The notes beneath the pieces are model-generated. The model saw nothing but the letters and a program-made list of their open reading frames with translations, was not told the origin of the DNA and did not search any database. From Dehalococcoidia bacterium (GTDB lineage Bacteria > Chloroflexota > Dehalococcoidia > DSTF01 > RBG-16-68-14), in the NCBI GenBank assembly GCA_040882355.1, contig JBBEBM010000029.1, forward strand, positions 1 through 64,000: a stretch of DNA of 64,000 bases, in the 5' to 3' direction. Below, piece by piece: positions 1-64,000 of this stretch. The position numbers and the translations under genes were made by a program. Position 1 is the stretch's first letter, and each line of letters opens with the position of its first letter.

Positions 1-129
1 GGGGTGCAGGGGGCAGCGCCCCATGCCGGGGGGTCTGGGGGGTGTCCCCCCAGATTCACCAATACTCCCCTGGGCGGGCGGGTGGGAACGAATGACAGTG
101 GTTCTTGGGCTTTTTCAGCACCCTGCTAG
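1..129. mobile_element. MITE-like element, left end cut by window edge; right end TTTTTCAGCACCCTG followed by CTAG
   Basis: Nearly identical (one substitution seen) to the complete copy at 38193-38333. Confidence 0.8.
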
Positions 130-230
130 GGCCTGTCCTGAACGAAGCCGAAGGAGTGTCCCCCAGAATCTATTTCCTTTCTGGGCGGGTGGGTGGGAAA
201 GACAATCATCCCTTCTTCGGTGCCCTGGTA
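130..230. repeat. Right-hand part of a second, diverged MITE-family copy carrying a CCTGTCCTGAxCGAAGCCGAAGGA module
   Basis: Matches the right half of the 6865-7028 copy (GGCCTGTCCTG..GAAGCCGAAGGAGTGTCCCCCAGA...CTGGGCGGGTGGGTGGGAA). Confidence 0.65.
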
Positions 231-275
231 GATGCGGGTGAATTCGGAGGTTGCTCCCCGTACAATGACCATGCC

Positions 276-911
276 ATGCCCTCCGCAATCCGCGGCCTCT
301 ACGTCATCGTCGATCCTGACGCCTGCGCCGGGAGCGACCCGGTCGAAGTAGCGCGCCTCGCGTTGGAGGGCGGCGCATCGATGCTCCAGTGGCGCGACAA
401 GCGGCGCGAGAAGGGCGACCAGCTCGCGCAGGCGCGCGCGCTCCGCGAGCTGTGCTCGCGGCACGGAGCGCTCTTCCTCGTGAACGACCACGTCGACCTG
501 GCGCTAGTCGTCGGCGCCGACGGCGTCCACCTCGGCCAGCGCGACCTGCCGGTCGAGGCGGTGCGTCCGCTCGTTTCGTCTGACTTCGTCATCGGCGTCT
601 CGACGAACAACGTCGGCGAGGCGCGACGCGCGCAGGCGAACGGCGCGTCGTACATCGCTGTCGGCGCGATCTTCCCGACGGCGTCGAAGGAGCCGGAGCG
701 CACCCGCGCGGCCAGTCCGCAGCGCCTCCGCGAGGTCAAGGCGGCGGTCGACCTTCCCGGCGTCGCTATCGGCGGCATCAACGCCGCGAACATCGATGAA
801 GTGCTCGCCGCGGGCGCCGACGCCGTCGCCGTCATCAGCGCCGTCTGCGCCGCCCCCGACCCCCGCGCGGCAGCGCAGACGTTGGCGCGGCGATTCGAAG
901 AGTACTTGTAG
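276..911 (+). CDS. thiE: Thiamine-phosphate synthase
   Basis: LYVI, LQWRDK, VNDHVDLA, ADGVHLGQRDL, AIGGI motifs. Start moved to ATG 276; the longer ORF runs through the repeat. Confidence 0.9.
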   Translation: MPSAIRGLYVIVDPDACAGSDPVEVARLALEGGASMLQWRDKRREKGDQLAQARALRELCSRHGALFLVNDHVDLALVVGADGVHLGQRDLPVEAVRPLVSSDFVIGVSTNNVGEARRAQANGASYIAVGAIFPTASKEPERTRAASPQRLREVKAAVDLPGVAIGGINAANIDEVLAAGADAVAVISAVCAAPDPRAAAQTLARRFEEYL

Positions 912-962
912 GGACAGAGCTTTCCCGCCGCAGGCGGGTCCGCCTCTGGCGGAAGCTCTGTC

Positions 963-2348
963 CTAATGCGGCGGCCCTCCGAACCGGCCCGGGTCGAACG
1001 GAGCGAGCGCATCGCTCGGGCGCCCTTCGATGATCGCGCGCGCGATCAGCTCGCCTGTGAACGGCGCCAAGAGGATGCCGTTGCGGAAGTGACCGGTCGC
1101 GAGCGTGACGTTCTCCCAGCCGGGCAGCGGCCCCAGCATCGGCAGGCCGTCCGGTGAGCCGGGACGCAGCCCCGCCCACGAGAAGTGCTCGCGCGCGTGG
1201 CGGAGCTGGGGCACCAGCTCGAACGCCGCGCTTCGCACACCCGCCAGGCCGCGAGCCGTCGTTCGAATGCGAAAGCCCACCTCCTCCACCGTCGCGCCGG
1301 CGAACACGAGGCCGTTCGCGCGCGGCAGCACGTAGCCGCGCGGGCCCCAGACCGGCTGGTGGATCGGGGTCATCATCCGCCCAAGCGCCAGCATCTGGCC
1401 GCGCACGGGATACGTCGGCACCTCGACGCCCAGCCTGCGGGCGATCGGCCGCGTCCACGCCCCGGCCGCGAGCACCAGATGATCGCAGGCGAGCTCACCC
1501 TTCGGCGTGCGGACCGCGGTCACCCGCCCGGCGCTCCGGCGAAAGCCGAGCACCGGCGCGAACTCGACGAAGCGCGCGCCCCGCTTGCGCGCCGCCCGAG
1601 ACAGCGCGAGCGTGAAGAGCTGGTTGCTCACCTGGCCCTCCTCCGGGCAGAGCACGCCGCCGATGAGCTTGTCGCTCAGACGCGGTTCGGCCTCGCGGAG
1701 CTGCGCCGCGTCCAGCTCGATCAGCTCGACGCCCAGCTCGTTGCGATACCGCAGCCCGCCGCGCAGCTCGGCCAGCTCGTCCTCCGCGAAGGCGACGCGC
1801 AGCACGCCGTTCAGCGCGAACTCGACGTCGATGTCCGGCGCCTCCTCGCGCAGGCGCTCAACCCACGTCGGGTACAGGCGCAGGCTCTCGAGGCCCGCCC
1901 GCACGAGCGCGCCCGGCCGGCGGAACTCGGCGAGCGGCGCGAGGATGCCCGCCGCGGCGTTCGTCGCCGCCATGCCCAGCCGCCGGCTGTCGAGCACGAC
2001 GCACGAGACGCCCCGCCGTGACAGCTCGTACGCGATCGCGCAGCCGATGATCCCCGCCCCGACGACCACCACGTCCCCGCCCGGCGCGGAGACGCCCCTG
2101 CGTCGTCTTGACCCTTGACCCTCGACCCTTGACCCTCGCCCGACCGCTCCCCCGCCGACCATGCGCACGACCTCCACTTCGTCGCCTGCGCGCAAGACGA
2201 TGTCGCGGTACTGCTTCTTCGGGACGACCTCGCCGTTCACGGCGACGGCGATCGCGCGCTGATCGACGCCCAGCGATCGCAGGAAGTCGGGCAGGGGCGT
2301 TTCGCCCTCCAGCTCGCGCGGCTTGCCGTTGACGGTGAGCGCAATCAT
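963..2348 (-). CDS. thiO: In-frame fusion of sulfur carrier ThiS (N-terminal ~68 aa) and glycine oxidase ThiO
   Basis: N-terminus TVNG...AVAVNGEVV...GDEVEVVRMVGGG, then VVGAGIIG FAD motif, AATNAAAGIL, WAGLRPG, GHFRNGILLAP. Confidence 0.85.
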   Translation of the reverse strand: MIALTVNGKPRELEGETPLPDFLRSLGVDQRAIAVAVNGEVVPKKQYRDIVLRAGDEVEVVRMVGGGAVGRGSRVEGQGSRRRRGVSAPGGDVVVVGAGIIGCAIAYELSRRGVSCVVLDSRRLGMAATNAAAGILAPLAEFRRPGALVRAGLESLRLYPTWVERLREEAPDIDVEFALNGVLRVAFAEDELAELRGGLRYRNELGVELIELDAAQLREAEPRLSDKLIGGVLCPEEGQVSNQLFTLALSRAARKRGARFVEFAPVLGFRRSAGRVTAVRTPKGELACDHLVLAAGAWTRPIARRLGVEVPTYPVRGQMLALGRMMTPIHQPVWGPRGYVLPRANGLVFAGATVEEVGFRIRTTARGLAGVRSAAFELVPQLRHAREHFSWAGLRPGSPDGLPMLGPLPGWENVTLATGHFRNGILLAPFTGELIARAIIEGRPSDALAPFDPGRFGGPPH

Positions 2349-2992
2349 CTCGTTCGTGCCGGCCCGTACGCGGTGTCGAGCGCGGCGCGCAGGCGTTCGG
2401 CCGCGGCCCTTGGGTCGTCCGCATCCATGATCGCACCGATGACGGCGACGCCGTCGGCGCCCGCCTCGATAACGGGCCCGAGGTTATCCGCCGTGATGCC
2501 GCCGACGGCGATCAAGGGCGCCTGCACCGCCTCGGCGACGGCGCGCACGAAGCCGTTGCCCGCCGCCGGAGCGCCTCGCTTCGATACCGTCTCGTACACG
2601 TTGCCGAACAGCACGTAGTCCGCGCCCTCGTCGACCGCGCGTACCGCCGCGTCGATGCTGTGCACCGAGCGCCCGACGATACACGCCTCACCCGCGAGCG
2701 AGCGCGCCTTGGCCGGCGGGATGCTGTGCTCGGGTAGATGGACGCCGTCCGTACCCGCCGCGACGGCGACGTCGAGCCGGTCGTTGACCAGCAGCAGCGC
2801 CCGGCCGCGCAGCACGGCGTGCACGGTGACGGCGAGGTCGTACAGCTCGCCGCCGGGGAGGTCTTTCTCGCGCAGTTGCACGACGTTCACGCCGCCCTCT
2901 ACGGCGAGCGACGCCACCTCCTCCAGCGGGCGCCCGCGCAGGCGATGGCGGTCCGTGATGAGCATCAGGCAGGGCGCCGGCCAGCGCCTCAT
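2345..2992 (-). CDS. Second ThiE/TenI-family protein (thiamine-phosphate synthase or thiazole tautomerase-like)
   Basis: LMLITD, VQLREKDL, VNDRLDVA, GVHLP, GRSVHS, AVGGI motifs. Start could be GTG 3010. Confidence 0.8.
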   Translation of the reverse strand: MRRWPAPCLMLITDRHRLRGRPLEEVASLAVEGGVNVVQLREKDLPGGELYDLAVTVHAVLRGRALLLVNDRLDVAVAAGTDGVHLPEHSIPPAKARSLAGEACIVGRSVHSIDAAVRAVDEGADYVLFGNVYETVSKRGAPAAGNGFVRAVAEAVQAPLIAVGGITADNLGPVIEAGADGVAVIGAIMDADDPRAAAERLRAALDTAYGPARTR

Positions 2993-3014
2993 CCGGTCGG
3001 GCGGGGACACGGCG

Positions 3015-3815
3015 CTACGAGACCGGCTGGCGTCCGCCTCTGGCGGAGGCGACGCCTTCGGTCGGGCTGGTGGCCGAGGCGAACGCCTTCCTCGCGATGC
3101 GCCCCGCAAGGTAAGCCTTCCGGCCAGCCTCCACGCCCTGCCGCATCGCTTCCGCCATCAGCGCCGGGTCCTGCGCCAGCGCGACGGCGCTGTTGATCAG
3201 CACGGCGTCTGCGCCGATCTCCATCGCGAGCGCGGCGTCGGAGGGCGCGCCGAGCCCCGCGTCGACGACGACGGGCAGGTGCGCCTCTTCGATGATGATC
3301 TTGATCTCGTCGATGGTGAGGATGCCCTGCCCGGAGCCGATCGCCGAGCCGAGCGGCATCACCGTCGCGCAGCCCACCTCCTCCAGCCGCCGTGCCAGCA
3401 CCGGGTCCGCGTGGATGTACGGCAGCACGACGAACCCCTCGTCGATCAGGATGCGCGCCGCTTCCAGCGTGCCGATCGGGTCGGGCAGAAGGTACTTCGC
3501 GTCCGGGATCACCTCCAGCTTCACCCACTCTGAGCCGGTTAGCTCGCGCCCGAGGCGGGCCGTGAAGATCGCCTCCTCCGCGGTCTTGCAGCCGGCGGTG
3601 TTCGGCAGGACCGCGCGGCGCGACCAGTCGATGTAGTCCAGCTCCGTCTGCTTGTCCGGGTCGTCGAGGTCGAGCCGCCGGATCGCGACGGTCACCATCT
3701 CCGTGCCCGACGCCTCGATCGCGGCGTTGCACAGCTCCGGGCTCGCGTACTTGCCCGTCCCCAGGATCAGCCGCGAACCGAACCGCTTGCCGGCGATAAT
3801 CAGGTCATCTTCCAT
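3015..3815 (-). CDS. thiG: Thiazole synthase
   Basis: [43 protein letters not shown] motifs. Confidence 0.95.
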
Positions 3816-3818
3816 CGC

Positions 3819-4064
3819 TCACCTCTCGTGGCCCTCCTGTGAGGTCGTCACGCGCGCCAGCCGCGGCGCAAGCATCGCAAGCCCGACGCAGATCGCCGCA
3901 GCGATCCCCGCCACCGCTGCGACGACAGCCTCGCTCATCAGCGCCGCGATGACGGCCAGCGCGCCGAACGCAAGCGCCATCGCCGCGTACTGCAGCCTCG
4001 CGCGCCCAACCGAGCGCCAGCTCTCCGTCCACCACGACCACAGCCGTCCGAATGCGATCAGCAT
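3819..4064 (-). CDS. Small two-TM membrane protein, unknown function
   Basis: Hydrophobic 81-aa ORF filling the operon gap between the permease and thiG. Confidence 0.55.
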   Translation of the reverse strand: MLIAFGRLWSWWTESWRSVGRARLQYAAMALAFGALAVIAALMSEAVVAAVAGIAAAICVGLAMLAPRLARVTTSQEGHER

Positions 4065-4081
4065 CTCTTCTCAATCATAGC

Positions 4082-5503
4082 TCAGGCGCCATCCGCCCCC
4101 GCCGGCGCGACGGCGGCCGTCGCCTTCTCGCCGCGCAAGCCGAGCCAGAGCTGGAAGCCCGCCCAGTAGGCAACGAGGCTGAAGACGAACGCCGGTAGCG
4201 TGCCCCCGACCTGCGTCATCCACGTCGGCGCCCACGAGACGAAGTCCGCGTGCTCGATCAACCACGGCGGCTGGGCGGCGTGGGCGTAAACGAGGAAGCC
4301 GAGCACCCATACGATGAGTCCGACGGGGTTGAGCCCGCCCGCGTACCAGTAACTGCCGTGCGCGCGATACAGGTCATCGACCTCATAGCGGCGGCGGCGG
4401 ACGAGGAAGTAGTCGGCGATCAGCACGCCGAACACCGGCACGAACACGCCACCGATCAGGAACAGAAACGTCTCGTACGCGACCAGGTCGAGGCTGATCG
4501 CGACGACGATCGCCAGCACGCCCACGATGACGGCGAGGACCGCGTGCGTCAGTCGCGGCGCCAGGTTCTGGACCGAGACCGCCGTCGAGTAGATGTTGGC
4601 GAACGCCTCGTCCGTCTCGCCGAAGAGGAGCACGATCAGCGCCAGCCAGCCCGCGGTGAGCGGTAGCATCATCTTCACCAGCGCGTCGACGAAGCCGCCC
4701 GGGTCGGTCTGCAGCGCCTGCACGTAGAGCATGCCGAGCGTGAAGAACCAGATGTTCGCGATCGCGTAGCCGGCGTACGTGCCTATCGCGCCGGAGACCG
4801 AGTGCCGCGAAAAGCGGCTGTAGTCGCCCACGAGCGGCAGCCACGAGATCGGCAGCGCTACGACCAGGTCGACGCCCTGCCAGAAGTTCGGGAAGCCGCC
4901 TTCGCCCTCGCGACGCCAGATCGCGCCCATATCGTAGGCGTCGAAGAGGTAGTAGGTGAGCCAGGCGGCCGCCGCGACGATCACCCAGACGCCGAACTTC
5001 TGCATCCACTGCCGGACGACGACGATCGGCCCGCCGACCGCCATCGCCATGCCGACGAGCCCGAAGAAGACGAGCCAGAGGTAGTAGCCGTCGAAGCCGA
5101 GGTAGTGGTCGCTCAACGCACGCGCCGCCTGCGCCATGATGATGATCTCCAGCGCGGCCCAGCCGACGAGCTGCAGGATGTTCAGCCCGGACGCCGCGTA
5201 GGAACCGCGCAGGCCCAGCACCGGCCGCAGCGAGACCATCGTCGGGACGCCCGTGTCGCTGCCCGCCATGCCGACGAGCGAGAGCAGCACGGTGCCCAGG
5301 AGCGTGCCGACGACGATCGCCAGCAGCGCCTCCTTCGTGCCCAGGCCTGGCACGAGCAACGCGCCTGCGACCATCACCAGCAGGCTCACCGCGAGGTCGC
5401 CCCACAACACGCCTAAGTCGAACGGGCGCAGGTGGCGTCGGTCCTGCGGCACCGGCTGGATGCCCCAGTCCTCGGGCAGGCGCACGGTAAGCTGGCGACT
5501 CAT
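4082..5503 (-). CDS. NCS1/cytosine-permease family transporter, probable hydroxymethylpyrimidine (CytX-like) importer
   Basis: About 12 TM segments, WGIQPVP and SWLPLVGDYSRF motifs, in a TPP-controlled operon. ATG 5503 overlaps the upstream stop. Confidence 0.8.
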   Translation of the reverse strand: MSRQLTVRLPEDWGIQPVPQDRRHLRPFDLGVLWGDLAVSLLVMVAGALLVPGLGTKEALLAIVVGTLLGTVLLSLVGMAGSDTGVPTMVSLRPVLGLRGSYAASGLNILQLVGWAALEIIIMAQAARALSDHYLGFDGYYLWLVFFGLVGMAMAVGGPIVVVRQWMQKFGVWVIVAAAAWLTYYLFDAYDMGAIWRREGEGGFPNFWQGVDLVVALPISWLPLVGDYSRFSRHSVSGAIGTYAGYAIANIWFFTLGMLYVQALQTDPGGFVDALVKMMLPLTAGWLALIVLLFGETDEAFANIYSTAVSVQNLAPRLTHAVLAVIVGVLAIVVAISLDLVAYETFLFLIGGVFVPVFGVLIADYFLVRRRRYEVDDLYRAHGSYWYAGGLNPVGLIVWVLGFLVYAHAAQPPWLIEHADFVSWAPTWMTQVGGTLPAFVFSLVAYWAGFQLWLGLRGEKATAAVAPAGADGA

Positions 5504-5760
5504 TCGATTCCTCCTGCCTGTACCTGGTGCGTTCCCGCGAGCCCTGCTCGGAGCCGCCTCATCCACCAGCGTCGCGCGGCGACCACCGACCAGACGGCCT
5601 CGATGGCGGCGAATGGCCACGCCTGAATGAGCAGTCCGTACAGCGACGCGGCGGCGCATGCCCCCGCAAAGCCGAGAACGAACCAGGTCGACCGCTCCTC
5701 CATCGCGTACATCGCGAGCATCGCGCCCACGGCCACTATCCCGAAAATCAGCAGCCCCAC
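5500..5760 (-). CDS. Small membrane protein (~86 aa)
   Basis: Hydrophobic ORF (YAMEERS.WFVLGFA...QAWPFAAIEAVWS) starting at GTG just after the thiD stop and coupled to the next gene. Confidence 0.6.
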   Translation of the reverse strand: MGLLIFGIVAVGAMLAMYAMEERSTWFVLGFAGACAAASLYGLLIQAWPFAAIEAVWSVVAARRWWMRRLRAGLAGTHQVQAGGIE

Positions 5761-5762
5761 GG

Positions 5763-6602
5763 CTAATCCTCGCGGTCCTGATCTTGGTCGCTTCGTGGTC
5801 CTCCCTCGCGCGACCTGGGCTGCCAGTAACGATAGAAGTGGTGCACCGGCCCGTGCCCGTGCCCGATCGGGTACGCCGATTGCAACGCCTTGGTCACGTA
5901 CGCCTTCCCTAGTGCGACGGCCCCCCGCAGGTCGCTGCCCTTGGCCAGCGCCGCCGCGATCGCCGATGCGAACGTGCAGCCGGTGCCGTGCGTGCTCGTG
6001 GTCTCGACGCGGGCGGCCGTGAACTCGCGGAACTCGTGGCCGTCGTAGAAGATGTCCGTCGCCGGCCCCTCTCGATGCCCGCCCTTGATCACCACCGCCT
6101 GCGCGCCCATCGCCACGAGCTCCTGCGCGCCCGCGCGCACGTCGTCCCACGAAACGAGCGCGCGGCCTAGCAGCACCTCCGCCTCGGGCAGGTTGGGCGT
6201 GAGGATCGTCGTGAGCGGGAGGAGCTGCGTGCGCAGCGCCTCGACGGCGTCCTCCCGCAGCAGCCGGTCGCCGCTCTTCGCCACCATCACCGGATCGACG
6301 ACGAGCGGGCGCAGCTCGTGCTCGCGCACCTTCGCAGCGACGGCCTCGATGATCGCGGCGCTGCTCAGCATGCCTGTCTTCACCGCGTCTGCGCCGATGT
6401 CGCTCACGACGGCATCGATCTGCGCGGCGACGAGGTCGGGCGGCAGCTCGAAGACGGCGGTGACGCGCTGGGTGTTCTGGGCCGTGATCGCGGTGATCGC
6501 CGACGTGCCGTAGACGCCCATGGCGGAGAACGTCTTCAGGTCCGCCTGGATGCCGGCGCCCCCGCCCGAGTCCGACCCCGCGATCGTCAGCGCGACGGGC
6601 AC
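5763..6602 (-). CDS. thiD: HMP/HMP-P kinase
   Basis: [37 protein letters not shown] motifs. Start GTG 6602 is inferred because the longer ORF overlaps the riboswitch. Confidence 0.92.
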
Positions 6603-6671
6603 GCTGCGGCTCGGCCCGTCGGCTCCTGAAAGCGGGAACGCCGCCGGGCTGCCGGCGGCGTCGAACTCATT

Positions 6672-6770
6672 CGATCCCTTCGCTGGCATTACCCAGATCA
6701 GGTCTAGCGGTCGCCTCGGTGGACCGAGGCCTCTCAGCCGGGCCGTTTTCCCAGCTCCCGCGTTGCTGAT
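6672..6770 (-). ncRNA. TPP riboswitch
   Basis: Minus strand reads GGGAGC...GGCTGAGAGG...GACC...ACCTGATCTGGGTAATGCCAGCGAAGGGA, directly upstream of thiD. Confidence 0.95.
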
Positions 6771-6779
6771 TGTGCTGCC

Positions 6780-6808
6780 ACTGTACGAACCGCAGGGGGT
6801 GATGTCAA
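6780..6808 (-). promoter_or_regulatory. Sigma70-type promoter of the thi operon
   Basis: TTGACA-17 bp-TACAGT on the minus strand just upstream of the riboswitch. Confidence 0.75.
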
Positions 6809-6864
6809 GATCCATCAGGGCTCGACCAACAGCCAGCTCGGCAGCCCTGGGTCCTGGGTTCGGG

Positions 6865-7028
6865 CAGGCTGCCGAAAAACGGGGGTGCAGGGGGCAGCGC
6901 CCCATGCCGGGGGGTCTGGGGGCCTGTCCTGAGCGAAGCCGAAGGAGTGTCCCCCAGATACACCTAAACATCACTGGGCGGGTGGGTGGGAACGAATGAC
7001 ATTGGTCCTTTGGCCTTTCGGCACCCTG
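6865..7028. mobile_element. MITE-family copy with an inserted REP-like module
   Basis: Ends CAGGCTGCCGAAAAA and CTTTCGGCACCCTG, same internal sequence as the 38193 copy, plus CCTGTCCTGAGCGAAGCCGAAGGA in the central hairpin. Confidence 0.75.
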
Positions 7029-7118
7029 CTCGGTTCTAGGTTCTGGAGGGAGCGGGACGGGGAGGCTCGGGCTGGACGCTCACAGGGTCGCGTCGCATAC
7101 TGCGGGCGGAGAGCGCGC

Positions 7119-8093
7119 ATGATCACCACACACTTCCGGGCGGCCGACGGTACCATCAGCACCGGCCTCGGCGACGACGCCCTTCGCGAGGCGCTCGCTG
7201 CGCCCGACGGCCTGCTCTGGGTCGACCTGGAGTCGGCCAGCCGCGACGACGGCGCCCTGCTGGGCGAGCTGTTTCGCTTCCACCACCTGGCGATCGACGA
7301 CTGCTTCAACGAACATATCGACCCGGCGAAGATCGACGACTACGGCGACTACATCTTCGTCATCGCCCAGGCGGTCATCTATCAGGAGGCGACTGGACAG
7401 TTGGAGACCACCGAGCTCGACCTGTTCCTCGGCCCGAACTACGTCGTCAGCTTCCACGCGCAGCCGCTTCCGTTCGTCTCGGACGTGCGCCGTCGCTGCG
7501 ATGGCAACGGGCTGGAGCTGGCGCGCGGCGCCGATTTCCTGGCCCACGCCCTGCTCGATGCGCTGGTGGACGATTACCAGCCGGCGGTGGAGCAACTTGA
7601 TGACACGCTTACGCGAGTCGAGGAGTTGGTGCTCGCGCGGCCCCAGCCGGCCGTGCTCCAGGAGGTCCTGGCCCTCAAGCGCAATGTGCAGCGCCTGCGG
7701 CGCACGATCATCCCGCAGCGGGACGTCGTCAACCGCTTCGCGCGCGGCGAGTTCCCCCGCCTCGTGCGCCCGGAGACCTTCATCTACTACCGGGACATCT
7801 ACGACCACGTCGTACGGGTCGAGCAGCTCGTGGAGTCCGTGAGGGACCTCGCGGATGGCGTGCTCAACACCTATCTGAGCGCCGTCAACAACCGCCTCAA
7901 CGAGGCGATGCGTACGCTCTCAGTCGTGGCGACGGTGATCCTGCCGCTCACGTTCATCGCCAGCATCTACGGCATGAACTTCGACCACATGCCGGAGCTT
8001 GAGTGGCGCTACGGCTACTTTGTTATCCTGGGAGCGATGGTCGTCGTCGCGCTGGGGATGGTGGCGTTCTTCAAAGTCCGGCGCTGGTTCTGA
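7119..8093 (+). CDS. corA: Magnesium/cobalt transporter CorA
   Basis: LLWVDL, FHHLAIDD and the YGMNF signature followed by MPELEW. Confidence 0.93.
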   Translation: MITTHFRAADGTISTGLGDDALREALAAPDGLLWVDLESASRDDGALLGELFRFHHLAIDDCFNEHIDPAKIDDYGDYIFVIAQAVIYQEATGQLETTELDLFLGPNYVVSFHAQPLPFVSDVRRRCDGNGLELARGADFLAHALLDALVDDYQPAVEQLDDTLTRVEELVLARPQPAVLQEVLALKRNVQRLRRTIIPQRDVVNRFARGEFPRLVRPETFIYYRDIYDHVVRVEQLVESVRDLADGVLNTYLSAVNNRLNEAMRTLSVVATVILPLTFIASIYGMNFDHMPELEWRYGYFVILGAMVVVALGMVAFFKVRRWF

Positions 8094-8126
8094 ATACGGG
8101 GGAGGCTCCAGGGAGGCGCTCTACAC

Positions 8127-8618
8127 ATGAACTTGGGACGCTGGGCTGCTCTTGCACTCGCCGTGATGCTCGCGCCGCTGCTCATCGCCTGCGATGGCGG
8201 CGGCGACGATTCCGCGGACGAGGCGGCGACGGCCACTGACAGTGGTACGCCGGGCGTGACGGCGACGGCCTCGGACGCCACGGCCCCGCCGGCCACAACG
8301 CGGGCGCCCGTTACGCCTTCCGCCACCGACGCGGCCATCCCAACCGGCGCCGATGACGCGGTGCGGGCGGCGAAGCAAGACATCGTGACCAACATCTTCG
8401 AAGACCGCACTGTGGAGGAGATCGCGCTCATCTCGATCGAGGCGGCGAGCTGGCCCGACGCGTGCCTCGGCGTGCCGGAGGAAGGCGAAGCGTGCGCGCA
8501 GGTGGTCACGCCAGGTTACGAGATCGTCCTCGACCTGGAGGGCGCCCACTACACGTACCACACCGACCAGGCCACCAACGTCCGCCTCGCCAACTTCGAC
8601 CTCGACCCCTCGTCGTAG
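8127..8618 (+). CDS. Lipoprotein of unknown function
   Basis: Signal peptide with lipobox LIAC, Thr/Ala/Pro linker, and a WPDACLG...CAQVVTPGY...YTYHT domain. Confidence 0.75.
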   Translation: MNLGRWAALALAVMLAPLLIACDGGGDDSADEAATATDSGTPGVTATASDATAPPATTRAPVTPSATDAAIPTGADDAVRAAKQDIVTNIFEDRTVEEIALISIEAASWPDACLGVPEEGEACAQVVTPGYEIVLDLEGAHYTYHTDQATNVRLANFDLDPSS

Positions 8619-8702
8619 GGGTCCTACCATGCTGCGGTACTCCGCCTTCATGTTCGGCGGGAACACCACCGCCCCCACGCAGGCCTTCGGCGCGAGGCGC
8701 GT

Positions 8703-9467
8703 TCAGCGCGCACGCTTGACGGCTCGTATGAAGAGAAAGAAGGGCAGGCGCCGCCAGCCTTCCAGGCTGGGACGTTGCTTCACCTGTTCCGGGCTCGGGA
8801 CGGGTTCGCGGACTCGCTCGATCAGGAAGCCCGCCTCTTCCAGGGCGCGGACGTAGTCCTCCAACGTGTAGGTCCAGCCGTGGAACGTCATCTCCAGGCC
8901 GTCCTTCGTCACCGTCTCGTTGACGCGCTGACGCTCATAGTAAGACCCTGAGATCACCAACTCGCCCTCCCCCGACGGCCCCTTGCGCATTCGGCCCACG
9001 TCGGTCATCGGATGGGCGACGCAGAGGCAGAAGTGCCCCGATGGCTTGACGACCCGGCCCGCCTCGCGAACGGCTCGTGCCATGTCGTCCATCGCGTGCA
9101 TCGTCTGCAGCGAGTTGTACGCAACGACGGTCTGGAACGTCGCCCCTGCGAACGGCACCGCCGTCGCGTCGGCGACCACGTATGCCGACCGCGCATCGGC
9201 CGCGCGGGCGTGGCCCACCAGCGTGGATGACGAATCGAGCGCGACGACGTCGTGCGCCCGGGCGGTCAACTCCCGTGCTACCCGGCCCTCGCCGCATCCG
9301 ATCTCAAGGGTGAGGCCGTTCGCAACGGGAACGATCTCCTCAAAGAAGGACGGCGCGTAGTAGCGGAAGACATCGTGGTCCGGCGTGCGCGCCCACGTGA
9401 TCCAGTTGTCGGCTTCTTCTTCCCACGGTCTCTCTGTCGACCTAGACGCATCGTCGACGTTACTCAT
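8703..9467 (-). CDS. Class I SAM-dependent methyltransferase
   Basis: LEIGCGEGR motif I and ADATAVPF. Confidence 0.85.
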   Translation of the reverse strand: MSNVDDASRSTERPWEEEADNWITWARTPDHDVFRYYAPSFFEEIVPVANGLTLEIGCGEGRVARELTARAHDVVALDSSSTLVGHARAADARSAYVVADATAVPFAGATFQTVVAYNSLQTMHAMDDMARAVREAGRVVKPSGHFCLCVAHPMTDVGRMRKGPSGEGELVISGSYYERQRVNETVTKDGLEMTFHGWTYTLEDYVRALEEAGFLIERVREPVPSPEQVKQRPSLEGWRRLPFFLFIRAVKRAR

Positions 9468-9484
9468 GAGACGACGCAGACGCT

Positions 9485-10273
9485 CTAGCGCCCCTTGTAC
9501 TCAGGCTTGCGCTTCTGCGCGAAGGCCAGCGGCCCCTCGCGCGCGTCCTCAGACGAGAGCACCTTCCGCGCGCACTCGTTCTCCTGCTTCAGACCGTCTT
9601 CCAGCGACAGCTCGATCCCCCGCAGCGCCGACTCCTTCGCCAGCCGCACGGCCAGCGGGCCGTTCTCGCAGATCGCCAGGGCCAGCTCGCGCGCCTTTGG
9701 CATCACCTGGTCGGCCGGCACGACGTAGTTCACCAGCCCGTAGCGCAGCGCCCACTGCGCATCGAAGCGGGCGCCGCTGATCAGCAGCTCCAGCGCGATG
9801 CCGCGAGGCAGCATGCGCGGCAGCCGCTGGGTGCCGCCCGCGGCGGGGATGATCGCACGCGTCACCTCCGGCACGCCGAACTGCGCGTGCTCCGCGGCGA
9901 CCCGAATGTCGCTGCAGAGGGCGATCTCCAGCCCGCCGGCGAGGCAGTAGCCGTTGATCGCCGCGATGATCGGCTTGAAGCACTCGAACTCTCGGGTGAT
10001 GCCGCCGAACGGGGCGCGCGGCACGTCGCGGCCGCCCTGCCCCGCCTGCGCCTGCGACATCGCGACCAGGTCGTTGCCCGTCGAGAAGGCGCGGTCGCCG
10101 GCGCCGGTGATGATCGCGACCCAGACGTCGTCGTCGTCGCGGAAGTCGCTGAACGCCGTGAGCAGCTCGTGGCTGGTGAGCGCGTCGATGGCGTTCATGC
10201 GGTCGGGCCTGTTGATCGTGATCAGCGCCAGGCGGCCGTCCTTCTCGTAGAGGATCCGTTCGAAGTCGGACAT
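9485..10273 (-). CDS. Enoyl-CoA hydratase/isomerase family protein
   Basis: NRPDRMNA, AFSTGNDL, KPIIAAINGYCLAGGLE, PEV motifs. Confidence 0.92.
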   Translation of the reverse strand: MSDFERILYEKDGRLALITINRPDRMNAIDALTSHELLTAFSDFRDDDDVWVAIITGAGDRAFSTGNDLVAMSQAQAGQGGRDVPRAPFGGITREFECFKPIIAAINGYCLAGGLEIALCSDIRVAAEHAQFGVPEVTRAIIPAAGGTQRLPRMLPRGIALELLISGARFDAQWALRYGLVNYVVPADQVMPKARELALAICENGPLAVRLAKESALRGIELSLEDGLKQENECARKVLSSEDAREGPLAFAQKRKPEYKGR

Positions 10274-10347
10274 GCGCGTGCTTCCTTTCGTGGCGAAGGT
10301 GGGTGTAGTGTACCTGTCGAAAGGTGGCCGCGAACAGAGCGAGGCGA

Positions 10348-10836
10348 ATGGAGGTCATCGAAGTCAAGCGACACCTGGACGGCCGCGTCGAGCGGTTCGC
10401 CTGCCGGCTCGTCGCGCGCGAGCGGCGCGTCGCCGTCCTCCGCTTCGACCACCAGCGACGGCGAACGGCGGGCGGCTTCGAGCTGCCCGCGGGCGGCCGC
10501 ACCTACGCCTTCCTCTGGCCGCGCCGCTCCTACGTGCTCTACCGCATCCTCGGCCCCGACGGCGCCCTCATCCTCCACCGCTTCGACGTCGTCGAAGGCG
10601 TCCGGCTGGGCGACGGCGAGGTCTCGTACCTCGACCTGCTGCTCGACGTGCTTGTCGACCCGGCGGGTCGTGTCCGCGTCGAAGACGAGGACCACGTCGC
10701 GGACTTTGCGCGGCGCGGTCTGCTCTCGAAGGCCAGGCAGGCGCGCATCGAGCGGGCGAAGACGCTGCTCCGGCGCCGCCATCGGGCCGTCGAGCGGGAG
10801 GCCGCCCGGCTGCTTGCGAGCCTTGGAGTGCTGTAA
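10348..10836 (+). CDS. DUF402/FomD-like protein
   Basis: YLDLLLDV.V and EDEDH acidic motifs typical of DUF402. Confidence 0.7.
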   Translation: MEVIEVKRHLDGRVERFACRLVARERRVAVLRFDHQRRRTAGGFELPAGGRTYAFLWPRRSYVLYRILGPDGALILHRFDVVEGVRLGDGEVSYLDLLLDVLVDPAGRVRVEDEDHVADFARRGLLSKARQARIERAKTLLRRRHRAVEREAARLLASLGVL

Positions 10837-10890
10837 CAGCGCGAGCGGCGCGCCCGTTCAGGTTGTTGATAGGAAAAATACGCTCCGCAT

Positions 10891-10983
10891 CTGTTGAGGC
10901 GACGATCTGAGGCATGGGTCCGCCATGGGTGGACCGCTGGTCACCAGCGAACCTCAGGGAGCCAGTGGTGAAACCGGCAACAG
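10891..10983 (+). ncRNA. c-di-GMP-II-type riboswitch (possibly a GAG variant)
   Basis: P1 CTGTTG/CAACAG, CTGAGG/CCTCAG stem, TCACCA/TGGTGA pseudoknot, and 3' GAGCCAGTGGTGAAACCGGC resembling the class II consensus. Confidence 0.7.
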
Positions 10984-11006
10984 GGCAGTTGCCGGTTTCT
11001 TGTCTT
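10970..11006 (+). terminator. Intrinsic terminator overlapping the aptamer 3' end
   Basis: GAAACCGGCAAC-AGGGCA-GTTGCCGGTTTC followed by TTGTCTT. Confidence 0.65.
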
Positions 11007-11013
11007 CAAAACG

Positions 11014-11703
11014 ATGCGAATCACCCGCCGCACCCTCGCCCTCACCGCCGCCGTCAGCCTGCTCGCGCTCGCCCTCTCCGGCTGCTTCATCGACCAGCTC
11101 CGCCAGAAGTACGCCGTCGACCTGGTCGTAGAGAACCAGACCTGGGACGAGGCGGGCGTGAGCAACGTGGAGCAGGCCCTCGACCTCCTGCCCCGGCACG
11201 TCGTCAACCGCCTGGGCAATCGCTACTACGGGCGGCTGCGCATCCTCCAGAACCCGGGCGGCATCTCGTCAGACGGCTGGCAGCCCTACGAGAACGGCGC
11301 CAACTACTACAGCAACGCCCACGACCGCAACGAGCTGGTGCTCGTGCCCAACCAGCGGACGTTCACCATCCTGCACGAGATCGGCCACGCCTACCAGATG
11401 CGTGAGACGCCCTCCGACCGTTACGCCTGGGTGTTCTTCCAGACGGAGATGCGCGAGTTCATGGAAGCGACCGGCTGGCAGCTCCTCAGCAGCGACGCCG
11501 AGGTCGCAGCCGCGCGCAGCGTCCGCGAGCTGCGCTTCACCTACAGCGGCGTGCCGGTCTGGGATGGCCTCTCCAACGACGACCCTGTCGAGGACTACGC
11601 GAACTCCTTCGCCCAGTACTTCCTCGACGCCAATCAGCTTCGCAACCTCTCGCCGGAGCGCTACCAGTTCATCCACGACCACGTCGCCACCGACTCCCGC
11701 TGA
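11014..11703 (+). CDS. Secreted zincin-like (HExxH) metallopeptidase lipoprotein
   Basis: Lipobox LSGC, ILHEIGHA and a downstream EDYANSF. Confidence 0.7.
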   Translation: MRITRRTLALTAAVSLLALALSGCFIDQLRQKYAVDLVVENQTWDEAGVSNVEQALDLLPRHVVNRLGNRYYGRLRILQNPGGISSDGWQPYENGANYYSNAHDRNELVLVPNQRTFTILHEIGHAYQMRETPSDRYAWVFFQTEMREFMEATGWQLLSSDAEVAAARSVRELRFTYSGVPVWDGLSNDDPVEDYANSFAQYFLDANQLRNLSPERYQFIHDHVATDSR

Positions 11704-11873
11704 GCCTCGTAGTCCGCGACTCGCGACGCAGGCGTTCCTCTCACCTTGACCCGTGACCCCTGACCCTGACCCTCCTCTCCACGTTTGTGCCGCTTCGGCC
11801 GATCTCTTATGATGAGTCAACCCCCCGCGCTCGGGGGGCGAAACATCTCTTAGAGGAGTCGCAGAGGCTGGAG

Positions 11874-12896
11874 ATGGCCCCGGACAAGCTCTACAACGTC
11901 GCCGTCGTCGGCGCGACAGGCGCCGTCGGGCAGGAGTTCCTGCGCACCCTCGGCGCGCGCCGCTTCCCCCTGCGCGACCTGAAGCTGTTCGCCACCAAGC
12001 GCTCCGTCGGCAAGAAGATCGCCTTCGGCGAGCGCGTGATCGAGGTGCAGGAGGCGACGGCCCGCGCGTTCGCCGGCGCCGACTTCGTCTTCATCTCAGC
12101 CACGGACGACGCCTCGCGCCACTTCGCCCCCGCCGCCGCCAAGGCCGGCGCCATCGCCATCGACGACAGCGGTGTCTGGCGCATGGACCCGACGGTGCCG
12201 CTCGTGGTGCCCGAGGTGAACCCGGACGACCTCCTCCAGCACGAAGGTATCTTCGCCATCCCCAACTGCTCGACGACGCCGCTCGTAATGGCGCTCTGGC
12301 CGCTCCACCGCGTCAACCCCGTCCAGCGCGTCATCGTCGCCACCTACCAATCGGTGTCCGGCACGGGGTCGGCGGCCGTGCATGAGCTCGCGGACCAGAC
12401 GCACAAAGTCATGCAGAACCAGCCGGCCCCGCCGCACGTCTATCCGCACCAGATCGCCTTCAACCTGCTGCCGGAGATCGGCTCGTTCAAGGACGATGGC
12501 TACACGAGCGAAGAGTGGAAGGTGACGGCGGAGACCCGCAAGATCATGCACGAGCCCGAGCTGCCGCTCTCAGCGACCTGTGTGCGGGTGCCCGTCTACG
12601 TCTCCCACAGCGAAGCCGTCTGGGTCGAGCTGAGCCGCGCGATGGACCCCGAGGCCGCGACGGACATCCTGCGCAAGGCGCCGGGCATCGTCGTCCAGGA
12701 CGACCCGTCGATCAGCCTCTACCCGCAGCCGCTCACCGCCGCCGGCCGCGACGAAGTCTTCGTCGGGCGCATCCGCCACGACAGCTCCCACCCTAAGGGC
12801 CTCGCCTTCTGGCTGGTCTGCGACAACCTGCGCAAGGGCGCCGCCCTCAACGCCATCCAGATCGCTGAAGAGCTAATCAACCGGAGTCTCGTCTAA
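11874..12896 (+). CDS. asd: Aspartate-semialdehyde dehydrogenase
   Basis: VVGATGAVG, PNCST, TYQSVSGTG, CVRVPV, DNLRKGAALNAIQIAE motifs. Confidence 0.95.
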   Translation: MAPDKLYNVAVVGATGAVGQEFLRTLGARRFPLRDLKLFATKRSVGKKIAFGERVIEVQEATARAFAGADFVFISATDDASRHFAPAAAKAGAIAIDDSGVWRMDPTVPLVVPEVNPDDLLQHEGIFAIPNCSTTPLVMALWPLHRVNPVQRVIVATYQSVSGTGSAAVHELADQTHKVMQNQPAPPHVYPHQIAFNLLPEIGSFKDDGYTSEEWKVTAETRKIMHEPELPLSATCVRVPVYVSHSEAVWVELSRAMDPEAATDILRKAPGIVVQDDPSISLYPQPLTAAGRDEVFVGRIRHDSSHPKGLAFWLVCDNLRKGAALNAIQIAEELINRSLV

Positions 12897-12988
12897 GCGC
12901 GACGTGTGTCGTGGGTCCGTGGCGCTTCCCGCCAGTGGCCATCAGCGCTCCTTGCACCCGCCCACCGCCGCCCTCTCGCTTGACGCGC

Positions 12989-13075
12989 CCTCTCCCTCGG
13001 GGAGAGGGCCGGGCCGGTCCGCCTCCGGCGGACCGGGGTGAGGGCTGCTCCAGCCCCCAGCCTCCAGCTTCCAGC
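12989..13075. repeat. CCCTCTCCC/GGGAGAGGG palindromic repeat containing a TCCGCCTCCGGCGGA module, followed by (yyCCAGC)x4 heptamers
   Basis: Read directly from the sequence. Confidence 0.6.
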
Positions 13076-13134
13076 CGTCGGGCGTTTCGTTTAGAGTGTG
13101 GGGGCGCCCCATCTCCTGACAGGAGTCCTGCAGC

Positions 13135-15054
13135 TTGACCATCGCCCGAGCCACCGAACCCATCACCGCCGACGACGACACGATCCAGCGCGCGCTTGAA
13201 GTCGCGTTTCTCCCTGCCCTGCTGCCCGCGCTCGCCCAGGCGACAGGCGACTTCTCCCTCCTGCAGGACGACCTCCGCCCTACCTCGATGTCCCCGGCGG
13301 TGCCCCAGGGTGGCATGACATCCGACCAGCAGTCGACTGCTCGCGCCCTCGCCTTCGATGCGATCAAAATGCTGCGAGATCGTGGCGCCGACGCTTCGGA
13401 GCGGCCCGTCGAGGACGATGTTCGCCGCATCAGCGAGTGGCTGCTCGGGCCATCCGCCGCCGAAGACTACATCCCGCTGATCGTGGAGGAGCTCGCCCCC
13501 GCAGGGCAGGACCCGCGCGCCCCGACCTGGCGGGCGGACCCGAACACGCCCTTCACAGTCGCCATCATCGGCGCCGGCATGTCGGGCGTGCTGTCGGGCA
13601 TCCGCCTGAAGCAGGCCGGCGTGCCGTTTACGATCATCGAAAAGAACGAGGACGTCGGTGGCACCTGGTGGGAGAACACCTATCCCGGCGCCCGCGTGGA
13701 CGTCCCCAGCGCCTTCTACAGCTACTCCTTTGCTCAGAAGATCGACTGGCCCCACTCCTTCTCCACCCAGGACTGCCTGCTCGACTACTTCCGCGACTGC
13801 GCGGGCGAGTACGGCATTGGCGAACACATCCGCTTCAACACGGAAGTGGAGTCGGTCACGTTCGACGACGAGCGGCGTGTCTGGTCGCTCCGCCTGCGCA
13901 CCCCCGATGGGCGCGAGGAGACGATCGAGGCGAACGCGGTGATCAGCGCCGTCGGACAGCTCAACCGGCCCAACATGCCGGACATCCCCGGCATGACAAC
14001 CTTCGAAGGGCCGTCGTTCCACTCGGCGCGCTGGGACCACAGCGTCGACCTGCGGGGCAAGCGCGTCGCGGTGATCGGCACCGGCGCGAGCGCTGCGCAG
14101 TTCATACCGGTCGTCGCTGAGGAGGCTGACGAGCTCACCGTCTTTCAGCGCACGCCTAACTGGTTCTTCCCGGTCCCGAACTACCACGAAGAGACTCCCG
14201 CCGGGCTGCAGTGGCTGTTCCACCACATTCCGCACTACCTCCACTGGTTCCGCTTCTGGATCTTCTGGATCACGACGGACGGCCTCCTGCCGGCAACGGT
14301 CGTCGACCATCAGTGGGAGGCCCAGGGCCGCGCCGTCAGCGAGGCGAACGACGGCCTGCGCGTCGTGCTCACCATGTATCTGCAGGCGCAATACGCAGAC
14401 CGGCCCGACCTGATCGACAGCGTGGTGCCGTCCTACCCCGTCGCCGCGAAGCGCGTCCTGCTCGACAACGGCATCTGGGCGAAGACGGTGAAGCGCGATA
14501 ACGTCCGCCTTGTCACCGATCGCATCCAGGAGATCACGCCCAGAGGCGTGTTGACGGTCGATGGCCACGAACACGAGGTGGACGTCATCGTGTACGGCAC
14601 CGGCTTCCAGGCGTCACGCTTCCTCACGCCGATGAAGGTTGTCGGAAGGCATGGTATGGACCTGAACGCGCAGTGGGACGGCGATGGGCGCGCATACCTG
14701 GGCATCACCGTGCCGAACTTCCCCAACTTCTTTCTGCTCTACGGACCGAACACCAACCTGGTCGTCAACGGCAGCATCATCTACATGTCCGAGTGCGGCG
14801 TGCAGTACGTGCTCGGCTGCCTGCGCATGCTGCTCGAGGGCGGTCACAAGGCGATCGACCTCAAGGAGGCAGTGCACGCCGCGTACAACGAGCGCATCGA
14901 CGGCGCGAACCGAGAACGTGCGTGGGGCGCCTCGGACGTGAATAGCTGGTACAAAAGCGAGAGCGGCCGTGTCTCGCAGAACTGGCCCTTCGGCGTAATC
15001 GACTACTGGCGCGAAACCCGCCAGCCCGACCCGGCCGACTACGAGGTCCTCTAG
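13135..15054 (+). CDS. Baeyer-Villiger-type flavin monooxygenase (4-hydroxyacetophenone monooxygenase-like, with N-terminal extension)
   Basis: IIGAGMSG, GGTWWENTYPG, BVMO fingerprint FEGPSFHSARWD, VIGTGASA. Confidence 0.88.
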   Translation: MTIARATEPITADDDTIQRALEVAFLPALLPALAQATGDFSLLQDDLRPTSMSPAVPQGGMTSDQQSTARALAFDAIKMLRDRGADASERPVEDDVRRISEWLLGPSAAEDYIPLIVEELAPAGQDPRAPTWRADPNTPFTVAIIGAGMSGVLSGIRLKQAGVPFTIIEKNEDVGGTWWENTYPGARVDVPSAFYSYSFAQKIDWPHSFSTQDCLLDYFRDCAGEYGIGEHIRFNTEVESVTFDDERRVWSLRLRTPDGREETIEANAVISAVGQLNRPNMPDIPGMTTFEGPSFHSARWDHSVDLRGKRVAVIGTGASAAQFIPVVAEEADELTVFQRTPNWFFPVPNYHEETPAGLQWLFHHIPHYLHWFRFWIFWITTDGLLPATVVDHQWEAQGRAVSEANDGLRVVLTMYLQAQYADRPDLIDSVVPSYPVAAKRVLLDNGIWAKTVKRDNVRLVTDRIQEITPRGVLTVDGHEHEVDVIVYGTGFQASRFLTPMKVVGRHGMDLNAQWDGDGRAYLGITVPNFPNFFLLYGPNTNLVVNGSIIYMSECGVQYVLGCLRMLLEGGHKAIDLKEAVHAAYNERIDGANRERAWGASDVNSWYKSESGRVSQNWPFGVIDYWRETRQPDPADYEVL

Positions 15055-15081
15055 CTCGCCGCGGTATCACGCCCGGGCGGC

Positions 15082-16215
15082 TCAGCCGCCGAACCAGAAC
15101 CTACGCCGCGACGCGGCGAACTCCTTCTTTTCCTCCGCCCCCTGCAACGAAGCGTCGGTGAAGGGCGCCACGACCGACGGGCCTGTCAGGAAGTCCACAT
15201 CGACCCGGCCAACCGTGCGATCGCCAAACTCGATGAAGCACGATCCGGCACCGTCGTACGGCTTGGGCGTGCCCTGTTGTCGCAGACGCACCGTGAGGTG
15301 CTCCGCCACCGCCCGGGCGGCGCTTTCGGCGAAGATGCCCGCCTTGGGTACCGGCGCGCTCGTGACATCGCCGACGGCGTACACGTCCGGGAAGCGTGTC
15401 GAGAGGTTCGCCTTGTCCACCGGTATCCAGCCGTCAACCGCCAGCCCCGACGCTTCGACGACGGCAGGGACCCGGTGGACGGGTATGCCGAGAAAGAGGT
15501 CGTATGGCATCGTGTCTCCGTCTCGCAGCCGGGCGGTCTTGGTTGCCGGGTCGATCGACGCCACCACCTGGTTGGCGGCCCACGTAATGTTGCGCTCGCG
15601 AAAGCGCTCCAGTATCGCGTCCGATGCCGGGCCGGACGCGGGGATCGGGATCCCCCACGGCGATACGACGCTCAGGCTGATGTCGCCGCGCACTCCCCGT
15701 TGCGAGAAGTACTCGTCGAGCAGCATCGCCGCCTCGCAGGGCGCCGGTGGACATTTGAAGGGCTCGCTCAGCACGGAGACGACCACGTTGCCGGACGTGA
15801 CCGCAGGGAGCACGTCGCGCAGTCGCATCGCGCCGTCGATCGAGTAGAACTCGTGGCCTCCCTCGGCGAAGCCGGGCGTGGCGCCGGCGTCGTAGTCCGC
15901 CCCCAGCGCAATCACGAGCACGTCGGCGCTGTACGTGTCCCTGTCGGTCACCACCCGACGCGCGACCGGGTCGATCGACGTGATCGTCTCCTGACGAAAC
16001 TCCACGCCCGGCTTCGCAATCGTCCGGTATTGGGAGCTCACATCGTCGCGACCCTGCCGCCCAAACATCAGCTCGAACTTCGAGAAGCCGAAGACAAACG
16101 CATCGTTCTTGTCGATCAGCGTGATCTCGACCTCGCTACCGAACGTGGCGGAGAGCCGCGCAGTCAGCTCCAGGCCACCGAAGCCGGCCCCGCAGATAAC
16201 GACGTGTGTACTCAT
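15082..16215 (-). CDS. Sulfide:quinone oxidoreductase-like FAD-dependent oxidoreductase
   Basis: GAGFGG, FKCPPAPCE, VYAVGD, PKAG motifs. Confidence 0.75.
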   Translation of the reverse strand: MSTHVVICGAGFGGLELTARLSATFGSEVEITLIDKNDAFVFGFSKFELMFGRQGRDDVSSQYRTIAKPGVEFRQETITSIDPVARRVVTDRDTYSADVLVIALGADYDAGATPGFAEGGHEFYSIDGAMRLRDVLPAVTSGNVVVSVLSEPFKCPPAPCEAAMLLDEYFSQRGVRGDISLSVVSPWGIPIPASGPASDAILERFRERNITWAANQVVASIDPATKTARLRDGDTMPYDLFLGIPVHRVPAVVEASGLAVDGWIPVDKANLSTRFPDVYAVGDVTSAPVPKAGIFAESAARAVAEHLTVRLRQQGTPKPYDGAGSCFIEFGDRTVGRVDVDFLTGPSVVAPFTDASLQGAEEKKEFAASRRRFWFGG

Positions 16216-16395
16216 TTCGTTGGCGCCTCCTCCCGTAGACTCATGACAGACTCAACCTATCGGTCGGGGGTCGGTTGCGTGACATTATAGGCGCTTCGGG
16301 CCGCCAGCGTCGCACAATCGCTCTTGCCGGCACCATGGTGGCGCCACCCACGACCCGCGACCCGCAAGCGGCGTCTGCTATAATCGTGGAACCTG

Positions 16396-17301
16396 GTGAC
16401 TGACATGCCTGAATTCGGTCGATTGCTCACAGCGATGGTGACGCCCTTCGCGCCCGACGGCTCGCTGGACTACGAGGCAGCGCGCCGCCTCGCGCTCGCG
16501 CTGCTCGCCTCCGGCAGCGATGGCCTCGTCGTCGCCGGCACCACCGGCGAGGCGCCCACGCTCACCCACGACGAGAAGCTGCGGCTGTTCAGGGAAGTGA
16601 AGGAAGCGGTCGGTGATCGCGGCGCCGTCATCGCCGGCACCGGCACCTTCAACACCGCTGAGAGCGTTGAGCTCACGCGCGAGGCGGAGCGCACCGGCGT
16701 CGATGCGGTGCTCGCCGTCACGCCGTACTACAACAAACCGACGCAGGAGGGCCTGCTGCGCCACTTCAAGGCGATCGCCTCGGCGACGCGTCTGCCGCTC
16801 GTCATGTACAACCTGCCCGGCCGCACCAGCCTCAACATGACGGCGGAGACCACGGTCCGCCTCTCAGAAGTCGACAACATCGCCGGCATCAAGGAAGGCA
16901 GCGGCGACCTCGGCCAGATCGCGACGATCGTCGAGCATGCCCGCTCGGGTTTCCGTGTCTGGAGCGGCAACGACGAGGACACGCTGCCGCTCATGGCCAT
17001 CGGCGGCTACGGCGTGATCAGCGTCATCTCGCATCTCGTCGGCCAGCGAGTGCGCGGCATGATCGACGACCACCTCGCTGGCCGGCCGGACGACGCCGCG
17101 CGGACGCACCGGCGCCTGCTGCCGCTGATCCAGGCGCTCTTCCTGGTCACGAACCCGATTCCCGTCAAGTACGCCATGGCCCGCCTCGGCTTCCCCGTCG
17201 GCGGGCTGCGCCTGCCGCTCTGCGAGCCCGACGAAGCAACCGCCGAGCGGATCATGGCCGAGGTGCGCAAGCACGAGATCGACCTGGCGGTCGCCGTATG
17301 A
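16396..17301 (+). CDS. dapA: 4-hydroxy-tetrahydrodipicolinate synthase
   Basis: TAMVTPF, GTTGE, PYYNKP, YNLPGRT, GIKE, NPIPVK motifs. Confidence 0.95.
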   Translation: MTDMPEFGRLLTAMVTPFAPDGSLDYEAARRLALALLASGSDGLVVAGTTGEAPTLTHDEKLRLFREVKEAVGDRGAVIAGTGTFNTAESVELTREAERTGVDAVLAVTPYYNKPTQEGLLRHFKAIASATRLPLVMYNLPGRTSLNMTAETTVRLSEVDNIAGIKEGSGDLGQIATIVEHARSGFRVWSGNDEDTLPLMAIGGYGVISVISHLVGQRVRGMIDDHLAGRPDDAARTHRRLLPLIQALFLVTNPIPVKYAMARLGFPVGGLRLPLCEPDEATAERIMAEVRKHEIDLAVAV

Positions 17302-17963
17302 GCGACGCCACGGTCGAAGCCCGCATCGAGGTCGTCGAAGCGCGGCCGGAGCACGTCCCGTTCATCGCCTGGGTTGAGCTGGCGGCGGCGCGCTCGCACC
17401 TGCCTCGCGGCGCCTGGGACCTCTACATGAACGGCGCCGAAGCCGAGACGCTGCGCTTCCTCGAGGCGCTCGCCTCGACCGAGGCCTGGCACTGGGCTCA
17501 CGAGCGCAACTTCATCGTCGCGGAGGTCGATGGCCGGCCCGCCGCCGCGCTCTCCGGCTACTTCGAGGAAGAGTGCGGCGGCCCTGCGCTCACGGCAGGC
17601 ATCGAGGAAGCGAACGCCGTGCTTGGCCGGAGCGCCGAAGAGAACACCGCCGGCTGGCAGCGCGCCGGCTCGTTCGCGAAGGTGGAGATCGCGCATGAGC
17701 CGGGCGCCTGGATCGTCGAGTGGGTGGCCACGGCGTCCGAGTTCCGTCGCCGGGGCCTCGTCGGCCGGCTGATGTCCGAGATGCTGGAGATCGGTCGAAG
17801 GAAGGGCGCGTCAGTCGCCCAGATCGGCGTGCTCATCGGCAACGACGCCGCGCAGAGCGCCTACGAGAAGGCAGGCTTCGTTGTCGTGGACGAGAGGCGT
17901 CACTCGGAATTCGAGGCGGCGTACGGCTCTCCCGGCGCGCGGCTCTTGCGCCGCCCGATCTGA
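17298..17963 (+). CDS. GNAT-family N-acetyltransferase
   Basis: EFRRRGLVG acetyl-CoA motif and N.AAQSAYEKAGF; ATGA overlap with dapA. Confidence 0.85.
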   Translation: MSDATVEARIEVVEARPEHVPFIAWVELAAARSHLPRGAWDLYMNGAEAETLRFLEALASTEAWHWAHERNFIVAEVDGRPAAALSGYFEEECGGPALTAGIEEANAVLGRSAEENTAGWQRAGSFAKVEIAHEPGAWIVEWVATASEFRRRGLVGRLMSEMLEIGRRKGASVAQIGVLIGNDAAQSAYEKAGFVVVDERRHSEFEAAYGSPGARLLRRPI

Positions 17964-18952
17964 GCGGCAATGCCAGCGAACCTTCGGCGCGTCAGCCGCT
18001 CGGCTGACGGCACGCCCCCGGCCTGACGGACGTACGCGCCCGCGGACACCGGGTCGTCGTCACCGGCGTCGTCTGGCATCACAACGTCCGCGGCGACGAT
18101 GCCCGGCTGGAGGCGGCCCTTGCTATCGAAGCAACGGTCGTAGATCTGCTCGCCGAACGCCTCGCCCCGTTCGATGAGCCGCGAGACCTGGCGCAGGTCG
18201 CCCACGCCCGGCCCCTCTTCGACATCCGGCTGGATCACCGCGATGCGCGCTTGCTTGCTGAGCAGCTCGATGTCGCGCTCGACGCGGTCGCGGATGACGA
18301 TGTCCACCGTGCGCGTCAGGATGCCGATCACCGTGCTCGGCGCGCTGTTGTCGAAGCAGTGCGAAAGGTCGATGCCGAGCACGTCGCGCGCGCCCAGCTC
18401 CAGCGCCGTCTCCAGGTCCAGGTTCGCGACGACGCCGCCGTCGATGTACGTCTCGCCGTCGATCTCCACCGGCGCGAAGACAGCCGGAATCGCCGTGGAC
18501 GCCAGCACCGCCTGCGAGACCGGCCCGCTGTTGAAGACGTGCTTGCGGCCTGTGCCCATGTTGGCTGCGGTGATGTACAGCGGCACCTCCGTCGCGGAGA
18601 AGTCGTCGATGGTCGTGTGCTCCGTGATCAGCCGCTGGAGGAACTCGTTGCTGAAGATGTAGGGCTGGCGCAGCGCGATCCGGTACGCGATGCGCACCGG
18701 ACTGAAGTTGATGTAGCGGTCGTTCTCAAGGCCGCGCCAGATCTCGACGAGCCGCTCCACTCCCTCGACGTCGGGGTAGAAGGCAAGAAAGGCGCCGTTC
18801 AGCGCCCCCACGCTCGTCCCGATGATGCGCCCCGGCCGGAAGCCGCGGCGCACCAGGACGCGCAGCACACCTACCTGAAGGGCGCCCATCGCCCCGCCGC
18901 CGCTCAGGACGAGCGTCGGCTCCTCTCGATGGCCGTCACGCCGGAACCACAT
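17900..18952 (-). CDS. Patatin-like phospholipase
   Basis: LSGGGAMG, GTSVG nucleophile motif and DGG. Confidence 0.88.
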   Translation of the reverse strand: MWFRRDGHREEPTLVLSGGGAMGALQVGVLRVLVRRGFRPGRIIGTSVGALNGAFLAFYPDVEGVERLVEIWRGLENDRYINFSPVRIAYRIALRQPYIFSNEFLQRLITEHTTIDDFSATEVPLYITAANMGTGRKHVFNSGPVSQAVLASTAIPAVFAPVEIDGETYIDGGVVANLDLETALELGARDVLGIDLSHCFDNSAPSTVIGILTRTVDIVIRDRVERDIELLSKQARIAVIQPDVEEGPGVGDLRQVSRLIERGEAFGEQIYDRCFDSKGRLQPGIVAADVVMPDDAGDDDPVSAGAYVRQAGGVPSAERLTRRRFAGIAAQIGRRKSRAPGEPYAASNSE

Positions 18953-19034
18953 CTCCTACTAAACGTAACAGACAGCAGAACATTCCTTCAATTGTCATAA
19001 CGACAGGCCTAGCTGGGACGGTTTCCCACCAGGC

Positions 19035-19095
19035 TTGACGGGCCGCCTGCGGGCAGGGTAGCCTGGATAGGAAGATACCCCTACCCAGGGGGTAT
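19035..19095 (+). promoter_or_regulatory. Promoter (TTGACG...TAGCCT) and CsoR-type operator ATACCCC-N7-GGGGTAT
   Basis: C/G-tract inverted repeat at 19075-19095 directly upstream of csoR. Confidence 0.7.
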
Positions 19096-19111
19096 GGGTT
19101 AGGAGCGCAGC

Positions 19112-19378
19112 ATGCAGACCACCACCCGAGACCAGGCGCTCAAACGCCTCAACTACATCGATGGGCACCTGGCGGGAATCCGGCGCATGATCGAAGAGGA
19201 CAAGTATTGCGTCGACGTGCTCAAGCAGACGTACGCCGTGCGCCGCGCCATTGAGAAGATGGAGGCGCTGCTGCTGGACGGACACCTGCACACCTGCGTG
19301 GTCGAGGGCGTGCGCGAAGGCCGCGAGGAGCAGGTCGTAGGTGAGTTGCTTCAGCTCTACGAGCTGGCGAACAAGTAG
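19112..19378 (+). CDS. csoR: CsoR-family copper-sensing repressor
   Basis: RLNYIDGHL.GI.RMIE..YC.DVL.Q and H..TC motifs, upstream of a Cu-ATPase. Confidence 0.88.
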   Translation: MQTTTRDQALKRLNYIDGHLAGIRRMIEEDKYCVDVLKQTYAVRRAIEKMEALLLDGHLHTCVVEGVREGREEQVVGELLQLYELANK

Positions 19379-19408
19379 AACGCGCGAGGAACACAGGCCG
19401 TAAGGGTA

Positions 19409-22012
<2,604 letters not shown>

Positions 22013-22020
22013 GAAGTGTG

Positions 22021-22236
22021 ATGCCGGAGACTCGCTACCGCGTCGGCCTGCTGAGCGCCATGCTCTACACGAGTGTCTCGCTGCTTGCGAGTGGAGCCTT
22101 TCTCCTCGCAACCGTAGCGACTGGCGACTACACGTGGGTCGCGCGCCTGGGCGGGACGACATGGGTCTTCCTGCTCTCGATGATCATCCTGATGCCGACG
22201 GTAACGCCGTGGCTGAAGCGAAGGCTACCGAGCTAA
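22021..22236 (+). CDS. Small two-TM membrane protein
   Basis: Hydrophobic 71-aa ORF immediately after copA. Confidence 0.6.
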   Translation: MPETRYRVGLLSAMLYTSVSLLASGAFLLATVATGDYTWVARLGGTTWVFLLSMIILMPTVTPWLKRRLPS

Positions 22237-22261
22237 GGAAAGAAGCGAAGGGAGGGAGAGC

Positions 22262-22492
22262 ATGATGTGGGACTCATACGACGGCATGGGCTGGTGGATG
22301 GTCTTCGGCATGATCTGGATGGTCATCTTCTGGGGCGCGATCGTCGCGCTCATCGTCTGGGGTGTGAGCCGCGTCACGGGAGGTGGTGGTCGCAGCGATG
22401 AAGGAACGCCGCTCGACATCGCGCGGCGACGCTACGCGAACGGCGAGATCACGCGCGAGCAATTCGAGCAGCTCCGAAGCGATCTGAGCTAG
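22262..22492 (+). CDS. SHOCT-domain membrane protein
   Basis: Met/Trp/Gly-rich TM followed by LDIARRRYANGEITREQFE. Confidence 0.85.
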   Translation: MMWDSYDGMGWWMVFGMIWMVIFWGAIVALIVWGVSRVTGGGGRSDEGTPLDIARRRYANGEITREQFEQLRSDLS

Positions 22493-22523
22493 ACCGCGGG
22501 CGCCTGAACGAAGGAGGCCTGCC

Positions 22524-22688
22524 ATGTCTTACCAACGACCCACGAAGCTCACCCAGTGGACGAACCGCCTGCTCGGCGGCTTGGCCGTCCTCGGTCTCAC
22601 GCCCTCCGACACCGTCATGCTGGAGGTGCGCGGCCGGCGTTCCGGCATATTCGGCGCCTTCATCACGAAGGCCGCCCCGCTTCAGTAG
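22524..22688 (+). pseudogene. Truncated deazaflavin (F420)-dependent nitroreductase-family fragment
   Basis: Good SD (AAGGAGG); 54-aa ORF containing LEVRGRRSG, then unrelated sequence and a stop. Not in the ORF track. Confidence 0.55.
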
Positions 22689-22700
22689 GAGGTGTCCAAA

Positions 22701-23093
22701 ATGACAGCGCAAGCAGCGATGCGCACAACCGATAAGGCGCCGGACGCGCTACGGGCCGAGGCTGAAGTCCCTGTCGCGCTGGGACCCAATGGGCCGGGCT
22801 TGGCCGCGATCCTGGCCAGCGCGATCGGCGTCTTCTCGCTCGGGCTCCTGACGACACTCGCCGCGGCTGGCGAGGGCGTCAAGGAATGGCTGGCGTTTCA
22901 GGAACGAGTCGGGCCGCTCTCCGGCAAGACCACCATGGCGGGCATCGCATGGCTCGTCAGTTGGGCGCTGCTGAGTGTTCTGTGGTGGAAGCGGGACGTA
23001 CCGTTCACCGCGGTCATAGCCGTGTCCGCCATCCTGCTGATCGCCGGCAACCTGCTCATGTTCCCGCCCATCTTCGAGCGCTTCGAACCCTGA
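22701..23093 (+). CDS. Membrane protein of unknown function
   Basis: SD GGAGGT, three hydrophobic segments, VGPLSGKTT and FPPIF. Confidence 0.7.
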   Translation: MTAQAAMRTTDKAPDALRAEAEVPVALGPNGPGLAAILASAIGVFSLGLLTTLAAAGEGVKEWLAFQERVGPLSGKTTMAGIAWLVSWALLSVLWWKRDVPFTAVIAVSAILLIAGNLLMFPPIFERFEP

Positions 23094-23108
23094 GCATCGA
23101 GGACGAGG

Positions 23109-23456
23109 ATGGTACCGGTCGCCCGTCGCAACCTCTTCTCGGAAAAGGGCCGCTTCGCGATTTCGGTCGCGGGCGTAGCCTTCTCGGTCCTGCTGATCCT
23201 CATCGTCCTGGCGCTCTACCGCGGCTTCAGCCACACGGGAGAGACGTTCCAGGGCCTGCCGGGCGATCTCTGGATCGTCCAGCCGGGCACGACCGACCCG
23301 TTCCACTCGTCGTCTCTCTTGGAGGTCGGCGAGCTGGACGAGATCGGGCGCATGACCGGCGTCGCTGCTGTCGTCCCGGTGCTCTCCCGCCAGATGGCGC
23401 TCGACGTGGACGGCAGCGAGCAGACGGCTCGTCTCCTTGCCCTCGGACACCGCTAG
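23109..23456 (+). pseudogene. N-terminal fragment of a MacB/FtsX-like ABC permease
   Basis: VARRNL...RFAISVAGVAFSVLL start and DLWIV, but stops at 115 aa where the convergent sortase gene ends. Confidence 0.6.
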
Positions 23457-24160
23457 CGGCGCTCGGCTCTGACGACGAGCTGAGTGGTGCAGTGCGGGCG
23501 GGGTTGTCCCCCCGCACGAACACATGTGAGCAACGTGGTCTGCTCGTGTGCAGTGGGCCCGACGATCTCATTCACATTCGCCTCGACAGGAGAGACGAGT
23601 TGCGCCGTTGTCACGCCGTACTCGAGTACTGACCCATCGCTCAGGTGCACGGCGATGATATCTCCGCGCACCAATTCGTTCAGCCTCGAGAACACTGCTG
23701 GCGCAGCACCCGAACCGGTGTCCCACAAAGCGTGGCCTGAGAATACGGCGTTGCTGCCGGTGCCTGGCCGCGCAGTGAAGTCGTACCATGCGACATTGTG
23801 GGGTTCAGTCGGGCTTACCATCACTCCTTGATTGTCGAGCCCGAGCACAATGACGCTGGCATCGACGCCGATCTTTGGGATGACGAGGCGCTCGATACGC
23901 GGGACCGGCGTAGATGTCGGCGGCGGGAGGGGCGTCGCGGTCGCGACCGGCGTCGGCGTTGACGTGGGAGTGGCCGTCGAGGTTGGCGACGCGGTCGCCG
24001 TCGGCGTGCGCGAGGCCGTGGGCGATGGCGTAGGCGTCCGGTCCGCTGAACCGCCAATCCCGCCGCGTATCGCGACCATGGCGGTCACCACCAGCAACGC
24101 CACGACAACCGCGGCACCTGCCGCGATAGCTCCGCGCGCCCAGCGTCGTTCCACCAGCAA
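23453..24160 (-). CDS. Class F sortase
   Basis: N-terminal TM, PT-rich linker, RLVIPKIGVDA, VAWY, PG.GSNAVFSGH and TLLTC. Confidence 0.85.
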   Translation of the reverse strand: MLVERRWARGAIAAGAAVVVALLVVTAMVAIRGGIGGSADRTPTPSPTASRTPTATASPTSTATPTSTPTPVATATPLPPPTSTPVPRIERLVIPKIGVDASVIVLGLDNQGVMVSPTEPHNVAWYDFTARPGTGSNAVFSGHALWDTGSGAAPAVFSRLNELVRGDIIAVHLSDGSVLEYGVTTAQLVSPVEANVNEIVGPTAHEQTTLLTCVRAGGQPRPHCTTQLVVRAERR

Positions 24161-24264
24161 TCTGCCTCACCAGTCAGCCGGCAGCCACCCGAGTGGCGCC
24201 ACCGACGGCACCACTATACACCTTTCGGTTCCCTCTCCTGATGCCCGCCCGCTATCCTGCGTTC

Positions 24265-25662
24265 GTGAACCCCCGAACCACCGCCGCCGTCGCCGTTGGG
24301 CGTGTCGCGGGCGCCGCGAGCCGGGCGCTCGGCCGAGGCGGCGGCACCGCCGTCGCCGGGCTCGTCGCCCAGCGCATCGACCCGGCGCTCGTCGAGCGGC
24401 TGGCCGCGCAGCTCGGGCAGGGCGCCGTCGTCGTCAGCGGGACGAACGGCAAGACCACCACGTCGCGCATGCTCGCCGCCATCGCCGGTGAGGCCGGCCT
24501 GCGCCCGCTCGCCAACCCCAGCGGCTCGAACCTGATGCGTGGCGTCGCCACGGCGCTGCTCGACGAGACGGCGCTGCTGGGCCGCGTCCACGACGCGTCG
24601 CAGCGCCTGGGCGTCTTCGAGGTCGACGAGGCGACGGTGCCGGAAGCCGCGCGCGCCCTCCGGCCGCGCGCGATCGTGCTCACGAACCTCTTCCGCGACC
24701 AGCTCGACCGCTACGGCGAGGTCGACACGGTCGCGGCGCTCTGGCGTCGCGCGCTCGAGACGCTGCCCGATGGCGCCGCGCTCGTCCTCAGCGCCGACGA
24801 CCCCGCCGTGGCGTCGCTTCGGACCGATGCGAAGGGACCGGTGCTCACCTACGGCATCGAGGACATCCGTGTCGCCGAGGAGCGGCTGGAGCACGCCTCC
24901 GACTACCGCTTCTGCCTCTCGTGCGGCGAGGAGCTGTCGTACGCCGCTGCGTTCTACGGCCACCTCGGCCACTGGCGCTGCCCCGCCTGCGGCAACGCGC
25001 GTCCTCGGCCCGACGTTCGCGCCACCTGCGTCGAGCCGTCCTCGTCTGCCATGCGTCTCGTCGTCGCCACGCCGCAGGGCGAGCTGCGTGTCGAGCTTCC
25101 GCTCGCCGGGCTCTACAACGTCGAGAACGCGCTCGCGGCGACGGCGGGCGCGCTCGCGCTCGGCCTGCCGCTCGACGCCGTCGAACGCGCGCTCGGCTCG
25201 TTCCGCGCCGCGTTCGGTCGACAGGAGCGCTTCGAAGTCGACGGCCGCCACGTAGAGGTGCTGCTCGCCAAGAACCCGACGGGCCTCAACCAGGTGCTGC
25301 GCACAATCGCGTCGAACGGACCCGCGGCCCTGCACCTGCTGCTCTTCTTGAACGATGACATCCAGGACGGGCGGGACATCTCCTGGATCTGGGACGCCGA
25401 CTACGAGCGTCTCGCCGGCCGCGTCGCCAGCGCCATCGTCTCCGGCGCGCGCGCGGAAGAGCTGGCGCTGCGCCTCAAGTACGCCGGCTTCGCCATCGAG
25501 CCGCCCATCGTCCACGACGCGCGCGCCGCTCTCGACGGAGCGCTCGCGCAGACGCCGCCCGGCGAGACGCTGTACGTCGTGCCCACCTACACCGCGATGC
25601 TCATCGTCCGCGAGCTGCTCGCCAAGCGCGGCCAGCGCCGCCCGTACTGGAAGGAGGCGTAG
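24265..25662 (+). CDS. murT: Lipid II isoglutaminyl synthase subunit MurT (Mur ligase with DUF1727)
   Basis: SGTNGKTTT, GSNL, EVDE, NLFRDQLDRYGE, Cys4 zinc site, DGRDISWIWD, PTYTAM. Start GTG 24265 or ATG 24241. Confidence 0.88.
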   Translation: MNPRTTAAVAVGRVAGAASRALGRGGGTAVAGLVAQRIDPALVERLAAQLGQGAVVVSGTNGKTTTSRMLAAIAGEAGLRPLANPSGSNLMRGVATALLDETALLGRVHDASQRLGVFEVDEATVPEAARALRPRAIVLTNLFRDQLDRYGEVDTVAALWRRALETLPDGAALVLSADDPAVASLRTDAKGPVLTYGIEDIRVAEERLEHASDYRFCLSCGEELSYAAAFYGHLGHWRCPACGNARPRPDVRATCVEPSSSAMRLVVATPQGELRVELPLAGLYNVENALAATAGALALGLPLDAVERALGSFRAAFGRQERFEVDGRHVEVLLAKNPTGLNQVLRTIASNGPAALHLLLFLNDDIQDGRDISWIWDADYERLAGRVASAIVSGARAEELALRLKYAGFAIEPPIVHDARAALDGALAQTPPGETLYVVPTYTAMLIVRELLAKRGQRRPYWKEA

Positions 25663-25697
25663 AGAGGCGATGCCTGCCTTGAACACGAGGCACCCTT

Positions 25698-25724
25698 GTC
25701 ATCCTGAGCGAAGCGAAGGATCTT
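25698..25724. repeat. REP-like repeat GTCATCCTGAGCGAAGCGAAGGATCT
   Basis: Related copies near 38096, 38500, 50411, 57388 and 60435. Confidence 0.65.
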
Positions 25725-25818
25725 TCGCGACCCGGCAGCGATGGGGTGCATCTCCGAGTCCGCCTGGAACACAACGGCAGGAGGTGGCGCGCCACCTTCC
25801 GTCGGATGGAATGCGCCG

Positions 25819-26550
25819 ATGAACGTCCGCATCGCCCACCTCTACCCGCGGCTCATGAACCTCTACGGCGACCGCGGCAACATCCTCTGCCTGACCCGTC
25901 GCTGCCGGGAGCGCGGCATCGAGGTCGATGTGACGGAGCTCAGCCTGGGCGATCGCTTCGACCCGCAGGCGCACGACCTCGTCTTCATCGGCGGGGCGCA
26001 GGACCGCGAGCAGCGTCAGGTCGCAGACGACCTACTCTCGCTGAAAGGCGGCGCCCTGCGCGAGGCGGTGGAGGTGGGCGTTGTCGCGCTCGCGGTGTGC
26101 GGCGGCTACCAGCTCTTCGGGCGCTTCTACCGCGAGGCGTCTGGCGCAGAACTCCCCGGCCTCGGCGTCTTCGACCTCTGGACCGAGCATCCCGGCCCGG
26201 ACGCGCCGCGCCTCATCGGTAACGTCGTCGCCGACCTAAGCGAAGATCCAGGCATCACGCTCGTCGGGTTCGAGAACCACGGCGGGCGAACCTACCTGGG
26301 CGAGGGCGCGCAGCCTCTCGCGAAGGTGCGCTCGGGCCATGGTAACAACGGCCGCGACGGCACCGAGGGCGCTTACTACCGCAACGCCTTCGGCACCTAC
26401 CTGCACGGCTCGCTCCTGCCGAAGAACCCGCGCTTCGCCGACCGGCTCATTGCGCTCGCGCTGTCGCGTCGCTACGGCGACGCGCCGCTCGCCCCGATCG
26501 ACGACCGCATCGAGGAGCTGGCGCACGCGGCGGCGCTGAGGCTGCGGTAG
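25819..26550 (+). CDS. gatD: Glutamine amidotransferase GatD (CobQ-like)
   Basis: HLYP.LMNLYGDRGN, AVCGGYQL, GFENHGG, TYLHGSLLPKNP; follows murT. Confidence 0.88.
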   Translation: MNVRIAHLYPRLMNLYGDRGNILCLTRRCRERGIEVDVTELSLGDRFDPQAHDLVFIGGAQDREQRQVADDLLSLKGGALREAVEVGVVALAVCGGYQLFGRFYREASGAELPGLGVFDLWTEHPGPDAPRLIGNVVADLSEDPGITLVGFENHGGRTYLGEGAQPLAKVRSGHGNNGRDGTEGAYYRNAFGTYLHGSLLPKNPRFADRLIALALSRRYGDAPLAPIDDRIEELAHAAALRLR

Positions 26551-26551
26551 G

Positions 26552-27085
26552 TCAGATCTCCCAGAGCGCCCGGTAGAGACGCACGGGTGCGGGGAGCCCC
26601 TTCATCATCACGGGGCCCAGCTCGTCGAAGGTGACGCCGTCGAGCTGCTCTTCGATCTCCGCTAACGTCGCTTCCGACAGCAGCACCTCGCCCGGTCCGG
26701 CGACGTCCACGACGCGGGAAGCGACGTTCACGTCGTGCCCGACCAGGTCATCGCCGCGCTTGGTCTGGTGGCCGGAGTGCATGCCGATGCGCACCCAAAG
26801 TGGCACGTCGGAAGCGGCCGCCTCCCAGAGAAAGCGCGCCTGTAGGCGTAGACACGCGCCAAGGGCCTCGCTCGCGGTGGGAAACCAGAGCAGCAAGCCA
26901 TCGCCAAGCTCCTTGACGATACGGGCGCCCTCCGGCAGGTGCTCGAGGACGATCCGCTCCTGAAGCGACAGGAGCGCGAGCGCCTCCTCATCGCCCCGCA
27001 GGGCGTTGTACTCCGTGAACCCGGCGATGTCGGTAAAGACCACGGTGCCTTTGACCGCGTTCGCTGTCGGCGCCGCCGCGGGCAT
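26552..27085 (-). CDS. Stand-alone class III adenylate/guanylate cyclase domain protein
   Basis: FTDIAGFT, KELGDG, RIGMHSG, GHDVNVASRV. Confidence 0.85.
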   Translation of the reverse strand: MPAAAPTANAVKGTVVFTDIAGFTEYNALRGDEEALALLSLQERIVLEHLPEGARIVKELGDGLLLWFPTASEALGACLRLQARFLWEAAASDVPLWVRIGMHSGHQTKRGDDLVGHDVNVASRVVDVAGPGEVLLSEATLAEIEEQLDGVTFDELGPVMMKGLPAPVRLYRALWEI

Positions 27086-27807
27086 CAGTCCGGCACCACC
27101 TCGATGCGCCCGCTGAGCGTGTTCACGTTGATCCGGCAGTCGTCGCCTTCAGGGCAGTCGCAGCGAGGACGGCCGGAGAGGCTGCGCAGCCGGGCGGAGG
27201 GCCGGACGCCGTGCGCGACGGCCACGCGCACCGAGCCGGACATCGTCTGGACGGCGACGTCGCCGTGGCCCTGCGTGCCCAGCTCCACCGTGCCGCTGAC
27301 GCTGCGCATCTTCACGCCGGCCGTCGCTTCGTCCAGCGTGATCCGTCCGGAGATCGTCGAGACCTCCGTGTCGCCCGCGCTGCCGATGGTGGTGCGTCCG
27401 CTCTTCGTGCGCAGGTTGCAGACGCCGGCGCAACGCTCGACCTGGATGCTGCCGGAGATCGTGCGCACGTCCAGCGCGTCAGCCCGCTCCACTTCGATGT
27501 TGCCGCTGATCGTCGTGACCCGCGCGTTGCCGAGCTGGCCTCTTAGCGTCACGTGGCCGGAGACGGTCCCGACGACCAGATCGCTCCCGCTGGGGCAGCG
27601 CACCTGGAGCGTGGCCGAGCCGCCTCTGGCTGACGTGAGGGCGACGCGTCCCGTGGCGTCGGATTCGATCTGCTGATCGGACGGCGCGCCCGACTCGATG
27701 ACGACGTCCGGACGCTCCTCGCCGATCACCTCGACGTGGCCGGAAGTGGTCGAAAGGCGCACCTCGGCGTGGCCGGGTACGCGGATGGCTACTGGTGATA
27801 CGGGCAT
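27085..27807 (-). CDS. DUF4097 beta-strand repeat protein
   Basis: Repeated T.SG.I/V motifs. Confidence 0.8.
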   Translation of the reverse strand: MPVSPVAIRVPGHAEVRLSTTSGHVEVIGEERPDVVIESGAPSDQQIESDATGRVALTSARGGSATLQVRCPSGSDLVVGTVSGHVTLRGQLGNARVTTISGNIEVERADALDVRTISGSIQVERCAGVCNLRTKSGRTTIGSAGDTEVSTISGRITLDEATAGVKMRSVSGTVELGTQGHGDVAVQTMSGSVRVAVAHGVRPSARLRSLSGRPRCDCPEGDDCRINVNTLSGRIEVVPD

Positions 27808-27901
27808 GCCGTCGCCTTCCAGATTCGTCGTGGCCGAAGTATACCATTCCGGGCGAGAAGTGTTGTGTGAGCTAGTTCACACAACGAATGTGGGCGAAAG
27901 G

Positions 27902-28399
27902 TCAGTCCGGAACGCCGACGTCCAGATCGAGCGCCAGCAGGAGGAGGTCGGCTTCACGCCCCTGGTGGTCTCGCAGCGCCGCCGTCAACTGGGCCACCTG
28001 CCTGCGCACTTCCTGAAACGAAAGGGCGCTGTCGCCCGAGTACTCGTCCAGCGCGGCGAGCAGGCTGACGGCCTCGTGCGCCAGCCGCTCGTGGTCCCGC
28101 CGCGCTCGGCTCACCTCGTACGAGCGGCCAAGCCGCACCTCTACCTCACCGATGATGCCGTCATCGGCCTCCGCCGCTTCGCAGTGCTCCTGGAGCAGCC
28201 CGACGACCGAGGCCAGCTCGTGTCGGGCCCGCTGCTTCCAGGCCTGCTCCCGGCCGGGCGCCGGCGACGCCATCGCGCCCTCTAACGCGTGCACCGCGAG
28301 CACCATCGTCTCCTGCTCACGCGAGGTGCGGGCGGCGATTCCCTTCTGTCGATCGTCAGAGCTTGATGTGGCGTTCATTCCTGCCTCGCTCGACTCCAT
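27902..28399 (-). CDS. Hypothetical helical protein (hemerythrin-like H..E motifs)
   Basis: EHCEAAE, RRDHE and HQGREADL spacing; SD GGAGGT. Confidence 0.55.
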   Translation of the reverse strand: MESSEAGMNATSSSDDRQKGIAARTSREQETMVLAVHALEGAMASPAPGREQAWKQRARHELASVVGLLQEHCEAAEADDGIIGEVEVRLGRSYEVSRARRDHERLAHEAVSLLAALDEYSGDSALSFQEVRRQVAQLTAALRDHQGREADLLLLALDLDVGVPD

Positions 28400-28459
28400 T
28401 CTACCTCCCTCGCGCGCCTTCACTTGCGCCGGTCCGTGCCCGTCCCTACACTGACCGCC

Positions 28460-29407
28460 ATGAACGGCGCTCTTCGACCGACGCTCGTCCTTGCGCTGGC
28501 TGGACTCGTGGCCGCCCTGTCGCTGAGCTGCAACGGTGACGGCGGCAAGAAGACCGAGCTCATCGTCATCGACCAGAACATCCTCCACGGCCTGCTCGAC
28601 GAAGATTCCGCCGCGGAACCGTTCGACCGCTTCCCCGAGCGCATCGAGCTGATCGCCGGCGCGCTGGCGGAGCAGCAGCCCGCAATCGTCATGCTCCAGG
28701 AGGTGATCCCGGACGCCTACGCCGACCGCCCGGACTACGTGAACACTCGCCAGGTGCTGCTCGATGCGTTGGGCAGCGAGTACACGGCGCTCTTCGGCGA
28801 CGTGGCGGGCAGCGCGATCAACGAGGGCTTCGTCGGCCAGTTAACGCTCACAAACCTGGAGGTCCTGTCGAGCGAGAACCAGAACATCTCAGGCCCGCGC
28901 TCCATCCACCGGGTGACCGTGCAGACGGAGAGCGGCCCCGTCGACATCTACAACACCCACCTCGAGGGCACCGGCGCCGTCGTTGACGTCACGCTCGACG
29001 CGTCCGTCGTCGAGATGCAAGCGGTCATCGATTTCATCAACGAGACGCGCACGGGCCCCGGCCCCGTCATCCTGGCAGGCGACTTCAATGCCGAGCCGGA
29101 AGACCCTTCGATCCAGTCGCTGCTCGCCGCGGGCTTTATCGACGTGCTCGCGGAGGGCGGCGACGCGACGTGCGAGCAGGTAGGCGACCCCGGCTGCACG
29201 AGCGGCACCACGCCGCTCGCTGAGCCCGGCAATCGCGCCGACCACCGTATCGACTACATCTTCGTGCTCGGCGGCGCCGACGTGGGGATAGACGTCGGCG
29301 AGGCGGCGCTCTTCAACAACGAGCCCTTCACGCTCGACGACGGCAGCGTGCTCTGGGCGTCCGACCACATCGGCGTCCGGGCGTTACTCGAGCTGGTAGG
29401 CGAGTGA
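28460..29407 (+). CDS. Endonuclease/exonuclease/phosphatase-family lipoprotein
   Basis: Lipobox LSC, QNILHG, LQEV, NTHL, AGDFN, RIDYIF, SDH. Confidence 0.85.
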   Translation: MNGALRPTLVLALAGLVAALSLSCNGDGGKKTELIVIDQNILHGLLDEDSAAEPFDRFPERIELIAGALAEQQPAIVMLQEVIPDAYADRPDYVNTRQVLLDALGSEYTALFGDVAGSAINEGFVGQLTLTNLEVLSSENQNISGPRSIHRVTVQTESGPVDIYNTHLEGTGAVVDVTLDASVVEMQAVIDFINETRTGPGPVILAGDFNAEPEDPSIQSLLAAGFIDVLAEGGDATCEQVGDPGCTSGTTPLAEPGNRADHRIDYIFVLGGADVGIDVGEAALFNNEPFTLDDGSVLWASDHIGVRALLELVGE

Positions 29408-30093
29408 CCAGCGGCAACCACTGGCTGGTGGCTAGCGGCTTCGTCTTTGTTGCGCTCTTTGTCGCTGCTGTGATCGTCTCCGGAGAGCAGCTCGGCAGCG
29501 TGGGCGATCCCGACCAGCAGTTCGTTTCCTACTTCAATGACACGAGCAACCGCGCGCGCGATATCGCAGGCGCCTACATCCTGGCGGCGGCGGGGCTGGC
29601 CTTCGTCGTATTTCTAGCGCACATGTACTCCACGCTACGCGAGCGTTCCGGCCAGGGGGCGCTTCCGCTGATAGCGCTTGGCACCGGCCTCGTCTTCGTC
29701 GCCTTGCTGCTTGCCGCAACCGCGGCCCTCAGCGCGGTCTCCACCAGCATGGCATACGCCGATTTGTACGGCGAAGAGCGGCACGAGTTCGACCCCGACG
29801 TGTTGAGGCTGGTGACGCAGCTCGGCTTCATGCTCCTCGTCTTCGCCATGTGGGGAGCCGCTGCCTGCATAGCCGCCATCTCGCTCGCCGCGCGCACGGC
29901 GGGCATCTTCACTGCCTGGCTCGCCGGGTTAGGCTTCGTCGCGGCGTTCGCGCTTCTGTTCAGCTTCTTCTTCCTGCCAGCGGTGGCGCTGCCCATCTGG
30001 GTGCTCGCCGTCAGTGTCATGCTCCTCAGGGACCGGGCAGGGCGAGCGGCTTCAGGGCAACCTCCCCTTGACACCTTCAGCCTGACCCTCTAG
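29404..30093 (+). CDS. Multi-pass membrane protein
   Basis: Several hydrophobic segments; start overlaps the upstream stop. Confidence 0.7.
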   Translation: MTSGNHWLVASGFVFVALFVAAVIVSGEQLGSVGDPDQQFVSYFNDTSNRARDIAGAYILAAAGLAFVVFLAHMYSTLRERSGQGALPLIALGTGLVFVALLLAATAALSAVSTSMAYADLYGEERHEFDPDVLRLVTQLGFMLLVFAMWGAAACIAAISLAARTAGIFTAWLAGLGFVAAFALLFSFFFLPAVALPIWVLAVSVMLLRDRAGRAASGQPPLDTFSLTL

Positions 30094-30096
30094 CAT
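30068..30096 (+). promoter_or_regulatory. Sigma70-type promoter of cofGH
   Basis: TTGACA-17 bp-TAGCAT. Confidence 0.75.
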
Positions 30097-30102
30097 TCGA
30101 TC

Positions 30103-30209
30103 TGTACGACGCAGGTCTGGCCCGGCCTTCAGACCTGCCAGCGGTAGAAGCTGGCGCCGGGCCCACGATAACCTCGACTGGTCGAGGCGTGGGCTCGGCG
30201 TTTTCATTT
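30103..30209 (+). ncRNA. Candidate cis-regulatory RNA (riboswitch-like pseudoknot plus terminator), family not recognised
   Basis: 9-bp hairpin whose loop is complementary to the 5' arm of a 12-13-bp U-tailed terminator. Confidence 0.55.
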
Positions 30210-30274
30210 GGGAAGGACATCATGAGTCGCGCAGCCTACACAATCGGCGCCTCGCCCCTTTGCGCCTCTCCACG

Positions 30275-30365
30275 TGGGGGAGTGCAGAGGGGGCAGGGCC
30301 CCTCTGCCGGGGGTCTGGGGGTGTCCCCCAGAATCAACTACTCCCCTGGGCGGGCGGGTGGGGAG
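30275..30365. repeat. Diverged internal portion of the MITE family without terminal repeats
   Basis: GTGCAG..GGGCAG.GCCCC.CTGCCGGGGGTCTGGGGGTGTCCCCCAGA..TACTCCCCTGGGCGGGCGGGTGGG. Confidence 0.7.
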
Positions 30366-30389
30366 GATCACCCCTCGAAAAGGTAGCCA

Positions 30390-31585
30390 ATGTTCTACGT
30401 CCACCAGCGCCTCGACCCCGCCTTCGAAGAGCTGCTCCATCGCGCCGTCTCCGGAGAGCCGCTCACGCGTGAGCACGGCCTGCGCCTGATGAGCGCGAGC
30501 AGTTCCGAGCTGCCGGCGCTGATGCTCGCGGCCAGCCTTGTGCGGGACCAGGGCCACGGCAAGACCGTCACCTATTCGCGCAAGGTGTTCATCCCGCTCA
30601 CCAACCTCTGTCGGCAGAAGTGCGGCTACTGCACCTTCGCGCGCGGCCCCAAGGACCCCATCGCGCGCACGATGTCGCCGGACGAGGTGCTCGCCGTCGC
30701 CCACGCTGGCCGGCGCCAGGGCTGCAAAGAAGCGCTCTTCTCGCTGGGGGAGAAGCCGGAGGAGATCTACGACTTCGTCCTCGACGACCTGCGTCGCTTC
30801 GGCCACGAGACCACGATCTCTTACCTGCGCGAGATGTGCGCGCTCGTCCTCAGCGAGACCGGCCTCCTGCCCCACGCCAATCCGGGCATCATGTCGCGCG
30901 ACGAGGTCGCGTCGCTGCGCGAGTGCAACGTCTCGATGGGCCTGATGCTGGAGACGACGTCCGAGCGGCTCCACGCGAAGGGCGAAGCGCACTTCAACTG
31001 CCCGGGCAAGATCCCGGAGCTACGCCTGCAGACGATGCGTGACGCCGGCGCCATGGGCGTCGCGTTCACCACGGGCATCCTGATCGGCATCGGCGAGACG
31101 TGGGAGGAACGCGTCGACTCGCTCTTCGCGATCAAGGAAGTGCAGGAGGAGCAGGGCAACATCCAGGAGGTGATCGTCCAGAACTTCCGCGTGAAGGACG
31201 ACATCCCGATGCGCCATCGCGACGAGCCGAGCGTCTATGAGATGCTGCGCACCATCGCTACGGCGCGGCTGGTGCTGGGAGCCGCCATGAACATCCAGGC
31301 CCCGCCCAACCTGACGCCCGACGCCTACGGCATGTACCTGCTCGCGGGCATCAACGACTGGGGCGGCGTCTCGCCTGTGACGAAGGATCATATCAACCCG
31401 GAGGCACCCTGGCCGAAGCTCCTCGAGCTGAAGCAGGTCACCGAAGAGGCCGGCTTCGAGCTGCGCGAGCGGCTGGCGCTCTACCCCGAGTTCGCCAAGA
31501 ACGATCGCTTCGTGCGCGAGAGCTGCCAGCCGGCCATCGAGCGCTGGAACGACGAGTCGGGACTCGTGCGCTGGGAGGAACACCA

Positions 31586-31592
<7 letters not shown>
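30390..31592 (+). CDS. cofG: FO synthase subunit CofG (radical SAM)
   Basis: TYSRKVFIPLTNLCRQKCGYC, PHANPG, SMGLMLE, FTTGILIGIGE, QAPPNL, GINDWGGVSP. Confidence 0.93.
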
Positions 31593-32950
<1,358 letters not shown>

Positions 32951-33064
32951 GGGCGGGTCTCAGACCCACGCCCTGAAGCCGGCGTGTGGCTGCCTCGCAG
33001 TTCGGCCACACCTGCGTGTAGGGGCACCGGCCACCGCCCCGGGTATGGTAGAATTCGCACCGCG

Positions 33065-34033
33065 ATGATGAAGCTTCGCGCCGCCGTCATGGCGCTGGCC
33101 GGGTTCGCTGTCGTTCTGGCGTCGTCTTCCGCCGGGCTGGCGAAAGACGGGGTGCCGGGCTCCGGCCCCTTGCCACAGGGAACGAGCCCCGCGCCGATAG
33201 TGTGGATCGAGGGCCAGGGCGAGGCCTTCATGTGCTTCGATTCCTTTCCGCCAACCGCGATACCCGACACCAGCGGCATTGGTGTCCCTTGTAACATCAC
33301 GGCCAACAGGACAATTCAGGATCTCAACGTCTACCTGGACATCCCCCACACCTGGGTGGGCGACTTGAGCGTGCGGTTGGTGCACCAGGCAACAACCACC
33401 AGCGTGGTGATCATGGACAGGCCTGGCGTTCCCGCCACGATGTTTGGGTGTGCAGAGGACGATGTCGACGTCATGCTGAATGACGAGGGGACGGCGCCGG
33501 TGGAGACGTTCTGCGGCCCGGGCGCCCCGGCCATTCAGGGAGACCTGACTCCAAACAATGCGCTCTCCGCGTTCGACGGCGAGAACTTCACAGGCCCAGG
33601 CTACTGGGTGTTGGTGGTGGAGGATGGCAGGGCGGGCGACACCGGCATGCTGAACGACTGGTACTTGATTGACGCCGACGACGACCACGACGGCTGCACC
33701 GCCAGTAGGGAAGAGGGTGGCAACCCGCTCCTGGGCGGGCTCAGAGACCTGGACAACTTCTGGGACTTCTTTGATACGCCCGGCGTAGCCAACGTTCGCG
33801 ACCGGGCCATCTCCGCAGGCGATCTCGCCCGCGTCGTCGAGCGTTTCGGCAGCTCAGGCAGCAAGAGCATCGACCCGCTGGCGGCGCCCCCGCCGCCAAC
33901 CGCCTATCACACCGCATTCGACCGCACGCCGCCTGGCACAGCGCCCAACGGCATCGACCAGAGCGCCAACGGCTCGATCACCGTGCAGGACATCAGCGTC
34001 ATCGTCTCGCAGTTCGGCCACACCTGCGCGTAA
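33065..34033 (+). CDS. Secreted proprotein-convertase P-domain protein with a conserved C-terminal tail (flexitail-like)
   Basis: Signal peptide, HTWVGDL.V.L P-domain, tail DGC...RD...WDFFD...QFGHTCA. Confidence 0.75.
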   Translation: MMKLRAAVMALAGFAVVLASSSAGLAKDGVPGSGPLPQGTSPAPIVWIEGQGEAFMCFDSFPPTAIPDTSGIGVPCNITANRTIQDLNVYLDIPHTWVGDLSVRLVHQATTTSVVIMDRPGVPATMFGCAEDDVDVMLNDEGTAPVETFCGPGAPAIQGDLTPNNALSAFDGENFTGPGYWVLVVEDGRAGDTGMLNDWYLIDADDDHDGCTASREEGGNPLLGGLRDLDNFWDFFDTPGVANVRDRAISAGDLARVVERFGSSGSKSIDPLAAPPPPTAYHTAFDRTPPGTAPNGIDQSANGSITVQDISVIVSQFGHTCA

Positions 34034-34048
34034 GCGCGGAGCGTTGCA

Positions 34049-35389
34049 TTGACGAAGCCCGGCTTGGCAAAACTGCGCATCCTACCCCTCGTCGTCTTGC
34101 TGCTCGCGCTCGCCTCCGCATTAGGCACGCTGGACCCGGAAGCGGAGACCGCCGCGTCCCGGCCGGCACCCGCCAGCGATGCGCAACCCCTTGGCGTCGG
34201 TGACTCCTGCCGCGATTACGCCAGCGCGCCCGGCTCGCAGTCGATCCCTGATCCGGGCATGCTGATCGCCAACCTCAGCGTGCCCGACTCGCTCACGGTC
34301 TCCAGCGTGCAAGTCACGGTAAACATCACCCATCCGTCCGACGGCGAGCTTGACGTCTTCCTGCGGTCGCCGGCGGGCACGCTGGTGGAGCTGTTTTCCG
34401 GCGTCGGAGGCGCGGGGGCCAACTTCGTCAACACGACCCTGAACGACGCGGCCGCGACATCTATCACGGCGGGGGCTGCGCCCTTCACCGGGTCGTTCCG
34501 GCCGGAGGGCTCGCTGGCCGATCTCGCCGGTCTCACGTTTGCGGGGACGTGGCAGCTTCGCGTCACAGACGGCGCCGCGCCGAACTCGGGAACGCTCAAC
34601 TCCTGGTCGTTGACGCTCTGCAGCAGCATCCTCAACGACGCGTTCTCGGACGCAGTCGACATCTCGGACCCGCCGTCTACCTACGCGCAGTACACAGAGT
34701 CGGCCACGACGGCGTTTGACGACCCCGTCGTCGACTGCAACGGCACCGCATCCACGCACTCCAGGTCGGTGTGGTTTCGCCTGCAGTTGCCGGTCGGCGC
34801 GGTGGCCGAGATCACGACCAACGGGAGCAGCTACGATACCGTCCTGGCCGTCTTCACCGGCACGGCAGGCGCGCTCACCCAGGTGGCGTGCAACGACAAC
34901 GGCGGCATCGGTCTGCAGTCAACCGTCGGGCCGCTGTTCGTGCACGCCGGCGCCACGTACTACATCGAAGCCGTCGATTTCAACCTGAGCGGCGGCAGTC
35001 TTCTCCTCACGATGACTGCGAACTCGAATGGGGACCCGGACGGCGACGGGTGCACGAACGGCCAGGAGCTGGGTCCCCTGCCCGTCCTGGGCGGCGGTCG
35101 TGACCCGTTCATCTACTGGGACTTCTTCGACACGCCCAACGCGGCCAACGCGCGCGACGCCGCGATCACCGCTGGCGACCTCGCGCGTGTTGTCGAGCGT
35201 TTCGGCAGCTCAGGCGACAAGACGGTCGACCCGATGTCTGCGCCGCCGGCGCCGCCCGCCTACCACCCGGCGTTCGACCGGTCGCCGCCCGGCACGGCGC
35301 CCAACGCGCAGGAGCAGGGCCCGAACGGCTCGGTGACCGCTCAGGACATCGCGGTGATCGTCTCCCAGTTCGGCCACACCTGCGCGTAG
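34049..35389 (+). CDS. Secreted P-domain plus second beta-rich domain protein with the same C-terminal tail
   Basis: Signal peptide, THPSDGELDVFL P-domain, NDAF...SVWF...YDTVLAVF...CNDN domain, tail ending QFGHTCA. Confidence 0.75.
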   Translation: MTKPGLAKLRILPLVVLLLALASALGTLDPEAETAASRPAPASDAQPLGVGDSCRDYASAPGSQSIPDPGMLIANLSVPDSLTVSSVQVTVNITHPSDGELDVFLRSPAGTLVELFSGVGGAGANFVNTTLNDAAATSITAGAAPFTGSFRPEGSLADLAGLTFAGTWQLRVTDGAAPNSGTLNSWSLTLCSSILNDAFSDAVDISDPPSTYAQYTESATTAFDDPVVDCNGTASTHSRSVWFRLQLPVGAVAEITTNGSSYDTVLAVFTGTAGALTQVACNDNGGIGLQSTVGPLFVHAGATYYIEAVDFNLSGGSLLLTMTANSNGDPDGDGCTNGQELGPLPVLGGGRDPFIYWDFFDTPNAANARDAAITAGDLARVVERFGSSGDKTVDPMSAPPAPPAYHPAFDRSPPGTAPNAQEQGPNGSVTAQDIAVIVSQFGHTCA

Positions 35390-35531
35390 GCGCGGGTCTC
35401 ACCCATCCGCCACGGGCGGGGACACGCCCTCTTCGTACCGGGCTCGGCCACGGATGTTCTGCGCCCGGTAGCGGCGACTTTCAGGTCGCCACCAGCGCTG
35501 CGCCGGTAGGGGAGGCTCGCAAAGCCCGCCG

Positions 35532-36728
35532 CTAGCGCCGCTTGAGGAGGGCGAGCGCTCCGCCCGCTACCGCAGCGGCGCCGAAGATCGCCATCAACGG
35601 CCACCGTATCAACCACGCCTCGCTCGATGCGCCGGCCGCGCCCAGCACCGGCAGCTCGACCTCCGGCGTCGGCGTTGGGATCTGCTGGACGGCAAGGTCG
35701 ATGCGCTGGACGCCCGGTTGCCAGGTGACCCCTGCCTCGTTCTCGACGCCGTTCACGAGGAACGTCACGGTCGCGCCCGGCGTCCCGCAGCCCGGCTGGA
35801 CCGTGTCCGACGGCACGATCAGCTTCGAGAAGCCGGCGATGTCCGGCTCGACGGCGAAGCCGAACAGCGGCGGGTCCGTGCTGATGGTCGTCTCGCCGCA
35901 GACCGCGCCGTCCACGACCGCCCGCACAGTCGCGCCAGGCGGCAGCGTGGCGGTCGTGCCCTCCACCCAGTACCAGGCGTGCTCAGCCAGCGCCGACAGG
36001 TGCGCAATGTCGAACTGGACGCCCTCTTGTGACCCGAACGGTTCGAACGCGTACGTCTCGCCGGCCGGCACGCCACCGACCCGTAAGGCCACCGTCGCGC
36101 CGGGCGTCGCGCAGCCGGCGCGCTCGCTCTCGCCTAGGATGTGCAGCTCGAACAGCTCCGCGCCGCCGGCGGCAATCGTGGTGCCGCACTCCAGACCGTC
36201 CACCAGGGCCTCGATGGGTGTCCCCGCCGGCGCATAGTCGTCCTCGAGGATTGCGGCCCCAGTGACGACGGCAACGTCCTCCTCGCGCGCGCCGATGTCG
36301 ACGGTCGTGTCAGCGCCGCTCTGCACTGTCACCGGCCCCAGTTCCGCCGTGGCCCGCCAGGGAAACGTAACGTTCACGCAGAAGCTGTGCGGAAACGGGT
36401 CGAACGACGCGGCTCCATCGCCGCAGAGCCCACCGCCTGCATTCAGAGACACTTCGAGCGTGTAGTCGCCGGGCGGAAGGTTGCTCACGATGAACGCGCC
36501 GGTTCCGTCGCTCGCGTCGGTACCGATGACGGTATCGCCAAGGACGACGGTGACGCGCCGGTTCGCGACGCCTGGCTCGCCCGCGTCGCGCGTACCGTCG
36601 CCATCCATGTCGCGGAAGACCACGCCCGAAACCGAGCCGGGCACCGGTCCGGCGGTCGCGCTCGGCGCCCCGAAGAGCGCAAGGGCGATACTGAGTAGGG
36701 GCGGCAGCAGTCGGGTCGCGGTCTTCAT
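35532..36728 (-). CDS. Secreted SdrD-B-like domain protein with an LPxxG-TM-basic sorting signal
   Basis: SGVVFRDMDGDGTRDAGEPG, an internal repeat (A.VDG..CG.T...GC.TPGATV), C-terminal LPVLG + TM + KRR. Confidence 0.75.
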   Translation of the reverse strand: MKTATRLLPPLLSIALALFGAPSATAGPVPGSVSGVVFRDMDGDGTRDAGEPGVANRRVTVVLGDTVIGTDASDGTGAFIVSNLPPGDYTLEVSLNAGGGLCGDGAASFDPFPHSFCVNVTFPWRATAELGPVTVQSGADTTVDIGAREEDVAVVTGAAILEDDYAPAGTPIEALVDGLECGTTIAAGGAELFELHILGESERAGCATPGATVALRVGGVPAGETYAFEPFGSQEGVQFDIAHLSALAEHAWYWVEGTTATLPPGATVRAVVDGAVCGETTISTDPPLFGFAVEPDIAGFSKLIVPSDTVQPGCGTPGATVTFLVNGVENEAGVTWQPGVQRIDLAVQQIPTPTPEVELPVLGAAGASSEAWLIRWPLMAIFGAAAVAGGALALLKRR

Positions 36729-36982
36729 AGGGACGCCCTCCCGTGGTCGGCTGGCCACCAGTCTACACCCACGAGGGACCCTTTGTCCCTATGAACAACC
36801 TCCGCAAGAGTGGCCAGTTCGGAGGTAGTGCCACTCCTCGTCAGCAGGTCGCGATGCAGATAAACGGCTAAGCGGCTTGATCGTTACAGCAGTTGCGGCT
36901 AGGCTTGCTGAAGACATTGGGACGAGGCGGCCATTGGACCTGTGTAGCGGATTAGGCGAGGGCTCGCTGGAGGTGCGCCGAC

Positions 36983-37957
36983 ATGGTGAAACTGGGAAGT
37001 GTTTTGCTGATGATGCTTGGGCTGCTGCTAGCGCGGGGCATCGTTTCAAACGGCATCGCTCAGGAGGCCAAGGAAAGCGCCGGCCATGCCGTCCCGGCAG
37101 CGGCGCCGGGCGGCCCGCTCCCGGCCGGGCTGATCGAAGGCCAAGGCGAGGTCTTCCCATGCGGCCCGGCGGTGCCGGCGGCCATTCCGGATAACAACGC
37201 AGCAGGCGTCACTTCTCAGTGCGTCCTGACCGACTCCCGGACGATCGTCGACCTCAACGTGTACCTGTATGCCACGCACCCCTGGGTGGGAGACCTCAAG
37301 GTAACGCTCACCCACGTCGATACGGGAACCAGCGTGTTGATCATAGACCGGCCGGGCGTACCGGTCAGCACCTTCGGCTGCTCGGCTGACAACGTCGACG
37401 TCATGCTGAATGATGAAGGCGCTCCGTTCGTCGAGACCTTCTGCGGCCCGGGCGCGCCTGCTATCCGCGGCAATCTCATCCCGAACAATACGCTCTCGGA
37501 CTTCGACGGCCAGAGCCTTGGCGGCACCTGGCGGCTGACCATCAGCGACAACGCAGCGGGGGACACCGGCACGCTGGACGGCTGGTTCCTGCTTGACCCG
37601 GACGACGACGCGGACGGCTGCATCGCAACGGCGGAGGCCGGCCTGAACCCGCTCCTGGGCGGTCTCCGAGATCCGAACAACTTCTGGGACTTCTTCGACA
37701 CGCCGGATGGGAGTAACGTTCGCGATGCCGCCATCACCGCTGGCGACCTGGCGCGGGTGGTAGCGCGCTTCGGCAGCTCCGGAGACAAAGCCGGCGACCC
37801 GCTTTCGATGCCGCCTCCACCGACCGCCTACCACACCGCGTTCGACCGCACATCGCCCGGCCAGACACCAAACGGAGTCGAGCAGGGGCCGAACGGCTCG
37901 GTGACCGCGCAGGACATCGCGGTGATCGTCTCCCAGTTCGGTCACACCTGCGCGTAG
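36983..37957 (+). CDS. Secreted P-domain protein with the conserved C-terminal tail (paralogue of 33065)
   Basis: Closely similar P-domain (DRPGVP...FGC..D.VDVMLNDEG..VETFCGPGAPAI); ends QFGHTCA. Confidence 0.75.
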   Translation: MVKLGSVLLMMLGLLLARGIVSNGIAQEAKESAGHAVPAAAPGGPLPAGLIEGQGEVFPCGPAVPAAIPDNNAAGVTSQCVLTDSRTIVDLNVYLYATHPWVGDLKVTLTHVDTGTSVLIIDRPGVPVSTFGCSADNVDVMLNDEGAPFVETFCGPGAPAIRGNLIPNNTLSDFDGQSLGGTWRLTISDNAAGDTGTLDGWFLLDPDDDADGCIATAEAGLNPLLGGLRDPNNFWDFFDTPDGSNVRDAAITAGDLARVVARFGSSGDKAGDPLSMPPPPTAYHTAFDRTSPGQTPNGVEQGPNGSVTAQDIAVIVSQFGHTCA

Positions 37958-38188
37958 GCGCGGTCTCACTTGTCCGCCACGGGCGGGGACACGCCCTCTT
38001 CGTACCGGGCTCGGCCACGGATGTTCTGGTCCGGTAGCGGCGACCGGAACTTGTCCGCGTCCGGCGTCGCTCGCGGAGCGCGCCCGCCGTCCCTCTGTCA
38101 CCCTGAGGCGTAGCCGAAGGGTCTGGCCCTCGACGATTGACGCGGTTGTGCCGCCGGGCCCTTCGCGTTCTCGCGCCCGTGCCGTAAC

Positions 38189-38337
38189 CTAGCAGGGTGC
38201 TGAAAAACGGGGTGCAGGGGGCAGCGCCCCATGCCGGGGGGTCTGGGGGGTGTCCCCCCAGATTCACCAATACTCCCCTGGGCGGGCGGGTGGGAACGAA
38301 TGACATTGGTTCTTGGGCTTTTTCAGCACCCTGCTAG
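38189..38337. mobile_element. Complete 141-bp MITE-like element (38193-38333) flanked by CTAG on both sides
   Basis: Perfect 15-bp inverted ends CAGGGTGCTGAAAAA/TTTTTCAGCACCCTG; no coding capacity. Confidence 0.8.
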
Positions 38338-38499
38338 ACCTCGATAACCAGGGGCGGGCATGCCCCGCTGCAGCGGGCCCGCGCCGAATTCAGGTCGACG
38401 AGGCGCTCAGCCATGCGCGGCGAAGAGCACGATTCTTGCCAAGCCAAATGCCACCTTCCGGCCCCGGTCCACCTGTTCCCGGCCTGCCCTGTCGCAGAG

Positions 38500-38572
38500 C
38501 CTGCCCTGAGCCTGCCCTTGAGCGCAGCGAAGGGAGCGCAGCGAAGGGCCTGCGCGAGAGCCTGTCGAATGG
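38500..38572. repeat. Nested REP-like modules
   Basis: CCTGCCCTGAG[CCTGCCCTTGAGCGCAGCGAAGGG]AGCGCAGCGAAGGG. Confidence 0.6.
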
Positions 38573-38600
38573 TCCTGGTTCCGCCACCGAAGGGAGCTGC

Positions 38601-39374
38601 CTACTGGTGCCGCGTCGAGAGGCCGCCGTCGACCGGAATCACCGCGCCCGTGAGGTAGGCGCCAGCCTTCGACGCCAGGTAGATCGCCGTGCCCGCCACG
38701 TCCTCCGGCCGCCCGATGCGCCCCAGCGGGCACGACGCGCGGATCTGGTCGCCGAAGCGTCGCAGCGTCTCCGCCATCATCTGGCTCTCGAACGGCCCGG
38801 GCGCGACCGCGTTCACGGTGATCCGCTGCGACGCCAGGCGGTGCGCCAGCGTCCGCGTGAGCTGGTGTACCGCGGCCTTGCTCGCGGAGTAGGCGTACGT
38901 CTCCGGCGCTGGCGCCTGGATCCCGTCGATCGAACCGATGTTGATCACCCGTGCCGGGTCGTCGTCCGAGGCCGCCTTCTCCAGCAGCGGCACGAGGAAG
39001 CGCGTCAGGTGAAACGCCGCCTTCACGTTCAGGTTCATCACCTTGTCCCAGCCGGCGTCAGGGTACTCGGCCAGCGGCGCTGCCCAGTTCGCGCCGGCGT
39101 TGTTCAGGAGGATGTGGAGCCGCTCCTCGCGATCGCCGATCTGGTCGGCGAGCTGGCGGCACCCGGCCTCGGTGCCCAGGTCCGCGGGCAGCGAAACGCA
39201 TGCGCCCGCCTGCGAAAGCTCGGCGGCCACCGCATCGCAGACCTCGGCCTTGCGCGACGAGACGTAGACCTTCGCTCCCGCCTCGACGAAGCCCCGCGCG
39301 ATCATCAGGCCGATGCCCCGCGAGCCGCCGGTCACCAGCGCGACCTTACCCTCGATGGAAAACAGATCGCTCAT
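38601..39374 (-). CDS. SDR-family oxidoreductase
   Basis: TGGSRGIG, NNAG, YSASK, VNAVAPG. Confidence 0.92.
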   Translation of the reverse strand: MSDLFSIEGKVALVTGGSRGIGLMIARGFVEAGAKVYVSSRKAEVCDAVAAELSQAGACVSLPADLGTEAGCRQLADQIGDREERLHILLNNAGANWAAPLAEYPDAGWDKVMNLNVKAAFHLTRFLVPLLEKAASDDDPARVINIGSIDGIQAPAPETYAYSASKAAVHQLTRTLAHRLASQRITVNAVAPGPFESQMMAETLRRFGDQIRASCPLGRIGRPEDVAGTAIYLASKAGAYLTGAVIPVDGGLSTRHQ

Positions 39375-39465
39375 GCTCAGTCCTTCCACTATTGATATTG
39401 CGCTTCTAGTGGCGCCAGCGCCTCCTCGGTCGCGCCGTACTCCCTGGCGAACGCGGCGAGCCCCG

Positions 39466-39951
39466 TCACGGCGAGCTCTGCGCTGCCTGCGCCATCCCCT
39501 CGCGCCACGGGACGCACAGCCCGGCGAAGTGCTTCAAGGCGCCGCTCTTCACCACGATCGCCTCTGGCTCGAACACCGTGGCGTACATCGTCAGCATGGC
39601 GATCACGTCCAGCAGCGAGCGGTACCCCGAGAAGCCGGACACGTCGATGTAGATCTTCGAGAACGTCTCGCCCAGGGCCTGCGCCGCTCGCAGATTGAAG
39701 ACGTCCAGCACCTCGAAGCGGAGGTCGGGGTGCTTCGCTCTCGCGCGCTCGATGCACTCCGCGCTCACGTCGGTGCCGATCACGTCCTCGCACGCCTGTG
39801 CCAGCAGCGTGGTCGTCGTGCCCCACTCGCACCCGACCTCGAGGATGACGTCATCGGGCGTCACCCACACGGGGATCGTCGCGCGATACTCCGCGACGTT
39901 TCTCGTGGCGACGAACTTCGTCCGCAGCTTGAACTGCCGTTCGTTGGGCAT
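39466..39951 (-). CDS. Class I SAM-dependent methyltransferase
   Basis: ILEVGCEWG and GTDVS motifs. Confidence 0.75.
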   Translation of the reverse strand: MPNERQFKLRTKFVATRNVAEYRATIPVWVTPDDVILEVGCEWGTTTTLLAQACEDVIGTDVSAECIERARAKHPDLRFEVLDVFNLRAAQALGETFSKIYIDVSGFSGYRSLLDVIAMLTMYATVFEPEAIVVKSGALKHFAGLCVPWREGMAQAAQSSP

Positions 39952-40002
39952 GACGCACCCACTCTAGCTTCCCACGTGTACGGCGTCCACTTGTATGAAG
40001 CG

Positions 40003-40623
40003 CTAATCGGACGATACGGTAGCGTCCGGGTGTCGTGCGCTCATGAGGTAGCCGCCGAATCCCGCGAGCCAGAGCGTGACAGGATAAGCGGTCCATCGCT
40101 CCATGCCGCCGTCACCCAGCACCGGGCCCAGCACGCCGGCGAGCGCGAGCGACAGGAGTGAGACGACACCCAGCGCGGCCGCGATGTATCGGAACGGTGC
40201 TGCCAGCACGCCATACGACATGGCAGCCGCCACGCCGCCCGACACGAGAGCCAGCAGAGCGAACATCGCGTGGATGTCCGAGTAGTTGCTCGGAAAGACG
40301 CCCACGCCGACCAGGCCGATGCCTAGCAGCGAAAGGGGAAGCGTGACCGCCCAGCGCCTGTATGTCCGATGCACGAATACCGCGCCCAGGCCGATAGCCG
40401 CACCCGAAACGACCATCGCCGTGTTGAAGATCGCCGCCGATGGCTGATGGGTGACGCTGTGCTCGCCACCTGGTGCGCCCAGGTCGCTGATGTCGTTCGT
40501 GGCGGTGCTGTAACCTTTGGGGTAACGTGCCTCGGCCGTAATGATGCCCATGAGCGTCGCGAACGCGGCGACGAACAGCAGCGCTCCGCTGACCTTGCGA
40601 CGTTCTCGGAGGAGTCGTTCCAA
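40003..40623 (-). CDS. DUF998-family membrane protein
   Basis: YS...ISDLG, GVGVFP, H, GGMERW motifs. Confidence 0.75.
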   Translation of the reverse strand: MERLLRERRKVSGALLFVAAFATLMGIITAEARYPKGYSTATNDISDLGAPGGEHSVTHQPSAAIFNTAMVVSGAAIGLGAVFVHRTYRRWAVTLPLSLLGIGLVGVGVFPSNYSDIHAMFALLALVSGGVAAAMSYGVLAAPFRYIAAALGVVSLLSLALAGVLGPVLGDGGMERWTAYPVTLWLAGFGGYLMSARHPDATVSSD

Positions 40624-41052
40624 CTATTCTCCCATCACGGCCACGTCCACGGCGCGAGTTCGCGGCTCGAACAGCTCGACAAGGAACAGGCGCTGCCAGG
40701 TACCAAGGTCGAGCTTGCCGTTGCGTACCGGCGCCCAGGTCGACTCGCCGAAGACCATCATCTGCGCCAGGTGCGCGACCGCGTTCTCGGCGCCTTCGTA
40801 GGAGTGACGGTACTTCCGGTTGAGCGGGAACTGCTCGCGCAGCAGCTCCAGGCAGTCCCCATGGATCGACGGGTCGCCTTCGGTGCAGGTGAGGGCCGCT
40901 GTGGTGTGGCGGCTGCGCAATAGCGCCATGCCCTCGCGCACACCCGACGCCTCCACCTCGCGCTGCACCGCATCGGTGATGTCAACGAACTGCGGCGCCT
41001 GCGCTGTTGCGACTGAGACCTGTCGCAGCGAGATCATGGTTGCATCCTCCAT
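40624..41052 (-). CDS. yjbQ: YjbQ/UPF0047 family protein
   Basis: DIT, HTTAAL, AH and LGTWQ..FLVE motifs. Confidence 0.85.
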   Translation of the reverse strand: MEDATMISLRQVSVATAQAPQFVDITDAVQREVEASGVREGMALLRSRHTTAALTCTEGDPSIHGDCLELLREQFPLNRKYRHSYEGAENAVAHLAQMMVFGESTWAPVRNGKLDLGTWQRLFLVELFEPRTRAVDVAVMGE

Positions 41053-41106
41053 GGAAGGGAATGGAAGCGAGTCTCGTCTATTGTAGGGAGGATGTGCCGT
41101 GTGAGC

Positions 41107-42591
41107 CTACGGCAGGTCTGTCTCGCCCATGAGGTAGCGGTCGCACTCGCGGGCCGCCTGCCGGCCCTCCGCGATCGCCCAGACGATAAGCGACTGGCCG
41201 CGACGCATATCGCCCGCCGCGAAGACGCCCGGCACGCTCGTCGCGAACTCGCCGAACTCCGCCTTCGCGTTCGAGCGCTCGTCCCGCTCGACGCCGAGCT
41301 GGTCCAGCACCGTCTCCTCCGGGCCCAGGAAGCCCATCGCCAGCAGCACGAGCTGCGCCGGCCAGACCTTCTCGCTGCCGGGAACCTCCCTCATCGTCGG
41401 GCGAGCGCCATTCTCGCTCACCCACTCCACCTCGACAGTGTGCAGCTCTTTGAGCTGCTCCTGCTCGTCGGCGGCGAAGCGCTTGGTCGTGATGCAGTAG
41501 CGGCGCGGGTCGTCGCCGAAGACTGCGGCGGCTTCCGCCTGGGCGTAATCGAGCAGGTAGACGCGTGGCCATTGCGGCCAGGGGTTGTCCGGCGCGCGCT
41601 CCAGCGGCGGCTTGGGCAGGATCTCGAACTGGGTCAGGCTGCGGCAGCCGTGGCGCATGGCCGTGCCGACGCAGTCCGTGCCCGTGTCGCCGCCGCCGAT
41701 CACGATCACGTCCTTGTCCTTCGCGGAGATGTACAGGCCGTCGGCATGCTGGCTATCGAGCAGGCTCTTCGTGTTCGCGTGAAGGAACTCCATCGCGAAG
41801 TGGACGCCAGGCAGCTCGCGTCCCTCGATCGGCAGGTCGCGCGGCTTCGTGGCGCCGCCGCAGAGCACGAGGGCGTCAAACTCGTCGCGCAGCTTGTCGG
41901 CTGGCCGGTCCCTGCCGATCTCCGTGTTGGTGACGAACGTCACGCCTTCCGCGGCCATCAGGTCGATCCGGCGTTGGACGGTCGCCTTGTCGAGCTTCAT
42001 GTTCGGGATGCCGTACATGAGCAGCCCGCCGATCCGGTCGTCCCGTTCAAACACGGTGACGGAGTGGCCGGCGCGGTTGAGCTGAGCCGCGCACGCCAGG
42101 CCCGCCGGCCCGGAGCCGACGACCGCCACCTTCTTGCCCGTGCGTTTCTCCGGCGGCTCCGCTACCACCCAGCCTTGCTCGAACCCGTGGTCGATGATCG
42201 CGCACTCGATGCTCTTGATCGTGACGGGGGGCTCGCTGATGCCGAGCACGCAGGATCCCTCGCAGGGCGCCGGGCAGACGCGGCCCGTGAACTCCGGGAA
42301 GTTGTTCGTCTTGTGCAGCCGCTCCAACGCCTCTTGCCAGAGCCCTCGGTAGACCAGGTCGTTCCACTCCGGGATCAGGTTGTTGATCGGGCAACCGCTC
42401 GCCATGCCGTTGAGCAGCGTGCCGGTGTGGCAGAACGGAATGCCGCAGTCCATGCAGCGGGCGCCCTGCTCGCGCAGCTTCGACGTGTCTAGGTGCTCGT
42501 GGAACTCCAGCCAGTCGCGCACGCGTTCGCCCGGCGGACGCGACGGAGGCGCCTCCCGCAGGTACTCCAAAAACCCGGTTGGCTTACCCAT
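41107..42591 (-). CDS. gltD: Glutamate synthase small subunit
   Basis: [56 protein letters not shown]. Confidence 0.96.
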
Positions 42592-42599
42592 CTACGTTC

Positions 42600-43118
42600 C
42601 TAAGATGCCGCTCGCCTCGTTACAGGCGCGTTCTCCCTCGCGAACTGCTCCATCCACGCTCGCTGCTCGGCTGTGTCCGGCACCGGGCAGCCGCGTGCCG
42701 CACCGATACCCTCGAACGCCGTGGCGACGTCGATTCCTGACATGGCCAGCACACACGCGGCAAGCAGCGGCGACCTCCCGACGCCTCCACGACAGTGCGT
42801 CGCCACGCCCTTCCCATCAGCGAGCGACGTTGTGATGCGCTCAACCAGCGCAGCAGTAGCGCGAATAGAGGCTGGCACGCTGTAGTCCTGGATAGGAAAC
42901 AATACGTATTCGATCCCATGAGCGCCGCAGCGATCTTCCTCTCGGGCAAGGTCGAGTTCCGCGATCTCACTCGCCGTAAGCGCCGAGACGAGCATGTCGA
43001 CGCCCGCCTCTCGGAGAGCCTCGATCTCGTCTTCGAGCCAATCTCCTCCGCGCGGGCGCGGTACCACAGCGAGGCGCCCCTTCCACGGGCCTGATACTTC
43101 CCAGAGTGTCGCGTTCAC
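42600..43118 (-). CDS. Cys-based (dual-specificity/PTP-like) phosphatase
   Basis: FPIQDYSVP and the HCRGGVGRS CX5R motif, VPDT.EQ. Confidence 0.85.
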   Translation of the reverse strand: MNATLWEVSGPWKGRLAVVPRPRGGDWLEDEIEALREAGVDMLVSALTASEIAELDLAREEDRCGAHGIEYVLFPIQDYSVPASIRATAALVERITTSLADGKGVATHCRGGVGRSPLLAACVLAMSGIDVATAFEGIGAARGCPVPDTAEQRAWMEQFARENAPVTRRAAS

Positions 43119-43348
43119 GCGTCTCCAACCACCTCGCGGGGTAGCGAATCGATGTCTATGCCGCGTTCCTTGAGGACCTTGACCCGATGGTACCCGTCGA
43201 GGATGGTGCCATCGGGTCGTGCCTTCAGCGCACCTGGCAGTCCCGGCTTCAGCGAATCGATAAGGTTGTCCGTAGGCAGTCTCATGAATTGTTCCAGCTT
43301 CGCCTGACTTAGCGAACGGTCAGGGTGTAGCGGCTTCAGCGGCTCCAT
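43115..43348 (-). CDS. Small protein with a ParB/Srx-like motif
   Basis: GTILDGYHRVKVL resembles the ParB/Srx (I)DG(H)HR core; stop overlaps the phosphatase start. Confidence 0.6.
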   Translation of the reverse strand: MEPLKPLHPDRSLSQAKLEQFMRLPTDNLIDSLKPGLPGALKARPDGTILDGYHRVKVLKERGIDIDSLPREVVGDA

Positions 43349-43361
43349 CGCCGCCCGCGCG

Positions 43362-46300
43362 CTACCGCCCTCCCGCCCGGGCGAGGCTGTGCGCGTTCTC
43401 CTCGAAGGCGGCCATGGCGGCCTCGTCGTCGGACATGCCCGCCGCGGTCATCCGCTGTTGCGTCTCCAGGACGCGCTTGTAGTCGTTCGGCAGCACCTTG
43501 ACGAACTTGGGCGCCATCTCGTCCCAGAGCGCCAGCACGCGCCAGGCCTGCTGGCTGCCCGTGTACTGAGCGTGGCGCTGGACCATGCCGTGAACGATCT
43601 CGATCTCGTCCGCATCGTCCAGGCTGTAGAGCTGGACCATCTCCTTGTTGCAGTTCCGGTCGAACTCGCTGCGCTCGTCCAGCACGTAGGCGATGCCGCC
43701 CGACATGCCCGCCGCGAAGTTCCGGCCCGTGGGCCCGATGACGACGACGCGGCCGCCGGTCATGTACTCGCAGCCGTGGTCGCCGACGGCCTCGACGACG
43801 GCGTGGACGCCGCTGTTGCGAACGCAGAACCGCTCGCCGGCCATGCCGCGTATGTACGCTTCGCCGCTCGTCGCGCCGTAGAACGCCACGTTGCCGACGA
43901 TGATGTTCTCCTCCGGCACGAAGGTCGCTTCGGCGGGCGGGTAGACGATGATCTTGCCGCCTGAGAGGCCTTTGCCGATGTAGTCGTTGGAGTCACCCTC
44001 CAGCGTCAGCGTGATCCCCTGCGGGATGAAGGCGCCGAAGCTCTGCCCGGCGGAGCCCTGGAAGTTGAGCTTGATCGTGTCTTCGGGCAGGGCGGCGGCG
44101 CCGTAGCGGCGCGTCACCTCGCTGCCGACGATCGTGGCCACGACGCGGTTCACGTTGCGGATCGGCAGCGTCGCTTCGACAGCCTCACCGCGCTCCAGCG
44201 CCGGCTTGCACAAGTCGAGCAGCACTGTCTTGTCGAGCGACTTCTCCAGGCCGTGGTCCTGGCCGATCTGACAGTAGCGTCCGACATCTTCCGGCACGTC
44301 CGGCTGGTGGAGCATGTACGAGAGGTCGACGCCGGCGGCCTTCCAGTGGTCGACCGCCTTCCGCGTCTCGATCTTCTCCGTGCGGCCAATCATCTCGTTC
44401 AGCTTGCGGAAGCCGAGCTGCGCCATCAGGTCGCGGACTTCCTGGGCGATGAAGTGCATGAAGTTGACGACGTGCGCGGGGTCGCCCCCGAACTTCTCGC
44501 GCAGCTTCGGGTTCTGCGTGGCGATGCCGACGGGGCAGGTGTCCAGGTGGCAGACCCGCATCATGACGCAGCCCAGCACGACCAGCGGCGCCGTGGCGAA
44601 GCCGAACTCCTCGGCGCCCAGCAGCGCGGCGACGACCACGTCGCGGCCCGTCTTGAGCTGGCCGTCCGTCTCGACGGCGATGCGGCTGCGCAGGTTGTTC
44701 AGCACCAGCACCTGGTGTGTCTCGGCCACGCCCAGCTCCCAGGGGGCGCCGGCGTGCTTGATGCTGGTCTGTGGCGAAGCGCCGGTGCCGCCGTCGTGGC
44801 CGCTGATCAGCACCACGTCGGCGTGCGCTTTCGCGACGCCCGCGGCGATCGTTCCCACGCCGACCTCCGCGACGAGCTTGACGCTGATGCGCGCGTGCTC
44901 GTTAGCGTTCTTCAGGTCGTGGATTAGCTCGGCGAGGTCCTCGATAGAATAGATGTCGTGGTGCGGCGGCGGCGAGATCAGCCCGACGCCCGGCGTGGTG
45001 AAGCGCACTTTGGCGATCCACGGGTAGATCTTCAGGCCGGAGAGCTGGCCCCCTTCGCCCGGCTTGGCGCCCTGCGCCATCTTGATCTGCAGCTCCTTCG
45101 CGCGCACCAGGTACTCGCTGGTTACGCCGAAGCGCCCGGACGCCACCTGCTTGATCGCGCTGTTGCGCGAGTCGCCGTTCGGGTCCAGGACGTACCTCGC
45201 CGGGTCCTCGCCGCCCTCGCCCGTGTTGCTCTTGCCGCCGATGCGGTTCATCGCGATCGCGAGCGACTCGTGCGCCTCCTTGCTGATCGACCCGTAGGAC
45301 ATCGCGCCGGTCTTGAAACGCTTGACGATCTCCTCCACCGGCTCGACCTCGTCGATCGGAACCGGCTGCTGCGCCGGAATCAAGTCCATCAGGCCACGCA
45401 GCGTGCAGAGGTGCCGCGCCTGGTCGTTCACGAGCTGGCTGTACTCCTGGAAGACCTCGTAGCTGTTCGTCCGGCAGGCGAGCTGCAGCTTGTGCACCGT
45501 CTGCGGGTTGAACAGGTGGTATTCGCCGTCGGCGCGCCACTGGTACTGGCCCCCTGGGTCGAGCTGCCGGCCGTTCACCGAGCGCTCCGGGAAAGCGTGG
45601 TGATGGCGCAGCTTTACTTCCTCGGCGATCGTGTCGATGCCGACGCCTCCGACGCGCGTTGCGGTCCAGGTGAAGTACGCGTCGATGAACTGCTGATTGA
45701 GGCCGATCGCCTCGAAGATCTGGGCCCCCCTGTAGCTCTGGATCGTTGAGATGCCCATCTTGGAGATCGCCTTGATCACGCCCTTGATCACGGCCTTGAT
45801 GTAGTTCTTGACCGCCTGCTCGTGGTCGCCGGCCGAGAGCAGGCCTTCGCGGAGCATGTCGTCCAGCGACTCGAACGCGAGGTAGGGGTTGATCGCGCCG
45901 ACGCCGTAGCCGAGCAGCAGGGCGTAGTGGTGCACCTCGCGCGGCTCGCCGGACTCGATGACGAGGCCCACGCGCGTGCGGGTGCCCTCGCGGATCAGGT
46001 GGTGATGGACGCCGGCGACGGCGAGTAACGCCGGGATCGCCGCGTGGTCGTGGTCGATGCCGCGGTCGGAGAGGATGATGACGTTGTTGCCGCCCTTGAT
46101 CGCCTCCGTTGCCTGCCGGCAGAGCGCGGCCACCGCTTGCTCCAGGCCCGGCCCGCCCTCGGCCACCCGGTACAGCGTGGGTAGGGTAATCGACTTGAAG
46201 CCGCGCGATCGCCCGCTGCCATCGAGCTGGCGCAGGCTGGCAAGCTCCTCGTTCTTGAGGATTGGCGACTTCAGGTGGATCTGGTGGGCGGACTCCGGCG

Positions 46301-47975
46301 TTGCGCGTAGCAGGTTCTGCTCCGGGCCGATCGTCGTGTCGACGGACATGATGATCTCTTCGCGGATCGCGTCGACGGGCGGGTTGGTCACCTGCGCGAA
46401 GAGCTGCTTGAAGTAGTTGGAGAGAAGCTGCGGCCGGTCCGAGAGCACCGCAAGCGGCGTGTCGGTGCCCATGGAGCCGACCGGCTCGTTGCCGTCCGCT
46501 GCCATCGGCGACATGAGGATCTTCAGGTCCTCAGTCGTGTAACCGAACGCCTGCTGCCGCAGCCGCACTGTCGTGTGGTCGGGCTCGTGCTCCAGCGGCC
46601 CCGCTGGCAACTCATCGAGCGAGACCAGGTTCTCGCGCAGCCACGCGCCGTAGTCGTGCTCGGTCGCGATCTGATGCTTGAGCTCGCCGTCGGCGATGAT
46701 CCGCCCCTGCTCCAGGTCGACGAGGAACATGCGGCCCGGCTGGAGGCGGCCCTTGAAGAGCACGCGCTCGGGCGGGATGTCCAGCACGCCCACCTCGGAC
46801 GCCATCACCACCAGGTCGTCCTTCGTCACGTAGTAGCGCGACGGGCGCAGGCCGTTCCGGTCGAGCACCGCGCCGATGCGCAGCCCGTCCGTGAATGCGA
46901 TCGATGCGGGGCCGTCCCACGGCTCCATCAGGCACGCGTGGTACTCGTAGAAGGCCCGCTTCTCGTCGCTCATGTTCTCGTCGCCGCTCCACGGCTCCGG
47001 GATCATCATCATCACCGCTTGCGGTAGCGGCCGGCCGGCGAGCGTGAGCAGCTCCAGCGCGTCGTCGAACATCGCCGAGTCGCTGCCCTCGTCGTCGATC
47101 ACCGGCAGGATCTTCTTGATGTCTTCGCCGAATAGGTCGGATTCGAACAGGGCCTGGCGGGCGTGCATCCAGTTGATGTTGCCGCGCAGCGTGTTGATCT
47201 CGCCGTTGTGGCAGATGTAGCGGTACGGGTGCGCGCGCGCCCAGTTCGGGAACGTGTTCGTGCTGAAGCGCGAGTGGACCATCGCCAGCGCGGACTCCAC
47301 CGCCGGGTTAACGATGTCCGGGTAGAACGTCGTCACCTGGTCCGACTTCAGCATCCCCTTGTAGACGATCGTCTTGTAGGAGAGGCTCGGGATGTAGAAC
47401 ATGTCGCGCTGCTCGATCGAGGACGCGCGGACCGCGTTTTCGACTCGCTTGCGAACGACGTAGAGCTTGCGCTCCCAGGCGGCGTCGTCCAAAACGCCGG
47501 CGCTGCGGGCGATGACGATCTGGCGCACAACAGGCTCGCCCGCCTTCGCCGTCGGCCCGATCGGCGAGTCGTCGGTGGGCACGTCGCGCCAGCCGAGCGG
47601 CTCCTGGCCCTCCTCCCGCGCGATCTGCTCGAAGAGCGCCTCGCACTCAGCGCGCGCGGAGCGGTCGGTGGGCAGGAAGACCATGCCCACGCCGTACTGG
47701 CCGTACGGCGGCAGCTTGATGTCGAGCTTGTCGCACTCCTGTTCGAAGAAGCGATGCGGCATCTGCATCAGGATGCCGGCGCCGTCGCCGGTGTTCTCCT
47801 CGCAACCGCAGGCGCCACGGTGCTGCAGGTTGAGCAGCACCTGCATCGCCTGTTCGACGATATCGTGCGATGGGCGGCCCCTGATGTCCGCGACGAAGCC
47901 TACGCCGCACGAGTCGTGTTCGTGCCGCGGGTCGTAGAGGCCTTGGCGTCCGGGGATGCGTCGTTGCTCCATCAC
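43362..47975 (-). CDS. gltB: Glutamate synthase large subunit
   Basis: [47 protein letters not shown]. Confidence 0.97.
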
Positions 47976-48134
47976 GATGGCTCCGTTTGGAATAGATTGT
48001 ACCAGACTTCACAAACTTTTGTCTGGCCCCAGATGCAAGACGGCGGCGGGAGCAGAAGCCCCCGCGCCGTCGGGTGGTTAGACGGGGAAGGTGAGACGAA
48101 TAATACGACAAGTAGCCGCCAGCATGCAACCCTC

Positions 48135-48443
48135 CTACCAGATGCCGAGCTGCATCTTGACGTCTTCGCTCGCCATCGTGCGCGGGTCCCAGGGCGGGTC
48201 GAACGTCAGCTTGGGGTAGACCTCTTTCACGCCCGGCAGGTCCAGCAGCACGTCCGTGATCTGGCCATCGATCACCGGGCCCAGCGGGCAGCCGGGGCTA
48301 GTGAGCGTGTAGGTCACGTTGATCGTGCCGTCATCGATGCCGACCTCGTAGACCAGGCCCAGCTCCATGATGCTGATGCGCAGCTCAGGGTCAATGACAT
48401 CCTGGAGCGCCTCGCGCACCAGCTCCTCATTGACGACTTGCAT
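48135..48443 (-). CDS. sufT: Metal-sulfur cluster assembly factor (DUF59/SufT-like)
   Basis: V.DPEL.ISI.ELGLVY, TLTSPGCP, PPW. Confidence 0.85.
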   Translation of the reverse strand: MQVVNEELVREALQDVIDPELRISIMELGLVYEVGIDDGTINVTYTLTSPGCPLGPVIDGQITDVLLDLPGVKEVYPKLTFDPPWDPRTMASEDVKMQLGIW

Positions 48444-48651
48444 CGTCCTGCCTGTTCGTGTCGCTCAGCACGCCCATGCGCCGGTACACCGCATGGAAGT
48501 TGACGTCCCAGCCGATGCCGAAGACCTTGGGCGGGAAGATGCGGTCGTCCTCCGGGTTCCACAGGTTGCGCGCCATCTTGGCCGGGTCCCAGTCCCAGCT
48601 CATCGGCATGCCCAGGAACGTCCGCTGCTCTTGCTGTTGTGTCTCTGCCAT
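48427..48651 (-). CDS. DUF5808-like small protein
   Basis: WNPEDDRIFPPKVFGIGWDVNF. Confidence 0.7.
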   Translation of the reverse strand: MAETQQQEQRTFLGMPMSWDWDPAKMARNLWNPEDDRIFPPKVFGIGWDVNFHAVYRRMGVLSDTNRQDDASRQ

Positions 48652-48662
48652 GTCTCTCCTCC

Positions 48663-49142
48663 TTATTCTTCGTGGTGCGCGACGCCGGCGCCGTTAGCGT
48701 CGCGCTGCTTCAGGCCGTCCTCCAGCGTGTGCCAGGGGAGGGTGGCGCACTTCACACGCACCGGAAACTTGGCGACGCCCTGGAGCGCCTCCAGGTCGCC
48801 GAGCTCCGCTGCGGGTTCTACCTCAGGGTCCTTCACCATCGCGGTGAACAGGTCGATGAGCCGGCGGACCTCGCCGAGCGGCTTGCCGATAACGGCGTCG
48901 GTGAGCATCGAGCCGGAGGCCTGGCTGATCGAGCAGCCGCGGCCGCTGACGCTCAGGTCGCCCAGCGTGCCGTCCTCGAACGCGATCTGCAGCTCGACCT
49001 CGTCGCCGCAGAGCGGGTTGTAGCCCTCCGCGACCACGTCGGCCCGCGCCAGCGGCTCTCGGTGGCGCGGGTGCCGGTAGTGATCGAGGATGATCTCCCG
49101 GTACAGCTCGTCGAACTCAGGTTCCGCTATGGACTGGGGCAT
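48663..49142 (-). CDS. sufU: SUF-system scaffold/sulfur-transfer protein SufU
   Basis: LYREIILDHY, NPLCGD, GCSISQAS, RVKCATL. Confidence 0.92.
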   Translation of the reverse strand: MPQSIAEPEFDELYREIILDHYRHPRHREPLARADVVAEGYNPLCGDEVELQIAFEDGTLGDLSVSGRGCSISQASGSMLTDAVIGKPLGEVRRLIDLFTAMVKDPEVEPAAELGDLEALQGVAKFPVRVKCATLPWHTLEDGLKQRDANGAGVAHHEE

Positions 49143-50367
49143 TGAACAGCCTCGCTGCCGCTTCGACGCCCTCAACCAGGGTGTCGAGCTCTTCACTTGT
49201 ATTGTACACGTAGAAGCTGGCGCGGGCGGTCGCCACCACGTCCAGCCGCTTCATCAGCGGCTGCGCGCAGTGGTGCCCTGCGCGGATCGCGACGCCGTGC
49301 CGGTCGAGCACCGTGCCCACGTCGTGCGCGTGGATGTCGCCCAGGTTGAAGGCGACGACGCCTCCGCGCGCCTCGACGCTCTCCGGCCCGTAGATCGTCA
49401 CGTCCGGTATCTGCGACAGCTTCCTCAGCGCATCGCGCGTGATCGCGATCTCGTGCGCGCGCACCGCCTCCATCCCCAGCCCGTTCAGATAGTCGATCGT
49501 TGCGCTGAAGGCGCAGACGTCGCCGATGTTCGGCGTGCCCGCCTCGAACTTCCAGGGCACGTCGTTCCACGTCGAGTCCTCCAGCAGCACGCGGCGGATC
49601 ATCTCACCGCCGCCCAGGAAGGGGTCCATCTCCTCCAGCAGCTCCCGCCGCGCGTAGAGCACACCGACGCCCGTTGGCCCGAGCATCTTGTGGGCGGAGA
49701 ACGCGAGGAAGTCGCAGTCGAGGTCCTCTACGTTCACCGGCAGGTGAGGCACGCTCTGCGCGCCGTCCAGGAGCACGAGCGCCCCGTGCGCGTGCGCCAG
49801 GTCGGCGATGCGGCCCACCGGGTTGATCGTGCCCAGCACGTTCGACATGTGCGCGATCGCGACGAGCTTCGTCTTCTCGTTGATCAGCCGCTCCACGTCG
49901 TCCCAGACGAGCTGTCCTTCGTCGTCGATGTCGATGAAGCGCAGCTTGGCGCCCGTCTCCTTCGCCAGCATCTGCCACGGTACGAGATTGCTGTGGTGCT
50001 CCATCACCGAGAGGACGATCTCGTCGCCCTCTCGCAGGAACTTGCGTCCCCACGCGTGCGAGACGAGGTTGATCGACTCAGTCGTGTTGCGCGTGAAGAC
50101 GATGCACTCCGGCCCGGGCGCGCCGATGAAGTCGGCTGTCTTTTGCCGCGTCTCCTCGTAACGCGCGGTCGCTTCCTCCGCCAGGGCGTGGATGCCGCGG
50201 TGGATGTTCGCGTTGTAGTGCTCGTAGTAGTGCACCAGCGCGTCGATCACCGCCTTCGGCTTCTGCGTCGTCGCGGTGTTGTCGAAGTAGACCAGCGGGC
50301 GCCCGTGCACCTCCCGCTTCAGGATCGGGAAGTCTTCTCGGATGCGCTGGATGTCGAGTGTGGTCAT
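49117..50367 (-). CDS. sufS: Cysteine desulfurase SufS
   Basis: EHHSNLVPW, DGAQ, SAHKMLGPTG, RAGHHCAQP. Confidence 0.95.
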   Translation of the reverse strand: MTTLDIQRIREDFPILKREVHGRPLVYFDNTATTQKPKAVIDALVHYYEHYNANIHRGIHALAEEATARYEETRQKTADFIGAPGPECIVFTRNTTESINLVSHAWGRKFLREGDEIVLSVMEHHSNLVPWQMLAKETGAKLRFIDIDDEGQLVWDDVERLINEKTKLVAIAHMSNVLGTINPVGRIADLAHAHGALVLLDGAQSVPHLPVNVEDLDCDFLAFSAHKMLGPTGVGVLYARRELLEEMDPFLGGGEMIRRVLLEDSTWNDVPWKFEAGTPNIGDVCAFSATIDYLNGLGMEAVRAHEIAITRDALRKLSQIPDVTIYGPESVEARGGVVAFNLGDIHAHDVGTVLDRHGVAIRAGHHCAQPLMKRLDVVATARASFYVYNTSEELDTLVEGVEAAARLFNAPVHSGT

Positions 50368-50410
50368 GTCTCGTTCCTTAGGATCGACCTTCGGTCGAAA
50401 GGGTCATCGT

Positions 50411-50522
50411 TGTCACCCTGAGCGCAGCGAAGGGTCTTTCAGTTCCCCTGTGTCTCCCATTCTGCTCCGCCAGATTCTTCGCGGAGTCTAGCCTGAGCGC
50501 AGCGAACGGGCTCAGAATGACA
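50411..50522. repeat. Inverted REP pair (BIME-like) with a nested module in the right arm
   Basis: TGTCACCCTGAGCGCAGCGAAGGGTCT ... AGATTCTTCGC[..CCTGAGCGCAGCGAACG]GGCTCAGAATGACA. Confidence 0.65.
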
Positions 50523-50529
50523 GCCAAGG

Positions 50530-51027
50530 TCACATCATCACGTTCTGGAGCGCCGTCTCGAGCTGCGCCAGGTGGTCGCGGTCGTGGCCGGCGAAGCCCT
50601 TCAGGTACGCTCCCAGCGTCATCGGCGCGCCCTCTTGCGTGCGTTCCTCGTCGGCCGCCGTGAGCTGCGCGAGCAGCTCCTGCGTCTCGTCGTTATGCAC
50701 GCGCACCTCGGCGATCAGCTCTTGAGCCGGGCGCTCCTTGCGCGCGGCCAGGCGTTCCGCGTTGCCCATGGCGACCCAGTCGAGGTTCGCGACCGTCGCC
50801 AAATCGAGCACCTCGTTCGCCATGATCGTGCGCAGGATGACGTGGCAGACCCAGTCGCCGGTCGCGAGATGGGCGAGCAGGTCCTTGTACGACCACTCGG
50901 GCAGCGGGCTGGGCAGCGCCCAGACCTCCTCCGGTATCTGGTTCGCCTTGCGCGCGATTAGCGAGCGCGTCTCCCGTAGCTCGGCCGCGACGGGCTCGAC
51001 CCAAGGGGCGAATGTTCGCGTGGTCAT
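50530..51027 (-). CDS. DinB/maleylpyruvate-isomerase-N-like protein (copy 3)
   Basis: WSYKDLLAHL and H...H (HDRDH) metal triad. Confidence 0.75.
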   Translation of the reverse strand: MTTRTFAPWVEPVAAELRETRSLIARKANQIPEEVWALPSPLPEWSYKDLLAHLATGDWVCHVILRTIMANEVLDLATVANLDWVAMGNAERLAARKERPAQELIAEVRVHNDETQELLAQLTAADEERTQEGAPMTLGAYLKGFAGHDRDHLAQLETALQNVMM

Positions 51028-51521
51028 GCGTTCACCTCCAATGCCGCGCGGAGCTGCGCCAGATGCTCCAGATCGTGGCCTTCCTTCGCGACGAACTCCA
51101 GAAACCCCTTGAGGACGAACGGCGGGTCTTCCTGGCGCAGATGCTCGTCCTTGTCGCTGAGCCGCGAGAGCAGCTCCTGGATCTCGTCGCCCGACTCGCG
51201 AAGCTCCACCATCAGCTCGTCCAGCGTTCGCTCCTGCCGCTCCTCGACACCGCGCGCGTTCGCGTCGTCCGTGTCCACGGCGAACATCGCCATGTCGACT
51301 CTGTCGCCGGCGACCACCGAGCGCAGCAGCTTCTGCAGTATCTGGTCGTTGCCCCGGCCGATGTGCGCCAGGATGTCCTTGTTCGTCCAGCCTTCCACCT
51401 CGCTCGGCTGGGCCCAGACCTCCTCCGGCGTCGACCGGGCGAACGCGATCACCTGCGCCCGGCCATCGGCGAGAGCGGCGGTGGTTGGCTCGACCCACAG
51501 TGCGAACGTCCTCGAAGTCAT
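51024..51521 (-). CDS. DinB/maleylpyruvate-isomerase-N-like protein (copy 2)
   Basis: WTNKDILAHI and HDLEH. Confidence 0.75.
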   Translation of the reverse strand: MTSRTFALWVEPTTAALADGRAQVIAFARSTPEEVWAQPSEVEGWTNKDILAHIGRGNDQILQKLLRSVVAGDRVDMAMFAVDTDDANARGVEERQERTLDELMVELRESGDEIQELLSRLSDKDEHLRQEDPPFVLKGFLEFVAKEGHDLEHLAQLRAALEVNA

Positions 51522-52012
51522 GCCCTCGCCTTCAGCGCGGCGCGAAGGTGAGCCGTGTGCTCGCGTTCGTGCCCGCCGGCAATACTGCGCAGACCGTTGG
51601 CGACGGTAGTGGGAAGGCCCTCAGGTTGCCAGTTCTCATCCGCCGCCGTGAAGCGCGCGAGCAGCTCCTGCGCCTCCTCCCCGTCCGCCTCGATCTCCGC
51701 GATCAACTCGTCGATCGTCCGGCCCCGGCGCTCCTCGATGTTGCGCGCGTTCCGCTCGTCGACGCCCGTTGTGAACGTGGCGAGGTCGACCGGCTCGCGG
51801 TCGAGCACGTCGCGCACCACGCGGAGGAAGTTCTTGTCCGTGTCGCCCGCAACGTGGGCGAGCAGGTCCTTGTACGTCCAGCCCTCGTTGGGGCTGGGCC
51901 GCGCCCAGGCCTCTTCGGGCATCGCCCTCGCGGCAGCGACCAGCTCCGCCCTCGTGTCGCAGAACTGCGCCGCGATCGGCTCCATCCAGCTCGCAAACGT
52001 CCGACTTGTCAT
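51518..52012 (-). CDS. DinB/maleylpyruvate-isomerase-N-like protein (copy 1)
   Basis: WTYKDLLAHV and HEREH. Confidence 0.75.
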   Translation of the reverse strand: MTSRTFASWMEPIAAQFCDTRAELVAAARAMPEEAWARPSPNEGWTYKDLLAHVAGDTDKNFLRVVRDVLDREPVDLATFTTGVDERNARNIEERRGRTIDELIAEIEADGEEAQELLARFTAADENWQPEGLPTTVANGLRSIAGGHEREHTAHLRAALKARA

Positions 52013-52043
52013 CTCCTTGATCCTTGAACCATCACCCTTGACC

Positions 52044-52358
52044 CTAGCCGTCCACCTGCACCTTGATCGCGTCGCCCTCTACCTGCACGGGGTAGCTCTT
52101 GACCGGCACCACGGCGGGCAGCGTGAGCGCGCGGCCTGTCTTCACGTCGAAGCGGGCGCCGTGGCGCGGGCACTCGATCTGGTCGCCGTCGAGCTCGCCC
52201 TGATCGAGCTCGCCGCCGTCGTGCGTGCAGACGTCGTCGATCGCGTAGAACGTCCCATCGACGTTGCAGACGGCGATCTTGCGCCCATCCATGGCGCAGG
52301 AGCGCACCTTTCCGGGCGGGATGTCGGAGGTTGAGGCGACGGTGACGTAGTCAGCCAT
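52044..52358 (-). CDS. Rieske-type ferredoxin
   Basis: CTH...CPRHGARF. Confidence 0.92.
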   Translation of the reverse strand: MADYVTVASTSDIPPGKVRSCAMDGRKIAVCNVDGTFYAIDDVCTHDGGELDQGELDGDQIECPRHGARFDVKTGRALTLPAVVPVKSYPVQVEGDAIKVQVDG

Positions 52359-52361
52359 GCG

Positions 52362-53693
52362 TCACCAGCCCAGCTTCGCTTCGAGCACGCGGCGGACGCG
52401 CTGCTGGAGCCGCTCCGAAGGGACGCGGTCCAGCACCTCTGAGAAGAAACCATCGACGAGCATACGCTCGGCCTCTTCGGCCGCGATCCCGCGAGACTGG
52501 AGGTAGAAGATCTGCTCCTCGTCCACCGGCCCCACGCTCGCGCCGTGGCTGCAGCGCAGCACGTCGTAGGCGGAGATCTCCAGGATCGGCGTCGGCGAGG
52601 CGCTCGCCTGGTCGCTAAGCAGCAGATTGCGGCTCGTTTGGTTTGCTGCCGCCTGGCTCGCCGTCTTCCGCACGTCCACGACGCCGTTCCAGACCATGTG
52701 CGCCCGGTCGGTCAGCGTCGACTTGAAGAGCAGGTCGCTCGTGGTGTGCGGCGCGATGTGGTCCTGGCGCGTGTCGTAGTCGAAGCGCTGGTCGGCGTCG
52801 CCGAAGAACAGCCCGAGCAGCTCGGCGCTCGATCCTTCCTCCTCCAGCAGCACGTCCAACCGCGTCTTCGTCAGCGAGCCGCCCAGGCCCAGCAGGATCG
52901 ATTGGAACGAGGCGCTGCGGCCGAGCTTGACGCGCATGGTGACGAAGTCTTGGACGCTCGGCCCCCAGCGCTGCACGTCGATGAAGCGCACCGCGCTGCC
53001 CTCGCCGGCGATCACCTCGACCGCGCCGGCGACGACGTTCAGTCCGGTGAGAGCCGGCGACGTACTCTCCTGCACGACCGTCACCTTGCTGTTGCGCTCC
53101 GCAACGATCAGGACGTGCGGGAAGACGCCGACGTGCGGCGCTGTCAGGCCGGCGGCGTACTCGATCGGCAGCTCGACCTCCACGTCGGCCGGGACGTAGA
53201 CCAGGCAGCCGCCGCTCCAGAGGGCGGCGTGCAGGCTCTGGTACTTCCACTCGGCCGCCGGCACCGCCGTGGACAGGTGCTCCTTGACGATCTCCCGGTG
53301 CTCGCGCGCGGCGCTGTGCAGGTCGCTGACGATGACGCCCTTGCGTGCCAGCTCCGCGTCGAGCGACTGGAACACGACGTCCGAGTCGTGCTGCACAACT
53401 CGCGCCGCCAGCGCCTCGCGGTCGTCCCAGACGGAACGCAGCTCGCGCGGCAGCCCCGCGGCGTCTTCGATCGCCTCCCGTAATGGGGCGAAGGGCAGCA
53501 GGCCGTCCAGCGTCAGCCGGTCGCTGTCGATGTGGCGCCACTCCTCGGAGAGCATGTCGGGCATCGGCGCCTCTTCGAACAGGCGCCACGCCTCCAGCCG
53601 CCGCCGGAGCAGCCAGTCGGGCTCGTCGTAGCGAGCCGACAGATCCTCAACCGCCCGGCGGGAGATGGCGAGAGTATCGATCGTTTGCGTCAT
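52362..53693 (-). CDS. sufD: Fe-S cluster assembly protein SufD
   Basis: EEWR, SufBD beta-helix, CSHGASVG, FYLQSRGI. Start set at ATG 53693. Confidence 0.9.
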   Translation of the reverse strand: MTQTIDTLAISRRAVEDLSARYDEPDWLLRRRLEAWRLFEEAPMPDMLSEEWRHIDSDRLTLDGLLPFAPLREAIEDAAGLPRELRSVWDDREALAARVVQHDSDVVFQSLDAELARKGVIVSDLHSAAREHREIVKEHLSTAVPAAEWKYQSLHAALWSGGCLVYVPADVEVELPIEYAAGLTAPHVGVFPHVLIVAERNSKVTVVQESTSPALTGLNVVAGAVEVIAGEGSAVRFIDVQRWGPSVQDFVTMRVKLGRSASFQSILLGLGGSLTKTRLDVLLEEEGSSAELLGLFFGDADQRFDYDTRQDHIAPHTTSDLLFKSTLTDRAHMVWNGVVDVRKTASQAAANQTSRNLLLSDQASASPTPILEISAYDVLRCSHGASVGPVDEEQIFYLQSRGIAAEEAERMLVDGFFSEVLDRVPSERLQQRVRRVLEAKLGW

Positions 53694-54034
53694 GAAGGCG
53701 CTCCCGCGATGTGTTCGATCATCAACGTCACCATGTTGTCCTCTTCCGTCCACAATCGATGCTGCGTGCCGGCCGGCCAGCGGACCGATTGTCCTTTGCT
53801 GATCGCTTCTGAATCGCCGTCCACGCTGGTCACTCCTCGTCCCTCGAGACAGACCACGTCGATGTCCCAGCCGGCGGCGTGCTCGTGAATCGTCCCGTCC
53901 GGGCCGAACCGAAGCATCGCGACCGCGAGGTGATCGAGCTTGAGGAGCACCTTGCCCTCCACATTGCGACACCCTTCATGAGGGACAGGAGACCACAACG
54001 GCCGGGGAACGGAGGTGACGTTTGGAGATATCAA
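53690..54034 (-). CDS. Cupin-domain protein
   Basis: IHEH...CLEGRG...WPAGTQH; start uncertain. Confidence 0.65.
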   Translation of the reverse strand: MISPNVTSVPRPLWSPVPHEGCRNVEGKVLLKLDHLAVAMLRFGPDGTIHEHAAGWDIDVVCLEGRGVTSVDGDSEAISKGQSVRWPAGTQHRLWTEEDNMVTLMIEHIAGAPS

Positions 54035-54159
54035 GCCTTCCTCAGATCGCGTAGTGGCTGCCAGGTATTCGAGTTCGGCGCATCCGCCGGGCTGTCGCCG
54101 GAGGCGACTCGCCGAGGCGAGAAGCCTGGCCTTCGGGCAGGGCCGGACCTGGTTCCCGC

Positions 54160-55581
54160 CTACCCGACGGCGCCTTCCATCTGAAGCTCGATCAGGCGGT
54201 TCAGCTCCACGGCGTACTCCATCGGCAGCTCTTTGACGATCGGCTCGACGAAGCCGTTGACGATCATCTTCGCCGCCTCCGCCTCGTCAATGCCGCGCGA
54301 CATCAGGTAGAAGAGCTGCTCTTCGCCCAGCTTGCTCACCGACGCCTCGTGGCCGATGGTCACGTCCTGCTCGTCGATCTCCATCAGCGGGTACGTGTCG
54401 GAGCGCGAGTCCTCATCGAGAATGAGCGCGTCGCAGCGCACGGTGGACTTGACGCCCTTCGCGCCCGGGTAGACGCGCAGCTCGCCGCGATAGCTCGTGC
54501 GGCCGCCGTCCTTGCTGATCGACTTCGAGTTGATCACTGACGTGGTGTGCGGCGCGGCGTGGATCGCCTTGCCGCCGGCGTCCTGATGCTGACCGTGGCC
54601 CGCCATCGCCAGCGAGAGGATCTCGCCGTGCGCCCCCGGCTCCATCAGATAGACGCTCGGGTACTTCATCGTGAGCTTGGAGCCCAGGTTGCCGTCGATC
54701 CACTCGCCGACGCCGTCCCCGTAGACGGCCATCCGCTTGGTGACCAGGTTAAAGACGTTGTCGGACCAGTTCTGGATCGTCGTGTAGCGAACGCGCGCCC
54801 CGCGCTTGACGACGATCTCCACCACGGCGCTGTGCAGCGAGTCGCTTGAGTACGTCGGCGCTGTGCAGCCCTCGACGTAGTGCACGTCGGAGCCTTCATC
54901 GGCGATGATCAGCGTCCGCTCGAACTGGCCCATGTTCTCGGTGTTGATGCGGAAGTAGGCCTGGAGCGGCATCGGCACCTTGACGCCCTTCGGCACGTAG
55001 ATGAAGCTCCCGCCCGACCAGACGCTGCTGTTCAGCGCGGCGAACTTGTTGTCGTTCGACGGGATGATCGTGCCGATGTACTGCCGGACCAGGTCCGGAT
55101 ACTCCCGAACCGCGGTGTCCGTGTCGACGAAGATCACACCCAGCTTCTGCAGGTCCTCGCGGATGTTGTGGTAGACGACCTCCGAGTCGTACTGGGCCTC
55201 GACTCCTGAGAGGAACTTGCGCTCCGCCTCGGGGATGCCCAGCTTGTCGAACGTGCGCTTGATCTCCGCCGGCACGTCGTCCCACGTCTTGCCCTGCTCC
55301 TGGACGGGCTTGACGTAGTAGTAGATGTCGTTGAAGTCCAGCGAGTAGTTCTGGATGTTGCCGCCCCAGAAGCCGGCCGGCATCGGCCGCTCTTCCCAGT
55401 GGCGGTACGCCTTCAGCCGGAAGTCCCGCATCCATGTCGGCTCGTTTTTCATCTCGGAGATGCCCGCGACCACATCCGCGTTCAGACCCTTCTTGGGCGC
55501 GTTGATCGCGTGGAAGTCAGCGTCGTGCCAGCCGTACTTGTAGCCGCCTTCGGTGATCATGTCCTTCGGCTTCGTGACCAT
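54160..55581 (-). CDS. sufB: Fe-S cluster assembly protein SufB
   Basis: [38 protein letters not shown]. Confidence 0.96.
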
Positions 55582-56390
55582 TACGCGGCTCCTTCGGCGC
55601 CAGCCTTGGCAGGCGCAAACTCTTCGATGATCCAATCGTAGCCCTGCTTCTCCAGCTCCAGCGCCAGCTCTGGCCCGCCCGTCTTTACGATGCGGCCGTC
55701 GTAGAGCACGTGGACGATGTCCGGCTTCACGTAGTTGAGCATGCGCTGGTAGTGCGTCACCAGCAGTAGGGCCCGCTCGGGTCCGCGCAGCGCGTCGATC
55801 CCCTCAGCAACGATCCGTAGCGCGTCGATGTCGAGGCCGGAGTCCGTCTCGTCCAGGATCGCCATCTCCGGCTGGAGCAGCGCCAGTTGGAGCACCTCCG
55901 CGCGCTTCTTCTCGCCGCCGGAAAAGCCCTCGTTCACATAACGACGGGCGAAGGTCGGGTCCATCTTCAGCAGGTCCATCGTCTCGTCGAGCAGCTTGCG
56001 GAACTCGCGTACCGGCACGTCCTCGCCCCGGCGCGCCTTGAGCGCCGAGCGCAGGAAGTTGCCCATGACGACCCCTGGGATGCCGATCGGGTACTGGAAG
56101 GCGAGGAAGATGCCGCGCCGGGCGCGCTCGTCGGGCTTGAGGCCGAGGAGCTCTTCGCCCATGAAGAGGACGCGGCCCTTCGTGACCTGGTAGCGCGGGT
56201 GGCCCATCAGCGCATTGGCGAGCGTGCTCTTGCCGGAGCCGTTCGGCCCCATCAAAGCGTGCACTTCGCCCCGGTTGACGACGAGATCGACCCCCTTGAG
56301 GATCTCCTTCCCCTCCACGCTCACGTGCAAGCCGTCGATGACGAAGAGCGGCTGCCCGTCGCGTGTCTTCGATCCGTTTCGTCCTGCCAT
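55581..56390 (-). CDS. sufC: Fe-S cluster assembly ATPase SufC
   Basis: [37 protein letters not shown]. Confidence 0.96.
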
Positions 56391-56476
56391 CTCCGCTCCT
56401 ATCTCTTGGTCTCCCTCATCTCCGCGGGTCGGGCTTTAGCCCGACGTGTGCCGCAGGTGGTCCTTTCTTCCGATGG

Positions 56477-57169
56477 TCAGGCTTCTCGCGCTAGCGAGTC
56501 GCCTCCGGCGACAGCCTGACGCGTAGTCCTCGCGCCGCCCTCGGCGACGATGTACTCGCACGCCGGCCTGCCGTCCGCGATCCGGCTCACCTGCCGCACC
56601 GGCGCTGCTACGAGCAGCTCGATCGTGCGCCGGTCCAGCTCGCAGGGGCCGGTGCTGGCGAGCGCCGCCTGGCGGTACGGGCAGGCCGAGTTGCTCAGGT
56701 GGAAGCCGTCCGCCTGCTTTTCCCAGCCGTCGACGATGCCTTCGCGCTGGAGCGTCTGGCTGGTCTCGGCCACGCGCCCTTCGAGTGACAGGGCTTCGAC
56801 CTCGCTCTTGTGCTCCTCGGCGACCTGCTCCGCCGCCGCCTCAAAGGCGGTGTGGAGCAGGTGCGCACCGTCGCGCCCGCCTACCTGGCCCGCGTCGAGC
56901 GATCGCAGCCCCTGGTAGAGGCGCGAGAGCAGGCGAGAGTAGCCGGCCGGGGCCCGCTCCTCCGCTTCCTCGGTCGGGTAGAAGACGAAGGCAGGGCGGC
57001 CCACGCCGTGGCGTTCGACGCGCACGTCGGCGAGGCCATCGACCCGCAGGTGGTCGAGGTGGCGGCGCACCGACGCCTGTCCGACGCCCAGTTCCTCGGC
57101 GAGGCCCGCCACAGTCGCCCCGCTCCGCGCCCTCAGCAGGCGCAGCACATGGTCTTTCGTGCTCTCCAT
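56477..57169 (-). CDS. sufR: SufR-like winged-HTH regulator
   Basis: HTH followed by GRP..Y, CPY...C...C; first gene of the suf operon. Confidence 0.75.
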   Translation of the reverse strand: MESTKDHVLRLLRARSGATVAGLAEELGVGQASVRRHLDHLRVDGLADVRVERHGVGRPAFVFYPTEEAEERAPAGYSRLLSRLYQGLRSLDAGQVGGRDGAHLLHTAFEAAAEQVAEEHKSEVEALSLEGRVAETSQTLQREGIVDGWEKQADGFHLSNSACPYRQAALASTGPCELDRRTIELLVAAPVRQVSRIADGRPACEYIVAEGGARTTRQAVAGGDSLAREA

Positions 57170-57179
57170 CGCGATTCCA

Positions 57180-57245
57180 GGGTATCCCGAGAGGGTGCAG
57201 TAGTCAAGATATTTGGACTTAAAATGAATTATTGAGCATAAAACT
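57180..57245 (-). promoter_or_regulatory. suf promoter (TTGACT-17 bp-TACCCT) with an AT-rich candidate operator
   Basis: AT-rich island with an AGTC-N10-GACT inverted repeat overlapping the -35. Confidence 0.55.
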
Positions 57246-57339
57246 GCCATAGCGAGCGAGAGGGCCGGCCAGCCTGGTCTGTTGGGTTCCTATCCGCCAG
57301 GTCAGTTGACCGTGCGGCAGTCGATCATGCCGAGCGGGA

Positions 57340-57483
57340 AGTGGGGGTGCAGGGGACAGCGCCCCCTGCCGGGTGCTGTCCCCTGGCCTGAGCGAAGCCG
57401 AAGAAGTGTCCCCCAAACTCACCCAAACACTGCGGGGCGTGTGCGTGGGAAAGGTAGACGCCTGTTCGACGGTACCCTGCTAG
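57340..57483. repeat. Degenerate MITE-family copy with REP module
   Basis: GGGGTGCAGGGGACAGCGCCCCCTGCCGG...CCTGAGCGAAGCCGAAG..GTGTCCCCCA...ACCCTGCTAG. Confidence 0.65.
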
Positions 57484-58766
57484 GCCGCCCGCGTAGTGGC
57501 GTCGATCCCGGCCGTTCCGTTGCTGCCGTTCGTTCCGATCGTCGCCTCGATCTGCTGAGTGAGGTGCTCGATGACGCCTCGTTCCCAGAGCGCCACGAAC
57601 GCCGGCACCAGGTCCGGGTCCAGGTGGGAGCCGGCCATCCGCTGAAGCTCGCGGATCGCCGCCACCGGTGACCAGGCCTCCTTGTACGGCCGCTGGCTGA
57701 TTAACGCGTCGTAGACGTCCGCGATAGCGACGATGCGCGCGGCCAGCGGAATCTGCTGCCCGGCGATGCCGTCCGGGTACCCGCCTCCGTCCCAGTGCTC
57801 GTGGTGCCAGCGGGCCACCTGCCGCGCGATCTCGAAGTCGCTGTTCTCGGTGAACAGGCGGTCGCTCCAGGCGGTGTGGGCCTGCATGGTGCGCCACTCA
57901 TCCGGGTTGAGCGGGCCCGGCTTGCGCAGCACAGCGTCGGGCACGTGCGCCTTGCCCACGTCGTGCGTGAGCGATGCGTCGGCGATTTCCTGCGCCTCGC
58001 GGGCCGTCATGCCCAGGTCCAGCGCGAGCGCCCGCGAGAAGTGCTGGATGCGGTGCAAGTGGGCGCCCACGTCCGTATCGCGCGCCTCCACCAGCGTCGC
58101 CAACATGTTCATCGTCTGGCGGTTCTGCTCGACGAGCTTCGTCCTGCGCTTCTCCAGCTCCCGCGCCATCCCCAGCGCGACGACGCCCAGCGTGGTGAAG
58201 AACACGATGCGGATGGGAAGCTGATCGGTGAACTGGCTGTTGGCAGGGAAATAGAGGAACGTGCCCAGCGCGAACCAGCCCACCCAGAGCGCCGTGTAGA
58301 GCAGCGAACCGACCGGAGCCAGCGTGAACCCCCCGGTGACGATGTAGACGACGAAGACCAGCCATATGTCAGAAGCTGAACCCGCCGCCCCCATCGCGTG
58401 AAAGACGTAGAGCGACGCACTCATCAGCACGATCGAGTCCAGCGTAAGGCCTAGCACGCGCGCCGCGAACGGGCGCTCCTTGATGTAGACCAGGTACGCC
58501 AGCGCGAAGTTGTACGCCTCGGCGGCGACGCATCCCATCACGACCGCTGGCCAGCCCGGGATGCGCATCTGCTGGATCGGCAGCACCGCGATGATCACGC
58601 CCGCGATCAGCGCGCGCTGCATCACGTCGCGACGCATATCCGCGACTTCCACCGGTCCCAGCAGGGCGTACGCGAGGCTGGAGAGCCCGCGCAGCAATCT
58701 GCGGCGCGGACTGTTCGCGCCGCGCGGTCGAACGTGGGCAACATCCTGAGGAAGCGCGCTCAGCAT
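57480..58766 (-). CDS. Membrane-bound HD-GYP domain phosphodiesterase
   Basis: N-terminal TMs, EARD...H, HDVGK, HHEHWDGGGYPDG, ADVYDAL. Start ATG 58766 or GTG 58790. Confidence 0.88.
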   Translation of the reverse strand: MLSALPQDVAHVRPRGANSPRRRLLRGLSSLAYALLGPVEVADMRRDVMQRALIAGVIIAVLPIQQMRIPGWPAVVMGCVAAEAYNFALAYLVYIKERPFAARVLGLTLDSIVLMSASLYVFHAMGAAGSASDIWLVFVVYIVTGGFTLAPVGSLLYTALWVGWFALGTFLYFPANSQFTDQLPIRIVFFTTLGVVALGMARELEKRRTKLVEQNRQTMNMLATLVEARDTDVGAHLHRIQHFSRALALDLGMTAREAQEIADASLTHDVGKAHVPDAVLRKPGPLNPDEWRTMQAHTAWSDRLFTENSDFEIARQVARWHHEHWDGGGYPDGIAGQQIPLAARIVAIADVYDALISQRPYKEAWSPVAAIRELQRMAGSHLDPDLVPAFVALWERGVIEHLTQQIEATIGTNGSNGTAGIDATTRAA

Positions 58767-58981
58767 AGTGATCCAGACTATGATCGACACGGAGTACCCC
58801 TCTGTGCAGAGGGGTACAAGAACAAACGTGCGCTTCGTTCGTGCGTTAGCTTCGCGGGCCGGGTCGCATTCTAGTCAGCCCAGCGTCTCCCTATCCGATA
58901 GATGACCCGCCGAGGCCTAGAGCAGCAAGAGGCAGGCCACCGTGCGGCGGCCTGCCTCCCTGTGCGGTCGCGTAGTCTCGG

Positions 58982-59302
58982 CTAGCGCCTGAGCGTGCGC
59001 AGTCCGACCGCCGCGAGTGCCAGCGCCCCGATCCCTGCCGCGCCTAGCGCCAGCCACGGCGTCGACTCGCCGCCGTCCGCGCCCGTGCCCGTCGGCGGCA
59101 GCGCGGTCGCGATGACGGTGGCAGCGGGCGCTGTCGCGGTTTCGCCGACAGTGGCCGTCTCGGTCGGGGCCGGCGGCGTCTCCGTCTCCGTGGGCGTTGG
59201 GGTGTCGGGCAGGCTCTGTCCTGCCGCGAGCTGAGTGGTGGCGCCCACCACCGAGACGGTGATAATGGCGCCGAGCGCTATCGTGGCTAGTAGTCGCATC
59301 AT
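58982..59302 (-). CDS. Small secreted Thr/Pro-rich LPxTG sortase substrate
   Basis: Signal peptide, TP-rich region, LPPTG + TM + RTLRR; SD AAGGAGG. Confidence 0.75.
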   Translation of the reverse strand: MMRLLATIALGAIITVSVVGATTQLAAGQSLPDTPTPTETETPPAPTETATVGETATAPAATVIATALPPTGTGADGGESTPWLALGAAGIGALALAAVGLRTLRR

Positions 59303-59398
59303 GCGAGCCTCCTTGCTTCGACGAGCCGATCCCTTCGTCGGGCACCGTCGTTTCGGCGAGTATAGCACGGTCTCGCCATAACGACTAGTCCGTTGCGC

Positions 59399-60373
59399 CT
59401 AAGGGCGTTCGTCCCGCCTCGCCGCCAGGGCGCTCAGCACCTCCATCACCACCCGATGCGCCACCTCCGCCGTGATGCCGGCCGGGTCGTAGGGCGGCGA
59501 GACCTCCACCACGTCCGCCCCCGCCAGCTCCGTCCGCAGCGCGATCTCGCGGACGGCGCGCAGCAGCTCGCGGGCGCTGAGGCCGCCGGGCTCCGGCGTG
59601 CCCGTGCCCGGCGCGTACGCCGGGTCGAGCACGTCGATGTCGACCGAGAGGTAGAGTCGCTCCGCCCCGTCCAGCGCCTGTTCGATCGCCTCCGCCAGCA
59701 CCTCGTCGAACCCGCGGCGCTGGATGTCGTGCATCGTGTGCCAGCGCATGCCCTGCTCGCGCATCCAGTCGAAGACCGACGGCGGCGGCCAGTAGCCGCG
59801 CAGCCCCACCTGCACGAAGTGCCGCCCGGCGACAGCGCCCGACTCGATCAGCCGGCGCATCGGCGTGCCGTGGCTCAGCAGCACCCCCCACGAGTCGTCC
59901 GCCGTGTCCGCGTGCGCGTCGAAGTGCACGACGCCTAACTTGCCCTCACCCAGCGCCTCCGACACCGCCGCCGCGCTCGGAAACGTGATCGAATGGTCGC
60001 CGCCCAGCACGATCGGGATCGCGCCCAGCCGCGCCACCTCGCCCACCTTCGAGCGGATCGCCTCGTTCGTGCGCTCCAGGTCGCCCGGCACGACGTCCGC
60101 GTCGTCGTAGTCGAAGACGCGCAGCGAGCGGAACGGCTGCACCTGCAACCCCAGGTGGTACGCCGTGCGCCGCAAGTTCGAGGCGGCCCGGATCGCCCGC
60201 GGCCCGAAGCGCGCCCCCGGCCGGTGCGACGTCGCCCAGTCCGCCGGCGCGCCGACAATCGCCACGTCCGGCCGCTCTCGTGCGAGCGACTCCGCATCGC
60301 GCACCAGCGGCGTGTGCAGGAACGTCGGGATCCCAACGAACGCCGGTCGGTCGTCCATCCTGTCGAACACCAC
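59399..60373 (-). CDS. speB: Agmatinase/ureohydrolase family protein
   Basis: RPGARFGPRAIR, LGGDHS, HFDAHAD, SHGTP, SVDIDVLDP..APGTGTPEPGG. Confidence 0.88.
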   Translation of the reverse strand: MVFDRMDDRPAFVGIPTFLHTPLVRDAESLARERPDVAIVGAPADWATSHRPGARFGPRAIRAASNLRRTAYHLGLQVQPFRSLRVFDYDDADVVPGDLERTNEAIRSKVGEVARLGAIPIVLGGDHSITFPSAAAVSEALGEGKLGVVHFDAHADTADDSWGVLLSHGTPMRRLIESGAVAGRHFVQVGLRGYWPPPSVFDWMREQGMRWHTMHDIQRRGFDEVLAEAIEQALDGAERLYLSVDIDVLDPAYAPGTGTPEPGGLSARELLRAVREIALRTELAGADVVEVSPPYDPAGITAEVAHRVVMEVLSALAARRDERP

Positions 60374-60542
60374 GGGTCGATGATAGCAGCCCTGCGGGCC
60401 GCAGGGTCGCGGGCCGCAGGTCGCGGGTCGCGGGCCTGCCCTGAGCGCAGTCGACAGCCTGACAGCGCCGCCAGCGCTCGCCCGTAGCCTTCGCACGGAG
60501 GTTCTGATACAATTCCCCGCGAGCGAGGTCAGGAGGCCCTCA

Positions 60543-62543
60543 ATGACGGAACTCATCTGGGACGGCAAGTACGACCAGGACGGCAAGAAGGTGGCCCCGC
60601 TGCGGGTGGCGCTCCCCTTCCAGACCGTCGAGACGGTCAACGAGTCTGCCCAGGAGCGCCAGCGCGTCCTGGACATGTTCAGCACCGGCCGCGACCCCGA
60701 GTGGCGCAACCGCCTCATCTGGGGAGACAAGAAATACGTGCTACCCGCCCTTCTCCAGGAGTTCGCCGGCCAGGTCGACCTCATCTACATCGACCCTCCG
60801 TTCGATACGGGCACCAACTTCTCCTTTCAGGTGCAAGTGGATGGAGAAGAATTCACCAGGGCTCCCAACGTCATCGAGATGAAGGCATATCGTGATATCT
60901 GGAGCCACGGCCTCGACAGCTATCTTCACTGGTTGTACGAGTCATTCGTCATTCTCCACGACCTACTGGCTCCCACCGGGAGTATCTTCGTGCATCTCGG
61001 CTCCAACGTCTCGGCCTATGCAAGGCCGCTTCTCTCCGAGTGCTTTGGCGAGCCCGCTTACACGAACGAAATCGTCTGGAAGCGCTCAGCGGCTCATAGT
61101 GACATCGGCCAAGGCGCCCTCCACCTCGGACGCCTCCACGACGTGATCTATTGGTACAGAATGGGCGCGCAGTCGACCGTACACATGCAGTACGAACCGT
61201 ACACCGATGAGTACATTGCCAACACGTACAAGTTCATCGATGCTGATACCGGGCGGCGCTATGCCAGCGACAACACGAGTGGCCCGGGCGGCGCACGCAA
61301 AGGAAACCCATTTTTCGAGTTTCGCGGCGTCAAGAAATATTGGCGCTACTCACGGGCAACCGTCGAGCGGCTTCATGCAGAGGGCCGGCTCATTCAGAGC
61401 AACGAAGGGAGAGACTGGCGCTACAAGCGATACCTCGACGAGATGCCAGGCGTTCCCATTCAGGACGTCTGGCTGGACATACCTCCTCTCCAGAGCCAGA
61501 GCGCCGAGCGAACGGGCTACGAAACGCAGAAGCCTGACAGGCTACTGAACCGCGTAATTGGCTTGGCTTCCAACGAAGGCGATCTCGTTCTAGACTGCTT
61601 TGTTGGAAGCGGAACTACTGCTGCCGTGGCGGAAGCTCTAGGCCGCCGTTGGATAGCCTGTGATCTCAGCCGCTTCGCTGTGGAGACCACGCGGAAGCGC
61701 ATTCTCTCCTTACCCGAAGTCAAGCCCTTCGTAGTCCAGAACCTCGGCAAGTACGAGCGTCAGCTCTGGCAAGCCGCCGAGTTCGGCGAGACAGCCCAAC
61801 AGAAGCTGGCAGCGTACCGCCGCTTCATCCTCGATCTTTACAAGGCCACGCCGATTACCGGCTACGCGTGGCTCCACGGTCTGAAGGGCGGCCGCATGGT
61901 TCACGTTGGCGCAGTCGACTCGCCCGTCACGCCCGCCGACCTGTCGCAGATCGCCGCTGAGTTCAAGAAGGCGGTCGGCACCGGCAAGGATGCGCCGAAG
62001 ACCAACGGCGTCGATGTGCTCGGCTGGGACTTTGCCTTCGAGCTCAACGAGGTCGCCAAACAGCAGGCCGCCCAGGCCAACATTGACGTTCGCTTCCTCC
62101 GCATCCCCCGCGATGTGATGGACAAGCGGGCCGTGGACCAGGGCGACGTCCGCTTCTTCGAGCTCGCCGCGCTCTCGATTGACGTGCAACACCGTGGCCT
62201 AAATCTACAAGTCGCGCTCACCGACTTCGTCATCCCCCCGGACGATGTGCCGGAGGACGTTCAGAAGGCGATCACCCACTGGGAGCAGTGGATCGACTAC
62301 TGGGCGGTCGACTGGGACTTCAAGGCCGACACGTTCCACAACCAGTGGCAGGACTATCGCACGCGCAAGAAGCGCGCCCTCCAGAAGTCCACAACTCACA
62401 CCTATGACGAGCCCGGTGACTATACTGTCGTCATCAAGGTGATCGACATCCTCGGCAACGATACGACGAAGACGGTAAAGGTGAAGGTGGGAGCGGATGG
62501 CGCAAAGAAAAAGGCCCCCGCGCGAGCAGCTCGGTCTACTTGA
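60543..62543 (+). CDS. Type III-like restriction-modification DNA methyltransferase (Mod)
   Basis: YIDPPF (motif IV), YETQKP, DCFVGSGTT (motif I); followed by a helicase gene. Confidence 0.9.
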   Translation: MTELIWDGKYDQDGKKVAPLRVALPFQTVETVNESAQERQRVLDMFSTGRDPEWRNRLIWGDKKYVLPALLQEFAGQVDLIYIDPPFDTGTNFSFQVQVDGEEFTRAPNVIEMKAYRDIWSHGLDSYLHWLYESFVILHDLLAPTGSIFVHLGSNVSAYARPLLSECFGEPAYTNEIVWKRSAAHSDIGQGALHLGRLHDVIYWYRMGAQSTVHMQYEPYTDEYIANTYKFIDADTGRRYASDNTSGPGGARKGNPFFEFRGVKKYWRYSRATVERLHAEGRLIQSNEGRDWRYKRYLDEMPGVPIQDVWLDIPPLQSQSAERTGYETQKPDRLLNRVIGLASNEGDLVLDCFVGSGTTAAVAEALGRRWIACDLSRFAVETTRKRILSLPEVKPFVVQNLGKYERQLWQAAEFGETAQQKLAAYRRFILDLYKATPITGYAWLHGLKGGRMVHVGAVDSPVTPADLSQIAAEFKKAVGTGKDAPKTNGVDVLGWDFAFELNEVAKQQAAQANIDVRFLRIPRDVMDKRAVDQGDVRFFELAALSIDVQHRGLNLQVALTDFVIPPDDVPEDVQKAITHWEQWIDYWAVDWDFKADTFHNQWQDYRTRKKRALQKSTTHTYDEPGDYTVVIKVIDILGNDTTKTVKVKVGADGAKKKAPARAARST

Positions 62544-64000
62544 GCCGCGGGCGAAGACCGCGCCCTGCGTGCCGCAGATCCGGGAGGCGGTGGCGGACTG
62601 GAAGGCGCGCGACTACAAGGGGATCACCGACACCACGCGCCTGCTGCTCAACTACTGGTTCAAGACCGATCACCGTCTGCCCAACGGCCGTGCCTTCAGG
62701 TATCACGACTCCCAGCGCGAAGCGATCGAGACCCTGGTCTACGTCTACGAGGTTGCCGCCGCGCGGCGGCACAAGGACCTGCTGGAGAGGTACGTCACCA
62801 ACGTGCCTGACCTCCGCCTCCTCCAGTACGACGACTTTGCCCGCTACTGCGTCAAGATGGCCACAGGCAGCGGCAAGACCAAGGTCATGGCACTCGCAGT
62901 CGCCTGGCAGTACTTCAACGCCGTCGTTGAGGGCCGGGACGACTACGCCAAGACCGCCCTGATCATCGCGCCCAACGTCATCGTCTTCGAGCGCCTCAGC
63001 ACGGACTTCGCCGGCGGGCGCATCTTTCGAACCGATCCCATCATTCCCGCGGAGCTCTCGATCTTCTGGGATTTCGACTGCTACATGCGCGGGGACGCGG
63101 AGCGCACTACCTCGCAAGGCGCGCTCTACCTGACCAACGTCCAGCAGTTCTACGAGCGTCCATCGAGCTCGGACGGCATCGAACCCGAGGAGATGACCGG
63201 CGTCCTAGGTTCTCCCCCTCCATCCAAGACCATCGAGATCGAGGACTTCGCTACCCGCATCGTCGCTCGCGGCGGGCCGTGCGTCGTCGTCAACGACGAA
63301 GCGCACCACACGCACGACGAAGAGAGCGCATGGAGCCTGGTGATCCGCGAACTCCACTCGCGCTGCCCTGGTGGGCTCGCCGCGCAGCTCGACTTCACCG
63401 CGACGCCTCGCTACAGCAAAGGCGCCCTCTTCACCTGGACCGTCTACGACTATCCCCTCAAGCAGGCCATTACCGACAATATCGTCAAGCGCCCTGTGAA
63501 GGGCATCGCGACTGGCATCGCCGAGGGCCGCTCTGAGATCGCCAGCACGAAGTACGCCCCATTCCTAACAGCCGGTGTCGAACGCTGGCGCGAGTATCGG
63601 GACCAGCTCGCGCCGCTGCACAAGAAGCCGATCCTGTTCGTGATGATGAACGGGACGAAAGAGGCTGACGACGTCGGCAGCTACCTTCAAGCTAAGTACC
63701 CGGACGAGTTCGGTGACACGCGGCTTCTGGTGATCCACACAGACAACACTGGCAACGTATCGAAGAAAGATTTGGACAAGGCTCGCCAGGTCGCGCGCGA
63801 CGTTGACCGGGAGGAGATCCCGGTCAACGCGATCGTCAGCGTCCTCATGCTGCGTGAAGGCTGGGATGTCCAGAACGTCACGGTCGTCGTGGGCCTCCGC
63901 CCGTATACGTCCAAGGCCAACATCCTCCCTGAGCAGACCGTCGGGCGTGGGCTCCGTCTCATGTTCCGCGACTGGATCGACCGCCCGTCATACGTGGAAC
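62497..64000 (+). CDS. Type III-like restriction subunit, SF2 helicase (Res), partial; runs off the window
   Basis: Read by hand from ATG 62497 (MAQRKRPPREQL...): QREAIET, KMATGSGKT, NDEAHH, TATP, MLREGWDV. Absent from the ORF track, consistent with no stop inside the window. Confidence 0.88.
   Translation, partial: MAQRKRPPREQLGLLEPRAKTAPCVPQIREAVADWKARDYKGITDTTRLLLNYWFKTDHRLPNGRAFRYHDSQREAIETLVYVYEVAAARRHKDLLERYVTNVPDLRLLQYDDFARYCVKMATGSGKTKVMALAVAWQYFNAVVEGRDDYAKTALIIAPNVIVFERLSTDFAGGRIFRTDPIIPAELSIFWDFDCYMRGDAERTTSQGALYLTNVQQFYERPSSSDGIEPEEMTGVLGSPPPSKTIEIEDFATRIVARGGPCVVVNDEAHHTHDEESAWSLVIRELHSRCPGGLAAQLDFTATPRYSKGALFTWTVYDYPLKQAITDNIVKRPVKGIATGIAEGRSEIASTKYAPFLTAGVERWREYRDQLAPLHKKPILFVMMNGTKEADDVGSYLQAKYPDEFGDTRLLVIHTDNTGNVSKKDLDKARQVARDVDREEIPVNAIVSVLMLREGWDVQNVTVVVGLRPYTSKANILPEQTVGRGLRLMFRDWIDRPSYVE

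What the first reader, a model, noticed from the sequence alone, without database searches (positions are those of the whole stretch)
30068..30389. Unrecognised riboswitch-like leader in front of FO synthase (cofG-cofH): candidate F420-pathway riboswitch
Seen: a strong promoter (TTGACA-17-TAGCAT) is followed by a perfect 9-bp hairpin GCAGGTCTG/CAGACCTGC (30111-30138) and a second hairpin GCCAGC-GGTAGAA-GCTGGC. Next comes a terminator GCCGGGCCCACG...CGTGGGCTCGGC-G-TTTTCATTT (30156-30209). The first hairpin's loop region GGCCCGGC (30119-30126) is exactly complementary to the terminator's 5' arm GCCGGGCC (30156-30163). Pseudoknot and terminator are therefore mutually exclusive, which is the layout of a transcriptional switch. 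Established: CofG/CofH make the deazaflavin FO from tyrosine and a riboflavin-pathway precursor. I know of no riboswitch described for F420 synthesis, and this leader does not match the FMN, SAM, cobalamin or ZTP consensuses I remember. Inference: the ligand could be FO/F420, a flavin precursor, or a protein.
Basis: partly seen in the sequence, partly recalled or inferred. Interest (0 to 1): 0.85.

Follow-up and report, generated by a model that had tools for sequence, protein, structure and literature searches.

The report
New riboswitch-like leader before F420 genes
A short, strongly conserved folded RNA sits in front of the genes that make the head-group of coenzyme F420 in one group of uncultured Dehalococcoidia, matches no described RNA family, and looks like a switch that lets the genes be read only when its fold is held shut.

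Summary
Promoter-like site, hairpins, terminator and the loop/terminator complementarity are all at the stated coordinates.

The element is a conserved cis-regulatory leader of cofG-cofH. A covariance model finds exactly one copy per genome in 44 of 93 genomes of the order, in two families. It lies upstream of cofG wherever the DNA allows, and 32 of 41 metagenome copies also show cofG downstream. Rfam has no match.

It is a stem (CCNGGC/GCCGGG) enclosing an 11-nt junction with invariant CCUG and a 5-bp hairpin with a GGNNNNA loop. The hairpin covaries.

The stem's 3' strand is the 5' arm of the terminator. One genus lacks the terminator and instead pairs the junction with the start codon. Both layouts imply that the folded core means ON.

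Window 30225-30389 is a later 168-nt insertion carrying a dispersed repeat.

Best reading: a new ON-type riboswitch candidate with an unknown ligand. A protein-dependent antiterminator is the main rival. No ligand or expression data exist.

The parts
30068..30096 (+). Promoter-like site: TTGACA, 17-nt spacer, TAGCAT. The stop codon TAG of the upstream ORF (29404-30093) lies inside the -10 hexamer. The inferred transcription start is near 30103-30105.
   Evidence: 10 of 12 consensus matches, the only site found in 5 kb. A TTGAC.../TAnnnT pair stands at the same distance in the relatives read. The transcription start is inferred, not measured.
30111..30138 (+). Accessory 5' hairpin P1 (GCAGGTCTG / CAGACCTGC). 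It is lineage-specific. Its loop carries the 5' strand of P1', and its 3' strand is the junction segment that ends in CCUG.
   Evidence: It is present in most family-f1 leaders but absent in G006, G010, G011 and G013. In family f5 it is absent from all leaders read except G053.
30119..30126 (+). P1' 5' strand (GGCCCGGC), the antiterminator strand.
   Evidence: columns 4-9 pair with columns 41-46 in all but 1 of the cells over 66 distinct sequences. Changes are C/U against G only. Family f5 has one extra G-C pair.
30127..30137 (+). 11-nt 5' junction (CTTCAGACCTG) with CCTG at 30134-30137. CCTG is invariant apart from the second C, which reads T in 4 of 66 distinct sequences. The CC may pair with the GG of the P2 loop to form a small H-type pseudoknot.
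   Evidence: Searches show the invariance. The junction is 11 nt in all three leader types. proposed pseudoknot: CG 66/66; CG 62 and UG 4; third pair AU 40, GU 9, CG 5, unpaired 12.
30138..30154 (+). P2 hairpin: CCAGC, loop GGTAGAA, GCTGG. The loop consensus is GGNNNNA.
   Evidence: 100% of cells paired in 66 distinct sequences. Two pairs show compensatory changes (CG 33 / UA 33; GC 41 / AU 25).
30156..30163 (+). P1' 3' strand (GCCGGGCC), which is also the base of the terminator's 5' arm. This is the shared, switching segment.
30156..30209 (+). Intrinsic terminator: a 12-bp lower stem plus a 6-bp upper stem (30156-30199), then G and TTTTCATTT (30201-30209).
   Evidence: 65 of 72 distinct leaders have a hairpin that starts at or within GCCGGG and ends at a T tract.
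30118..30169 (+). Extent of the covariance-model match, that is, the conserved core.
   Evidence: 75.2 bits with model R1 and 64.0 bits with model R2. It is the only match in the whole genome.
30210..30224 (+). Ancestral ribosome-binding site (GGGAAGGA) and ancestral cofG start codon (ATG 30222-30224).
   Evidence: In G004, G005, G007 and G014 the T tract is followed at once by a GGAG-like site and the ATG of cofG. The window's ATG 30222 aligns with that start.
30225..30389 (+). 168-nt insertion, counted from ATG 30222 to ATG 30390. It contains a dispersed repeat at 30277-30372. It turns the old start into a 54-codon upstream ORF (30222-30386, stop TAG 30384-30386) in the same frame as cofG, ending 3 nt before it.
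   Evidence: 38 other matches in the genome, all to this part of the query. Searches give the frame and the ORF 30189-30386; contigs of three runs of one study (X1, X3, X4) run from the leader into the repeat, further contigs including one of X2 run out of it, and none skips the insertion.
30390..31592 (+). cofG, FO synthase subunit 1.
   Evidence: TIGR03550 454.6 bits (cut-off 213).
31586..32950 (+). cofH, FO synthase subunit 2. It overlaps cofG by 7 nt.
   Evidence: TIGR03551 462.6 bits (cut-off 374).

Best explanation
Window 30104-30209 is the 5' leader of the cofG-cofH (FO synthase) transcript and acts as a conditional terminator.

The core is a small conserved RNA of about 47 nt (30119-30163). 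It consists of stem P1' (CCNGGC/GCCGGG), an 11-nt junction ending in invariant CCUG, and hairpin P2 with a GGNNNNA loop. The CC of the junction probably pairs with the GG of the loop.

This core folds first during transcription. Its 3' strand is also the base of a strong intrinsic terminator. Unless the core is held shut, the terminator's 3' arm displaces P1' and transcription stops before cofG.

I read the core as the aptamer of an undescribed riboswitch class. A small-molecule ligand would stabilise P1' and so turn FO synthesis ON. The ligand is unknown. The ON logic points to a precursor or demand signal rather than the end product. Candidates are 5-amino-6-ribitylaminouracil, another flavin-pathway or F420-tail intermediate, or a compound whose metabolism needs F420.

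Shown: conservation, gene association, pairing and covariation, the terminator overlap, and the alternative translational platform.
Inferred: the transcription start, the co-transcriptional order of folding, ligand binding, and the ON direction.
For: 1. Strong purifying selection on non-coding DNA. BLASTN matches at E below 1e-7 occur in 14 of 15 genomes of the same family, in eight other genera.
2. One site per genome. Model R2 hits exactly once in each of 44 of 93 genomes of the order: family f1 own genome plus 14 of 15, f5 29 of 36, f2, f3 and f4 0 of 41.
3. Association with cofG.
   - 13 of 13 f1 loci with downstream DNA have cofG next, while the upstream gene is shared in only 3 of those 13.
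   - All f5 hits that I read lie upstream of cofG.
   - Of 41 true metagenome copies, 32 show cofG. Eight have 300 nt or less downstream. One (L263) has a truncated cofG.
   - Families without cofG have no motif.
4. Structure.
   - P2 is 100% paired, with two compensatory pairs.
   - The P1' core is paired in all but 1 cell.
   - Overall 94.0% of cells are paired, against 18.6-44.4% when partners are slid.
   - 0 of 500 shuffles reach the observed covariation score.
5. Switch layout.
   - 65 of 72 distinct leaders carry a terminator that starts in the P1' 3' strand.
   - In 53 of 65 the partial transcript's minimum-energy fold forms P1'. In 60 of 65 the full leader's fold forms the terminator.
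   - Window energies: full leader -60.4 kcal/mol with the terminator, -48.6 with P1' and P2 enforced. The 83-nt partial transcript folds into P1' plus P2.
6. No room for a second promoter. In several relatives the T tract is followed directly by the ribosome-binding site and start codon of cofG.
7. A second type of expression platform on the same core. In genus g29 and three metagenome contigs there is no terminator. Instead about 12 nt (the end of the P1' 5' strand plus the junction) are complementary to the cofG start-codon region. In both platforms the folded core gives expression.
8. No leader peptide: there is no ATG between the inferred start and the terminator.
9. No Rfam family matches.
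Against: - No ligand, no binding data and no expression data. No RNA run holds this DNA.
- The distribution is narrow, two families of one order. It was not found in 144 other genomes of the class or in 150 of the phylum that were sampled. One 32-bit match there lies inside an unrelated ORF. Those searches used Infernal's stricter filters.
- Only one gene association exists, which gives little help in naming a ligand and lowers the prior for a metabolite sensor.
- P1' is supported only by one-sided changes and one inserted pair, because its 3' strand is invariant.
- The third pseudoknot pair fails in 12 of 66 distinct sequences.
- Alignment A6 was fitted to the model's structure, which inflates the pairing counts.
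- An ON switch on the first committed step of a cofactor pathway is unusual. End-product OFF control is the common pattern.
- Three cofG loci in the order lack an intact motif: G018 and G023 have none, and in G068 P2 is deleted.
Confidence: 0.45

Rival explanations
1. Same leader and same antiterminator/terminator competition, but the P1'-junction-P2 hairpin is held shut by an RNA-binding protein or another trans-acting factor. This would work like the RAT/LicT-SacY, PyrR or ANTAR systems rather than through a small molecule.
For: - The core is a single imperfect hairpin overlapping a terminator's 5' arm, the general layout of protein-bound antiterminators (my recollection of those systems).
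- The distribution is narrow, with a single target per genome.
- Very high sequence invariance in stems as well as loops would also suit a protein footprint.
Against: - No candidate regulator gene is linked to the locus. The neighbours differ between genomes.
- The element does not have the two hexaloop hairpins I recall for ANTAR targets. The loops are 7 nt and 9 nt or longer, and the first hairpin is usually missing.
- Two kinds of expression platform on one core and a cofactor-pathway target are the usual marks of metabolite riboswitches.
Confidence: 0.25
2. A riboswitch, but an OFF switch that senses the end product (FO or F420). The ligand would favour the terminator form, for example by capturing the 5' strand or the junction in another fold.
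For: - End-product feedback is the common logic for cofactor-pathway riboswitches (established knowledge).
- In one sub-lineage a 5' hairpin (30111-30138) can sequester the junction and, in some members, part of the P1' 5' strand.
Against: - The universally conserved parts (P1', junction, P2) make up the antiterminator form, not the terminator form.
- The 5' hairpin is absent from most members.
- In genus g29 the same conserved segment is the anti-start-codon strand, so folding of the core frees the start codon.
Confidence: 0.12
3. Not a switch. The hairpins are simply the terminator of the upstream gene, a free-standing small RNA gene, or a constitutive attenuator that sets a low fixed level of cofGH.
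For: - The upstream ORF ends at 30093, 63 nt before the terminator stem.
- Promoter plus terminator would give an RNA of about 100 nt.
- No expression data exist.
Against: - The upstream gene is shared in only 3 of 13 family loci, while the element and its own promoter-like site always travel with cofG.
- In several relatives there is no space for a cofG promoter after the T tract.
- A plain terminator would not keep a 30-nt invariant 5' segment, a competing complementary strand and a covarying extra hairpin.
- Genus g29 keeps the core without any terminator.
Confidence: 0.08

Closest known systems
ON-type transcriptional riboswitches in which the aptamer's closing stem shares a strand with the terminator (for example the pbuE adenine, ZTP/pfl, fluoride/crcB and guanidine-I classes; named from my own knowledge)
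   Same: - A promoter-proximal conserved fold whose 3' strand is the 5' arm of an intrinsic terminator.
- The terminator form is the more stable one.
- The partial transcript folds into the aptamer-like form first.
- Members with a translational platform also exist.
   Different: - No sequence or structure match to any of these families (Rfam cmscan).
- The ligand is unknown and binding is untested.
- The controlled genes, cofG-cofH, are not known targets of any riboswitch in the literature I could search.
FMN riboswitch (RFN element, RF00050)
   Same: It controls a flavin-type cofactor pathway that draws on the same pyrimidine precursor, and it often acts by termination (established knowledge; FMN riboswitch passages of PMC12855090 read).
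   Different: - The FMN aptamer is a large six-helix junction and an OFF switch (my recollection). This core is a roughly 47-nt hairpin with one junction and reads as ON.
- No cmscan match even at E up to 10 in the window, or at E up to 0.1 in 16 other loci.
Small H-type pseudoknot aptamers such as preQ1-I, SAM-II/SAM-V and guanidine-III (from my own knowledge)
   Same: If the CC of the junction pairs with the GG of the P2 loop, the inner part is a compact H-type pseudoknot: a 3-bp stem, a 2-nt loop UG, the 5-bp P2, and a 4-nt loop ending in A. This size is typical of these classes (for the pair counts).
   Different: - Here the pseudoknot would be nested inside a further closing stem, P1'.
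- Its third pair fails in 12 of 66 distinct sequences.
- There is no Rfam match.
- The pseudoknot is a proposal, not shown.
Protein-dependent antiterminator hairpins (RAT/LicT-SacY; ANTAR targets)
   Same: An imperfect hairpin overlapping a terminator that must be stabilised for read-through.
   Different: - No linked regulator gene.
- The loop and hairpin pattern does not fit what I recall of ANTAR targets.
- The target is a cofactor-synthesis operon, not a sugar or nitrogen catabolic one.

Membership tests
Any Rfam 15 family (4227 models, including FMN, SAM classes, cobalamin, ZTP, preQ1, THF, guanidine, T-box) | Covariance-model score at or above the family's gathering threshold | tested here: not met
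   - the only gathering-level hits in the 64-kb window are TPP (6659-6771, minus strand) and c-di-GMP-II-GAG (10886-10988, plus strand).
- in 29950-30450 at E up to 10 there are only matches at 20.2 bits or less, far below their thresholds.
- 0 matches at E up to 0.1 in 16 other loci that carry the motif.
Riboswitch (generic kind) | Conserved, structured aptamer with covariation, in the 5' leader of the regulated gene | tested here: met
   - P2 has two compensatory pairs, the P1' core is paired in all but 1 cell, and 94% of cells are paired overall.
- the element is always 5' of cofG on the same strand.
Riboswitch (generic kind) | Expression platform that is mutually exclusive with the aptamer; more than one platform type across members | tested here: met
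   - terminator overlap in 65 of 72 distinct leaders.
- a start-codon-sequestering helix replaces the terminator in genus g29 and in related metagenome contigs.
Riboswitch (generic kind) | Direct, protein-free binding of a small molecule that changes the fold and the gene's expression | not testable with these tools
   Needs in-line probing or ITC and termination or reporter assays. No RNA run was available.
Intrinsic (Rho-independent) terminator / attenuator | G+C-rich hairpin followed directly by a U tract, between promoter and gene | tested here: met
   for the window (stem 30156-30199, TTTTCATTT 30201-30209). for 65 of 72 distinct homologues.
Leader-peptide (ribosome-mediated) attenuator | Short ORF with a ribosome-binding site inside the leader, rich in the regulating amino acid | tested here: not met
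   no ATG between the inferred start (about 30104) and the T tract. The P2-loop codons that would fall in a GUG-started frame in some f5 members are not conserved.
ANTAR-regulated leader | Two tandem hairpins with hexanucleotide loops, the second overlapping the terminator (definition recalled, not from a call) | tested here: not met
   the only universal hairpin has a 7-nt loop. The first hairpin has a loop of 9 nt or more and is absent in most members.
Dispersed repeat / mobile element (for the whole interval 30068-30389) | Many copies scattered in the genome, unrelated to gene function | tested here: not met
   only 30277-30372 is repeated (38 other matches). Window 30100-30276 matches only itself. 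Models R1 and R2 find one site per genome.

The most novel reading that the evidence does not exclude
This is the first riboswitch class tied to deazaflavin (F420) metabolism. It would be a minimal aptamer of about 47 nt that turns FO synthase ON in response to a pathway precursor or a demand signal. Examples are 5-amino-6-ribitylaminouracil diverted from riboflavin synthesis, or an accumulating F420-tail intermediate. That would reveal feed-forward control of a cofactor pathway by RNA in uncultured Dehalococcoidia.
Probability: 0.4. Interest if true: 0.82.

Novelty: new variant of a known kind. Interest (0 to 1): 0.7.

Why it matters
In the literature I could search, nothing is described about how bacteria regulate F420 synthesis at the RNA level, and no riboswitch is linked to this cofactor.

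A validated aptamer would add a new ligand class, or a new ligand logic, to the riboswitch list. It would also give a handle on F420 physiology in abundant but uncultured sediment and soil Dehalococcoidia. It could serve as a small genetic sensor for a deazaflavin-pathway metabolite, which is useful for engineering F420 production.

The element is short, has clear mutational targets (P1', CCUG, the GG of the loop), and exists in two platform versions. The hypothesis is therefore directly testable in vitro without growing the organisms.

Tried and rejected
- **Rfam.** Gathering and E-value modes gave nothing at the site.
- **Expression evidence.** No RNA holder is listed for this DNA. Laying contigs of four DNA runs showed only that contigs break in the repeat and none skips the insertion.
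- **Genome contigs pattern scan.** My pattern was too loose. Only three rows (L100, L120, L202), titled Dehalococcoidia or Chloroflexia, had cofG.
- **Metagenome scan.** It needed exact matches to a pattern built from known members, so it cannot find divergent relatives or new gene associations.
  - Of its 88 loci I passed 53 to the model. All 33 judged true scored 41 bits or more. Of 20 judged chance, 2 scored about 31 bits and 18 did not score.
  - The other 35 were not scored. Eight of them have cores identical to scored members.
- **Wider searches.** The class and phylum samples gave no hit outside the order, apart from one 32-bit match inside an ORF.
- **Earlier findings of this scan.** Nothing relevant by place, sequence or words.
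- **Leader peptide, T-box and ANTAR readings.** Considered and rejected; see the membership tests.
- **Photolyase idea.** I considered that cofGH might serve only a photolyase antenna. The genome has two cofD genes and cofE, and no photolyase FAD-binding domain was found at 94% completeness. F420 synthesis is therefore the likely use.
Full report
**What is in the window.**
- TTGACA-17-TAGCAT lies at 30068-30096. It is the only promoter-like site in 5 kb.
- A 9-bp hairpin lies at 30111-30138.
- A second hairpin, CCAGC-GGTAGAA-GCTGG, lies at 30138-30154.
- A long hairpin at 30156-30199 is followed by G and TTTTCATTT.
- GGCCCGGC in the first loop (30119-30126) is the exact complement of GCCGGGCC (30156-30163) at the base of the terminator.

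The stretch folds far better than shuffles (z = -4.5). The genes that follow are cofG (30390-31592; TIGR03550, 454.6 bits) and cofH (31586-32950; TIGR03551, 462.6 bits). The upstream ORF (29404-30093, 229 aa) has no family match, and its stop codon lies inside the -10 hexamer.

**The 3' part of the interval is an insertion.** I searched the window's own genome with 30100-30392 and got 39 matches. The 38 non-self matches all map to 30276-30372. They represent a dispersed repeat of about 90 nt. Nothing else in the genome matches 30100-30276.
- In relatives, the terminator's T tract is followed within 10-20 nt by a GGAG-like site and the cofG start codon (G004, G005, G007, G014).
- The window's GGGAAGGA-N4-ATG (ATG 30222) aligns with that start.
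- So 168 nt have been inserted right after the ancestral start codon.
- The old start now opens a 54-codon ORF (30222-30386). It is in the same frame as cofG and stops 3 nt before the present ATG at 30390.
- Logan contigs of three runs of one study (X1, X3, X4) run from the leader into the repeat, further contigs including one of X2 run out of it, and none skips the insertion.
- How cofG is translated now (coupling to the upstream ORF, or the weak AAGG before 30390) is inference.

**Conservation.** A 221-nt query (30060-30280) found matches at E below 1e-7 in 14 of 15 genomes of the same family, belonging to eight other genera. It found none in 25 genomes of the order's other families.
- In 13 of 13 family loci that extend downstream, the match is directly 5' of cofG (78-85% protein identity). 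The fourteenth locus ends at a contig edge.
- The window's upstream gene recurs in only 3 of those 13. The element therefore travels with cofG and with its own TTGAC.../TAnnnT site, not with the gene before it.
- About 30 nt are invariant, from CCTG through P2 to GCCGGG.

**Covariance models.** Model R1 was built from the 15 family sequences. It hit once per genome in the family, and weakly (about 31 bits) in two genomes of a second family, f5. Both weak hits lie upstream of cofG.
- Reading the upstream regions of cofG across the order showed that nearly all f5 genomes carry a diverged version.
- Model R2 was built from 40 sequences of both families. It hits exactly once in each of 44 of 93 genomes of the order: own genome plus 14 of 15 in f1, 29 of 36 in f5, and 0 of 41 in f2, f3 and f4. 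This covers 25 of 40 genera.
- cofG (E at most 1e-40) is present in 47 of 93 genomes and in none of the 39 genomes of f2 and f3.

Exceptions to the cofG/motif pairing:

| Genome | Situation |
|---|---|
| G003 | cofG present; the contig ends inside cofG, so upstream DNA is missing |
| G018 (f4) | cofG present, no motif upstream |
| G023 | cofG present, no motif upstream |
| G068 | cofG present; P2 is deleted but the terminator is kept |
| G013 | motif present, cofG not found; the motif is at a contig end |
| G065 | a 242-aa HicB-like/DinB_2 ORF lies between leader and cofG |

G060 is flagged as unpublished. It is one of the 44 genomes and one row (L064) of the alignments. No statement here depends on it, and a metagenome contig (L263) has the same core.

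**Outside the order.** No hit was found in 144 other genomes of the class. In 150 genomes of the phylum there was one 32-bit match, inside an unrelated ORF. Both searches are samples and used Infernal's stricter filters. Record titles of matching contigs name Dehalococcoidia MAGs.
- A strict pattern scan of metagenome contigs gave 88 loci.
- By core sequence, 41 of them are true copies.
  - 32 show cofG downstream.
  - 8 have 300 nt or less of downstream DNA.
  - One (L263, a 1.1-kb contig) has cofG cut off after about 15 codons.
- R2 separates true copies (41 bits or more) from chance pattern matches (31 bits or less). I scored 53 of the 88.
- Because the pattern was built from known members, this scan cannot reveal new gene associations.

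**Structure.** On alignment A6 (74 sequences, 66 distinct), I counted the pairs.
- P2 is paired in 100% of cells, with two compensatory pairs (CG 33 / UA 33; GC 41 / AU 25).
- The six central pairs of P1' are paired in all but one cell. Variation is only C/U against an invariant G-rich 3' strand. Family f5 has one extra G-C pair, made by an insertion on each side.
- Overall 94.0% of cells pair, against 18.6-44.4% when partners are slid by 1-3 columns. None of 500 shuffles reach the observed covariation score.
- Caveats: the alignment was fitted to this structure, the sequences are related, and P1' has no double compensatory change.
- The 5' junction is 11 nt in all three leader types and ends in CCUG. 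CCUG is invariant apart from the second C, which is U in 4 distinct sequences.
- The P2 loop is GGNNNNA.
- A pairing of NCC in the junction with GGN in the loop would make a compact H-type pseudoknot. It is consistent with the data (CG 66; CG 62 / UG 4; AU 40, GU 9, CG 5) but fails at the third pair in 12 sequences. I treat it as a proposal.
In f5 it is missing from all leaders read except G053. It is therefore an accessory. Where present it can sequester the junction.

**Switch logic.** In 65 of 72 distinct leaders, a hairpin that begins at or within GCCGGG ends at a T tract.
- The seven exceptions are two contig ends, one weak T tract (G007), and four leaders of the g29 type.
- The terminator's upper part and 3' arm differ between lineages while the 5' arm stays fixed.
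- For the window, the full leader's best fold is the terminator form (-60.4 kcal/mol). The best fold with P1' and P2 enforced is -48.6. The 83-nt transcript that exists before the terminator's 3' arm is made folds into P1' plus P2.
- Across 65 leaders, the partial transcript's best fold forms P1' in 53, and the full leader's best fold forms the terminator in 60. The other five are the sub-type whose terminator overlaps P1' by only 3-4 nt.
- In genus g29 (G049-G051) and three metagenome contigs there is no terminator. Instead the last bases of the P1' 5' strand plus the junction (about 12 nt) are complementary to the cofG start-codon region.
- In both designs the folded conserved core leaves the gene expressible, and the unfolded core gives the OFF structure. 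A factor that stabilises the core should therefore switch FO synthase ON.

**What it most likely is.** The following features fit a riboswitch:
- an invariant junction and loop;
- a covarying helix;
- a dual-use strand;
- two platform types;
- a cofactor-pathway target;
- one site per genome;
- no leader peptide.

I put a ligand-activated (ON) riboswitch at 0.45, an end-product OFF riboswitch at 0.12, a protein- or factor-dependent antiterminator at 0.25, and 'not a switch' at 0.08.
- The genome has two cofD genes and cofE elsewhere, without the motif, and no photolyase domain. So only the first committed step of F420 synthesis is controlled.
- ON logic suggests a precursor or demand signal.
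- I cannot name the ligand from sequence.

**Comparison with what is known.** No Rfam 15 family matches the window site or 16 other members.
- Searches of the paper library for F420, deazaflavin, cofG, cofH or fbiC together with riboswitch found no report of such an element.
  - Phrase searches such as 'F420 riboswitch' returned 0 papers.
  - In PMC12855090 I read the passages with 'riboswitch'. All concern the FMN riboswitch.
  - In the F420 review PMC8498797 I searched for regulation terms and read the passages shown. 'Regulation of F420' and 'regulated' occur 0 times.
  - For the orphan-riboswitch review PMC7266159 I saw only the search listing, which shows 0 occurrences of F420.
- Subscription-only papers and supplements were not searched.
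- The closest known systems by mechanism are ON-type transcriptional riboswitches whose closing stem shares a strand with the terminator. By shape, the closest are the small pseudoknot aptamers. It is a member of none.

**Verdict.** It is a new class within a known kind of system. It is well supported by comparative data and awaits biochemical testing.

Noticed in passing
window 6659-6771 (-) and 10886-10988 (+): Two known riboswitches reach Rfam gathering scores elsewhere in the window: TPP (55.1 bits) and c-di-GMP-II-GAG (46.7 bits).
   Followed up: no
window 30277-30372; also 8-86, 153-197, 6881-6929, 38216-38294: A dispersed G+C-rich repeat of about 90 nt, able to form hairpins, has 38 further matches in this 3.3-Mb genome, several of them inside the window. 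A similar repeat sits at the same place, between terminator and cofG, in G015.
   Followed up: partly
L017, L019 (G009, G001); L011, L018 (G002, G012); L010 (G008): The short spacer between the leader's terminator and the cofG start is a hot spot for small insertions. At least two other repeat types sit there in different relatives.
   Followed up: no
window 30222-30386: The insertion turned the ancestral cofG start into a 54-codon upstream ORF. It is in the same frame as cofG and stops 3 nt before the new ATG. cofG may now depend on termination-reinitiation (inference).
   Followed up: partly
family f5 leaders, e.g. L067, L048, L060 (just after the T tract): The T tract is followed by a conserved GTCGCC in most f5 members. 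This repeats the GTCGCC that precedes GGG in the P1' 3' strand, and it could pair with the GGCGG of the P1' 5' strand in read-through RNA. I have no explanation for it.
   Followed up: no
L299 (G068): A decayed copy of the leader: the P2 hairpin is deleted but the promoter-like site, the P1' strands and the terminator are kept. It may be a natural loss-of-regulation variant or an assembly error.
   Followed up: no
L297 304-1032 (G065): A 242-aa ORF lies between the leader and cofG, with its stop overlapping the cofG start. It matches HicB_lk_antitox (28.1 bits) and, below threshold, DinB_2. It is the only extra gene seen under the leader's control.
   Followed up: partly
L263 (metagenome contig, 1104 nt): An intact leader and terminator are followed by a reading frame that begins like f5 cofG but stops after about 48 codons (my reading of the sequence printed), with unrelated sequence after it. 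This is a deletion, a rearrangement or a chimeric contig.
   Followed up: no
window 32984-34033 and 34049-35389: Two adjacent ORFs after cofH carry proprotein-convertase P-domains (PF01483). No link to F420 is apparent.
   Followed up: no
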